Positions 1 through 37,969 of a DNA stretch of 37,969 bases are shown piece after piece. A program made the translations under genes and the position numbers. Position 1 is the stretch's first letter; each line of letters begins with the position of its first letter. The DNA comes from a virus. Lineage: Duplodnaviria; Caudoviricetes. The notes beneath the pieces are model-generated. The model did not search any database. It saw only the letters and a list, made by a program, of their open reading frames with translations, and had not been told where the DNA came from. The stretch lies in the IMG/VR virus record IMGVR_UViG_3300002515_000008, positions 1 through 37,969 of that record; one strand, given 5' to 3'.

Positions 1-36
1 CTCACGGCTACCCCGTGGCACGGGGCCCTCCCGCCG

Positions 37-879
37 TCACGCGGTGGACACCATCAGGTCCGCGTCGGTGTGGTATCGCAGGTCGCCGCGCACGCTGTTG
101 CACCAGCGATGCGCAGTGCGCAGGTTGCTGTCGGCGTCACTCCCACCTTGCGAGCGCGGGATGATGTGGTCGAGTGATGGGTACCAGTCTCCGTGCTGTG
201 CGTCGGCGTTGTGGTCAACGGGCTCTCCGCATATCTGGCACGTGTGACTGTCGCGCTCGTAGATACGCAACCTGCGTCGCCCACTGATAGCCCAGTGTCT
301 CGGTGCCCTACCCTCGACGGGACCGAAGATCAACACGGCGCGACACTCGTGCGAACACGCCGACACGATGCCCTTGCTGTGCTTGCCCTGAGTGAACGTC
401 ATGTTGCACACTGGGCATGTGCTGATATGGATACGCGACTTGGGCCACTCGCCAGTGAGCAGCCCTTGGATGCAGGTCGGCGAGCATCCCTGTATCCTGC
501 GCGGGCGCTTCGCTAGGAACAGCTCACCGCAGGCTTCGCACCGTTCCCACTTGGCGTAGCAGGTGTCGTGGCGCTCGAACACAGCGCACTCGGGCGAGCA
601 TGTCGTGCGCTCGTATCCCTTGACCGCCTCGAACTCAGCGCCACACGCCACGCACTCGCGCGTCTCACGCATTGCAGCACGCACATACCCGCGTTGCTTG
701 TCGGCGTTGACTTCCTGCCACCGTTGCTTCTGCGCGTAGTGAGCGGCCATGCGCTTGGGGTCAGCAGCACGCGCTAGAGTGGCCGCCTTGATCGCGCACG
801 GCTTGGAGCAGTAGCACTTCTGCTTGTCGCTCAGGGGATCGCCACAGACAACGCACGTCTGGGTGGTAGACTGCTCCAT
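37..879 (-). CDS. HNH endonuclease with several N-terminal CxxC/CSxxC zinc-finger repeats (280 aa)
   Basis: C-terminus IYERDSHTCQICG...SLDHIIPRSQGGSDADSNLRTAHRWCN is an HNH motif. Four CxxC...CSxxC units precede it. Start moved to ATG 879 (MEQSTT), which follows SD GAGGGG. Confidence 0.85.
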   Translation of the reverse strand: MEQSTTQTCVVCGDPLSDKQKCYCSKPCAIKAATLARAADPKRMAAHYAQKQRWQEVNADKQRGYVRAAMRETRECVACGAEFEAVKGYERTTCSPECAVFERHDTCYAKWERCEACGELFLAKRPRRIQGCSPTCIQGLLTGEWPKSRIHISTCPVCNMTFTQGKHSKGIVSACSHECRAVLIFGPVEGRAPRHWAISGRRRLRIYERDSHTCQICGEPVDHNADAQHGDWYPSLDHIIPRSQGGSDADSNLRTAHRWCNSVRGDLRYHTDADLMVSTA

Positions 880-975
880 GTCGCAACCCCTCAGCGGGTT
901 CGGCCACGGTCCCGGCAGTTCCACCTGCGCGGGGCCACTCTGTACGCTCACATTGTAGCATCGCGGGGTGACACG
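864..975. promoter_or_regulatory. Conserved HNH-associated regulatory cassette, copy 1 (sense promoter, structured leader, antisense promoter)
   Basis: Minus strand: GTGTC-12nt-TACAAT with extended TG (952-974) and two hairpins. Plus strand: TGgTAGACT at 864-872. Aligns end to end with 6275-6387. Confidence 0.75.
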
Positions 976-1002
976 ACCTGCGGTTTCTCAGCACTCCCGT
1001 GC

Positions 1003-1191
1003 TCACTTCTCCGGCTTCATGTGCGACTGACAGCCTGGCGGCTCCATGTCGCCCGTCGTGTCGAGCCGCTCGCTTGGTTCGCCGCGGTCTATCCAGCAGC
1101 GCCATAGGTGCCACGTCTCGCCCTGTGTTGACGTGCGGTCGTGCATCGTGTGCCAACAGCAGGACGCGCACGTGCCGTGGGGACAGGGCAT
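1003..1191 (-). CDS. Small Cys/His-rich hypothetical protein (62 aa)
   Basis: ATG 1191 (MPCPHGTCASCC) with SD GGGAG; fills the gap between two HNH genes. Confidence 0.5.
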   Translation of the reverse strand: MPCPHGTCASCCWHTMHDRTSTQGETWHLWRCWIDRGEPSERLDTTGDMEPPGCQSHMKPEK

Positions 1192-1201
1192 GTGCGTCTC
1201 C

Positions 1202-1489
1202 CTACTCGATGATGCCGGGGTGCCTTCCCTCGCTCGGGTACCGCGTCGTCTTGCGTACCCTTGCCGCGTTCGCCTGTTGCGCTGTGAGTCGCTTGTGGTG
1301 CCAGTCGCACACGCTACGCAGGTTCGCATCGCTGTGGTCGTTCGCGTCGCCTAGGTGGTGGACATCCGTCGCTGCCTGCGGGCATCGCGTACCATCCGAG
1401 CGGATGATCGTGCATCGTCCACCGTCTCGGTCGAGGATGCGCTTGCGGGTGCTCGACCAGCCCGGCGGGAGCGGCGCCGATCTCCACAT
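1202..1489 (-). CDS. Packaging-associated HNH endonuclease, HK97 gp74-like (95 aa)
   Basis: MWRSAPLPPGWSSTRKRILDRDGGRC...ATDVHH...DHSDANLRSVCDWHHKRLT is the typical actinophage HNH found upstream of terminase; SD AGGAG. Confidence 0.85.
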   Translation of the reverse strand: MWRSAPLPPGWSSTRKRILDRDGGRCTIIRSDGTRCPQAATDVHHLGDANDHSDANLRSVCDWHHKRLTAQQANAARVRKTTRYPSEGRHPGIIE

Positions 1490-2805
1490 GGCGCTCCTAT
1501 CCCGAGCTTCTCCCACTTGGCGCGCATGTACCCTGTGATTCGCTCGCGGTTGGTCGTGGCGTGCGTCACGAGTGAGTCGCCATGCTTGCGGTAGAGCAGC
1601 AGCGCCGCGTCCACTGTGGCGACGGTGGCCCCGTGTGCGACCATGCGGACCCACATGTCCCAATCCTCGAAGCCGTCCGTCATGTCATCGTCGTAGCCGC
1701 CGACTGCTTCCCACGCCTTGCGCATGAACATAGAAGCGCAGCACGCGCGATTGCCCGACATGAAGTCACTCAGCGTGGTGCCGCTCGGGAGCTTGACGAG
1801 TCGGTCGGTGTCGCCGAACTCCTGCATGTGGCTACGGACGATTCCGCCTGTGGATGCAGCGAGCATTCGCTCCACTGCGTCGGGTGTGAGCTTGTCGTCG
1901 GCGTCGAGTGGCAGGATGTAGTCGCATGTGGCGGCGCGGATACCGGCGTTGCGCGCAGCGGACAGCCCCTTGTTGCGCTGACTCACCAGCACCACATTCG
2001 GGTATCGCCGCGCGACCTTGCTTGTGCCGTCGGGACTGCCGTCGTCTACTACGATGACCTCACACGGAAGCGTCTGCGCAAGTGCTGACTCTATCGCGTC
2101 GGGCAGCCAGTGCGCCTGCTTGTAGCAGGGGATGACGATGGAGCACACCGGGCCGCTCGAAATGTAGTCGGTCCAGGGGCGAGTGATCGCGGGGACTTGC
2201 TTGATGTCGTGGCACGCGATGTTGGCGGGTTTGGCGTTCCACCCGTTCATCTTGATGTGGCGGCACTCTACATCCGGTAGCACCTGGAGCGTCACGCCCG
2301 CTGCGCGCAGTGCCTTCCCGAAGTACAGGTCGTGTCCGCCGCGCGTGTTGGGCTTGTCGTTGGGCGTGAAGAACGCCAGCCCCCGATGCTTGACGACGGT
2401 AAGGTTGCCGGTGCACGCGAAGTACGGCCGATTGATTCGTGAGAACACGGACGCGCGGATCAACGTGCAGCCCAGCCCCGTCCACGCCACTCCGGGAGCG
2501 TGTGCGTTCGTGAACCCGATGCAGGTGTGCCCGTCACCCAATGGGTAGTCGACGGCGATGTAGTCCACGTTCGCATTGAGCATGGCGTCCAGCACGCCGG
2601 GAGGCGGCACCGTGTCCTCTTCGACTATCCAGAGCCAATCGGCGCCGGAGTCCAGTGCGCGGGCCACGAGGTGGTTCATGCAGTCGGGCAAGCCCTCGTC
2701 TATCGTTGTGAGAAGCGTCCACTCATGGCCTGCGCAGTTGTCCACCACTCCTTGCATCACTTCGGTGAACACGATGCCACGTGTGGGGATGCAGACGGCT
2801 ATCAC
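1351..2805 (-). CDS. Two-domain GT-A/GT2 glycosyltransferase (~484 aa)
   Basis: N-domain: IAVCIPTRG, WIVEED, TGLGCTLI, GHDLYF, CRH. C-domain is canonical GT2: SIVIPCY, VIVVDDGSPD, NKGLSAARNAG, PLDADD, EDWDMW. GTGA overlap with the upstream gene. Confidence 0.9.
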   Translation of the reverse strand: MIAVCIPTRGIVFTEVMQGVVDNCAGHEWTLLTTIDEGLPDCMNHLVARALDSGADWLWIVEEDTVPPPGVLDAMLNANVDYIAVDYPLGDGHTCIGFTNAHAPGVAWTGLGCTLIRASVFSRINRPYFACTGNLTVVKHRGLAFFTPNDKPNTRGGHDLYFGKALRAAGVTLQVLPDVECRHIKMNGWNAKPANIACHDIKQVPAITRPWTDYISSGPVCSIVIPCYKQAHWLPDAIESALAQTLPCEVIVVDDGSPDGTSKVARRYPNVVLVSQRNKGLSAARNAGIRAATCDYILPLDADDKLTPDAVERMLAASTGGIVRSHMQEFGDTDRLVKLPSGTTLSDFMSGNRACCASMFMRKAWEAVGGYDDDMTDGFEDWDMWVRMVAHGATVATVDAALLLYRKHGDSLVTHATTNRERITGYMRAKWEKLGIGAPCGDRRRSRRAGRAPASASSTETVDDARSSARMVRDARRQRRMSTT

Positions 2806-3401
2806 GGCCACAGCACCCCGTTCTCGGTCATGTGACCGCATACGCATCCGAAGTCGACCACGAGCGGCCGTATCTGCGTCGTGAGTTCCTTGTCCACGGG
2901 TCCGGGGCCGTCACCGAGCGGGGCCCTGTACGCCTCGCCCGTCGTGAGCAGACAGCCGAGACCACAGCCGCTGACCGGGACAACGCCCGCTCCCATGCGC
3001 GTGATGCCGTAGAGCACCGGGCGCCGTGACTCGTGACGCGCGATCTGGATGCCCGTCGCGTTGGGGCCTGCCGCACTCAGCCGCGCATGGATGTCGGGCG
3101 GTACGAGGATGTCGTCTTCGATGCACAACACCGGCCCGTCACCGACGAGCGTCTGCGTGTACTTGACCATCGCCCTATGGCGCGGGCGTCTGTCTACGCG
3201 GCCCTCGGGCGGGTACTCGTTGCGCGTGACGTGCAGCTCGACGTCGAACCCGAGCTCGTACAGCGATGTCTCCCACAGCGCACAGCCGGGCGCGTCGAGC
3301 ACGAGGATGCAACGCTCTCGCGGGATGTCTGATGCTGCGAGAGCGTTGCATACGGCCTCGCGTGTCCACGGGCGTATCACGGACAGCAGGAGCGTCAGCA
3401 T
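2802..3401 (-). CDS. Divergent GT-A fold glycosyltransferase (199 aa)
   Basis: VLCIEDDILVPPD (DxD-like), GCGLGCLL and VCGH mirror the N-domain of the adjacent GT. Confidence 0.7.
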   Translation of the reverse strand: MLTLLLSVIRPWTREAVCNALAASDIPRERCILVLDAPGCALWETSLYELGFDVELHVTRNEYPPEGRVDRRPRHRAMVKYTQTLVGDGPVLCIEDDILVPPDIHARLSAAGPNATGIQIARHESRRPVLYGITRMGAGVVPVSGCGLGCLLTTGEAYRAPLGDGPGPVDKELTTQIRPLVVDFGCVCGHMTENGVLWP

Positions 3402-3718
3402 CGGTGCAATACTGGCAGCCCTGTGTACTCCCAATCCTGCACGAGCGTTGCGGCAGCCCACGCCCTGCATATCTCATCATCGCTCCGAATCGGATACGGA
3501 ATCGCGTAACGAGGCTCCGCGATGAGCGACTGCAAGTTGTGCCACCATGTGTGAGGGTAGGCCTTGGCATACGGGCGACAATGGATGCACTGATGTGCGG
3601 TCTTGTCCTCGGGCTGGATGTCGAACACGTCGTGGCACATCGAGCACACTCGCTCACCCGGCTGGATACCTTCTGCCTCTTCTTCTCCGTAGACTTCGGC
3701 GAGCTCCCAGTCAGACAT
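3395..3718 (-). CDS. Hypothetical protein with CxxC...CxxC zinc ribbon (107 aa)
   Basis: CSMC...CIHC; overlaps both neighbours. Confidence 0.6.
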   Translation of the reverse strand: MSDWELAEVYGEEEAEGIQPGERVCSMCHDVFDIQPEDKTAHQCIHCRPYAKAYPHTWWHNLQSLIAEPRYAIPYPIRSDDEICRAWAAATLVQDWEYTGLPVLHRC

Positions 3719-3935
3719 TGGGCCAGCCTCCGACGAGCAGGTGATTCCGTATCGCTTCTGCGTCGTCGGCCTCGTCGAGACGTTCGTATGCGTCCTCGAG
3801 GGTCAGCGGGGGATTGTCGTAGTAGGGGGCGTGTGTCTGGGGCCAGTCGCCCACGGTCGGCACGGTCGGGTGAAGATACATCCGCCCGAAACATGGGCCG
3901 TGGTCGACTACGCCTGTGCCCGTGTACTCGATCAT
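3711..3935 (-). CDS. Hypothetical protein (74 aa)
   Basis: ATG 3935 (MIEYTG) with SD GGGAGG, downstream of the leader terminator. The ORF-track start at 4025 lies in the promoter. Confidence 0.6.
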   Translation of the reverse strand: MIEYTGTGVVDHGPCFGRMYLHPTVPTVGDWPQTHAPYYDNPPLTLEDAYERLDEADDAEAIRNHLLVGGWPNV

Positions 3936-3960
3936 GTACGCCTCCCGGCTGATCGCGGAC

Positions 3961-3990
3961 AACAGAAAGGCCCGCACGATGGCGGACCTC
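3961..3990 (-). terminator. Intrinsic terminator or attenuator in the leader
   Basis: Minus strand GAGGUCCGC-caucgu-GCGGGCCUU followed by UCUGUU. Confidence 0.6.
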
Positions 3991-4023
3991 TGCGGAGGTA
4001 TTAGATGCACCTCCTCCAATATC

Positions 4024-4052
4024 ATTTTCTCTTATTGACAAGCATCTGTCAA
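4024..4052 (-). promoter_or_regulatory. Sigma70-type promoter whose -35 lies inside an inverted repeat
   Basis: TTGACA (4052-4047), 17 nt, GAAAAT (4029-4024), in an AT-rich island. Palindrome TTGACA-N6-TGTCAA at 4035-4052. Confidence 0.6.
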
Positions 4053-4064
4053 CATCTAGTGGGT

Positions 4065-4409
4065 CTAGTGGGTTTCGCGCTCGTCACCTACCGCATATAG
4101 TGCGCGGAGCATCTCAGCCGTCTCCGATTTGTCGGCCATGACGACGCGATGAGCCGCACCCGCATCCTTGGGCCGCGCGATGTCCAGTTCGTGCCGCACA
4201 TCCCTGATCGTCGCTTGCAGGATGCTCACCACGCAGTTGACGGTATGCAAGCACTGTTGCCGGCCGGGGGAGCGACTCGACGGCTTGCCCGACGCCCTAC
4301 CGACGTTGCCGCCACGGGTCGATGGGTGGTTGTAGAGCGCCACTGTGGCGATATCCGCATACAGTTCCGCCATCAGATTGTCGAGCCGTGTCTCGCCGGT
4401 CGGGATCAC
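4065..4409 (-). CDS. Hypothetical protein (114 aa), last gene before the putative late promoter
   Basis: GTG start with GTGA overlap on the upstream stop; function inferred from position only. Confidence 0.6.
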   Translation of the reverse strand: MIPTGETRLDNLMAELYADIATVALYNHPSTRGGNVGRASGKPSSRSPGRQQCLHTVNCVVSILQATIRDVRHELDIARPKDAGAAHRVVMADKSETAEMLRALYAVGDERETH

Positions 4410-4615
4410 GAGCGGCTCCTCTCCAGGATGCTGGCAGCGTGGGCCCATTCCACAATGAACACGTGGGATGACTCATCCATCGCCCGCGCTTCTGCGAAGC
4501 AGTCGGGACACAGGTCCGCGTTGTATGCCGTCTCCCACGCGTAGGGCTCGTTCTCGGCCCGGTTCTCGCGCACTACCAGCCCGCAATGGTCGCATGTGAA
4601 GTCAACAGTTCTCAC
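4406..4615 (-). CDS. Small zinc-finger protein (69 aa)
   Basis: TCDHCG...DLCPDC; GTGA overlaps at both ends. Confidence 0.65.
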   Translation of the reverse strand: MRTVDFTCDHCGLVVRENRAENEPYAWETAYNADLCPDCFAEARAMDESSHVFIVEWAHAASILERSRS

Positions 4616-4944
4616 AAGGCCGCTCGGTCGCAAGGTGCCCATCCGTCCATGTCGAGCGCGATCTCGTACTTGGTGGGAACGTCGGTCAGCAGGTACTCCC
4701 ACCCGTCGTTCCAGCGCGGGTGCAACCGCTTGTCCTCGGCAAGACCGTGGCAGCCGGCCGTCCCGTGCCCGCACAAGTCCCACACGGGGCCGTGAAGCCC
4801 TCCCTGCGACCTCGGGACCAGATGGTGCCCGGTGACACCCGGAGTGCCGCATACGACGCAGCACGCGTCCCTGCGGCCGTTGGGGCCACCCTCGAAGGTA
4901 CGCATGCTGGGCTTGTCCATGAGCGCGGCAAGGAGGAGGTTCAC
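4612..4944 (-). CDS. HNH/His-Me finger nuclease-like protein (110 aa)
   Basis: CVVCG...HHLVPRSQGG...LCGHGTAGCHG. Confidence 0.75.
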   Translation of the reverse strand: MNLLLAALMDKPSMRTFEGGPNGRRDACCVVCGTPGVTGHHLVPRSQGGLHGPVWDLCGHGTAGCHGLAEDKRLHPRWNDGWEYLLTDVPTKYEIALDMDGWAPCDRAAL

Positions 4945-5405
4945 GACGGGCCTCCGTCGAGTTCAGCGAGCGCCCGCCGAAGTCCCGCGTAGTTGGAGCG
5001 CGGCGATGCAGAGAACAACGGCTTGCCGTCGAGCGGCCCCGGCTCCACGATGCGCCGTGCCTCCCGCACAACCTCCCGCAGCCGTTCGCACTCGGCTTCG
5101 GCTTCACGCAGGCGGCACTCCAGGTCGTCGTCGTGCTCCGGACCGCCCCACTTCGCATCCTGCTTCGCACGCTCGTCCAACACAGAGCGAAGCGCGGGAG
5201 ACTCCAGCGCATCCACGCGCTCGCGGGGGATGAGTGAGCCGTCTGCGTAGCCGTTGCGGAGGGCGAGGTGGAACACATGACGAGCATCCTGCCATGCGGT
5301 GACAACATGTGCCGCCTCTGCTTGTGGGGCGTCCACGCTGAGCGCACGCATGGCGTCCTCAGCAGCCGTAGCCGCAGCAGAGAGCGCGAAAAGGTCGTCA
5401 CTCAT
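4941..5405 (-). CDS. Hypothetical coiled-coil protein (154 aa)
   Basis: ATG 5405 with SD GAGGAGG; contains ERAKQDAKWGG and the coiled coil LREAEAECERLRE. Confidence 0.65.
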   Translation of the reverse strand: MSDDLFALSAAATAAEDAMRALSVDAPQAEAAHVVTAWQDARHVFHLALRNGYADGSLIPRERVDALESPALRSVLDERAKQDAKWGGPEHDDDLECRLREAEAECERLREVVREARRIVEPGPLDGKPLFSASPRSNYAGLRRALAELDGGPS

Positions 5406-5709
5406 CGGTGGCCTCCTCAATATCGTGCGTGTGTTCCCATATGGTTTCCGGCTCGTACATCGGCTCATGTTCGGCCCGATGGCGGTTATCGCGGCAGCCG
5501 CTATTTGAGGGCGCTGGCATACCGGGGCCGATATCGTCGTTTGGATAGGTTGGCTTCCGGGAGCAAGCGACGATTGCGGCGTACGGGCAGCGGTAGTGGT
5601 ACTTGCACGAGGGGAGTTGCGCCGTGAGCCTCGCCACTTCCGCCTCCGCTGCTATGCGGGCTGCTTCGAGTTCGGAAACCTTGCGTTCCAGGTCGGTGAT
5701 CTTGCTCAT
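5398..5709 (-). CDS. Hypothetical protein with N-terminal coiled coil (103 aa)
   Basis: ATGA overlap with the HNH stop; SD GGAGGG. Confidence 0.65.
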   Translation of the reverse strand: MSKITDLERKVSELEAARIAAEAEVARLTAQLPSCKYHYRCPYAAIVACSRKPTYPNDDIGPGMPAPSNSGCRDNRHRAEHEPMYEPETIWEHTHDIEEATDE

Positions 5710-6290
5710 GATGTCCCTCCGCCTATCGCTGCATTGCGCCAACGCCGTCCCGCCGCGATGTCCCTGATTGTGCAGGCGGTCACTCCATATGCCCGCGCTA
5801 TATCGTTCGGGCTCGCGGTTGGCAGCAATGCCCGTATCTCGGCGATGTCACTCTCGCGGAGTTTGGCGTTCGCTCCGCGACGGGTGTTCTCGGTGGACGT
5901 CACCGCTTCGAGATGCGAGGGCCGAACGCAAGACCGCACGCGGCACAGGTGATCGAGCTGGAGCCCATCCGGGACGGGGCCGTTTGCGCGCTCCCAATAG
6001 ACGATGTGAGCGCGTCGGTGGTTATCACCGGACCCTCCGCCCAGATACCCGTACCCGTGCAGCACAGCCCGCTGCCATACCCAGCAGGGAGTGAGGTAGC
6101 CGTGATCTTCTTCGATGTACTCGACGGGGGATCGGCGCGCGTTGTGGCCGTGGATGTACCGCATTGGCTGGCCCTTGACCCGCCCCCGCGCGGTGGTTGT
6201 GTGGGGCGCGATTGAGGTCCGCTCACCGCAACCGCACATGCACAAGCCGGAGGGGTTCGGGCCTAGGAGGGTAGTGCTAGAATCGTGCAT
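5706..6290 (-). CDS. HNH homing endonuclease (HNH_3-like) with C-terminal HTH (194 aa)
   Basis: LCMCGCG N-domain; CWVW...GYG...RAH...LDHLCRVRSCVRPSHLEAVTSTEN; AKLRESDIAEIR...IARAYGVT HTH. An alternative in-frame start exists at 6395. Confidence 0.9.
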   Translation of the reverse strand: MHDSSTTLLGPNPSGLCMCGCGERTSIAPHTTTARGRVKGQPMRYIHGHNARRSPVEYIEEDHGYLTPCWVWQRAVLHGYGYLGGGSGDNHRRAHIVYWERANGPVPDGLQLDHLCRVRSCVRPSHLEAVTSTENTRRGANAKLRESDIAEIRALLPTASPNDIARAYGVTACTIRDIAAGRRWRNAAIGGGTS

Positions 6291-6387
6291 GTCGCATCCT
6301 CTCAACAGGATCGGCCACGCCACCGGAGGTTCGCGCCTCGCGGTGGCACTCTTTGCGCCTCCCATTGTAGCATTCGGGACCGACACG
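6275..6387. promoter_or_regulatory. Conserved HNH-associated regulatory cassette, copy 2
   Basis: Minus strand: GTGTC-12nt-TACAAT (6364-6386). Plus strand: TGcTAGAAT at 6275-6283. Same spacings as copy 1. Confidence 0.75.
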
Positions 6388-6549
6388 CTAGGCATGTTCG
6401 TAGCCTCCTGCTTCCGTCGCCGGTACCCAGTTCGCGGGATCGTTGCGCGGGTCGAAGTCGGCGGCGGATTCGTCGGCGAGCGGTTCGGCGTCGAGGTCGG
6501 GCTCGAGCGGTTCGTCGATGCGGTACTCGTCCATCGTGTAGTCGCTCAT
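6388..6549 (-). CDS. Highly acidic microprotein (53 aa), absent from the ORF track
   Basis: MSDYTMDEYRIDEPLEPDLDAEPLADESAADFDPRNDPANWVPATEAGGYEHA; ATGA overlap and upstream SD AAGGGAG. Confidence 0.65.
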   Translation of the reverse strand: MSDYTMDEYRIDEPLEPDLDAEPLADESAADFDPRNDPANWVPATEAGGYEHA

Positions 6550-7070
6550 GCCACGCACGCTCCCTTCCGATGTGGTGTCACGTCGCCGGCCGCGCGATGC
6601 GGTCGCGCCTCATAGCACGGCGCGCAGTAGAGCGCATGCGGACGTCGGTGCGAGATGTCGCATCCGCAGATGGCGCACAGACGCGGCCCCTCGGGGTAGC
6701 GCGACTTCGCGGCGGTCTGGACGTAGGTGGCGCCCGAAGCGGTGCGGCGGCCGCGACACGTGCCGCAGTAGATGGCGTAGGAACTCCTGCTCGAGATGTC
6801 CGCGCCGCACCCCTTGCACAGCCGCTGGCCCTGCTGCGGCAACGCTTGCCCGCGCGGGACACGCTGCTTGCGCACGCCCGCGTACCCGGCCTTGCGCACG
6901 AGACGCCCCTCGCTGATGCTGAGGATGACGCACTCGGAATGCGGCGCCGTCGGGTCGCTGTACGCGGCACAGGACCGACAACGCTTCACGCTGTCGGCCT
7001 CGGCTGCGAGCGACATGCCGAGCGAAAGCGGCACTACGGCGAAGCCCTTGGGCTGGTATGCCATCGCCAT
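6546..7070 (-). CDS. Protein with tandem zinc-finger repeats (174 aa)
   Basis: Two copies of RLCxxCGxDISxR---AxYCxxC. Confidence 0.65.
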   Translation of the reverse strand: MAMAYQPKGFAVVPLSLGMSLAAEADSVKRCRSCAAYSDPTAPHSECVILSISEGRLVRKAGYAGVRKQRVPRGQALPQQGQRLCKGCGADISSRSSYAIYCGTCRGRRTASGATYVQTAAKSRYPEGPRLCAICGCDISHRRPHALYCAPCYEARPHRAAGDVTPHRKGACVA

Positions 7071-7072
7071 GG

Positions 7073-7483
7073 CTAGACACCGGCCTCGAGGATGGCGAAG
7101 AGGAGCGCACGGGCGATATCGTTGTCCAGTTCCTCGCCTAGCCACTCGAAGTCCTCGATGGCCCGCTCGATGCGCTCCTCGCGGGCGTAGGGGTACGGCT
7201 CGATTGCGTCGGCGAGGAACCCATCGCGGTGGTAATCGCTCGTGTCGAGGTCGATGCATTCGACCAGCACGCGGCCGGACTTGCGATTCGACTTGCCGAC
7301 GAAGAACCATACCTGTCCCGCTCCGTCGTACCCCTCGCGGATACGCACGCGGTCGCCACGGGTGAGGGGCGCGGGGCCACACCAGCCGGATACGGTGAGG
7401 GTCGGCATGCTCCACGAGTAGCCCGCGGTGATCGGCTGGGGGTAGTAGTAGAGGCTGTTGCTGCTGTTGCTGCTCTGACTCAT
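7073..7483 (-). CDS. Hypothetical protein (136 aa)
   Basis: SD GAAAGGAAG before the ATG; fits the operon. Confidence 0.6.
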   Translation of the reverse strand: MSQSSNSSNSLYYYPQPITAGYSWSMPTLTVSGWCGPAPLTRGDRVRIREGYDGAGQVWFFVGKSNRKSGRVLVECIDLDTSDYHRDGFLADAIEPYPYAREERIERAIEDFEWLGEELDNDIARALLFAILEAGV

Positions 7484-7508
7484 GACGCACTTCCTTTCGG
7501 GTTAGGGT

Positions 7509-7579
7509 TCGCGGGCGGGGCGGATCGCAACGAGGGGGGCGTCGCGTTCACGGCGGGGGAACCTACGCCCCGCCCGCAA
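7509..7579 (-). ncRNA. Putative structured intergenic RNA (three-way junction with C-rich loops)
   Basis: 12-bp perfect stem GCGGGCGGGGCG/CGCCCCGCCCGC enclosing two small hairpins. Confidence 0.4.
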
Positions 7580-7589
7580 GGGGGTTGGG

Positions 7590-7853
7590 CTACTTCTTCG
7601 GCACCGGCGCGCTTCCGAGCGCGGCAAGCGATGCGCTGTTCGGGTTGCCGGTGTAGCGGGCGGCGAGCGCCTTGATGAACGACAGCGCGGAGATGAGCGC
7701 CGTGGACAGGCCGACGATCGCAGCGGCCTTGAGCGTGGTAAGCGGGATGGTGCCGGTGGCGTTGAGCACCAGGGCGCCGATTGCCGATCCGCAGAACGCC
7801 TCCACGACCGTGGCGAAGAACCTTTCGAGTGTGTCGAGCCAGAACTTCTGCAT
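7590..7853 (-). CDS. Holin, r1t-like family (87 aa)
   Basis: FWLDTLERFFATVVEAF N-motif, two hydrophobic helices, GNPNSASL motif and basic C-terminus; SD AAGGAGG. Confidence 0.75.
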   Translation of the reverse strand: MQKFWLDTLERFFATVVEAFCGSAIGALVLNATGTIPLTTLKAAAIVGLSTALISALSFIKALAARYTGNPNSASLAALGSAPVPKK

Positions 7854-7889
7854 GCGTGCCTCCTTGAGGGTGAGCGGGTGAGTCGTGCG

Positions 7890-8261
7890 TCAGGAGTGAG
7901 CGCCCACCTCCCCGGTCATGCCAGCTACCCTGCCGCCGTCGCACATGCTCGCGCGCTTGGCGAACGCGCCCTCGAGGTCGGGGAACTCGCTTTCGATCAT
8001 GCGGGCGAGCGGCGCGCGGCACGAGTTGTCGAGCCGGTACGGCGATGAGCCGCGATTGAGCGACCACGAGCGCAGTCCCTCGGCGTAGCGTCCGATGCTC
8101 GGGCGGCGGCGTGCGTCTTTGTCCTCGCGCGCCCAGCGCACCATCGTGAGGTACGCGTCGGGGTTGTTCGTGCGCCACTCGCGAGCTGCCAGCACGGGGT
8201 CGCGCTTGACGAGCCGCGGCAGGTCGTCGGTCGCGTCGAAGATGGACGTCTGTGCGGTCAT
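7890..8261 (-). CDS. Conserved phage hypothetical protein (123 aa)
   Basis: NNPDAY...YRLDNSCRAPLARMIESEFPDLEGAFAKRAS resembles a common uncharacterised phage family. Confidence 0.65.
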   Translation of the reverse strand: MTAQTSIFDATDDLPRLVKRDPVLAAREWRTNNPDAYLTMVRWAREDKDARRRPSIGRYAEGLRSWSLNRGSSPYRLDNSCRAPLARMIESEFPDLEGAFAKRASMCDGGRVAGMTGEVGAHS

Positions 8262-8719
8262 TCGTCCTCACCGTCCTCGTGCTCGGTGAACTCGTCGAGG
8301 TCGAACAGCGACAGCGGCGCCTCCTTGACGCAGCAGCCCTGTCCCCACGAGTGGAATACCTGCGTCTGCCGACAGCGCACGTGCATCCCGGTGAATAGCT
8401 CGCACTTGGAGCACTCGGCTGGCGTACACGCTTGGTCCGGCACGGGGTAGAGCGCGAGGATTGCGAGGTGCGTCCACTTGAAGCCCAACTCCTCGCTGTC
8501 GACCTCGCGCACCGTCACGCCACGGCCCCGGCGCCAGTCCACGAATCCGCGAGAGCCGTCAGCAAAGTCGAACGACGCACCGCCATCGCCGAACTCGTCG
8601 CGCAGGTGGTCTTCGAGGTTGCGCCTGTCCGCGATGAACGCCGCGATGCGCTCGCGCCCACCCTGGACGTGACCGCCCTCGGCAATGACGCGGATCACGT
8701 CGGCGCGGGTGATGCTCAC
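8258..8719 (-). CDS. Hypothetical protein (153 aa) with C-terminal Cys cluster
   Basis: GTGA overlap; motif GGHVQGGRERI...LRDEFGDGGASF. Confidence 0.65.
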   Translation of the reverse strand: MSITRADVIRVIAEGGHVQGGRERIAAFIADRRNLEDHLRDEFGDGGASFDFADGSRGFVDWRRGRGVTVREVDSEELGFKWTHLAILALYPVPDQACTPAECSKCELFTGMHVRCRQTQVFHSWGQGCCVKEAPLSLFDLDEFTEHEDGEDE

Positions 8720-9195
8720 GACGACACCTCGCGCTGCGTCGAGACTTCCCCGAGCTTGCGCAGCAGCCACGCGTCGGCCTCGTCGTTGCTCTCGCCTTCG
8801 TAGCCGAACTTGCGGATGGCGGCGGCGATCATCGCGTCCTTGTTCGCGTTGCCCTTGCCCGTGGCGAACTTCTTCAGCACCGCGGGCGGGACGTTCGTGT
8901 ACGCGATACCAGCCTCGCGGAGCAGGTGACGGACGATGCCCCCGAGCTGCCCCAGGCCGTGCGCCTGTTCCGCGCGTCCGAACGCGTAGCCCTCGACGTA
9001 GACGGCCTCCACGCCGTCCTCGGTCGCGTCAGCGACGATCCGCCGGCCGATTGCCGCGCTGCGCTCCACGCCGTCCTTGCCGTCCGCTTTCGTGCGGATG
9101 CGTTGCGTGCGGCGGTGCGAGGAGTAGCCCGTCGATGTGAGTGACAGGTCGAGTCCGAGTACGCGGTCGAAGCGCAGCACCGGCGGCGGGGTCAT
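8716..9195 (-). CDS. ruvC: RuvC-like Holliday junction resolvase (159 aa)
   Basis: VLGLDLSLTSTG, VYVEG, VPPAVLKKFATGKGNANK, DEADA catalytic motifs. Confidence 0.9.
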   Translation of the reverse strand: MTPPPVLRFDRVLGLDLSLTSTGYSSHRRTQRIRTKADGKDGVERSAAIGRRIVADATEDGVEAVYVEGYAFGRAEQAHGLGQLGGIVRHLLREAGIAYTNVPPAVLKKFATGKGNANKDAMIAAAIRKFGYEGESNDEADAWLLRKLGEVSTQREVSS

Positions 9196-9803
9196 CGCGC
9201 ACCCCATTGAGCAGCCATGGCGTTTGCGATACCGACGAAGAACATCGAGCGCACCTTGCGCCGTTCCTCGCCCTGTAGATTGAACGAATCCGCGTGCCAC
9301 TTCGGGTATCGCTTGCCGCCGATGGTGACGATTTCGGCCTCCACGAGCGGGCCCGTCTTGATGAGCGGAGGCAGCGACTGGAGCCACAGGCAGGTAGGCT
9401 TGCGGGACGGGTCGCCGTAGTCGAACGGATTGATTATCTGGTCGGGCTTGCGCCAGAGCGACGAGAGTGTCCCGAGGGGGTTCTCGATAGCCCACGGAGT
9501 GTCGCCCGCGGCTTCGATGAGCGCCCGCACGAATCCCAACGCCTCGTCGCGGTCCGCAAGCCGCTGCTCTCTGTACTTCCCATGGAGCCACCTGTTGCCC
9601 GCGAGCGAGAAGTACGTGCAGGGCGGGTGCATCACGATCAGGTCCCAAACCTTGGAGCGCACGGCCTCCACGGCGTCGCCTTGGATATGCGGCCCGAACG
9701 CGCTTTCGCTCGGGAGTAGGTCGCACGACACCGCGTCATGGCCGGCACGGATGAACGCGTCGCGCACGGTACCCGAGAACTCGCACGCCACGAGGACGTT
9801 CAT
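9192..9803 (-). CDS. Short phage C5 DNA cytosine methyltransferase-like protein (203 aa)
   Basis: MNVLVACEFSG...SCDL, catalytic HPPCT, IENP, KPTCLWL and C-terminal GIANAMAAQWG. Confidence 0.8.
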   Translation of the reverse strand: MNVLVACEFSGTVRDAFIRAGHDAVSCDLLPSESAFGPHIQGDAVEAVRSKVWDLIVMHPPCTYFSLAGNRWLHGKYREQRLADRDEALGFVRALIEAAGDTPWAIENPLGTLSSLWRKPDQIINPFDYGDPSRKPTCLWLQSLPPLIKTGPLVEAEIVTIGGKRYPKWHADSFNLQGEERRKVRSMFFVGIANAMAAQWGAR

Positions 9804-9922
9804 CGCGCCAACCTCCGCACCCGGCGCACGATCTTCGCGCTCACGAGCAAGTGCAGGTGAAGTCGGCACGCGACGCTGCCCTTGACGCGGGGTCGGTGGC
9901 AGTAGCGGCAGTGGCGCTTCAT
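9800..9922 (-). CDS. Small basic Cys/His peptide (40 aa)
   Basis: MKRHCRYCHRPRVKGSVACRLHLH...; SD GGAGGG; ATGA overlaps at both ends. Confidence 0.5.
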   Translation of the reverse strand: MKRHCRYCHRPRVKGSVACRLHLHLLVSAKIVRRVRRLAR

Positions 9923-10428
9923 AGCGCGTCCCTCCACGCAGCGGGGTCGAGTTCGATGTTGCCGCCGAACCATCGGCAGGAGCGGAGCGCGAGCCACTTC
10001 TGTGAGCAGGCGCGGGAGCAGAGCAGCAGCGCCGCGATGAAGTTGTCCTCAGTGATGTCGCGAATGGTGGCGCGCCTAGCGATGGTCAGCCGACCGCACT
10101 CGTCAGCGACCAGCAGGCCCCACCCCTCGGGCAGTTCATGAGCATCAACGAGCCCCGCCGGGGTCACGAACCACTGTTCGGTCAGTCGTGAGTTGGTCGC
10201 GTACTGGCGATGCCACTTCTTGCGATCGGCGAAGAAGTCGGAACGCGACACCTTCGACTCAAACTCTGCCGAGCGCATCCGACCCTTGATGTGGCCTACC
10301 GCTACCGCGTCTGAATCTCCCATGCCTCCCGCGCACTGTGAGTTCATCGCCACGGCTGAGAACCCGTAGCGCAACGCCCACGCACAAGCCGACTCGGACA
10401 GGAGTTCATGGCGCACCGACGCGCTCAT
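9919..10428 (-). CDS. MmcB-like PD-(D/E)XK nuclease (169 aa)
   Basis: DAVAV...EFESKVSRSDFFADRKK...WFVTPAGLV...ELPEGWGLL. Confidence 0.75.
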   Translation of the reverse strand: MSASVRHELLSESACAWALRYGFSAVAMNSQCAGGMGDSDAVAVGHIKGRMRSAEFESKVSRSDFFADRKKWHRQYATNSRLTEQWFVTPAGLVDAHELPEGWGLLVADECGRLTIARRATIRDITEDNFIAALLLCSRACSQKWLALRSCRWFGGNIELDPAAWRDAL

Positions 10429-10526
10429 CACAACCCCCGCGCGATCGCATACAGGCCCATCGCGTAGACAGCGACGGCGACGAGCACGGTGTAGAGCGCG
10501 ACTGCGGTCACTTCGCGGGCGGTCAT
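10428..10526 (-). CDS. Single-TM microprotein (32 aa), absent from the ORF track
   Basis: MTAREVTAVALYTVLVAVAVYAMGLYAIARGL; SD AAGGAGG; overlaps both neighbours. Confidence 0.6.
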   Translation of the reverse strand: MTAREVTAVALYTVLVAVAVYAMGLYAIARGL

Positions 10527-10657
10527 CGCGTGCCTCCTTGCGGCGGGAGATGCGACGGGCGGCTGTTGCGGATGGACGCGAGGACGAGGCCGGTGACGCC
10601 GCCGACGCTGAAGCCGACGAAGATGCCGATGAGGACGCCGATGCCGAAGTCGCTCAT
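10523..10657 (-). CDS. Single-TM microprotein (44 aa)
   Basis: MSDFGIGVLIGIFVGFSVGGVTGLVLASIR; ATGA overlap. Confidence 0.65.
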   Translation of the reverse strand: MSDFGIGVLIGIFVGFSVGGVTGLVLASIRNSRPSHLPPQGGTR

Positions 10658-10944
10658 GACGCTTCTCCCGTCGCTAGGACGCGGCTCACGCAATCGGTCG
10701 CGCCGAACTCGCAGCAGTCGAGCGTGCCGCAGGGCTTGAGCTTGCACGCGGCCACGGCGGCGACTCTAGCCGCGAACTCGTGCGCGGCAACGGCGAGGCG
10801 GTATGCGGTGGCGGTGTCCGCACATGTGATTGCGAAACCGTCGAGAAGCAGGACTGGCGCGCCACCGCCGAGGCCGACCATCACCACGTCCCCGGCGTAG
10901 AGTTCGAGCGACTGGTAGCCGTAGTTCGTGTTGAGGAGGGCCAC
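10654..10944 (-). CDS. Hypothetical protein (96 aa)
   Basis: GTG start with SD AAGGAGG; fits the operon. Confidence 0.6.
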   Translation of the reverse strand: MALLNTNYGYQSLELYAGDVVMVGLGGGAPVLLLDGFAITCADTATAYRLAVAAHEFAARVAAVAACKLKPCGTLDCCEFGATDCVSRVLATGEAS

Positions 10945-10945
10945 G

Positions 10946-11881
10946 TCACGCCTCCTTGCGGACGGTGCCGGTCAGGCCCATGCCGCGCAGGTTGCCGATG
11001 ATCGCGGCGCGCTGCGCGTCGGTGCAGACGACCGAGAACGTGAAGGTCGAGACCTCGGCCACGAGTTCGGCGATGCCCTCGGTGATCTCCTCGGCCTTGG
11101 CGCGCTCTACCTCGTCGAGCATCGCGCGGCTCTCGTCGTAGGTGAGCGGCGGTGCGGCCTTGGACTCCTGCTCGGCGCGGTACGCGGCGATCTCGGCCTT
11201 CTCGGCGTCGAGTCGGCGCGTGCGTTCAGCGGCTTCCTCTAGCGCCTTGGAGCGCGCGATTGCAGCGCCGAGGTCGAGCGTCTCGAAGTAGGTCGTCTTC
11301 GCGTCCGTGAGGTACGCCAGCCCCATGCCTTCGAGCGTGGCGTCGTCGCGGGCGATGCGGTCGATGGTCTTCTCGATGGCTTCGAACGCGGCCATGAGGT
11401 TGACTGTCTTGTTGAGCCACGCGGCGTCTTCGATGCGCTCGAACGGGACGACCTCGACAAGCGCACCGGCGTAGTCCGTGTAGTGCTTCACGAGTTCGAT
11501 GCGCTTGGCGATCTTCTCCTGCGCCTCGAACGCCTTGACCTGTACGTCGATTGCGAGGGCGACTTCATCGATGCGCGCTGTGAGCGACTTGACGTGATCG
11601 CCGAACTCGACGGCGGGCGCGGTGTATTCACGCGTCACGCGTAGCCGAACCTGGTCGATGTCCTTGCGGAAGGCGTTGAGCGATGCGCGGTATTTCTTCG
11701 CCTCCGCAACGCCGTCCGCCGAAACGACCACATCCCGGTAGATGGCGATCTTCTCTTCGACGCCGCGTTCCAACTCCTCAAAGTTGGCTTCGATGGTCGC
11801 GCCGGGCTGCATCTTCGTGATGACCAGCACCAACGCGGTCGGTTCGATCACTTCGGCGACGATGGTTGCGGACTTGGACAT
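10946..11881 (-). CDS. DUF1351-family protein (311 aa)
   Basis: IEANFEEL...AKKYRASLN...WLNKT coiled-coil pattern; sits next to ERF, as is usual for this family. Confidence 0.75.
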   Translation of the reverse strand: MSKSATIVAEVIEPTALVLVITKMQPGATIEANFEELERGVEEKIAIYRDVVVSADGVAEAKKYRASLNAFRKDIDQVRLRVTREYTAPAVEFGDHVKSLTARIDEVALAIDVQVKAFEAQEKIAKRIELVKHYTDYAGALVEVVPFERIEDAAWLNKTVNLMAAFEAIEKTIDRIARDDATLEGMGLAYLTDAKTTYFETLDLGAAIARSKALEEAAERTRRLDAEKAEIAAYRAEQESKAAPPLTYDESRAMLDEVERAKAEEITEGIAELVAEVSTFTFSVVCTDAQRAAIIGNLRGMGLTGTVRKEA

Positions 11882-11893
11882 GTCTCCCCCTCC

Positions 11894-12601
11894 CTAGAAC
11901 GGGATGTCGGTGTCGCTGTACTCGGGCGGTTCGTCGGACGCGGCGGGCTTCTCTTGCGCGATCTGCTCGAGCGTTGCGCGCTGCTCTGGCGTCAGGGCTG
12001 CGAACCCGTCACGCGTCTGGTGCGCGACCGACACGCCCATCGCCTTCCACGCCTTCTCGACGTTCGAGCGCGTCCCGTTCTCCTTGCAGGCGGCGCCCAT
12101 CGCGCGGAAGTTCGCCTCTACCGCTTTCGTTGCGGGCACGGGAGCGGACGACACGGGCGCCGTGCCGGAAGCGCCGTACGTCTTCGCGGCGGGAGTGACC
12201 GACACGCGGTTCGCGTCGTCGTCTTCCTGCGCGAGCGCGAAGATGGAAGCGACGGCGTAGCGTCGGCAGTAGGTGATCGCGGCGCCCGCTCCTTGCGGGT
12301 CGGGCTTGGAGAGCGCGACGGTGAAGGCGCCGAAGTCCATCTCCTCGCCGGTCTTGTACAAGAGCCGCGTGCGGACGCCTACGAGCGGGCCGTCGCTGAC
12401 GGGCTCCTGTGTGAGCGCGAACCCCGCAGCGACGAGGATCGGCTTCGCCACGTCGAGGAACGCCTCGAGGTCGGCGTAGCGAAGGACCTTGCCGTCGCGC
12501 TTGAACGCGGGGTTGTCGGCGTTCTTCACGGGATCGGGCATCTCGCTGTATGCCTCGATGAACGCCTCGCGCATCGTCTTCTCTGCGGTTGTGGCGGTCA
12601 T
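11894..12601 (-). CDS. erf: ERF-family ssDNA-annealing protein with SSB-like DIPF tail (235 aa)
   Basis: NPAFK...YADL...DPQGAGAAITYCRRYA...EDDDAN is the ERF signature; ends YSDTDIPF. Confidence 0.9.
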   Translation of the reverse strand: MTATTAEKTMREAFIEAYSEMPDPVKNADNPAFKRDGKVLRYADLEAFLDVAKPILVAAGFALTQEPVSDGPLVGVRTRLLYKTGEEMDFGAFTVALSKPDPQGAGAAITYCRRYAVASIFALAQEDDDANRVSVTPAAKTYGASGTAPVSSAPVPATKAVEANFRAMGAACKENGTRSNVEKAWKAMGVSVAHQTRDGFAALTPEQRATLEQIAQEKPAASDEPPEYSDTDIPF

Positions 12602-12810
12602 GACGCCACCGCCTCGTCGCGCTTGTTGTACTCGTCGTAGATCGCGTTCGCGGCCTTGATGCCAGCCTTGATCGCTGCGGTCATGTCCTTGGTGCCGGTC
12701 GTCGTGTGGTTCTGCGCGGCGTCGATCAGAAGACGGATCGCGTCAGCGGCGTTCTCGGTGAGCTCGTCAAGCTCATCGACCAGCGTGTGCGGCATGCTCC
12801 TGTTGTACAT
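12598..12810 (-). CDS. Hypothetical protein (70 aa)
   Basis: First gene after the 12865-12893 promoter; SD AAAGGGGAG. Confidence 0.65.
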   Translation of the reverse strand: MYNRSMPHTLVDELDELTENAADAIRLLIDAAQNHTTTGTKDMTAAIKAGIKAANAIYDEYNKRDEAVAS

Positions 12811-12864
12811 CGTTCTCCCCTTTCGTAGTCGGGCGTTCCCTCGTTCATTCGCCCCGTTGTGTAG

Positions 12865-12893
12865 ATATTATGCCCCGCTTGGCGGGGTGTCAA
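12865..12893 (-). promoter_or_regulatory. Sigma70-type promoter with palindromic spacer
   Basis: TTGACA, 17 nt, TAATAT. The spacer contains CCCCGC-caa-GCGGGG. Confidence 0.75.
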
Positions 12894-13305
12894 CAACGTT
12901 CGCCATGAATGTCGCACGGGCTCGTTCCAGCCTCGCTCGGCGGTCCTCGGGTGATTCGGGATCGTAGTACGCGCTCGCGGGCAGTTCGCCCGTCCATGGC
13001 TTCGTGGCCGACGGGTAGTAGTCGATCTGGCACGCCTCGCAGAAGTAGTCCCAGCGAACCTCGCGGATCGTCTTGCTGTCCGACGAGCGCCCGGAGCCGA
13101 CCTCGACCGTGTGCTCGATCACATCGCCGGAGCGCAAGTGGCCCTCATACGGGCGCGTCGAGCTGTGTCCTGGGGTGTTGACGACGTGACTCTCGCCGTC
13201 GTCGCCCACGACCTCAGAGCACCAGCGCGCAAGGAGCGTTCCGCACTTCGGGCACGCGCGGCGGTCCTGATAGCGGGGCTGGACGCGGCTACCTGCGTCG
13301 GGCAT
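12868..13305 (-). CDS. Zinc-ribbon hypothetical protein (145 aa)
   Basis: CPKCG...FCEAC; follows the replication initiator. Confidence 0.6.
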   Translation of the reverse strand: MPDAGSRVQPRYQDRRACPKCGTLLARWCSEVVGDDGESHVVNTPGHSSTRPYEGHLRSGDVIEHTVEVGSGRSSDSKTIREVRWDYFCEACQIDYYPSATKPWTGELPASAYYDPESPEDRRARLERARATFMANVVDTPPSGA

Positions 13306-14059
13306 CGGGCGGCACCACCTCTCGGTCGGAGCGCATCGCCATGAGCAGGAGCTTCCACGGCTTGTTCGTCACCTTGTAGTCGACGTGCTCGACGCACCAC
13401 AGGCATTGCTTCTTGTTCCCGTCGCACGCCGGCAGACAGCCCTCGGTGAGAGCGGCGCAGAACTGGCCGTACTTCGCGGGGGAGATCATGCCGAACCGGC
13501 GGTTGACGATCTGCGGGATGCAGTCGGGGATGGGTACGCCGTCGAACTTCGTGGTCGGGAACTTCGAGAAGCACTCAGGGAGTGCGGAGTAGTGGGGCGG
13601 TTCCTTCGATGTGACAAGGGGAGCGGAGTCCCTCTCTTCTCCGTGCTCCGATACTCCGTACTCCGTACTCCGTGCTCCGCCCGCCTTGGACACGCCTAGG
13701 TCTGTCCTAGGTATGTCCTCGTCCTGTCCTTGCATCGGGCAAGGGGGTATCACGGATTCACTCTCGCGCGGGTGCGGGTGTTGGTGATCGGTGAACGTCG
13801 GGCACCACAGGTAGGACACTCCCGCGACCTCGTAGCGCACGATGAACCCCGCGGTGATAAGCAGCGCGAGTAGGGGCGCCACGTCGATGTTCGGGAAGTA
13901 TGGGAACACGTGCGCCCGGATGCGTGCGGGTTCGTCCTTGCACCGGCCCTCACGATCTGAGTAGCACCACAACCCTGCGAACAGCATCATGGACTCTATG
14001 CCGCACTCGGCCAGTTCGGGGTTGTCGAAGAAGCCAGGTTTGAGGGCGCGTTGTCTCAT
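13289..14059 (-). CDS. Phage replication initiator / replisome organiser (256 aa)
   Basis: MRQRALKPGFF...LFAGLWCYSDREGR...GFIVRYEV...TFTDHQ N-domain (RIRxIKPEF-type family), plus an internal repeat tract. Confidence 0.8.
   Translation of the reverse strand: MRQRALKPGFFDNPELAECGIESMMLFAGLWCYSDREGRCKDEPARIRAHVFPYFPNIDVAPLLALLITAGFIVRYEVAGVSYLWCPTFTDHQHPHPRESESVIPPCPMQGQDEDIPRTDLGVSKAGGARSTEYGVSEHGEERDSAPLVTSKEPPHYSALPECFSKFPTTKFDGVPIPDCIPQIVNRRFGMISPAKYGQFCAALTEGCLPACDGNKKQCLWCVEHVDYKVTNKPWKLLLMAMRSDREVVPPDARRR
13639..13735. repeat. Iteron-like repeats, putative replication origin
   Basis: Six CTCCG-based 7-8-mers (13639-13680), then five 11-bp-period units: ccgccttggac, acgcctaggtc, tgtcctaggta, tgtcctcgtcc, tgtccttgcat. 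Confidence 0.65.
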
Positions 14060-14358
14060 GGCCGCTCGACCCACTTCGATGGAATAGTCAGACCATGCTC
14101 CGCGCAGAAGGCAATCCGGTGGTCGATGTTCTCGGGCCCCTTCTGCGCGTTACAGCGGGCGCAGAGTGGCTGCATGTTTCGCATGTCGCTCGCGCCGCCT
14201 TGGTAGTGCGGGACAATATGGTCGCGGTCGAAGTGGGCGTGTTCCTCTCCACATCGCACGCATCGGTGGCCGAAGAACTCGACCATCTCGGCAAACTCCG
14301 CGCGCATGGCTCCAGTGTTCCATCCGGGAGTGCTTCTGCGCCTGCGCTGCCTCAACAT
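14056..14358 (-). CDS. HNH endonuclease (100 aa)
   Basis: CVRCG...DRDHIVPHYQGG...NMQPLCARCNAQKG. Confidence 0.85.
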   Translation of the reverse strand: MLRQRRRRSTPGWNTGAMRAEFAEMVEFFGHRCVRCGEEHAHFDRDHIVPHYQGGASDMRNMQPLCARCNAQKGPENIDHRIAFCAEHGLTIPSKWVERP

Positions 14359-14360
14359 TG

Positions 14361-14573
14361 CTACTCGACCCAGCGCGTGAAGTCCGACGCCGGGACCTTC
14401 AGCGCCTTCGCGAGCTTCTGGATCGTCAGGATGTTGGCGCGGCTCCACCCCGACTGTTCGCGCAGGCTGATCGTGACGGCGGCGACTCCCGACTTCTGCG
14501 AGAGCTGGTCCGGTGTGAGGATGTGCTCCTCCCGGATGCGCCGGAGCGCGGGCCCGTCTATCTCTAGCGGCAT
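14361..14573 (-). CDS. Cro/XRE-family HTH transcriptional regulator (70 aa)
   Basis: LRRIREEHILTPDQLSQKSGVAAVTIS...TIQKLAKALKV; SD AGGAGG. Confidence 0.85.
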   Translation of the reverse strand: MPLEIDGPALRRIREEHILTPDQLSQKSGVAAVTISLREQSGWSRANILTIQKLAKALKVPASDFTRWVE

Positions 14574-14606
14574 GGGTTCCTCCTGTGTTGTGAACCTATC
14601 GAACGC

Positions 14607-14635
14607 ATACTAAATCCGTGACGCGCCCATGTCAA
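14607..14635 (-). promoter_or_regulatory. Early sigma70-type promoter with an overlapping TGAC-N8-GTCA palindrome
   Basis: TTGACA (14635-14630), 17 nt, TAGTAT (14612-14607). Confidence 0.8.
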
Positions 14636-14745
14636 CACTAATCGCGCCCCGTGCTCCCGCACGCTACGAACCTCTAGCCGAGGTCGAGACTTCCGCGCGT
14701 GTTTCGTGCGTGGAATCGCAACGCTCATGCCAAGGTCGAGGGACG

Positions 14746-14777
14746 CAGAAAGCCCCCGCCCATTTCTGGACGGGGGC
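14746..14777 (-). terminator. Intrinsic terminator ending the late/lysis transcript
   Basis: GCCCCCGUCCA-GAAA-UGGGCGGGGGC followed by UUUCUG. Confidence 0.8.
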
Positions 14778-14932
14778 CGACCGCACGCCGCGGGGGAGGG
14801 GCGCGGGGCGATCTGTGGCAGCGCGGTGGGCTTTCGAGGGCCACGCCCGCGCGAGTGCCTGATGAAGTGTCAACGCTGACACGTTTTGATAGTTGATTGA
14901 TAGTTGGCGCATCGTCGCAAATCGCGGGTGCC

Positions 14933-15133
14933 CTACTCTCCGAGCACGGCGCGTCCGAAGTCGCTGCGAACGCGCTGGTACTCACGCATCGCCTCGTGCG
15001 GGTTGTCGCCCTTGCCGGTTGCGAACAGCGCGTCAACGAGCGCATCGGCGGCGGCGATCACTTCGAGCGCGGCGAACTGATGCTCGGTGAGCGTGCGGTG
15101 CAGTTGACGCATCTGCTCGAGGTCCTCGTTCAC
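14933..15133 (-). CDS. Hypothetical protein (66 aa)
   Basis: GTG start with SD AGGAGG. Confidence 0.65.
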   Translation of the reverse strand: MNEDLEQMRQLHRTLTEHQFAALEVIAAADALVDALFATGKGDNPHEAMREYQRVRSDFGRAVLGE

Positions 15134-15250
15134 GGTCGCCTCCTACTCACATGCCGTGTCAGTGACATCGCGTGTCAGTAACCCTCACTCGCGGCCGCGC
15201 ATGGTGAGTGTTGGGACATAACCTGCAACATGCAGCGGCTTGTTGTAGGT

Positions 15251-16519
15251 TCAGACGTAGCGGACGCCCGAGAGCGCGTCGGCCTCGTACTCGAACAGCG
15301 TGAACCGCTTCATGGCGCCCACGTACCCCTCTTCGCGGTGCCACTTGTCCGTGCGCGCGGCGGTGGACAGACTTCTCACCACGACGCCGTACTCGTCGCG
15401 CGTGACCTCGTGGTGGTAGTGGCCGGCGTGAACCTCGCGGACCGTGCCCGCGGCGAACGCCGGGAACTCAGCCATGAAGATACGGTCGAGGTCCTTGCGC
15501 GTCTTGTTGTCGCCATGGGTCATGCCGATGGCGACGCTCCCGAACGTGTGGACCTTGCGCTCCTCTATACGCAGGTCGAACGCGACCTGCGGATACTTCG
15601 CCGCGAGCATCTGGCAGAACGCCCATGACATGCTCTCGTCGTGGTTGCCGATGATGTAGTAGAGGTAGACGGCGGGGGACTGCCCTAGAGCCGTGTCGAT
15701 GATGGCGGAGAAGTAGCGCGTCGCGTCGGCCCACGCCTGCGGCCAGTCCACCGATGACTGTGGCGTCCCATTGCTGGTCGTGTTCTTGAAGTTGTCGCAG
15801 TGGAAGAGATCGGACCCGACCGGAATCAGTACTTGCGCCCACTGGCGGGTTCGGATGTGCGTGATGGTCCGCTCAAGGTTGGGGCGGTACCACTCGAACG
15901 TCGAGTTGCCGAGGTGCATGTCCGTGTTGTTGACCTCGAGCAGTCCGTCGCCATGATCGGGCGTATCAACATGCACCGGCTCGATAGCGCAGACGGCGGC
16001 CACAATGGCTTCCAGGTCGATGCGTGAGGTCAGCGGCCGGACGGTGATGCGCGACGAGTAGAGCGTCGATACGTCGTGACCTTGGCCGTCGCCGCGCTTG
16101 CTGTAGACGTTCCAGATGTTGTTCCGGGCGCTGATGAGCTCCCACTCGCACGCGTCGAAGCCGTGCGCCTTGAGCAGGTACTCGACGTTCTTGGATTGCT
16201 CCGCGCTCATCTCGAGCAGCTTGTCGGACCGCTGAGTACCGTCCTCGAGTATCTCGGTGGACTCGGTGTACGCCTCCGGGTCCTTCTGCGGCTTAGCGGC
16301 GACCTCGTGCGCTTCAGGGGCCGGTTCTCCGACCGGGCGCCCCGTGTTGTCGATCATGGGGACGAGCGCCGGGAACTTGAACCGCATGGCCGCGCGACGG
16401 TCACGCCACGACGACTGCTTGCAGTCGGGGAACGCTTGCCACAACACGGATGCGCCGTTGTGGCCGTGCTCCCGGCAGAACTCCTCCGTGAGCCAATATC
16501 CGCTCGTGTCGCGAGCCAC
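15251..16519 (-). CDS. Calcineurin-like metallophosphoesterase (Mre11/SbcD-like fold, 422 aa)
   Basis: TDMHLG, GSDLFH, IGNHD, THGD and GHYH metal-binding motifs; GTG 16519 with SD GAGGAG. Confidence 0.85.
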   Translation of the reverse strand: MARDTSGYWLTEEFCREHGHNGASVLWQAFPDCKQSSWRDRRAAMRFKFPALVPMIDNTGRPVGEPAPEAHEVAAKPQKDPEAYTESTEILEDGTQRSDKLLEMSAEQSKNVEYLLKAHGFDACEWELISARNNIWNVYSKRGDGQGHDVSTLYSSRITVRPLTSRIDLEAIVAAVCAIEPVHVDTPDHGDGLLEVNNTDMHLGNSTFEWYRPNLERTITHIRTRQWAQVLIPVGSDLFHCDNFKNTTSNGTPQSSVDWPQAWADATRYFSAIIDTALGQSPAVYLYYIIGNHDESMSWAFCQMLAAKYPQVAFDLRIEERKVHTFGSVAIGMTHGDNKTRKDLDRIFMAEFPAFAAGTVREVHAGHYHHEVTRDEYGVVVRSLSTAARTDKWHREEGYVGAMKRFTLFEYEADALSGVRYV

Positions 16520-16624
16520 GGGCGCTCCTCTCCCAGGGAACCATGCACGATCTCGTAGCGTCAAATGGACGTTTGTGTCATGTACTTGCTATTCCGTGCC
16601 GCTAACTAGCAGCCGTAGTTGCTA

Positions 16625-16702
16625 TCAAGATTCGCAGTTGCCGCAGTTTGGACACGGCTCGGACGGGTCGCGCATGATGGTCCCGCACAGTGGGCAGCTC
16701 AC
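16625..16702 (-). CDS. Zinc-ribbon microprotein (25 aa), absent from the ORF track
   Basis: MSCPLCGTIMRDPSEPCPNCGNCES; GTGA overlap with the upstream stop. Confidence 0.45.
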   Translation of the reverse strand: MSCPLCGTIMRDPSEPCPNCGNCES

Positions 16703-17175
16703 TCAGCGCCTCCGTCCTTCTCATCGGGGATGCGTCGCCCCGGCGGTGAGTAGTCGCGACACGTCTCGAACCGCGTGCACACTCCGAGCTCCTGCACCTG
16801 CGTCACGAGCGTGCGGTACGACTTCTCGAGGTCGCCGATGCGGCCCTCGAAGTTGCGCTTCTCCCGGCGCCACTCGTCCTCGCGCTTGCGCCAGTCAACC
16901 CGCTCCTGCGTTACCTGCGCGGCGTTGTACGCGATCTGCTCGGTGAGCAGTTCGTTCTGCTTCTCCAGCATCTCGATGTTGACCTTGGCGACGGATAGCA
17001 CCTGCGCGTCGTCAGCGTTGTCCTGCGCCCGCCCCTTGATCTGGATGTCCTTCTCGTCGCGCTGCGACTTCGTGCGCGCCTGGAGCATGTTGAAGCGCCC
17101 CTGCGCGGCATTGAGCGCCAGCGAACCGACCGCAACAGCGGATGCGACGATGAGGCCGACTTCCTCGCCGGTCAT
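16699..17175 (-). CDS. Membrane-anchored coiled-coil protein of the lysis cassette (158 aa)
   Basis: N-terminal TM (VGLIVASAVAVGSLAL) then a long coiled coil; ATGA overlap with the endolysin. Confidence 0.7.
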   Translation of the reverse strand: MTGEEVGLIVASAVAVGSLALNAAQGRFNMLQARTKSQRDEKDIQIKGRAQDNADDAQVLSVAKVNIEMLEKQNELLTEQIAYNAAQVTQERVDWRKREDEWRREKRNFEGRIGDLEKSYRTLVTQVQELGVCTRFETCRDYSPPGRRIPDEKDGGAE

Positions 17176-17984
17176 CGTAGAATCCCGACTTCGACATAGC
17201 CGTAGCGCCAGATCGGGTACTTGAGTGTCGTGGAAGCGGGCGACATCGCGCGGTACTGGTAAATGCCGATTCGATAACCCCGAGTCCCGACCGAGAAGCC
17301 GCCGGCGGCGTTCGCATTGAGCGTGACCCACGGGCGCCACAGCGTTTCGCCCGGACGGCGGTAGGACACGACGACCTTCGCCATGGGGTAGGTCACGCCC
17401 GAGAGGACGTAGCCCTCGAGGCGGTTCGCGCTGTGCTTCGAGCACGTCAGGCGCACGGTCGGCTTCTCGACGGGCTTGCGCCCCACCTTGTCGAGGATGC
17501 CGTCTGCGATTGCGTGGCCGTAGGCGGAGTGACGCGAACGGATGTCGTGCGCGCCGGTAGCGTTGTCGTGGAACTCGACCTCGATCAGGCACGCAGGAGA
17601 CGCGGGGCCGTTGAGCTCGCCGAGGTCGCCGCGAGACTTGACCGTGTTGTCCTTGCCGACGCTCACGGGAGCGACGCGCGCGTAGAGCTTCTCGGCCATG
17701 TCGCGGCCCGTGGCGCTGCGCGGGTGGTAGAACGCGGTGGTGCCGTCTCCACCTCCGGCGTCGGAGTGGATGGCGTAGTAGTAGCCGTGCGCGCCCATGA
17801 AGGCGTTGCCTTGGTCGACGTTCTCCGACCACGAGGATCCGGTGCCGACCTTGACGTCGTGACCTTGCGCACGGACAAGTGGCGCGACGACCTCCACCAC
17901 GTCTTCCATCTCGACCTGCTCGGTACTTCCACCGGTGTAGGCGTTGTGTACCTGCGTGGACGGACTCAGAAAGACCTTGGCCAT
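17172..17984 (-). CDS. Endolysin, N-acetylmuramoyl-L-alanine amidase (Amidase_3-like) with C-terminal beta-rich domain
   Basis: KVFLSPSTQ...E...AIHSDA...LGEL...PACLIEVEFHDN; SD AAGGAGG; follows the tail genes. Confidence 0.85.
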   Translation of the reverse strand: MAKVFLSPSTQVHNAYTGGSTEQVEMEDVVEVVAPLVRAQGHDVKVGTGSSWSENVDQGNAFMGAHGYYYAIHSDAGGGDGTTAFYHPRSATGRDMAEKLYARVAPVSVGKDNTVKSRGDLGELNGPASPACLIEVEFHDNATGAHDIRSRHSAYGHAIADGILDKVGRKPVEKPTVRLTCSKHSANRLEGYVLSGVTYPMAKVVVSYRRPGETLWRPWVTLNANAAGGFSVGTRGYRIGIYQYRAMSPASTTLKYPIWRYGYVEVGILR

Positions 17985-18041
17985 GGCGATGCCTCCTTGG
18001 GGGATGGTGGTCGTGCGGGGGTCGTGCGATGGTGCGAGCGC

Positions 18042-19130
18042 CTAGACGCTCCCGACTTGCAGCGCGAACGACACGTCAACGACGTTCGTGCCGTCCTTGT
18101 CGATGTGGTCGTCCGCGAACACGCCATCAAACGCCGGGGAGTTGTCACCGATAGGAAGCACGCAGCGGAACAACCGCCCGTAGGCGACGGGCCAACTGTT
18201 GATCGAGTTGTACATCACCTGCGCCATCTCGACCCCGAACTCGCGTATGGTCCCGGTGACGCTTGCCGGGATGCGGACGTCCCACGTCACCTTCCTGTTC
18301 ACAGCGTCCTTGGTTCGCGTGGTCAGGATCGGTGAGCCGGTGAGTGCCGTCAGGACGGCAGCCTGAGAGTTGGCGGGCGCGGTCGCGCTACTCCCGAAGT
18401 AGAGGTTCGGGGTGTAGGCGGCAGAGGACGGTACGGCACCCGTGCTGCCACCGCCTTGGTAGCCGAGCAGCACTCGCATCAACACGTTGGCGGCAGAGCC
18501 ATGCGCTGCATCGGTCCCCGTCCCGAGGAACACGAGATTCGCTCCGTACCCATGAGACAGCGTCAAGTAGACGGTCGATGTCACTGTGACCACTTGCAGG
18601 TCTATCTTCGTGATGGTGAGCGGGTCGCCGTTGCCGTCCACGATGAGAGCGCGGGTGGACAGCGTCCCCGCGTAGGTCCCGCCTCCGCCGCCCAGCCCGA
18701 CCTCCCTGTAGACGTCACCGATCTGGGCACCGGCGGGGATGACCGTCTGTTGCACGACGTTCCCTGTGCTCTGGTCGGATGCGACGGACGACGACACGAC
18801 GGTCGCGGCCTGACTGTATACCGGAGTCGCAAGAGCCGTCTGCGCATGGTCGGGAGCGGTTACGCCGGAGCCGAGGAAGATGCGTCCTCCGAACTGGAGG
18901 TTATAGTGACCACCGTATTCCGCCACACTTCCGCCCATGAATCCGGTGGACCCGTTGTATCCCGCGCACATATCCGAGTCGCCCGCGAGGACGTTGACGA
19001 CCTTGTCTAGCCCTTGGTCGAGTACCACGTTCTCGGCAAAGCCCTCCTGCACGAGCGCACCAGTCTCCGCATCCTTCACCTCGATGTGGAACTTGTTGTG
19101 GAGCCCGATGCCGACCTTCACTTCGCTCAC
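18042..19130 (-). CDS. Tail-tip / fibre-associated protein with two related domains (362 aa)
   Basis: GSGVTAP..QTAL...REVGL and GSSATAP..QAAVL...REFGV; last tail gene before the lysin. Confidence 0.65.
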   Translation of the reverse strand: MSEVKVGIGLHNKFHIEVKDAETGALVQEGFAENVVLDQGLDKVVNVLAGDSDMCAGYNGSTGFMGGSVAEYGGHYNLQFGGRIFLGSGVTAPDHAQTALATPVYSQAATVVSSSVASDQSTGNVVQQTVIPAGAQIGDVYREVGLGGGGGTYAGTLSTRALIVDGNGDPLTITKIDLQVVTVTSTVYLTLSHGYGANLVFLGTGTDAAHGSAANVLMRVLLGYQGGGSTGAVPSSAAYTPNLYFGSSATAPANSQAAVLTALTGSPILTTRTKDAVNRKVTWDVRIPASVTGTIREFGVEMAQVMYNSINSWPVAYGRLFRCVLPIGDNSPAFDGVFADDHIDKDGTNVVDVSFALQVGSV

Positions 19131-19138
19131 GGTGTCTC

Positions 19139-19684
19139 CTAGGCGTTGCTGACGGTGATGGCGAGTCCTTGCAGCGCGACCGTCACGGTTTCGGACGTAG
19201 CGGTAGAGGTTTGTGCGATCGTATGAACGTGTACGTCGAGCGACCCGAGTGCCGCCGTAACCGTCTCCGTGCCGAAGTTGTCGGAGTCGAGAGTGGTCAG
19301 TTCGACAGCCAGAATAGTGACGGCGATCGAACCGAGCGCGACCGTCACGGTCTCGGCGGGAGCGGGCAACGCTGTCAGTTCGGCGTTGAATACCACGATG
19401 GACAGCCCGCCCAGGGCCGCCGTGATCGTCTCGGCAGGAGCAGTCAAGTCGGTCAACGCTACATCGTGAACGTGTACGCCGAGCGACGAGAGCGCGACCG
19501 TCACCGTATCGGCGGGGATCCACCACGGACGTGAGCCGAGGACGACCCGCTTGCCTGCGGTCGCCGACCACTTGCCGAGCACGCAGAGTCCGCCCGGTAT
19601 CGTCGTCCACATACCGATGACGCAAAAGCGGTTGTCGGCTGTCCTGTTGCCGATGTTGATATAGGTACGTCCCGGCTCGGTCAT
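19139..19684 (-). CDS. Minor tail protein with five ~26-aa beta repeats (181 aa)
   Basis: Repeated (D/E)T(V/I)T(V/A)ALxxL units. Confidence 0.6.
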   Translation of the reverse strand: MTEPGRTYINIGNRTADNRFCVIGMWTTIPGGLCVLGKWSATAGKRVVLGSRPWWIPADTVTVALSSLGVHVHDVALTDLTAPAETITAALGGLSIVVFNAELTALPAPAETVTVALGSIAVTILAVELTTLDSDNFGTETVTAALGSLDVHVHTIAQTSTATSETVTVALQGLAITVSNA

Positions 19685-19950
19685 CGCTCAACGCCTACAA
19701 CAACGGTGTCGCCTACCATCGGGACGTATGAAGCGAGGTAGGGGATGTCGGTCTCTACGTGTCCGTCGATGGTCACGTCCACGGTGCCGTTCTCGTACAC
19801 GGTCTCGATGGTTCCGACGAGGAAGCCCACCGTGTTGGTCAGAACCGCACCGCCCTCGTTGGCGAACTGGCGACGGCGTGCCAACTTCAGCTTCTCGAGT
19901 TCGTCGAAGTAGTTGGGCCGCGCGGGGCCGATGCGCACCATGTCGGTCAT
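19681..19950 (-). CDS. Minor tail protein (89 aa)
   Basis: GTIETV...GTVDVTIDG...YLASYVPMVGDTVVV, a small OB-like tail-tip motif. Confidence 0.65.
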   Translation of the reverse strand: MTDMVRIGPARPNYFDELEKLKLARRRQFANEGGAVLTNTVGFLVGTIETVYENGTVDVTIDGHVETDIPYLASYVPMVGDTVVVGVER

Positions 19951-21384
19951 CTAGGCCCCTATCGTCGGCGTGTCGGTCGCGTAGGAGCGCACAAGCTCGG
20001 TCACGCGCTTCATCGTGAGCAGCGGCGGGTCGAACGTCGGGTCGTGCGCCCACACACCGTCGCCGAGACGGACGCGCTCCTCGCTGTACGGGTGCGCCTT
20101 GTGCGACGGGTCGCGGGAGAACATCTGCTCGAGCAGCACGGGATCGACCTCGAACGTGACGGCGGGTTCGCAGGTGAGCAGGCCAGCCTTGTAGGTCGCG
20201 TGGATGAGGGCTTCGGCGGACACGATGTCCGGGTTGTTGTAGACGCCCTCGATGATTCCCCACCGCTCGATGGAGTCAGGGAAGTCGATGTAGTCCACGC
20301 CGGCAGGCTTGTCGCAGGGGTCTCCGCCCGCAAGCGACCAGGCGATGTTGGTGAACGTGACGAAGTTACCGCGGTCGTCGGCCTTGCCCGCTCCGAGCAG
20401 ACGCGTGATGACGCCGATCGAGTCCGACGTGCGTTTCGCGCCCCGCAGGTTCTTCGACCACTCGAAAGTGACGTTGATGTCCTGCCCGATGCGCTTCACC
20501 ATGTCGATGTAGCGATGCGTGATGACGCTCCCGTTGAAGGTCACGCGGAACGCCACTTCGAGGGCGGCCGTCGTGGCGAGGATGCCGATTGCCTCGCCGG
20601 CGCTCTGCATCTCGCGGTACTCGATGTCGTAGCTTCCCGCGTCCTCGATCTCACCGACCTCCCACCGGCTGCCCGCCAGAAGCCCGGCGGCGATGGTGTC
20701 CGGCGACGAAGCGGCGTAGGTCGCGGGCCGCACGATGCGTCCGCGAAGTTCCTGTGCGGCGTTCTCGGCGTGGACGACCTTGTACCGCTTCTCGCCCTCG
20801 CGCACGTCATCGACCGTGACGATGCGCAGGTAGCGAAACTCACCGTCGTCGTTGCGAATCAGGATGGGCGCCTGGTCTGTGACGTACACAGAATCGGCGT
20901 GTGTCGACTCACACGTGAAGTCATACGTGAGGACGCCGGTGAGGTCCTCGGTGTGCGTGTCCGCCCAGAACCTGCACGGTGCGCCGTCATAGCCGCCCTG
21001 CGCGTTTGAGAGCACACACACGGCCTTGTCGTCGCTGTCGAGCACGATGACGACGGGCGTGGTGGTGGATGGAGCGGTGAGCGGCGCGGCGAGCGTATCG
21101 AACTCGGCGTCCGCGCCGTAGGACGTGCCGACGCTGTTTGTGGCGTAGGCGCGGTAGTGGAAGTGCGTCGACTCCGTGAGCGGAGTCATGGACGCGGTGT
21201 ACGTGCCCGTCGTGCCCGCTGCCGCTGCCTTGCTGTCGCCCGTGGTCGGGTTCGCGCTCGCGCCCCAACACACGCCGCGCTCGGTGACGGTCGCGCCGCC
21301 GTCGGAGGTGACGTTGCCGTTTCCTGTGGCGGTGGTCTGCGCGATGGACGACGCGGCTGCGGTGGTTACGGTGGGGGCGGCCAT
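19951..21384 (-). CDS. Tal-like baseplate hub / minor structural protein with N-terminal FN3-like domain (477 aa)
   Basis: SKNLRGAKR...VITRLLGAG...DKPAGVDYI and RVRLGD motifs; directly after Dit. Confidence 0.75.
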   Translation of the reverse strand: MAAPTVTTAAASSIAQTTATGNGNVTSDGGATVTERGVCWGASANPTTGDSKAAAAGTTGTYTASMTPLTESTHFHYRAYATNSVGTSYGADAEFDTLAAPLTAPSTTTPVVIVLDSDDKAVCVLSNAQGGYDGAPCRFWADTHTEDLTGVLTYDFTCESTHADSVYVTDQAPILIRNDDGEFRYLRIVTVDDVREGEKRYKVVHAENAAQELRGRIVRPATYAASSPDTIAAGLLAGSRWEVGEIEDAGSYDIEYREMQSAGEAIGILATTAALEVAFRVTFNGSVITHRYIDMVKRIGQDINVTFEWSKNLRGAKRTSDSIGVITRLLGAGKADDRGNFVTFTNIAWSLAGGDPCDKPAGVDYIDFPDSIERWGIIEGVYNNPDIVSAEALIHATYKAGLLTCEPAVTFEVDPVLLEQMFSRDPSHKAHPYSEERVRLGDGVWAHDPTFDPPLLTMKRVTELVRSYATDTPTIGA

Positions 21385-21388
21385 GGCC

Positions 21389-22852
21389 CTACCTCCAACA
21401 ATCGCGGTGCGTCTCAGTCGCGCCGACGATGGTCCCGTCCGTGGCAACGCTCACGGTCGGCGTGCCAGCGGGCAGCGCGAAGAAGTCACTCTCGAAGTCG
21501 AAGAACTCCATGTAGGGCTCGGGCGATGCGTCGCCAGCGGCGGTGCGGTATATCTTGCCTATCGCGTTGTCGAACGTGAGCGTGTCTCCAGCTACCGCGA
21601 TGATCGGAACATCGTCGTCTGCGGGAGCGTTGATCGATACCACGTCGAACTGCGAGACGAGACACGTGTTCGTGACGGGGGAAGTCCCGTGCTGCGCGAC
21701 ACGCACCTCGACCTCCGCGATGTCGGCGGTTTCCGCTGTCTCTTGCCACGGCGTCGAAGTCTTGACGTAGTAGCGCGTGGCGAAGTCGCCGCGCCCAACC
21801 TTGACCGTCCACTTGCCCGCGACGCGCGTGACCCACAGGAAGCCCGCGAAGTCGTTGTAGTTGGTTGACTTCGTGGTGCCGGTCGTCTCGAGCAGCACCT
21901 TGCTTCCGACGAGGAACGTAGCGGTGTTGCGCGCGACGGACACCGACGAATCATGGAGGTGCATCTGCGCGACGATAGCGTGAGCGGCATCGAGGAAGTA
22001 GATGGAGACGTAGACCATCGAACCCTTGGGCGTGAGGTTGTCGAGCCCGATACGGACAGTGCTGTCGAAGTCATGCACGGGCGAGCCGAGCACCTTGCGG
22101 ATCGTGGGGCCGTGCCAGCCCGCGCCAGTCCCGAATGAACCGCCTGACGCCTTGGGCGAGAAGTTCGTTCCCGAGGTCGCCATAGTGCCCGCGACAGCGC
22201 CGCCACTCGTGCCCGTGCCCCAACCCGTCAGCGACGAGCAGTCGTCGTGGAGGATGGACGTGCGGGGGACGAACGGGGTCGCGTCTACGGGGACGGGCGA
22301 GCCGATCTGGACGTAGCTGTCGCCGCACGAGACTCGCGCGAACGTGGCGGGCGCTGTGAACGGAAGCACGAACACGGGCTTGGTCGGAGCGCCACCTGCG
22401 TTCGTGACGGTCGTATCGAAGGGGGACACGTCAGTCGTGGTGTCGAGCGCGGTCGTGGTGTCGACGGCGGCCCAGCGTGTGGGGTTCGGACACACGAAGC
22501 GCAGCGTGCCGCGCCGTGCGGTGCCGATCCACGCGAGGTCAATGCCGCCGTCGAGCATGGCGAACACGATGCGGGTGGGATCGGCATCGAGGATGAGCGC
22601 GGCGGGGGCGTCGGTGGTCGCCCATGCGATGAGCAAGTCCTCGCGCGCGATTGCCTCGGCGATTGTGGACGCGTCGACGGTGACTGCGAACTCGAACACG
22701 CGAACGCCGTCCGTGTACCCGCTCAGATACGCACCGGGCATCCCCGGCACGCTCTCCAGCGTGAGGGATCGCTCGGGCGCGGGCGTGTCCGGCGCCTCGA
22801 ACACGATCCAGGAGGGAGCGGCGGTACCGTTGAAGGTGATCACGTTGCTCAT
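21389..22852 (-). CDS. Distal tail protein (Dit) with central insertion (487 aa)
   Basis: MSNVITFNG...SVPGMPGAY...LILDADP...GTLRFVCPNP and C-terminal SDFFALPAG...W; follows the TMP. Confidence 0.8.
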   Translation of the reverse strand: MSNVITFNGTAAPSWIVFEAPDTPAPERSLTLESVPGMPGAYLSGYTDGVRVFEFAVTVDASTIAEAIAREDLLIAWATTDAPAALILDADPTRIVFAMLDGGIDLAWIGTARRGTLRFVCPNPTRWAAVDTTTALDTTTDVSPFDTTVTNAGGAPTKPVFVLPFTAPATFARVSCGDSYVQIGSPVPVDATPFVPRTSILHDDCSSLTGWGTGTSGGAVAGTMATSGTNFSPKASGGSFGTGAGWHGPTIRKVLGSPVHDFDSTVRIGLDNLTPKGSMVYVSIYFLDAAHAIVAQMHLHDSSVSVARNTATFLVGSKVLLETTGTTKSTNYNDFAGFLWVTRVAGKWTVKVGRGDFATRYYVKTSTPWQETAETADIAEVEVRVAQHGTSPVTNTCLVSQFDVVSINAPADDDVPIIAVAGDTLTFDNAIGKIYRTAAGDASPEPYMEFFDFESDFFALPAGTPTVSVATDGTIVGATETHRDCWR

Positions 22853-24768
22853 GCCGTCGCTCCAATCGCACGCGCGCGGGTGGACTGGATGCGCTGTAGC
22901 TTCTCCGCGAGCTTCTCCACGTCGTAGTCGTTCGAGATATACGCGGTCACGGCGTTCGTGATGTAGGTGACGACCCCGCCGCCCGAGGGCGCGACCATGC
23001 CCGCGGCCTGAGCCGCAGACGCGATGAGCGCGGGACCGTTGGCATTGAGCGGGTCGATGACCCACTCCCGGCGCTTCTCGGCGAGAGGGTAGATGCCGGG
23101 TTCGGAGACGATTCCGCCGCTGGCCTTGCCCTTGCCGGTGCTGACCTCGAAGCGGATTGCACCCATGCCGAGCTTGATGTGGTTCTTGTTGAGCATGGCG
23201 ATCATCGAGTGCAGCGGCGAGTCTGTGACCTTCACGCCGATGGTGATGGTCTTGCTCGAGGGCAGCTTGTCGAGCGAGGACGCAACGCCGTCGATCTTGC
23301 CCTCGGCGTCGTTCGCCATCTTTGCGAGAGTGCCCTGCGCCTTGGAAAGCGTGCCGGACTTCATGGCCGCGTCTATCTCGGAGTCGGTCATGTTCGCGGC
23401 GGACTGGTCAACGAGGTTGTACGCGTCGGCGACCTTCATGACGAGCTGGTTGTACTCAGCCGTGCCCTTCTTACCGCCGCCCTTGATGAAGTCGGCGCGC
23501 GCCTTCTCAGCCGAGTGAGCCGCCACGACGTTGTCAGTCAGCGAGCGCGTCGCCTTCTGCGTGTCGGAGAGCACGAGTTCCTGCGCCGCCCATGCGGCGG
23601 TCGTCTCCTCGATCGCGGGGGCGAGGCCCTTCTGCGCGTCCGCGGCTGCATCGGCTGCATCGGCGGCAAAGTTTGTGGATTCGCCCATGATGCGCGCCGT
23701 GCGACCGGCCCCGATAGCCATGTCGTAGTACGTCCGCATTGCAGGCACGGCCGTGATGATGGAGCGCACCACGCCCTCTTGAGCGTCCTGCGTACCGGTC
23801 AGCTCGCGCATCCAGTCGCCGAACGCCATCTGCGCGGGCAACACGGCTTGATAGGTCATGTAGTTGATTGCGCCGCTGATCGCAACGAGTCCGCCGACCA
23901 CGCCGCCCGAGCCGAGCATCTTCAGCGCGCCGACAAGGCCCTTGACCCACGGTGCTGCGATGAGCGCAGCCGCGCCCACTCCGGCGATCGCCACGGTCGT
24001 GTCCTTCGTGGCTGGCGAGAGTTTGTCGAACTCACTCAGCAGCCCGGACGCGCTGTCCGCAAACCGCCCGATGGTGGGAAGCAGCGACGCGCCGATCGTC
24101 TCCTGCAAGTTCTCGATGGCTACATTCGCGCGGTCGATGGAGCCCTGTGTCGTCTTCCCGTACGCTTCCGCAGCTCCGCCGAACTTCTGCTGGATGGCAG
24201 CCAACGCCTCGGTGGCGGTCGCGCCCTTGCGGAGCACGATGCCGTAGCGCGTCAGGATCGACGTGTTCCCCATCGCTACCTTGCCGATGAGCTTGGAGGC
24301 GGTAGCGAGGTCCATGTTCTTCGCGCGGGCGAGGTCGGTCGTGAGCCCGAGCAGCCCCGTGGCCTTGTCCACGTCGCCAGTCGCTTGGATGAGCGAACGC
24401 AGCGCGTCGCCGAGTTCCTCGTCGTCTACGGCCGCGAGCATGGACTGCTTCTGGATGACGCTCTCGAGCTTGTCGCCGTAGGAGGCCCACGAGCCACCCG
24501 CCTGCTCGACCGCGTTACGCAGCAGCGTCTGCGACACTTCCGCGACCTTGGCAGCGGCGACGGAGTTCTTCAGGAATGAGACTAGACCCAACGCGGCGAG
24601 CGCGGACCCTATCTTCGCGAAACCTCCGGTCATGCCCTTGGACAGCGAGCTACCCGCAGTCTGTCCAGCCGCGGACATCTGCGGGGCAAGTTGTGCGTTG
24701 AGCGACGCGCCTAGCCCCTTGGTCGAGGGCAGGATCGTCACATAGGCAGTGGCCAACTCGGTAGCCAT
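22849..24768 (-). CDS. Tape measure protein (639 aa)
   Basis: MATELATAYVTILPS start typical of actinophage TMPs; long Ala/Gly helical protein with central hydrophobic segments. Confidence 0.9.
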   Translation of the reverse strand: MATELATAYVTILPSTKGLGASLNAQLAPQMSAAGQTAGSSLSKGMTGGFAKIGSALAALGLVSFLKNSVAAAKVAEVSQTLLRNAVEQAGGSWASYGDKLESVIQKQSMLAAVDDEELGDALRSLIQATGDVDKATGLLGLTTDLARAKNMDLATASKLIGKVAMGNTSILTRYGIVLRKGATATEALAAIQQKFGGAAEAYGKTTQGSIDRANVAIENLQETIGASLLPTIGRFADSASGLLSEFDKLSPATKDTTVAIAGVGAAALIAAPWVKGLVGALKMLGSGGVVGGLVAISGAINYMTYQAVLPAQMAFGDWMRELTGTQDAQEGVVRSIITAVPAMRTYYDMAIGAGRTARIMGESTNFAADAADAAADAQKGLAPAIEETTAAWAAQELVLSDTQKATRSLTDNVVAAHSAEKARADFIKGGGKKGTAEYNQLVMKVADAYNLVDQSAANMTDSEIDAAMKSGTLSKAQGTLAKMANDAEGKIDGVASSLDKLPSSKTITIGVKVTDSPLHSMIAMLNKNHIKLGMGAIRFEVSTGKGKASGGIVSEPGIYPLAEKRREWVIDPLNANGPALIASAAQAAGMVAPSGGGVVTYITNAVTAYISNDYDVEKLAEKLQRIQSTRARAIGATA

Positions 24769-24769
24769 G

Positions 24770-25425
24770 TCACGCCTCCCGGCGACGGGCGGCCCATGCG
24801 CGGGCCTGTGTGATGCTTCGGACGTTCTGCGGCTTGGCGCTGTGCTCGGTCTCGACGCCCGGACGCGGAATCGGCTCGGGGCGCGGCTTCGAGTTGTCGC
24901 CCTGACGCTGCCAGTTCGCGGTCGCGAGGCGGTCGGCGACGATGGCCAGCAGGTGGTCGGTGGTTGACCACGTCGCGTACTCGCCACCCGATGCGCGCAG
25001 GTAGGCGCTGTCACGGGGCGAGTTCTCGAGGATGACGCGCAGCCTGCGGTACGACAGCGCCCCGCCTAGGTCCCGGATGTCGAGACCTAGGCGGAGCAGG
25101 TCGGCTTCTACAGCCTCCCCGTGCTCGGCTAGGAGTCGGTGGAGGCCTGCGATTCCGGGACGGTCGCACCCTGCCAGTCAGGGACGATGCGCGAGAAGAA
25201 CAGCCGCGCGGTCCCGCCGGCCTCGGTGTAGGCCGCGTAGTCCTCGTCGCTGAGCAGCATCCGCAGAGACGCCACGTCGCCGACAAGCCATACCCGGTCG
25301 GGCCAGAAGATGGGATTCGGGATGGTGATGGTGCGCTCTCCGACCTTGATATCGAGCGGCTTGGCCTTACCCAGCTCCGACTCGATGACCTTGGCGAGAT
25401 CGAACGTCCTCCCCTTGCTCGTCAT
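24770..25425 (-). CDS. Tail assembly chaperone G (25129-25425, 98 aa) and G-T fusion via -1 frameshift
   Basis: The -1 frame 24770-25159 reads LLAEHGEAVEADL...WSTTDHLLA...ANWQR...PIPRPG with no start codon of its own. Slippery C-CCG-GAA at 25153-25159. Confidence 0.85.
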
Positions 25426-25427
25426 GG

Positions 25428-25940
25428 TTAGCTCACCCCGTCATCGCGGTAGCGGTAGTACTTGTTGCCGCTCACGTCCGGGTAGCACGAGATCGTGACG
25501 CCGTACGCGATGGCTTCCTTGGAAGCGATCTTGACCGGGTCGCGCTTGACGACCTTGCCGCTGGGGATGCACAGACGGCGCAGCTTGTCGCCGTCCTCGT
25601 AGTCGATGATCCACGCCTGCTTCGGCAGCGAGACGCCAGCGACGACATCATGGTCGCCGTAGAAGAGGTCGAGCGTCTTGTCGGTGGTCTCGAGCATGAT
25701 GAAGCTGAACTCCGTGGTGAAGTTGCTATCCACGTCGCGGACGCGGTCGCCACCCCACGCGTTGATCGGGGCGCTGTCGTTGCCGGGCGTCTCGGTGACG
25801 CCCGCCTCGTCGATGTATCCGACGTCCACGAACGTGCCGGCGAGCGCGGCGCTCGCAGTCGTGGGAAGAGCGGTGCCGAGCGGGGCCACGGCGACGATGC
25901 CGCTGACTCCCACATCGACGTTGTCGGCGGTCTGCGTCAT
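25428..25940 (-). CDS. Major tail tube protein (170 aa)
   Basis: VAPLGTALPT...VGYIDEAGV...INAWGG...YGVTISCYPD; SD AGGAGGT. Confidence 0.9.
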   Translation of the reverse strand: MTQTADNVDVGVSGIVAVAPLGTALPTTASAALAGTFVDVGYIDEAGVTETPGNDSAPINAWGGDRVRDVDSNFTTEFSFIMLETTDKTLDLFYGDHDVVAGVSLPKQAWIIDYEDGDKLRRLCIPSGKVVKRDPVKIASKEAIAYGVTISCYPDVSGNKYYRYRDDGVS

Positions 25941-26362
25941 GAGATACCTCCTGTGATGGGATGTCCGCGCACGTCGAGTGACGCGGTGAAGCGGTAACGA
26001 GCCTGCTTGGAGAGCGGGTCGGGCATGACCACGGGACCGGCGAACTCCTGGACCCGGTAGACGGTGACTCCGCCGGCGGACTGCCCGCGCCACGCGTTGA
26101 CGAGGCCACGGACGAGGTTCGCGAGCGTGGCGGCCTCTGATGCCTTGGCGGCGTAGCAGTCGAACGTGAGCTGCACGGAGTCCGTCACGAGGTCGCGCCG
26201 CGGGCCGCCTGTGCGCTGTACCGTCACGAACTCGGACGGGCGCGTGGTCGGTACCTTGTCGGCGACTGTGCACGGACGGTCGTATTCGATCAGGTCGTCG
26301 GTGAGCCACTCGATCGCGGCGGCTTCGGTATCGGGAAAGACGATCACTTCCATGGCCGTCAT
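25937..26362 (-). CDS. Tail terminator (141 aa)
   Basis: FPDTEAA...VPTTRPSEFVTVQRTGG...PDP...RY motifs and gene order. Confidence 0.8.
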   Translation of the reverse strand: MTAMEVIVFPDTEAAAIEWLTDDLIEYDRPCTVADKVPTTRPSEFVTVQRTGGPRRDLVTDSVQLTFDCYAAKASEAATLANLVRGLVNAWRGQSAGGVTVYRVQEFAGPVVMPDPLSKQARYRFTASLDVRGHPITGGIS

Positions 26363-26610
26363 CTCCCTGAGTCGATTGCTCGTGTCAGTGCCTGGTCGTT
26401 GGCTTCGGCGAGCATGGCTTCCGCTGTCGTGGCGATGACCGCGACACGGGCCCTGCCTGAGCGCGACATGTTCGTCGTGACGGGCGTTACCTCGAACCCG
26501 TCCCCGGCGGCTTGTGCGATGCGTTCCGCACGCGCCTTGATGTCGGCCTGGACTTCGGGCGAGTTACGGAGCGCCACGAATCCGGGGATGTTGAGCTTCA
26601 GCATCTGCAT
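26359..26610 (-). CDS. Neck protein, HK97 gp10-like (83 aa)
   Basis: LRNSPEVQA...RAERIAQAAG...GRARVAV...ALTRA. Confidence 0.75.
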   Translation of the reverse strand: MQMLKLNIPGFVALRNSPEVQADIKARAERIAQAAGDGFEVTPVTTNMSRSGRARVAVIATTAEAMLAEANDQALTRAIDSGR

Positions 26611-26614
26611 GGCA

Positions 26615-26938
26615 TCACCCTTCCATGCGATCGAACACGGCTTCGGAATGCGCAAGGCCCCCAGTGATGGAGGCCCACGGCTGTACCGAAACCACTTCGT
26701 AGCTCACGCCGCCGAACGTAGCGCGACAGTGAGCCGTCAACACCGTGTCAGGCGGCCCGGTACCGCGCATCATCGTCAACACGCCCTGGCGTCCGATGTC
26801 GTCGGCCTCTTTCGCGGACACAGGCTGGATGCCGCGCCACTGCTCGTCGGTGTCCGTGGCGTTGTCCCAGTCGGGGATGTTCGCGCCGCGGTCGTCCACC
26901 CAAGCGGGCGTGATGACGACAAGCGTCTGCGTCCTCAC
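26615..26938 (-). CDS. Head-to-tail stopper (107 aa)
   Basis: DDRGANIPDWDNA...IQP...YEVV...W...GLAH; gene order. Confidence 0.75.
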   Translation of the reverse strand: MRTQTLVVITPAWVDDRGANIPDWDNATDTDEQWRGIQPVSAKEADDIGRQGVLTMMRGTGPPDTVLTAHCRATFGGVSYEVVSVQPWASITGGLAHSEAVFDRMEG

Positions 26939-27327
26939 AGCTCTACCGTCCGGATCGCGGCGGGGTAGAGGCGGTCCAAGCGTTTCTTCTCGGTGGAGTT
27001 GAGGTCGACGGTGCCGCTGTACGCTTCCGCGCCGTACGTCACGTTCTCGGCGCCTGAGCCCTCGGAGCGCACACCGAGCAGGACGCTCGGGTCGGTCGTG
27101 TCCATGCGCGCGGCGATGGCGCACACGAGCTCCACAAGCGGCTTGGGAACGACGGGCGGGTCCGCGAAGATTCCCACTGCGGTGAGTCGGCCCGCGAGGT
27201 AGCCCCTGACGCGCTCAGACGCGCGCAGGAGCATGTTCTCGCCCGTGGCGTATCCGTAGGCGGTCAGGTCGGTCGAGGTCGCCAGCGCGCCCTCACCGAG
27301 CGCGATCGGCGTCAGTTCGGCGGTCAT
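26935..27327 (-). CDS. Head-to-tail adaptor (130 aa)
   Basis: ATSTDL...LLRASERVR...LVCAIAAR...SEGSG...TY...LNSTEKKRL. Confidence 0.75.
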   Translation of the reverse strand: MTAELTPIALGEGALATSTDLTAYGYATGENMLLRASERVRGYLAGRLTAVGIFADPPVVPKPLVELVCAIAARMDTTDPSVLLGVRSEGSGAENVTYGAEAYSGTVDLNSTEKKRLDRLYPAAIRTVEL

Positions 27328-29225
27328 GCCGTCACCTCTTTCGTGAGCACGCTGTCTCCGCCGGCCGCGTCGTAGTAGCCGTCCTTCGTGAACGCCAGCA
27401 GGTAGTCGGCGTCGGGCTCGAGGTAGATGCGCCACGTCCCGTTCGGGTTCGCGGTCGTCCTCCGCAGCGCCGTGACGAGCGCGGTGTCAGCGGCCGCGTA
27501 TGCGCGGATGGTCGCTCCCGGCGTCGTGATGCCGATCACAGCCCCGTCCGCGTCCTCGCTCGCTTCCGTGAACGCGGTACCGCTGGTGATCTCGCCGCCG
27601 CCTATCGCGGCGACGACGGTGTTGCGGTTCGCGGTGGCGTTCGCTTCCGTGGCGACTCCTGCGGCGAGCGTTGCAGCAGCGATCGCGGCGCGCTCCGTAC
27701 TGTCGAGCGTGGTCGGGTTCACGGTCACGTCCGGTGCGTTGATGGTGCCGGTGAACTCCACCGTGCCGTCGAACGTGGGCGCGGGGATGGCGGCGATGGC
27801 TTCCGTCACCGGCGTCATGTCCACGCTGCCACCGCCCGCGCCGGTCGGTGCCGTCTCTAGTGCGGCGGCGGCGAACCTATCGTGACCGCCCGCGTTCTCG
27901 ACCATCGCGACGAGTCGACCAGCGTCGGCGGATACCTGCGTCACGCTCGGTGCTTCCGCGACCATGTTCGTCGCCGCTCCGCTGTATCCCGTCTTGCTCG
28001 CGGCGGTAGGCGTGACCTCCTGCGTGGTCGGATCGAAGTCGTGGAGCGCACCCACCGCGCCAAGAGTGTCGTCCTTCGCGTGGTCGTATGCCGCGTCCAG
28101 CACCAGCGCGCGAGTGGCTACCTCGTCAGCGATTGCATCGATCGCAGGTGCGGCGGCGGGTGGCGCGGCGTAGACGAGGCTCGTCACGAATGCCTTGATG
28201 CGCCCGCCGATGGTCGTTTCCGCACCCATGCTGGCAATGGCGTAGGCCCAGATGTCAGCCACACTCGGCGCAGCAGCGGGAAGCGCCGCGATAACCTCGT
28301 CAGCCCCGTCCGCGACATTCGTTGCCGTGGCGATGCCCGCGAGCGAGGTGACGGCACCGTCCGTGCCGCGCATGTCCGTGTTCGTGGTGGTCGTGTCCAC
28401 GAGCGTCACGCGAGCGATGGTGCGCGTCTGCACCTCGTCAGCGATTGCGTCGGCGGTAATCATCGCGGGTGCCTCGGCGGGCAGGGCGGCGATGATGGCC
28501 GTCTGTGCGTCGGAGACGTTCGTCGCGGTGGCTATACCCGTGAGCGAGGAGATGGGTGTGATGTGGTCCTGCGTGGCCGCGAGTTGTACGTCGGGCATGG
28601 TCGCTACCTTGACGCCAGCCGTGTCGAGAATCGCCTTGAGCGCGGTCAGTCCGTCCGTCGCGTTGGCGAGGTCGTCCTTGGCTGCGGTCGCGTCAGTACA
28701 GGTGACGGCTGCGGTCACGGAGCCGACAGCGCCGGTCACACTGGATACGGTTCCCATGTTGGAGCCGACTGCGGCGGGAGACGCAGGGAGGTTGTCCGTC
28801 TTGGCCTTGACCGCATCCACGACCGTCTTGACAGCGGGCAGGTCGGTGTCGTGGATGTTGTCGATGACCGTCTTGATGGCGGGAAGGTCGGTCGCGTGAA
28901 CGTCGCCTACCGCTGTCACGATGGTATCGAGCGTTCCGAGATGCACGAACGACGCGGGGACGGACTTCACGTCGGCGGTGCCCGTGGTGGCGAACGACGC
29001 GATAGGTACGCCGTCCGCGCTCATGGTGTACGGAGCCTTGTAGAGTCCGCCGCCAATCTCGGTGACGGTCAGCGTCGTACCCGTGGTGCCGTTCGGTGAC
29101 TTCGCGCCTGCGTCGGAAATCTCCCACACCTTGCCCGTCACGGTGAGTCCCGTTGCGGCGGCTCCTGATGCTACGAGATGGGCGATGAGCACTCCCGCCT
29201 GCCCGGCCTTTGCGTACATGGTCAC
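27324..29225 (-). CDS. Ala/Thr-rich repetitive virion protein, putative head fibre (633 aa)
   Basis: Repeats TDLPAxKTV, SLxGIATATNV and DAIADEVxTR, plus VKAKTDNLP; lies between capsid and adaptor. Confidence 0.6.
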   Translation of the reverse strand: MTMYAKAGQAGVLIAHLVASGAAATGLTVTGKVWEISDAGAKSPNGTTGTTLTVTEIGGGLYKAPYTMSADGVPIASFATTGTADVKSVPASFVHLGTLDTIVTAVGDVHATDLPAIKTVIDNIHDTDLPAVKTVVDAVKAKTDNLPASPAAVGSNMGTVSSVTGAVGSVTAAVTCTDATAAKDDLANATDGLTALKAILDTAGVKVATMPDVQLAATQDHITPISSLTGIATATNVSDAQTAIIAALPAEAPAMITADAIADEVQTRTIARVTLVDTTTTNTDMRGTDGAVTSLAGIATATNVADGADEVIAALPAAAPSVADIWAYAIASMGAETTIGGRIKAFVTSLVYAAPPAAAPAIDAIADEVATRALVLDAAYDHAKDDTLGAVGALHDFDPTTQEVTPTAASKTGYSGAATNMVAEAPSVTQVSADAGRLVAMVENAGGHDRFAAAALETAPTGAGGGSVDMTPVTEAIAAIPAPTFDGTVEFTGTINAPDVTVNPTTLDSTERAAIAAATLAAGVATEANATANRNTVVAAIGGGEITSGTAFTEASEDADGAVIGITTPGATIRAYAAADTALVTALRRTTANPNGTWRIYLEPDADYLLAFTKDGYYDAAGGDSVLTKEVTA

Positions 29226-30379
29226 GCTCCAATCAGGTTGAGCAAGCCGCGAGATGTGCGGGTGATGAGTGGGTAGTTGACGCCACTAAGCGTCGTGAAC
29301 GACCCACCCGTCGAGTACGTCGTCCCCACGCTGTTCGTGGCGAACATGCGCCAGTAGTAGAGCGTGCCGGGCGTCAGACTCGTGATGGGCGCGGTGAACG
29401 CACCGCTGTAGGAATCACCGCCTGTCCAGAGGTTCGCCGTCGTCGGGTTCGCACTCGTGCCCCACGCAACGCCGGTTTCCGTGATAGCCGCGCCGCCGTC
29501 GCTGGTGACGTTTCCGTGGCCCGTGGCGGTGGTGGTCGTTATCGAGGTCGCTGCGGAGTCGGTGACGGTCGGGGCGGTCGCAAACCCGCTGCCAGCCCAC
29601 GAGTCGCCGCCGTACACGCCCGTCTGGTCGGCTCCCTGCTGGGTGCCGCCACTGGTCGGGTTGCCGTTGTAGACACGCAGCGTCCACGGGCCGAATCCTT
29701 GCGCGGTTGACGGCGTGATGGTCGCGGTGCCGCTGGACTCCGCTGCGTCCACGACGTTCGTGCCGTCCGTGAGGCGTGCGTAGTAGCCGGTGGGGAGCGA
29801 GGTGACGAGGATGTTGGCGCGGGTGTAGATGGCAACATCGTCAATGTTGTCACTCGAGTTCGAGACGTTGCTGATTCCGCAATACCCCGTTGTGCGCGTG
29901 GTATCGGTGACACTGATGCGGAGCGTGCCGCTCCCAGTGGCCCCAGCGGTCGCCCCGGTGTAGACCTTGATGCTCGAACCGGAGAACTCGATGCGGACGA
30001 TGGTGGTGGACGCGTCTGTCGCGTCTGAACCTAGAGCGGTAGTCCCGCCATTGACCACCCGAAGTAGCGTTATCCCGGAGGTTCCATTGTTGTAGAGCGC
30101 GTATGCGTTGTAGCCATAGTGCCCGTTGCCGCCATCGGAGCGAAACACCAACGTGCCGTACAGCCCATTCGGGCGGAACTCCACCGCTCCGTTTCCCGGG
30201 TTGGCCCCCGTGGCGACGACTACATCGTAGGAACCGTCAGCGTTATCGCCGTCCCGCGCCGTGTTGGACACGATGGAGTGCGCGGTGCCGTGCTTGTTGA
30301 GCCAGTTCGCCCCGAGCGCACCGTTCGCGCGGTTGAAGTTATCGATGAATCGTCCTGCGGTGGTGAGTGAAAGCGTCAC
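29222..30379 (-). CDS. Putative decoration protein: lectin-like beta domain plus C-terminal FN3-like domain (385 aa)
   Basis: DNFNRANGALGANW N-terminus; GNVTSDGG...LTPGTLYYWRMFATNSVGTTY C-domain. Confidence 0.65.
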   Translation of the reverse strand: MTLSLTTAGRFIDNFNRANGALGANWLNKHGTAHSIVSNTARDGDNADGSYDVVVATGANPGNGAVEFRPNGLYGTLVFRSDGGNGHYGYNAYALYNNGTSGITLLRVVNGGTTALGSDATDASTTIVRIEFSGSSIKVYTGATAGATGSGTLRISVTDTTRTTGYCGISNVSNSSDNIDDVAIYTRANILVTSLPTGYYARLTDGTNVVDAAESSGTATITPSTAQGFGPWTLRVYNGNPTSGGTQQGADQTGVYGGDSWAGSGFATAPTVTDSAATSITTTTATGHGNVTSDGGAAITETGVAWGTSANPTTANLWTGGDSYSGAFTAPITSLTPGTLYYWRMFATNSVGTTYSTGGSFTTLSGVNYPLITRTSRGLLNLIGA

Positions 30380-30660
30380 GTCACGTCACCCCACATCACA
30401 TCGAGTAGCGCCGTGCGTGGATACCGGCGGCGATACGGAGAGCCGGTCTGAGCGTCCTGCGACGGGTAGAGCACATCGAACCCCGCCCACTCGTCATCCG
30501 TGGCAACCACCAAGTAGGACACGTCGCCGCCAAACTCGCGTTGGTCATACCCGCGAGCGCACGTCGGCTCAAGCGCGATGGCGGGCGTCATCACGACGCC
30601 GAGTCCGGGCAGTTCAGCAGGCACCAACTCACACGAGTAGTAGCGTTCGATGAGTGCCAT
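30376..30660 (-). CDS. Hypothetical protein (94 aa)
   Basis: SD GGAGGTG; GTGA overlap with the next gene. Confidence 0.6.
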   Translation of the reverse strand: MALIERYYSCELVPAELPGLGVVMTPAIALEPTCARGYDQREFGGDVSYLVVATDDEWAGFDVLYPSQDAQTGSPYRRRYPRTALLDVMWGDVT

Positions 30661-30854
30661 CTAGCCCACCTCCGCGTGTCCGCGTGTGATGTTCATGTGC
30701 GGACTCCTTGCTGGCGGTTCCCGCCTCATGAACACCGCGACGCTCGGTCAGCGCCCGGTTTCGCGAATGTGTGTGGCGGCCATGGGGCCGCGATGGGCTC
30801 TGGAGGCGGGGCGGACGCGAGGGATGAACCCAGGCGCCCGCCCTGCCGGGAGTG

Positions 30855-31751
30855 CTACGAAACGGCGTTCAGGTACGCGACGAAGTGGTCCGGGTCGGCG
30901 AGCACGAAGCCGTACTCGGCCTCGGCCAGTACCGCGACCAGGTTGTGCTCCCACAGCGAGACGAGAGAGCCGCCGATCGTGACGGTGGCTTCCGTGGAGA
31001 CGGAGTAGTTGATGCCACCGACGACGCCCCATGCGGCCTTGCTCCAGTCGCCACCGAATCCGAGCGTGCCGGACGCGGTGTCGCCGATGCCCTGGCCGAG
31101 CATGGCCGGGCGGCCGATGATGTTCGAGTACACACCCTCGGCGGTCGAAGCCTGGAGCAGCGGACGGTGGTTGTCGTCCACGGCGTTGAGCAGGAGCGGC
31201 TCTGCCTTGTCGTCGAACGCGAAGCCCGTCAGGCGCTTCCCGTCGGCCACGAGCAGGGAGAGGCCGGACACGATGTCGTTGTAGACGGTCGTGCCGGTGC
31301 CGAACTCGACCTCGTGCACGGTCTCGGCGATGTGGTGATCGAACGGGCCGGTGCCGGTCCCGTCTCCACCGAGGTCGTAGAGCGCGGCGTAGTCGAACGC
31401 CTTGGCGAACGCCTCAGCGAATGCGGCGTTGCGGGAAGTCGCGTAGCCGCCCGGATTGGCGCGCACGACCTCGGCCGACATGACCGAGATGCAGGCGATC
31501 TTCTTGGGGACCATCGAGAGCAGGTCGAGCGTGCCGTTGGACGCGGCCTTGAGCCCACCCTCGTCGACCCATGCGGCCGTCGGCTGCGTGAGCATGAACG
31601 GAACGGACTTGCCGTTCATACCGAGAGGAACCTGACGCGCGAGGCGCTGGACAACGGACTGTCGTGCGACCTCATCGAAGATGGGAGCGGACATCTCGGG
31701 CGTGAGGAATCCCTCGAAGCCGCTGATGGTAGTTGCGGCGGAGATCGCCAT
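30855..31751 (-). CDS. Major capsid protein, HK97 fold (298 aa)
   Basis: FLTPEMSAPIF...AAWVDEG...PKKIA...FDYAAL...GDWSKA.WG...SLWEHNLVAVLAEAEYGF. Confidence 0.95.
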   Translation of the reverse strand: MAISAATTISGFEGFLTPEMSAPIFDEVARQSVVQRLARQVPLGMNGKSVPFMLTQPTAAWVDEGGLKAASNGTLDLLSMVPKKIACISVMSAEVVRANPGGYATSRNAAFAEAFAKAFDYAALYDLGGDGTGTGPFDHHIAETVHEVEFGTGTTVYNDIVSGLSLLVADGKRLTGFAFDDKAEPLLLNAVDDNHRPLLQASTAEGVYSNIIGRPAMLGQGIGDTASGTLGFGGDWSKAAWGVVGGINYSVSTEATVTIGGSLVSLWEHNLVAVLAEAEYGFVLADPDHFVAYLNAVS

Positions 31752-31772
31752 GGTGTTGCCTCCTGTGAGTGG

Positions 31773-32321
31773 TTACTTGATGCCGAGCTTCTCGATGACC
31801 GCCCGCGTCAACGGGTCGGTCGAGGTCGGCGCGGATCCTTGCTGCCCCTGTCCGAGCGTCGGCCACGTCGGCTTCTCTGCGGTCGGCTCGGGGAGCGCGT
31901 CCGCGAACGCCTTGACCTTGGCCGCGTCCACGTCGCCCTCATCGGTGAGGAACGACGCGGTGTTGAGCCCGCCGAACAACGCCTCGAGCTTGGTCGGGTC
32001 GATGCGGCCCGCGACGGCTGCCTTGAGTTCGGCAGCGACGAGCTTGCTGCCGGCCTCTTTCAGCGCCTCGGAGCGGCCCGCTGCCTTGGCCTCGGTGACG
32101 GCCTTTTCCTGCTCCGTCATCTGCGACGCCTTGAGAGCGTCGTAATCCTTGGCCTTCCCGGCGTTGGTCGTGGCCCTGTCCTCGTTCTTCCGAGACAGGG
32201 CCTTCCACTTCTCGACTTCGGCTGCCAGGTCTGCCGGTTCCGTTGCGGGTGCGGCGGGCGTTGGTGTGGTGGGCGTTGCGCCCGGGTCGATGGTGGGCGT
32301 GGGCGTTCCTTCTTCGGACAT
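31773..32321 (-). CDS. Capsid scaffolding protein (182 aa)
   Basis: Pro/Thr-rich N-terminus, then KWKALSRKNE, MTEQEKA and GQG; directly before the capsid gene. Confidence 0.85.
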   Translation of the reverse strand: MSEEGTPTPTIDPGATPTTPTPAAPATEPADLAAEVEKWKALSRKNEDRATTNAGKAKDYDALKASQMTEQEKAVTEAKAAGRSEALKEAGSKLVAAELKAAVAGRIDPTKLEALFGGLNTASFLTDEGDVDAAKVKAFADALPEPTAEKPTWPTLGQGQQGSAPTSTDPLTRAVIEKLGIK

Positions 32322-32401
32322 GGGGATACCTCCCGTTTCGGGGGACTGTTGGCCGTTGCGGCCAAGGGGAATAGAGCGACGGGCGTTGCGCCCGGTGATG
32401 C

Positions 32402-33208
32402 CTAGAGGTCGGCGGGGCCGCGGAACGCTTGGTCGGCCCATCCAAGCACGGGGCCTATCTCGCCGTGAGTGTTCACGCGCACGCCGCGCATGGCGGACTT
32501 GTTGCCGCCCGAACCGCTGGAGAAGTCGCTGTAGGCGACGCCCTGCTCTTCGAGTTGCGCGAGTACGTCGGAGGTGCGTTCGTCGCGGATGGACTGCATC
32601 GCGTCGGCGTTGCTGGCGTAGACGGGGGCAACGTCGCAGTTGCAGTTATCGTGAATCGGCATGAGGTCGGCCTTGTGGTAGAGCTGGTCCGCGGCGATCG
32701 CGCACAACGCGCAGGATTCGCCACCTGAGAGCACACGTTCGTAGCCGATGATCCGGTCGTCTTGCGAGATGCGCTCGAACGACTGCCGGACGTTGGACAT
32801 CTGCATGTCCATGTTGACCATGCTCGACAGGCGTTGGCCTCCGATCCGCACCGCCTCGTCCAGCGGGACACCTTGCGAGAGCTGGTACCAGACGGTCTGC
32901 GCGGGCCTACGGTAAACCTCGACTAGAGGTACACCTCGAAGCTCGGTAGCGATCGCGGCTTTCGGCGGTACGGGCATCCCGGCGATGCGGGCGATGGAGT
33001 CGAGGTAGGCGTTCGTGAGCTGCGCCGTCTGCTTCTGGCCGCTCTCCACAAGGGGGACTATATTCGCTACGAAGCGGTCGATGTCCGCGTCACGCCACGA
33101 GCCGAGTCCGTTCCATGTGCGGAGCGCGTAGGCGTCTATCCGCTCCCGGACCGTCTGTAGCGCCCTCTGGTGCGCGAGGATGATGCGCTTCTCGGCCTCA
33201 TACGCCAT
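32402..33208 (-). CDS. Capsid maturation protease / MuF-like minor head protein (268 aa)
   Basis: GYERV...CALC...PIHDNCNC...HGEIGP; between portal and scaffold. Confidence 0.8.
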   Translation of the reverse strand: MAYEAEKRIILAHQRALQTVRERIDAYALRTWNGLGSWRDADIDRFVANIVPLVESGQKQTAQLTNAYLDSIARIAGMPVPPKAAIATELRGVPLVEVYRRPAQTVWYQLSQGVPLDEAVRIGGQRLSSMVNMDMQMSNVRQSFERISQDDRIIGYERVLSGGESCALCAIAADQLYHKADLMPIHDNCNCDVAPVYASNADAMQSIRDERTSDVLAQLEEQGVAYSDFSSGSGGNKSAMRGVRVNTHGEIGPVLGWADQAFRGPADL

Positions 33209-34634
33209 TGGGCGTCACGGGCGCGGAGCCCGGCACCGGCGGTTGCGGACCCAGCGAGGCCTCCAGCAGTTCGGCGAGTATCTCCTGCTCCATCTCCTCG
33301 GCTTCCTCGGGCGAGTAGCCGAGCACCTTCGTCCAGATCGTCTTGCGCGGAACGCCGGCCGCCTTGAGCTTCGATGCGGCGTCGGCCCGCTCCGCGAGGG
33401 AGATGGACTCGGGCGAGAGCCACAGCGTCTCGATGTCGGTCACGTTGGCCGTGACACCTTGGAAGCGCAGCGCCAGCGCCATGACCTGGTTCCAGCCGTA
33501 GGAGGCGCGCTTGATGCGGTCCCGCACCTTGGCGATGAGCTGTTCGGACATCGCCCGCGCACCCTCGGCGGACTGGTTCGCACCGTCAGGCATGAGCGCG
33601 TACATCGGGGTACGGGTGGCGGCGGCGAGGTCGCGGATGTAGTCCTTCACCGCGGCGAGGACTTGCTGGAAGTCGGTCGTGCCGAGTTCCTTGAACTCGA
33701 CGCCCTCGGGCACCATCCACACGTTGCCCGCGCCCGGCTTCATGGTGGCGGTCATGTCGACCATGACGGGATCCCCGGCGGAGTCCAGTACCGGCTCGCC
33801 GGCCGCGTTCAGCTCGACCTCGGCGTAGTTCTCGGAACCGGACAGGACGCGCTGGCGGTACGCCTGCATGGCGATGATCACGAGCGTCTCGAGGATGGTC
33901 CAGTTGATGCGGTCGAGCGTGTCGGTGTGGCGCTCAAACTCGCCGACGCCGTTCTTGTTGTGGAAGCAGACGACCGGCACGACATCCGCGAAGTCCTTGG
34001 GCCAGTACATCGGGTTCATGCCCGGTACCCAGTCGAAGTTCTCAATGCTCGGGACCAGGCGCTCGACCGAGTGCTGGTTGTCGCGGGTCGCCACGTAGAC
34101 GGCGCCCGGCAGGTAGAGATACGCGGTATCGAGGCCCGTGGTGGCGTCGCGGTAGAGCTTGAGGGCCGCACGAGCGCGAGAAGGTCGCAGCGGGTCCGGG
34201 TCGACGATCATCAGCAGCGGATCCTCGCGCGTGACAATCGGGATGCCGTCAGCACCCGGAGGCCCGACGATGGCGTACCCGTCACGGAGCCCGAGCATGT
34301 CGGCGTGAATGTCGCCGGCGAACGTGTCGAGCTCGTTGTACGACCAGATCTTGAGCGCCTCCTGCGAGAGCCCCTTCGCGTCGCCGATGCGGAAGCCGGA
34401 CGGGCTCATGCGCTCCTGCGCTGCTTCGACGACAAGCTCGCCGAAGTTCACGCGCGCCTTGCGCTGGAAGTTCTGGTACGCCTCGCGCATCCCGTGCGCG
34501 CCCTCGGGCAGCGGCGCGTTGCCGTCCATGTAGGAGGCCAACACCTCGAGCTGAGGGTTGCGGACGCCCATGGCCAACGCGAGCCGGTTGAAGTACCAGC
34601 CCGGCGACTGGAGCTCGGTCGCTTCGATCGACAC
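33198..34634 (-). CDS. Portal protein, SPP1 gp6-like (478 aa)
   Basis: YMDG...NF..LVVEA..ER...VPVV...GEFE...DRIN...SAEG...ADAASKL; GTG 34634 with SD AAGGAGG. Confidence 0.9.
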   Translation of the reverse strand: MSIEATELQSPGWYFNRLALAMGVRNPQLEVLASYMDGNAPLPEGAHGMREAYQNFQRKARVNFGELVVEAAQERMSPSGFRIGDAKGLSQEALKIWSYNELDTFAGDIHADMLGLRDGYAIVGPPGADGIPIVTREDPLLMIVDPDPLRPSRARAALKLYRDATTGLDTAYLYLPGAVYVATRDNQHSVERLVPSIENFDWVPGMNPMYWPKDFADVVPVVCFHNKNGVGEFERHTDTLDRINWTILETLVIIAMQAYRQRVLSGSENYAEVELNAAGEPVLDSAGDPVMVDMTATMKPGAGNVWMVPEGVEFKELGTTDFQQVLAAVKDYIRDLAAATRTPMYALMPDGANQSAEGARAMSEQLIAKVRDRIKRASYGWNQVMALALRFQGVTANVTDIETLWLSPESISLAERADAASKLKAAGVPRKTIWTKVLGYSPEEAEEMEQEILAELLEASLGPQPPVPGSAPVTPNGV

Positions 34635-34689
34635 GGCGTGCCTCCTTGAACTTGTGTGCTCGCCGTTTCGGCTGTCGGGTATTGGTAAC

Positions 34690-34718
34690 TTGACTCTGTA
34701 ACCGTTCCGTGCTACAAT
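34690..34718 (+). promoter_or_regulatory. Near-consensus rightward sigma70 promoter
   Basis: TTGACT, 17 nt, TACAAT with extended TG. Confidence 0.85.
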
Positions 34719-34755
34719 CCGTTGTGACATATCATCGCAACAGAAGGGAGAGGCC

Positions 34756-34992
34756 ATGCACGAGCAGTCGGAGATACCGACGTTGGTGTCGGCGCTGGTC
34801 GAGGAATATCTGGACGTGGAGCGCGCGTGGAAAGAGGGTTCGGCGGTGGCGCGCTGGTACGAGCCCGACAACATTCAGGCATGGTGCCGCAAGCTCTCGG
34901 TGCTGGCCGCGTTCGTGAAAGAGCATGAGGACATTCGCGTGACATGGAAGACAAGCGGCGTCGGGCAGATACTCGTCACGGTGTCGCGATGA
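34756..34992 (+). CDS. Hypothetical protein (78 aa), inverted operon gene 1
   Basis: SD AAGGGAGAGG after the promoter. Confidence 0.7.
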   Translation: MHEQSEIPTLVSALVEEYLDVERAWKEGSAVARWYEPDNIQAWCRKLSVLAAFVKEHEDIRVTWKTSGVGQILVTVSR

Positions 34993-35519
34993 GCGGCGAC
35001 TGCCCGACCTGCGGCGGGGACGCATCGCACAATCGCGGAGTGAAGCGCGAGAACAACCCGTACTTCGTGTCATGCACCGACCCCTGCCACGGCACAGGCG
35101 GCAGCAAGAGCGACATGCGAACGGACGCGGAGTTGGCGGAAGTGGTGTTCGGGTGGCTCGTTTTTGAGGGGACCGCGTTTATCGCCCTCACCGAACTCAC
35201 CACGCGCCTTGAAGAAGCGCGGGAGGAGAACGTGAACATCGAGCGCGACTACAACGCGGCTCTCGACGCGCAGGATGCGATGCTCACCGCGCAGGTGAAT
35301 GAAGCAATCGCGCTGTACGGTACCGTCGCCGCACGTCTCGCCGGGCGCACCGCAGAGGTGGCACGGCTACGAAGGGCTGCCGGGGAGATACGCCGCATCA
35401 TCGTTGGCCTACCGCCGAAGGCTATCGAAGCAATCTTGAAGGCGGACACATCGTCCGGCTACATGGTGGACGTGCTCGACGCCGCGCTCCACGAGCCGAA
35501 GGAGTCCACCCATGAGTAG
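34989..35519 (+). CDS. Hypothetical protein with N-terminal CxxCGG/CxGxG zinc motif and coiled coil (176 aa), inverted operon gene 2
   Basis: ATGA overlap; MSGDCPTCGG...CTDPCHGTG. Confidence 0.7.
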   Translation: MSGDCPTCGGDASHNRGVKRENNPYFVSCTDPCHGTGGSKSDMRTDAELAEVVFGWLVFEGTAFIALTELTTRLEEAREENVNIERDYNAALDAQDAMLTAQVNEAIALYGTVAARLAGRTAEVARLRRAAGEIRRIIVGLPPKAIEAILKADTSSGYMVDVLDAALHEPKESTHE

Positions 35520-35775
35520 TGAACTGACGTGGCGCGAGGTGGAGGACTTCGCCTCCGAACGTCCGAAGCGTGGCGAGATAGCGCCGGCCATGTGGGTGTA
35601 CAAACTTGCCACCGCGCTCCTTGCCGCATGGGAGCGTGAGGAAGCCGCCGGGGTGCGTGAGGCGCTGGATTGGCTTGCCCGTCACAAGGAGTCGGTCGCG
35701 TATCCGGCACAAGAGGCGTACATGGCTCACGTCGCCACCGTTACCGCCGCTCTCACCCCGAAGCGCGCTACCTGA
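35512..35775 (+). CDS. Hypothetical protein (87 aa), inverted operon gene 3
   Basis: SD AAGGAG; its 3' end overlaps the terL 3' end by 8 nt. Confidence 0.7.
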   Translation: MSSELTWREVEDFASERPKRGEIAPAMWVYKLATALLAAWEREEAAGVREALDWLARHKESVAYPAQEAYMAHVATVTAALTPKRAT

Positions 35776-37480
35776 GACGCTGGATGCGGCCGGTGCGCTT
35801 CGACGCTCCGATGCCCAGGGCGACCGCGTCCATGCGCGCCTGCCACGAGAGAATCGCGCAGACGCACAAGTCGACCTTCTTGTAGCTGGAGTCGTTCTCC
35901 TTGCCGATGGTCAGCTTCTGATGGCTGAACCTGCGACGAGCATTGAGCACGTGACGCGTGAACTGCTGGTCGCCGTTGTGCGACATCTCGCCGTTGCGGA
36001 TCGCGGCCTCATATGCGAGGACGGCACGCTCGATCCACACGGAGCGGCCGCCGGTCATCCACCACTCGAAGGGGTGGTTGAGGGTGACGAACACGCGCTT
36101 GCCCGCCGCGTTGGGGATGATCTTGCGGGAGTACTTCGCTTCCCACTCGTCTACCTTCGAGCGCCAGTCCTTTGCGGGGTCCGCGTAGGCGGCGGCGACA
36201 CGGTAGAGCCTGAACGCGTCGTCCCATGCCGCGTCGATCTCCACGAGCGGCGGTTGCCACTCTTCCATGCCGGGCCCCTCGTCGGCTTCCCAGCCGCCAA
36301 GCTTGACCTGGTGCCCGTCCGAGACGCGCGTCGCGATGAGTCCCGTCGCGTCCGGCTTGCCGCGAGCCCTACCGCGTGAGCCGTCGAAGCCGAGCGTGAT
36401 GACGTCGCCAGGCTTGAGGTGGTCGTCTACGAGGCGCGAGCGCCACTCCGGCTCGGAGACGTAGGAGTCGGACGCGTGCGTGATCTGGTTGAGGTAGTAG
36501 CGGCGTGCGTCCTGTGGGTCGGTGGCGGGATCCCATATCTCAGCGATGATGCGCTCGAGATCGACCCAGCCGGGGCCGTGATCGTGACGCTCGCCGTTCT
36601 CGTCTTTGAGCGCACATGGCAGGGAAGAAGAACACCCGTACGCCAGTCGCAGCCCGTAGAGCAGGCGGTAGCGGCTCGTGAGGTCGGTCTTGGCCGGCGC
36701 CTCGCGGTGGGAGTAGAACAGCCCGTCGTCGCGCGCCTTGCCGTCTTCGATGGTCTGCCAGTACGCGGCCGACGCTTCGGCTACCGAACCCTCACCCGGA
36801 AGGTAAGCGTTAGGGCTCTCGATAGACGATCCGCCGGTCTTGCCGAGGTTGCGCCGCATAGTGGCCGCGAGCTTCACTCCGCCATTGGACGGGAGCCACG
36901 TCTCGGTCTGGTCGAGCACACAGAACACGGGCCGGTTTCCTTCACGCGACCTTGCGGACGCGGTGACGAACTCGATACGGCCGCCACCCGGAAGCGAGAC
37001 GAACGTCTCCATGGGGTTGAGGCCGGGATAGGCTTCTTTCGCGGGGCCGTCGTTGAGCATCTCGAGCAGCGGCGACCAGCAGTTGCGCGTCTGGTCCTCG
37101 GATACGGCGCTGATCTGCACGAGCGGCGTACGCGACGATCTCCACGGACGACCGACCGGCTCCCCGGCGTGGTAGGCGTGGGTCAACTTCCCCCACGTGT
37201 GTATCTCGCCCTCGGCGGCCCAGTGGTCGAACACGACCGGGCCCAGTCCCTCGGCAGCGGCAATCGCGGCAAGGAGCGGTGACTTGCCCCAGCCTTTCGC
37301 GCGGGAGAGAACGCCACGCCGCTTCTTGCGTCGGCCGGAAGCGTCGACCTCGTAGAACTCGCGAATGAACTCGCGCTGCTCTTTCGTCGGGACGAACATC
37401 TCACCATCGGCGCGATCTGGCGCTGCGAGGTTCGCGTGCATCCAGTGGATGATCTGCCGCCCGAGCGACGGCGCGGGCAT
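35768..37480 (-). CDS. terL: Terminase large subunit (570 aa)
   Basis: Walker A SRAKGWGKSP, AVSEDQT, CVLDQTE, nuclease ITLGFDGS...DATGL and KVDLCV. Confidence 0.95.
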   Translation of the reverse strand: MPAPSLGRQIIHWMHANLAAPDRADGEMFVPTKEQREFIREFYEVDASGRRKKRRGVLSRAKGWGKSPLLAAIAAAEGLGPVVFDHWAAEGEIHTWGKLTHAYHAGEPVGRPWRSSRTPLVQISAVSEDQTRNCWSPLLEMLNDGPAKEAYPGLNPMETFVSLPGGGRIEFVTASARSREGNRPVFCVLDQTETWLPSNGGVKLAATMRRNLGKTGGSSIESPNAYLPGEGSVAEASAAYWQTIEDGKARDDGLFYSHREAPAKTDLTSRYRLLYGLRLAYGCSSSLPCALKDENGERHDHGPGWVDLERIIAEIWDPATDPQDARRYYLNQITHASDSYVSEPEWRSRLVDDHLKPGDVITLGFDGSRGRARGKPDATGLIATRVSDGHQVKLGGWEADEGPGMEEWQPPLVEIDAAWDDAFRLYRVAAAYADPAKDWRSKVDEWEAKYSRKIIPNAAGKRVFVTLNHPFEWWMTGGRSVWIERAVLAYEAAIRNGEMSHNGDQQFTRHVLNARRRFSHQKLTIGKENDSSYKKVDLCVCAILSWQARMDAVALGIGASKRTGRIQRLR

Positions 37481-37969
37481 CAGTCGTCCAGATTCGGCGC
37501 CATGCTCACGACCTTGGCGAGTGGTGCATCGGGCACGACTCTCCACCGAAGCGCGGCCATGCCCTTGGGCGTGAGCCCGAGCTGGCTGTCGAGTTCGCGC
37601 ATCTCGCGGCAGATGACGACCCTGCCCGTCGCAAGGCCCGCAAGACGCGAGATCATCTCGCGCACAGCACTCGCCTCTTCTGCGTTGAGCGCGTCGAAGA
37701 AGTCGAGCGTATCGACGTTGTTCAGGATGCGGAGATCGTCTTCGAGCGAAGCGCGACGAGCCAGAACGCACTCATCGCCACGCGACCATGCCGCGCCCTG
37801 CGGTGTGTGCCACGCCCATTCCCACCATGCGAGCCCGGCGGTACCGAGGTCTATCCACGCGGGAGGTGCGGGAGCGTCATCATCGCGACCGCTCATGGGT
37901 AGGTTTGTGGTAGGGATCGTCGGCGCGTTGCGGCGGGCGGTTTCTTCGGCCGGCTTCGGCAGGGGTCCT
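37480..37969 (-). CDS. terS: Terminase small subunit, 5' end running off the window edge
   Basis: The frame is open to the edge: GPLPKPAEETARRNAPTIP...WW...TPQ...W...LGLTPKGMAALRW, an actinophage TerS pattern. Confidence 0.85.
   Translation of the reverse strand, partial: GPLPKPAEETARRNAPTIPTTNLPMSGRDDDAPAPPAWIDLGTAGLAWWEWAWHTPQGAAWSRGDECVLARRASLEDDLRILNNVDTLDFFDALNAEEASAVREMISRLAGLATGRVVICREMRELDSQLGLTPKGMAALRWRVVPDAPLAKVVSMAPNLDD

Follow-up and report, generated by a model that had tools for sequence, protein, structure and literature searches.

RNA Control at the Start of Mobile and Toxic Genes

Selfish and phage genes can be held in check by an antisense RNA made within a short two-way arrangement of promoters: RNA-OUT of IS10 acts on the transposase gene, and sar of P22 (named in PMC2629481) on the antirepressor gene. 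Each of these systems is bound to one gene, unlike the module described here, for which Rfam holds no match. In E. coli, the cis-encoded small RNA SymR is complementary to the 5' end of symE, a toxic gene, and is expressed from a promoter embedded in the symE frame, with its -10 box inside the reading frame; repression is mainly at the level of translation (PMC1891008). As far as that source describes it, SymR/symE resembles the present module in having a cis-encoded RNA complementary to the 5' end and an in-frame -10 box. SymR/symE is, however, a single SOS-induced locus with a toxin of the AbrB fold and gave no Rfam match here, whereas the module serves unrelated genes of many folds.

Another form of restraint is based on the mRNA itself. 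Hairpins that sequester the ribosome-binding site reduce the translation of I-TevI, MobE, and SegB of T4; hairpins of this type (I-TevI, I-TevII/III, MobE, and SegB) are intramolecular, and a late promoter situated inside them lifts the block (PMC3014915). The likeness to the present module lies in an RNA structure that would limit translation at the start of a homing-endonuclease gene; the difference is that the description of the T4-type hairpins, to the extent given in that source, includes no antisense RNA.

The system most like the present one is scr4677 of Streptomyces coelicolor, a northern-verified antisense sRNA of around 70 nt, located where SCO4676 begins (PMC3896431, PMC2602773). 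By dRNA-seq, the antisense start is at 5,108,124, which is 5 nt inside SCO4676 (start at 5,108,129), and the RNA is 78 nt long (PMC4681348, PMC4895711). RACE, unlike dRNA-seq, put the 5' end 14–15 nt upstream of the start codon, which is possibly a processed end; an overexpression of scr4677 by around 3-fold changed the SCO4676 transcript subtly, RNase III was uninvolved, and the protein was undetectable (PMC3896431, PMC2602773). The published ribosome footprints on SCO4676 are low relative to its mRNA (0–52 versus 31–6163 normalised units), an observation that is at most suggestive. In S. coelicolor, antisense RNAs of 61–62 nt have also been mapped, with starts at offsets 0, -1, and +1 from one recombinase gene and two transposase genes; in length and offset, these are like the RNA proposed below. 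Two further candidates, as3252 and as4618, start 10–11 nt upstream of their genes, which is a different geometry, and were set aside.

Two Copies of the Module in One Phage Genome

The window, that is, the whole stretch of DNA analysed (37,969 nucleotides), is the 38 kb genome of a tailed phage, with a GC content of 65.6% and with ORFs mainly on the minus strand. An identical contig (L442) links the end of the window to its start with around 102 extra bases, which indicates that the phage genome is circular and that the first of the two genes considered here lies just upstream of the packaging genes. An integrase was not found among the 28 window ORFs scanned. HNH endonuclease gene 1 (37..879, minus strand) encodes 280 aa with a zinc-finger-like N-terminus and a C-terminal PF01844 domain (E 6e-9), and HNH endonuclease gene 2 (5706..6290, minus strand) encodes 194 aa with a CxCGCG N-terminus, a PF13392 HNH_3 domain (E 1e-16), and an HTH-like C-terminal tail. 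Their start ATGs are at 879 and 6290. The two proteins are thus of different HNH types, as an earlier note on this DNA had it, and the nuclease domain of each is of a homing-endonuclease fold (PF01844, PF13392; PHROG HNH families).

That note, made from the letters of the sequence, described a structured leader of around 100 nt repeated before both genes. The repeat is real: in a blastn self-comparison of the whole window, 863–961 and 6274–6373 are 76.2% identical over 101 nt (E 5.9e-11). The alignment had been drawn from end to end over 877–975 and up to the ATG; the similarity is there, but it fades above around 961 and runs past the ATG into codons 3–5. The hairpins that were quoted are letter-perfect on the minus strand, including the bulged C, the 6-nt loops ending in GAA, and the GCGAC-ATG junction.

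Inside the stretch common to the two copies lies a putative extended -10 mRNA promoter, TGCTACAAT. Its box, TGcTACAAT, is at 952..960 (minus strand) in copy 1, with a predicted mRNA start near 945, and at 6364..6372 (minus strand) in copy 2, as a motif match; the box of copy 1 is present also in the close relatives L438–L441. The hexamer CGTGTC is kept 12–13 nt before this box in both copies (around 969–975 and 6383–6389, minus strand) and in L440, too close to serve as a -35 element. A third perfect TGCTACAAT box occurs at 34710–34760 (plus strand), between the genes for portal and terminase, where it precedes small ORFs with a strong Shine-Dalgarno sequence (SD); these ORFs are opposite in strand to the virion genes, and the hairpin module does not follow the box. 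Elsewhere, the window has three sigma-70-type promoters with TTGACA at 14635, 12893, and 4052 (minus strand) and a coding repeat of 141 bp, 75% identical, in two virion-region proteins (21240–21380 and 29437–29577).

On the opposite strand, the box TAGACT (867..872, plus strand) falls within codons 3–5 of HNH gene 1 at an offset of +7, and the extended -10 box TGcTAGAAT (6275..6283, plus strand) falls within codons 3–6 of HNH gene 2. The antisense sRNA predicted for copy 1 occupies 880..943 (plus strand) and would be around 62–64 nt long; the covariance models match 863–947, and its start, at 878–880, was placed from the antisense -10 box and the spacing in scr4677. Its 5' hairpin (880..904, plus strand) contains the complement of the SD and consists of the second hairpin of the earlier note plus a basal stem of 4 bp, which requires a U.G pair and forms on the antisense strand only. 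Its 3' hairpin (908..936, plus strand), the first hairpin of that note, has 7 bp, a bulged G, 4 bp, and the loop UUCCAC; it is followed by ACUCUGU, a weak U tail, and is predicted to act as terminator and kissing loop. In copy 2, the predicted antisense sRNA (6291..6354, plus strand) has a 5' hairpin at 6291–6315, the linker CAC as in copy 1, a 3' hairpin at 6319–6347 with the loop UUCGCG, and the tail ACUCUUU. Some of the detail first claimed for the mRNA strand needs amendment. The stem of the first hairpin is as quoted, except that in copy 1 one position is a C.A mismatch in the mRNA but pairs as U.G on the opposite strand; the second hairpin, said to bury the SD, pairs it partly, but GAG sits in the loop.

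The covariance models find these two copies in the window (55–60 bits; next best 14) and no others, and the element is absent from three other HNH genes of this phage (1202–1489, 4612–4944, and 14056–14448). A blastn search of cultured phages with the two copies gave short chance matches only. Relatives of HNH gene 1 were not found; for HNH gene 2, seven were found, of which L005 alone carries the module.

A Family in Phages and Actinobacterial Genomes

A pattern spanning the large hairpin and the linker was used to search viral sequences and gave 111 loci, of which 90 passed a filter for an SD and a start codon and 21 were rejected; 78 were unique, and the removal by eye of two further loci as non-members left the 76 members of the later counts. 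Read along the mRNA strand, the common layout is a -10-like box, a purine-rich run, the large hairpin, the linker GTGGC, the SD hairpin, GAC, and the start codon. The -10-like box stands 4–29 nt ahead of the large hairpin in 60/74 members. The large hairpin has one bulged C and a loop of 6–7 nt, mostly C-nnn-AA on the mRNA strand; in three loci (L149, L221, and L441), the loop is the reverse complement of this usual form (TTTGCG, TTGGCG).

The compensatory changes noticed between the two copies extend to the family. In the alignment of the 76 sequences, 98.6% of the cells pair and 10/16 pairs have changed on both sides, a level reached by none of 500 shuffles; this count includes an outer stem fixed by the search pattern and is uncorrected for relatedness. 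Among the seven closest relatives, both window copies included, 8/20 pairs are compensatory. Watson–Crick covariation is the same whichever strand is considered (8/20 pairs each).

Searches for further homologues with patterns and covariance models found members in phages and in actinobacterial genomes. A second pattern, with no constraint on the large hairpin, gave 120 genome loci; 100 were scanned with the model and 33 exceeded 40 bits. These 33 are mostly from Streptomyces but come also from Micromonospora, Sphaerisporangium, Gordonia, Mycobacterium, a Deinococcus plasmid, and an Acidobacteria MAG. Matches occur in at least 23 of 151 Actinomycetota genomes (one of which is the seed), and whole-genome scans of three Streptomyces genomes gave at least 7, at least 5, and at least 9. 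The cultured phages with the module are LilSpotty, Twonlo, EdmundFerry, Spooky, Squiddly, Malisha, Footloose, REQ2, and MinS1. A window-specific pattern matched no viral contigs, a looser window-based one gave 30 loci, of which 3 scored as members, and the first loose pattern gave mostly chance matches, 7 of its 120 loci being chosen by eye. One phage contig carries two copies (L153 and L154) before two different nucleases, with unlike loops.

The earlier failure to assign the RNA to a known family is matched by Rfam: no model matches in the window at the gathering score, matches in 700–7000 are at the level of chance (E 3–9), and the element is unmatched in 40 member loci. Models of the C4 and c4-a1b1 type have no match in 700–7000, whether at the gathering score or with E relaxed to 10. 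Sequence searches of the PDB were uninformative. A search of literature listings and abstract openings, and of the papers cited here, found a description neither of this family nor of antisense control of phage HNH genes. The module is widespread in actinobacterial phages and in Streptomyces; 5' cis-antisense RNAs, its probable kind, are known, and the family is absent from Rfam.

A -10 Box inside the Reading Frame

In addition to both window copies, 71/78 unique phage members have the motif ANNNTA beginning exactly 7 nt in from the first base of the start codon; the viral search pattern did not contain it. Within +3 to +12, it is found in 74/78 members, as against 0–3/78 in nine control windows of equal width deeper in the genes. 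At other SD-led starts in the same loci, it is found in 3/351. At other ORF starts of this phage, taken from uncurated ORF calls, it was found in 0/35. Reverse-complemented, ANNNTA is a TANNNT -10 box directed into the two-hairpin RNA, and TANNNT is the -10 motif at 80% of the start sites of S. coelicolor (PMC4895711).

The only fixed offsets are 7, 11, and 12 (73, 73, and 71 of 76), and residues 3–5 vary widely. The fixed T at offset 11 occupies the third position of its codon, where T is otherwise infrequent (11.8%). These observations count in favour of an antisense box. The box keeps a distance of 6–8 nt from the end of the hairpin in five cases with a displaced start codon, and in Streptomyces loci where the module precedes short ORFs, the in-frame box is kept in 19/22. 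A conserved -35 element for the antisense box was not found (at most 8/76 at any spacing). The start of the target gene contains a putative promoter on the opposite strand, recognised as a motif. The possibility that the antisense transcript encodes a leaderless peptide was considered and rejected; an antisense ATG exists only in members with an ATG start (49/76).

The module bears also on annotation, in that it implies start codons other than those of GenBank for LilSpotty gp83 (L359:4054 instead of 3898), Spooky gp31 (L405:2563 instead of 2485), and Footloose gp16 (L407:2558 instead of 2600).

Which Strand Carries the Structured RNA

The antisense strand folds to a lower energy in 74/76 members, compared with 47/76 for control spans. 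In the window, the fold z-scores are -3.0 on the antisense strand versus -0.9 on the mRNA strand for copy 1 and -3.9 versus -2.9 for copy 2. Both hairpins fold on the mRNA strand too, with the SD part paired and part in a loop and with the start codon free or marginally paired.

Non-canonical pairs give a further indication. Where the pattern left positions of the SD hairpin unforced, A.C pairs in the mRNA, equivalent to G.U on the antisense strand, prevail by 15 to 1; the inner stem has A.C on the mRNA strand by 7 to 1, and 40 members in which the large hairpin was not fixed by the pattern have 29 A.C versus 4 G.U on this strand. The bias is modest, as shuffles already give 71% A.C (p 0.02 pooled, 0.17 and 0.07 per hairpin) and the sequences are not independent, and it is supporting rather than decisive evidence on the strand. 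A YUNR motif in the antisense loop is unsupported, being present in 21/76 members, against 18 on the mRNA strand. The large hairpin is strong and covarying and is followed by a pyrimidine-rich tail that is not pure U; a scan for consensus terminators did not list the 3' hairpin.

By its position, the predicted sRNA is complementary to the leader and the ribosome-binding site. The predicted RNAs of copies 1 and 2 share no run longer than 9 nt, and their cognate duplexes, calculated at -166 and -160 kcal/mol, compare with -93 and -95 kcal/mol for the non-cognate ones; on these energies, each of the two window cassettes would target chiefly its own mRNA. In this phage, a distinct trans-acting partner for the loops is not evident; a single 9-mer match was found (26879). 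For L362, the one member locus queried, no public RNA runs were listed, which has no bearing on expression.

Relationship to scr4677

Elements of the scr4677 type were found with the published probe in 54/121 Streptomyces genomes, and all 20 of the 20 loci fetched have the same anatomy, with the in-frame ANNNTA at +13. They share with the present family an antisense sRNA over the 5' end of the gene (70–78 nt long in scr4677, predicted in the present family) and the same succession of elements: an mRNA -10 box, then a large hairpin whose 6-nt loop is C-nnn-(C/A)A, a linker, the SD hairpin, the start codon, and in-frame ANNNTA. The box, however, is at +7 in the window family instead of +13, and the stem and linker sequences differ. 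Moreover, scr4677 is mostly tied to SCO4676-like genes and is described, in the publications cited above, as the regulator of a single locus and not as a mobile cassette, whereas the window copies precede HNH nucleases. One scr4677-type element (L397:1538-2365, plus strand) stands before an endonuclease gene (phrog_4645), not before an SCO4676-like one.

The models keep the two groups apart, with some contact between them. The Rfam family of scr4677, RF02673, matches 20/20 scr4677-type loci and has no match in the window or in 40 member loci. RF02673 is itself a 246-nt model that matches the mRNA strand (L384–L403), and the published sRNA has 70–78 nt and is antisense. R3, a broader family model built without scr4677, finds 14/20 scr4677-type loci in the right place and on the right strand, at 12–19 bits (E 0.02–0.6); model R1 reaches at most 12 bits on these loci. 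In the reverse direction, R2, the scr4677-type model, matches neither window copy and gives matches with E 0.26–0.9 at 3/30 member elements. Two loci, L430 and L437, are intermediates with the box at +10.

From the published primer and the orthologues, the box of scr4677 would end 8 nt before the mapped start, and the same spacing in the window would, by analogy, put the start of the sRNA at the G beside the start codon.

The Genes That Follow the Module, and Its Mobility

In phages, 59 of the 76 downstream ORFs are complete within their locus, and 45 of these 59 have a nuclease domain: HNH in 12, HNH_3/His-Me in 11, endonuclease VII in 10, GIY-YIG/T5orf172 in 11, and a LAGLIDADG-like domain in 1. 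Of the remainder, one has an RHH domain and 13 have no domain. The picture of a portable module that travels with nucleases, put forward in the earlier note, fits these several folds and the insertion described below, but a module specific to nucleases does not fit the bacterial genomes, where only 10/45 downstream ORFs scanned encode nucleases, with one serine recombinase, one DUF6415 protein, and 33 ORFs that have no Pfam match. The latter are mostly short Streptomyces ORFs adjoining XRE, DUF5753, DUF6879, or GntR genes. Many copies in the Streptomyces loci L361–L383 and L242–L355 precede short unannotated ORFs, as with those that have an amphipathic start and then G-R-H-R. The module is present also within prophage-like and chromosomal islands.

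Mobility of the module together with a nuclease is observed in one case. In the Gordonia phage Twonlo, compared with Kwekel, the module and its HNH gene form a single insertion of 598 bp, put in place of 3 bp close to where a host gene ends. The segment opens around 30 bp ahead of the large hairpin, and at its far end the HNH frame is joined to the last codons of the host gene; the empty allele exists in Kwekel, Chickadee, and Tiamoceli, which are 99% identical. For the two copies in the window, a search for an empty allele found none; the close relative L440 carries a cassette like copy 2 at a different genomic site.

A Probable Antisense Brake and Its Alternatives

Two boxes at a fixed spacing, covarying hairpins, full complementarity, and the joint insertion of a module and an HNH gene in a relative are what is seen directly. 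The reading preferred here, to which we give a probability of roughly 0.6, is that the cassette yields both the mRNA and a short antisense RNA; by pairing with the leader, the latter would keep ribosomes from loading and so give a selfish gene a built-in brake independent of position. The structured RNA had at first been taken to be simply the mRNA leader. It is better read as a cis-antisense sRNA because of the -10 box on the opposite strand in codons 3–5, the better folding of the antisense strand, and the published antisense RNA of the look-alike family. Antisense transcription itself is very probable, and the pairing step is less certain.

The upstream promoter-like box would drive the nuclease mRNA, and the box in codons 3–5 would drive, on the opposite strand, an antisense RNA of around 62 nt, which the housekeeping polymerase would start roughly at the base adjoining the start codon. 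This RNA would end after the 3' hairpin, which might also shield upstream host genes from antisense read-through. Its variable loop of 6–7 nt (UU-nnn-G in the sRNA, C-nnn-AA in the mRNA) could seed the pairing, and each cassette, given a variable loop as seed, would then mainly silence its own mRNA, the duplex of sRNA and mRNA blocking ribosome loading. The purpose is likely to be a short burst of nuclease on entry into the cell, before the antisense RNA accumulates, followed by throttling at any landing site.

One alternative is that transcription as such from the in-frame antisense promoter weakens the mRNA promoter, the large hairpin being a terminator and the RNA a by-product. The two promoters do face each other around 80 nt apart, and scr4677 in trans only subtly affected its target (PMC3896431). 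Such interference has a small chance of being right, as a terminator needs no conserved loop, yet one of 6–7 nt, mostly C-nnn-AA, is kept here, and the basal stem of the 5' hairpin forms solely on the antisense strand. It is improbable, too, that the element is a cis-acting mRNA leader in which the second hairpin hides the SD as in I-TevI, with no antisense RNA. That explanation can draw on the folding of both hairpins on the mRNA strand, on the partial pairing of the SD, and on the lowered translation of I-TevI, MobE, and SegB by such hairpins (PMC3014915); it leaves the in-frame ANNNTA (71/78 versus 3/351) unexplained and is at odds with the weaker folding of the mRNA strand. Moreover, the I-TevI mechanism invoked in the earlier note needs a late promoter inside the hairpin, and no -10 match that could release it was found inside the hairpin, the only mRNA -10 match found being upstream of both hairpins. 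An mRNA hairpin may nevertheless add to the brake besides the antisense RNA.

The geometry shared with SymE/SymR (PMC1891008) raises the question of a type I toxin–antitoxin or abortive infection system, in which a stable mRNA and an unstable antisense RNA would let the nuclease kill on loss of the element or when another phage shuts off host transcription. The nucleases are potentially toxic, and the module occurs in prophage-like and chromosomal islands; however, the Twonlo cassette looks like the product of homing into a host gene for which an empty allele exists, and many downstream ORFs encode small proteins, a recombinase, or DNA-binding proteins, which makes such a system quite unlikely. 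Hardly to be expected is that the inverted repeats and ANNNTA form a site at the DNA level, an operator or insertion signal for a protein: although the loop is turned round in a few members, so that both orientations occur, and the module lies at the border of a mobile unit, an RNA accords with the fixed bulge and with substitutions of the G.U type, the downstream proteins are without a common DNA-binding domain, and the box is an exact match to the -10 consensus.

Implications for Mobile Endonucleases and for Streptomyces

A broader proposal extends the antisense brake to intron-less homing endonucleases of unrelated folds (HNH, endonuclease VII, GIY-YIG, and LAGLIDADG-like) in actinobacterial phages, which would carry an antisense safety catch within their mobile unit. 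The variable loop would then be an address code, such that the nuclease fires in cells without the same cassette and is silenced in cells with it, and Streptomyces chromosomes would have recruited the device many times, scr4677 being a derived branch. This proposal is tentative and, as it stands, rather doubtful.

How free-standing endonuclease genes avoid doing harm at new sites is known mainly from the hairpins of T4. If the present reading is true, an antisense cassette common to unrelated nuclease folds would be a different and general answer to the harm of landing. The module would also correct the calling of start codons in phage annotation. For Streptomyces, it would provide a reading for several unannotated antisense sRNAs per genome and would place scr4677, until now an orphan, in a wider class.
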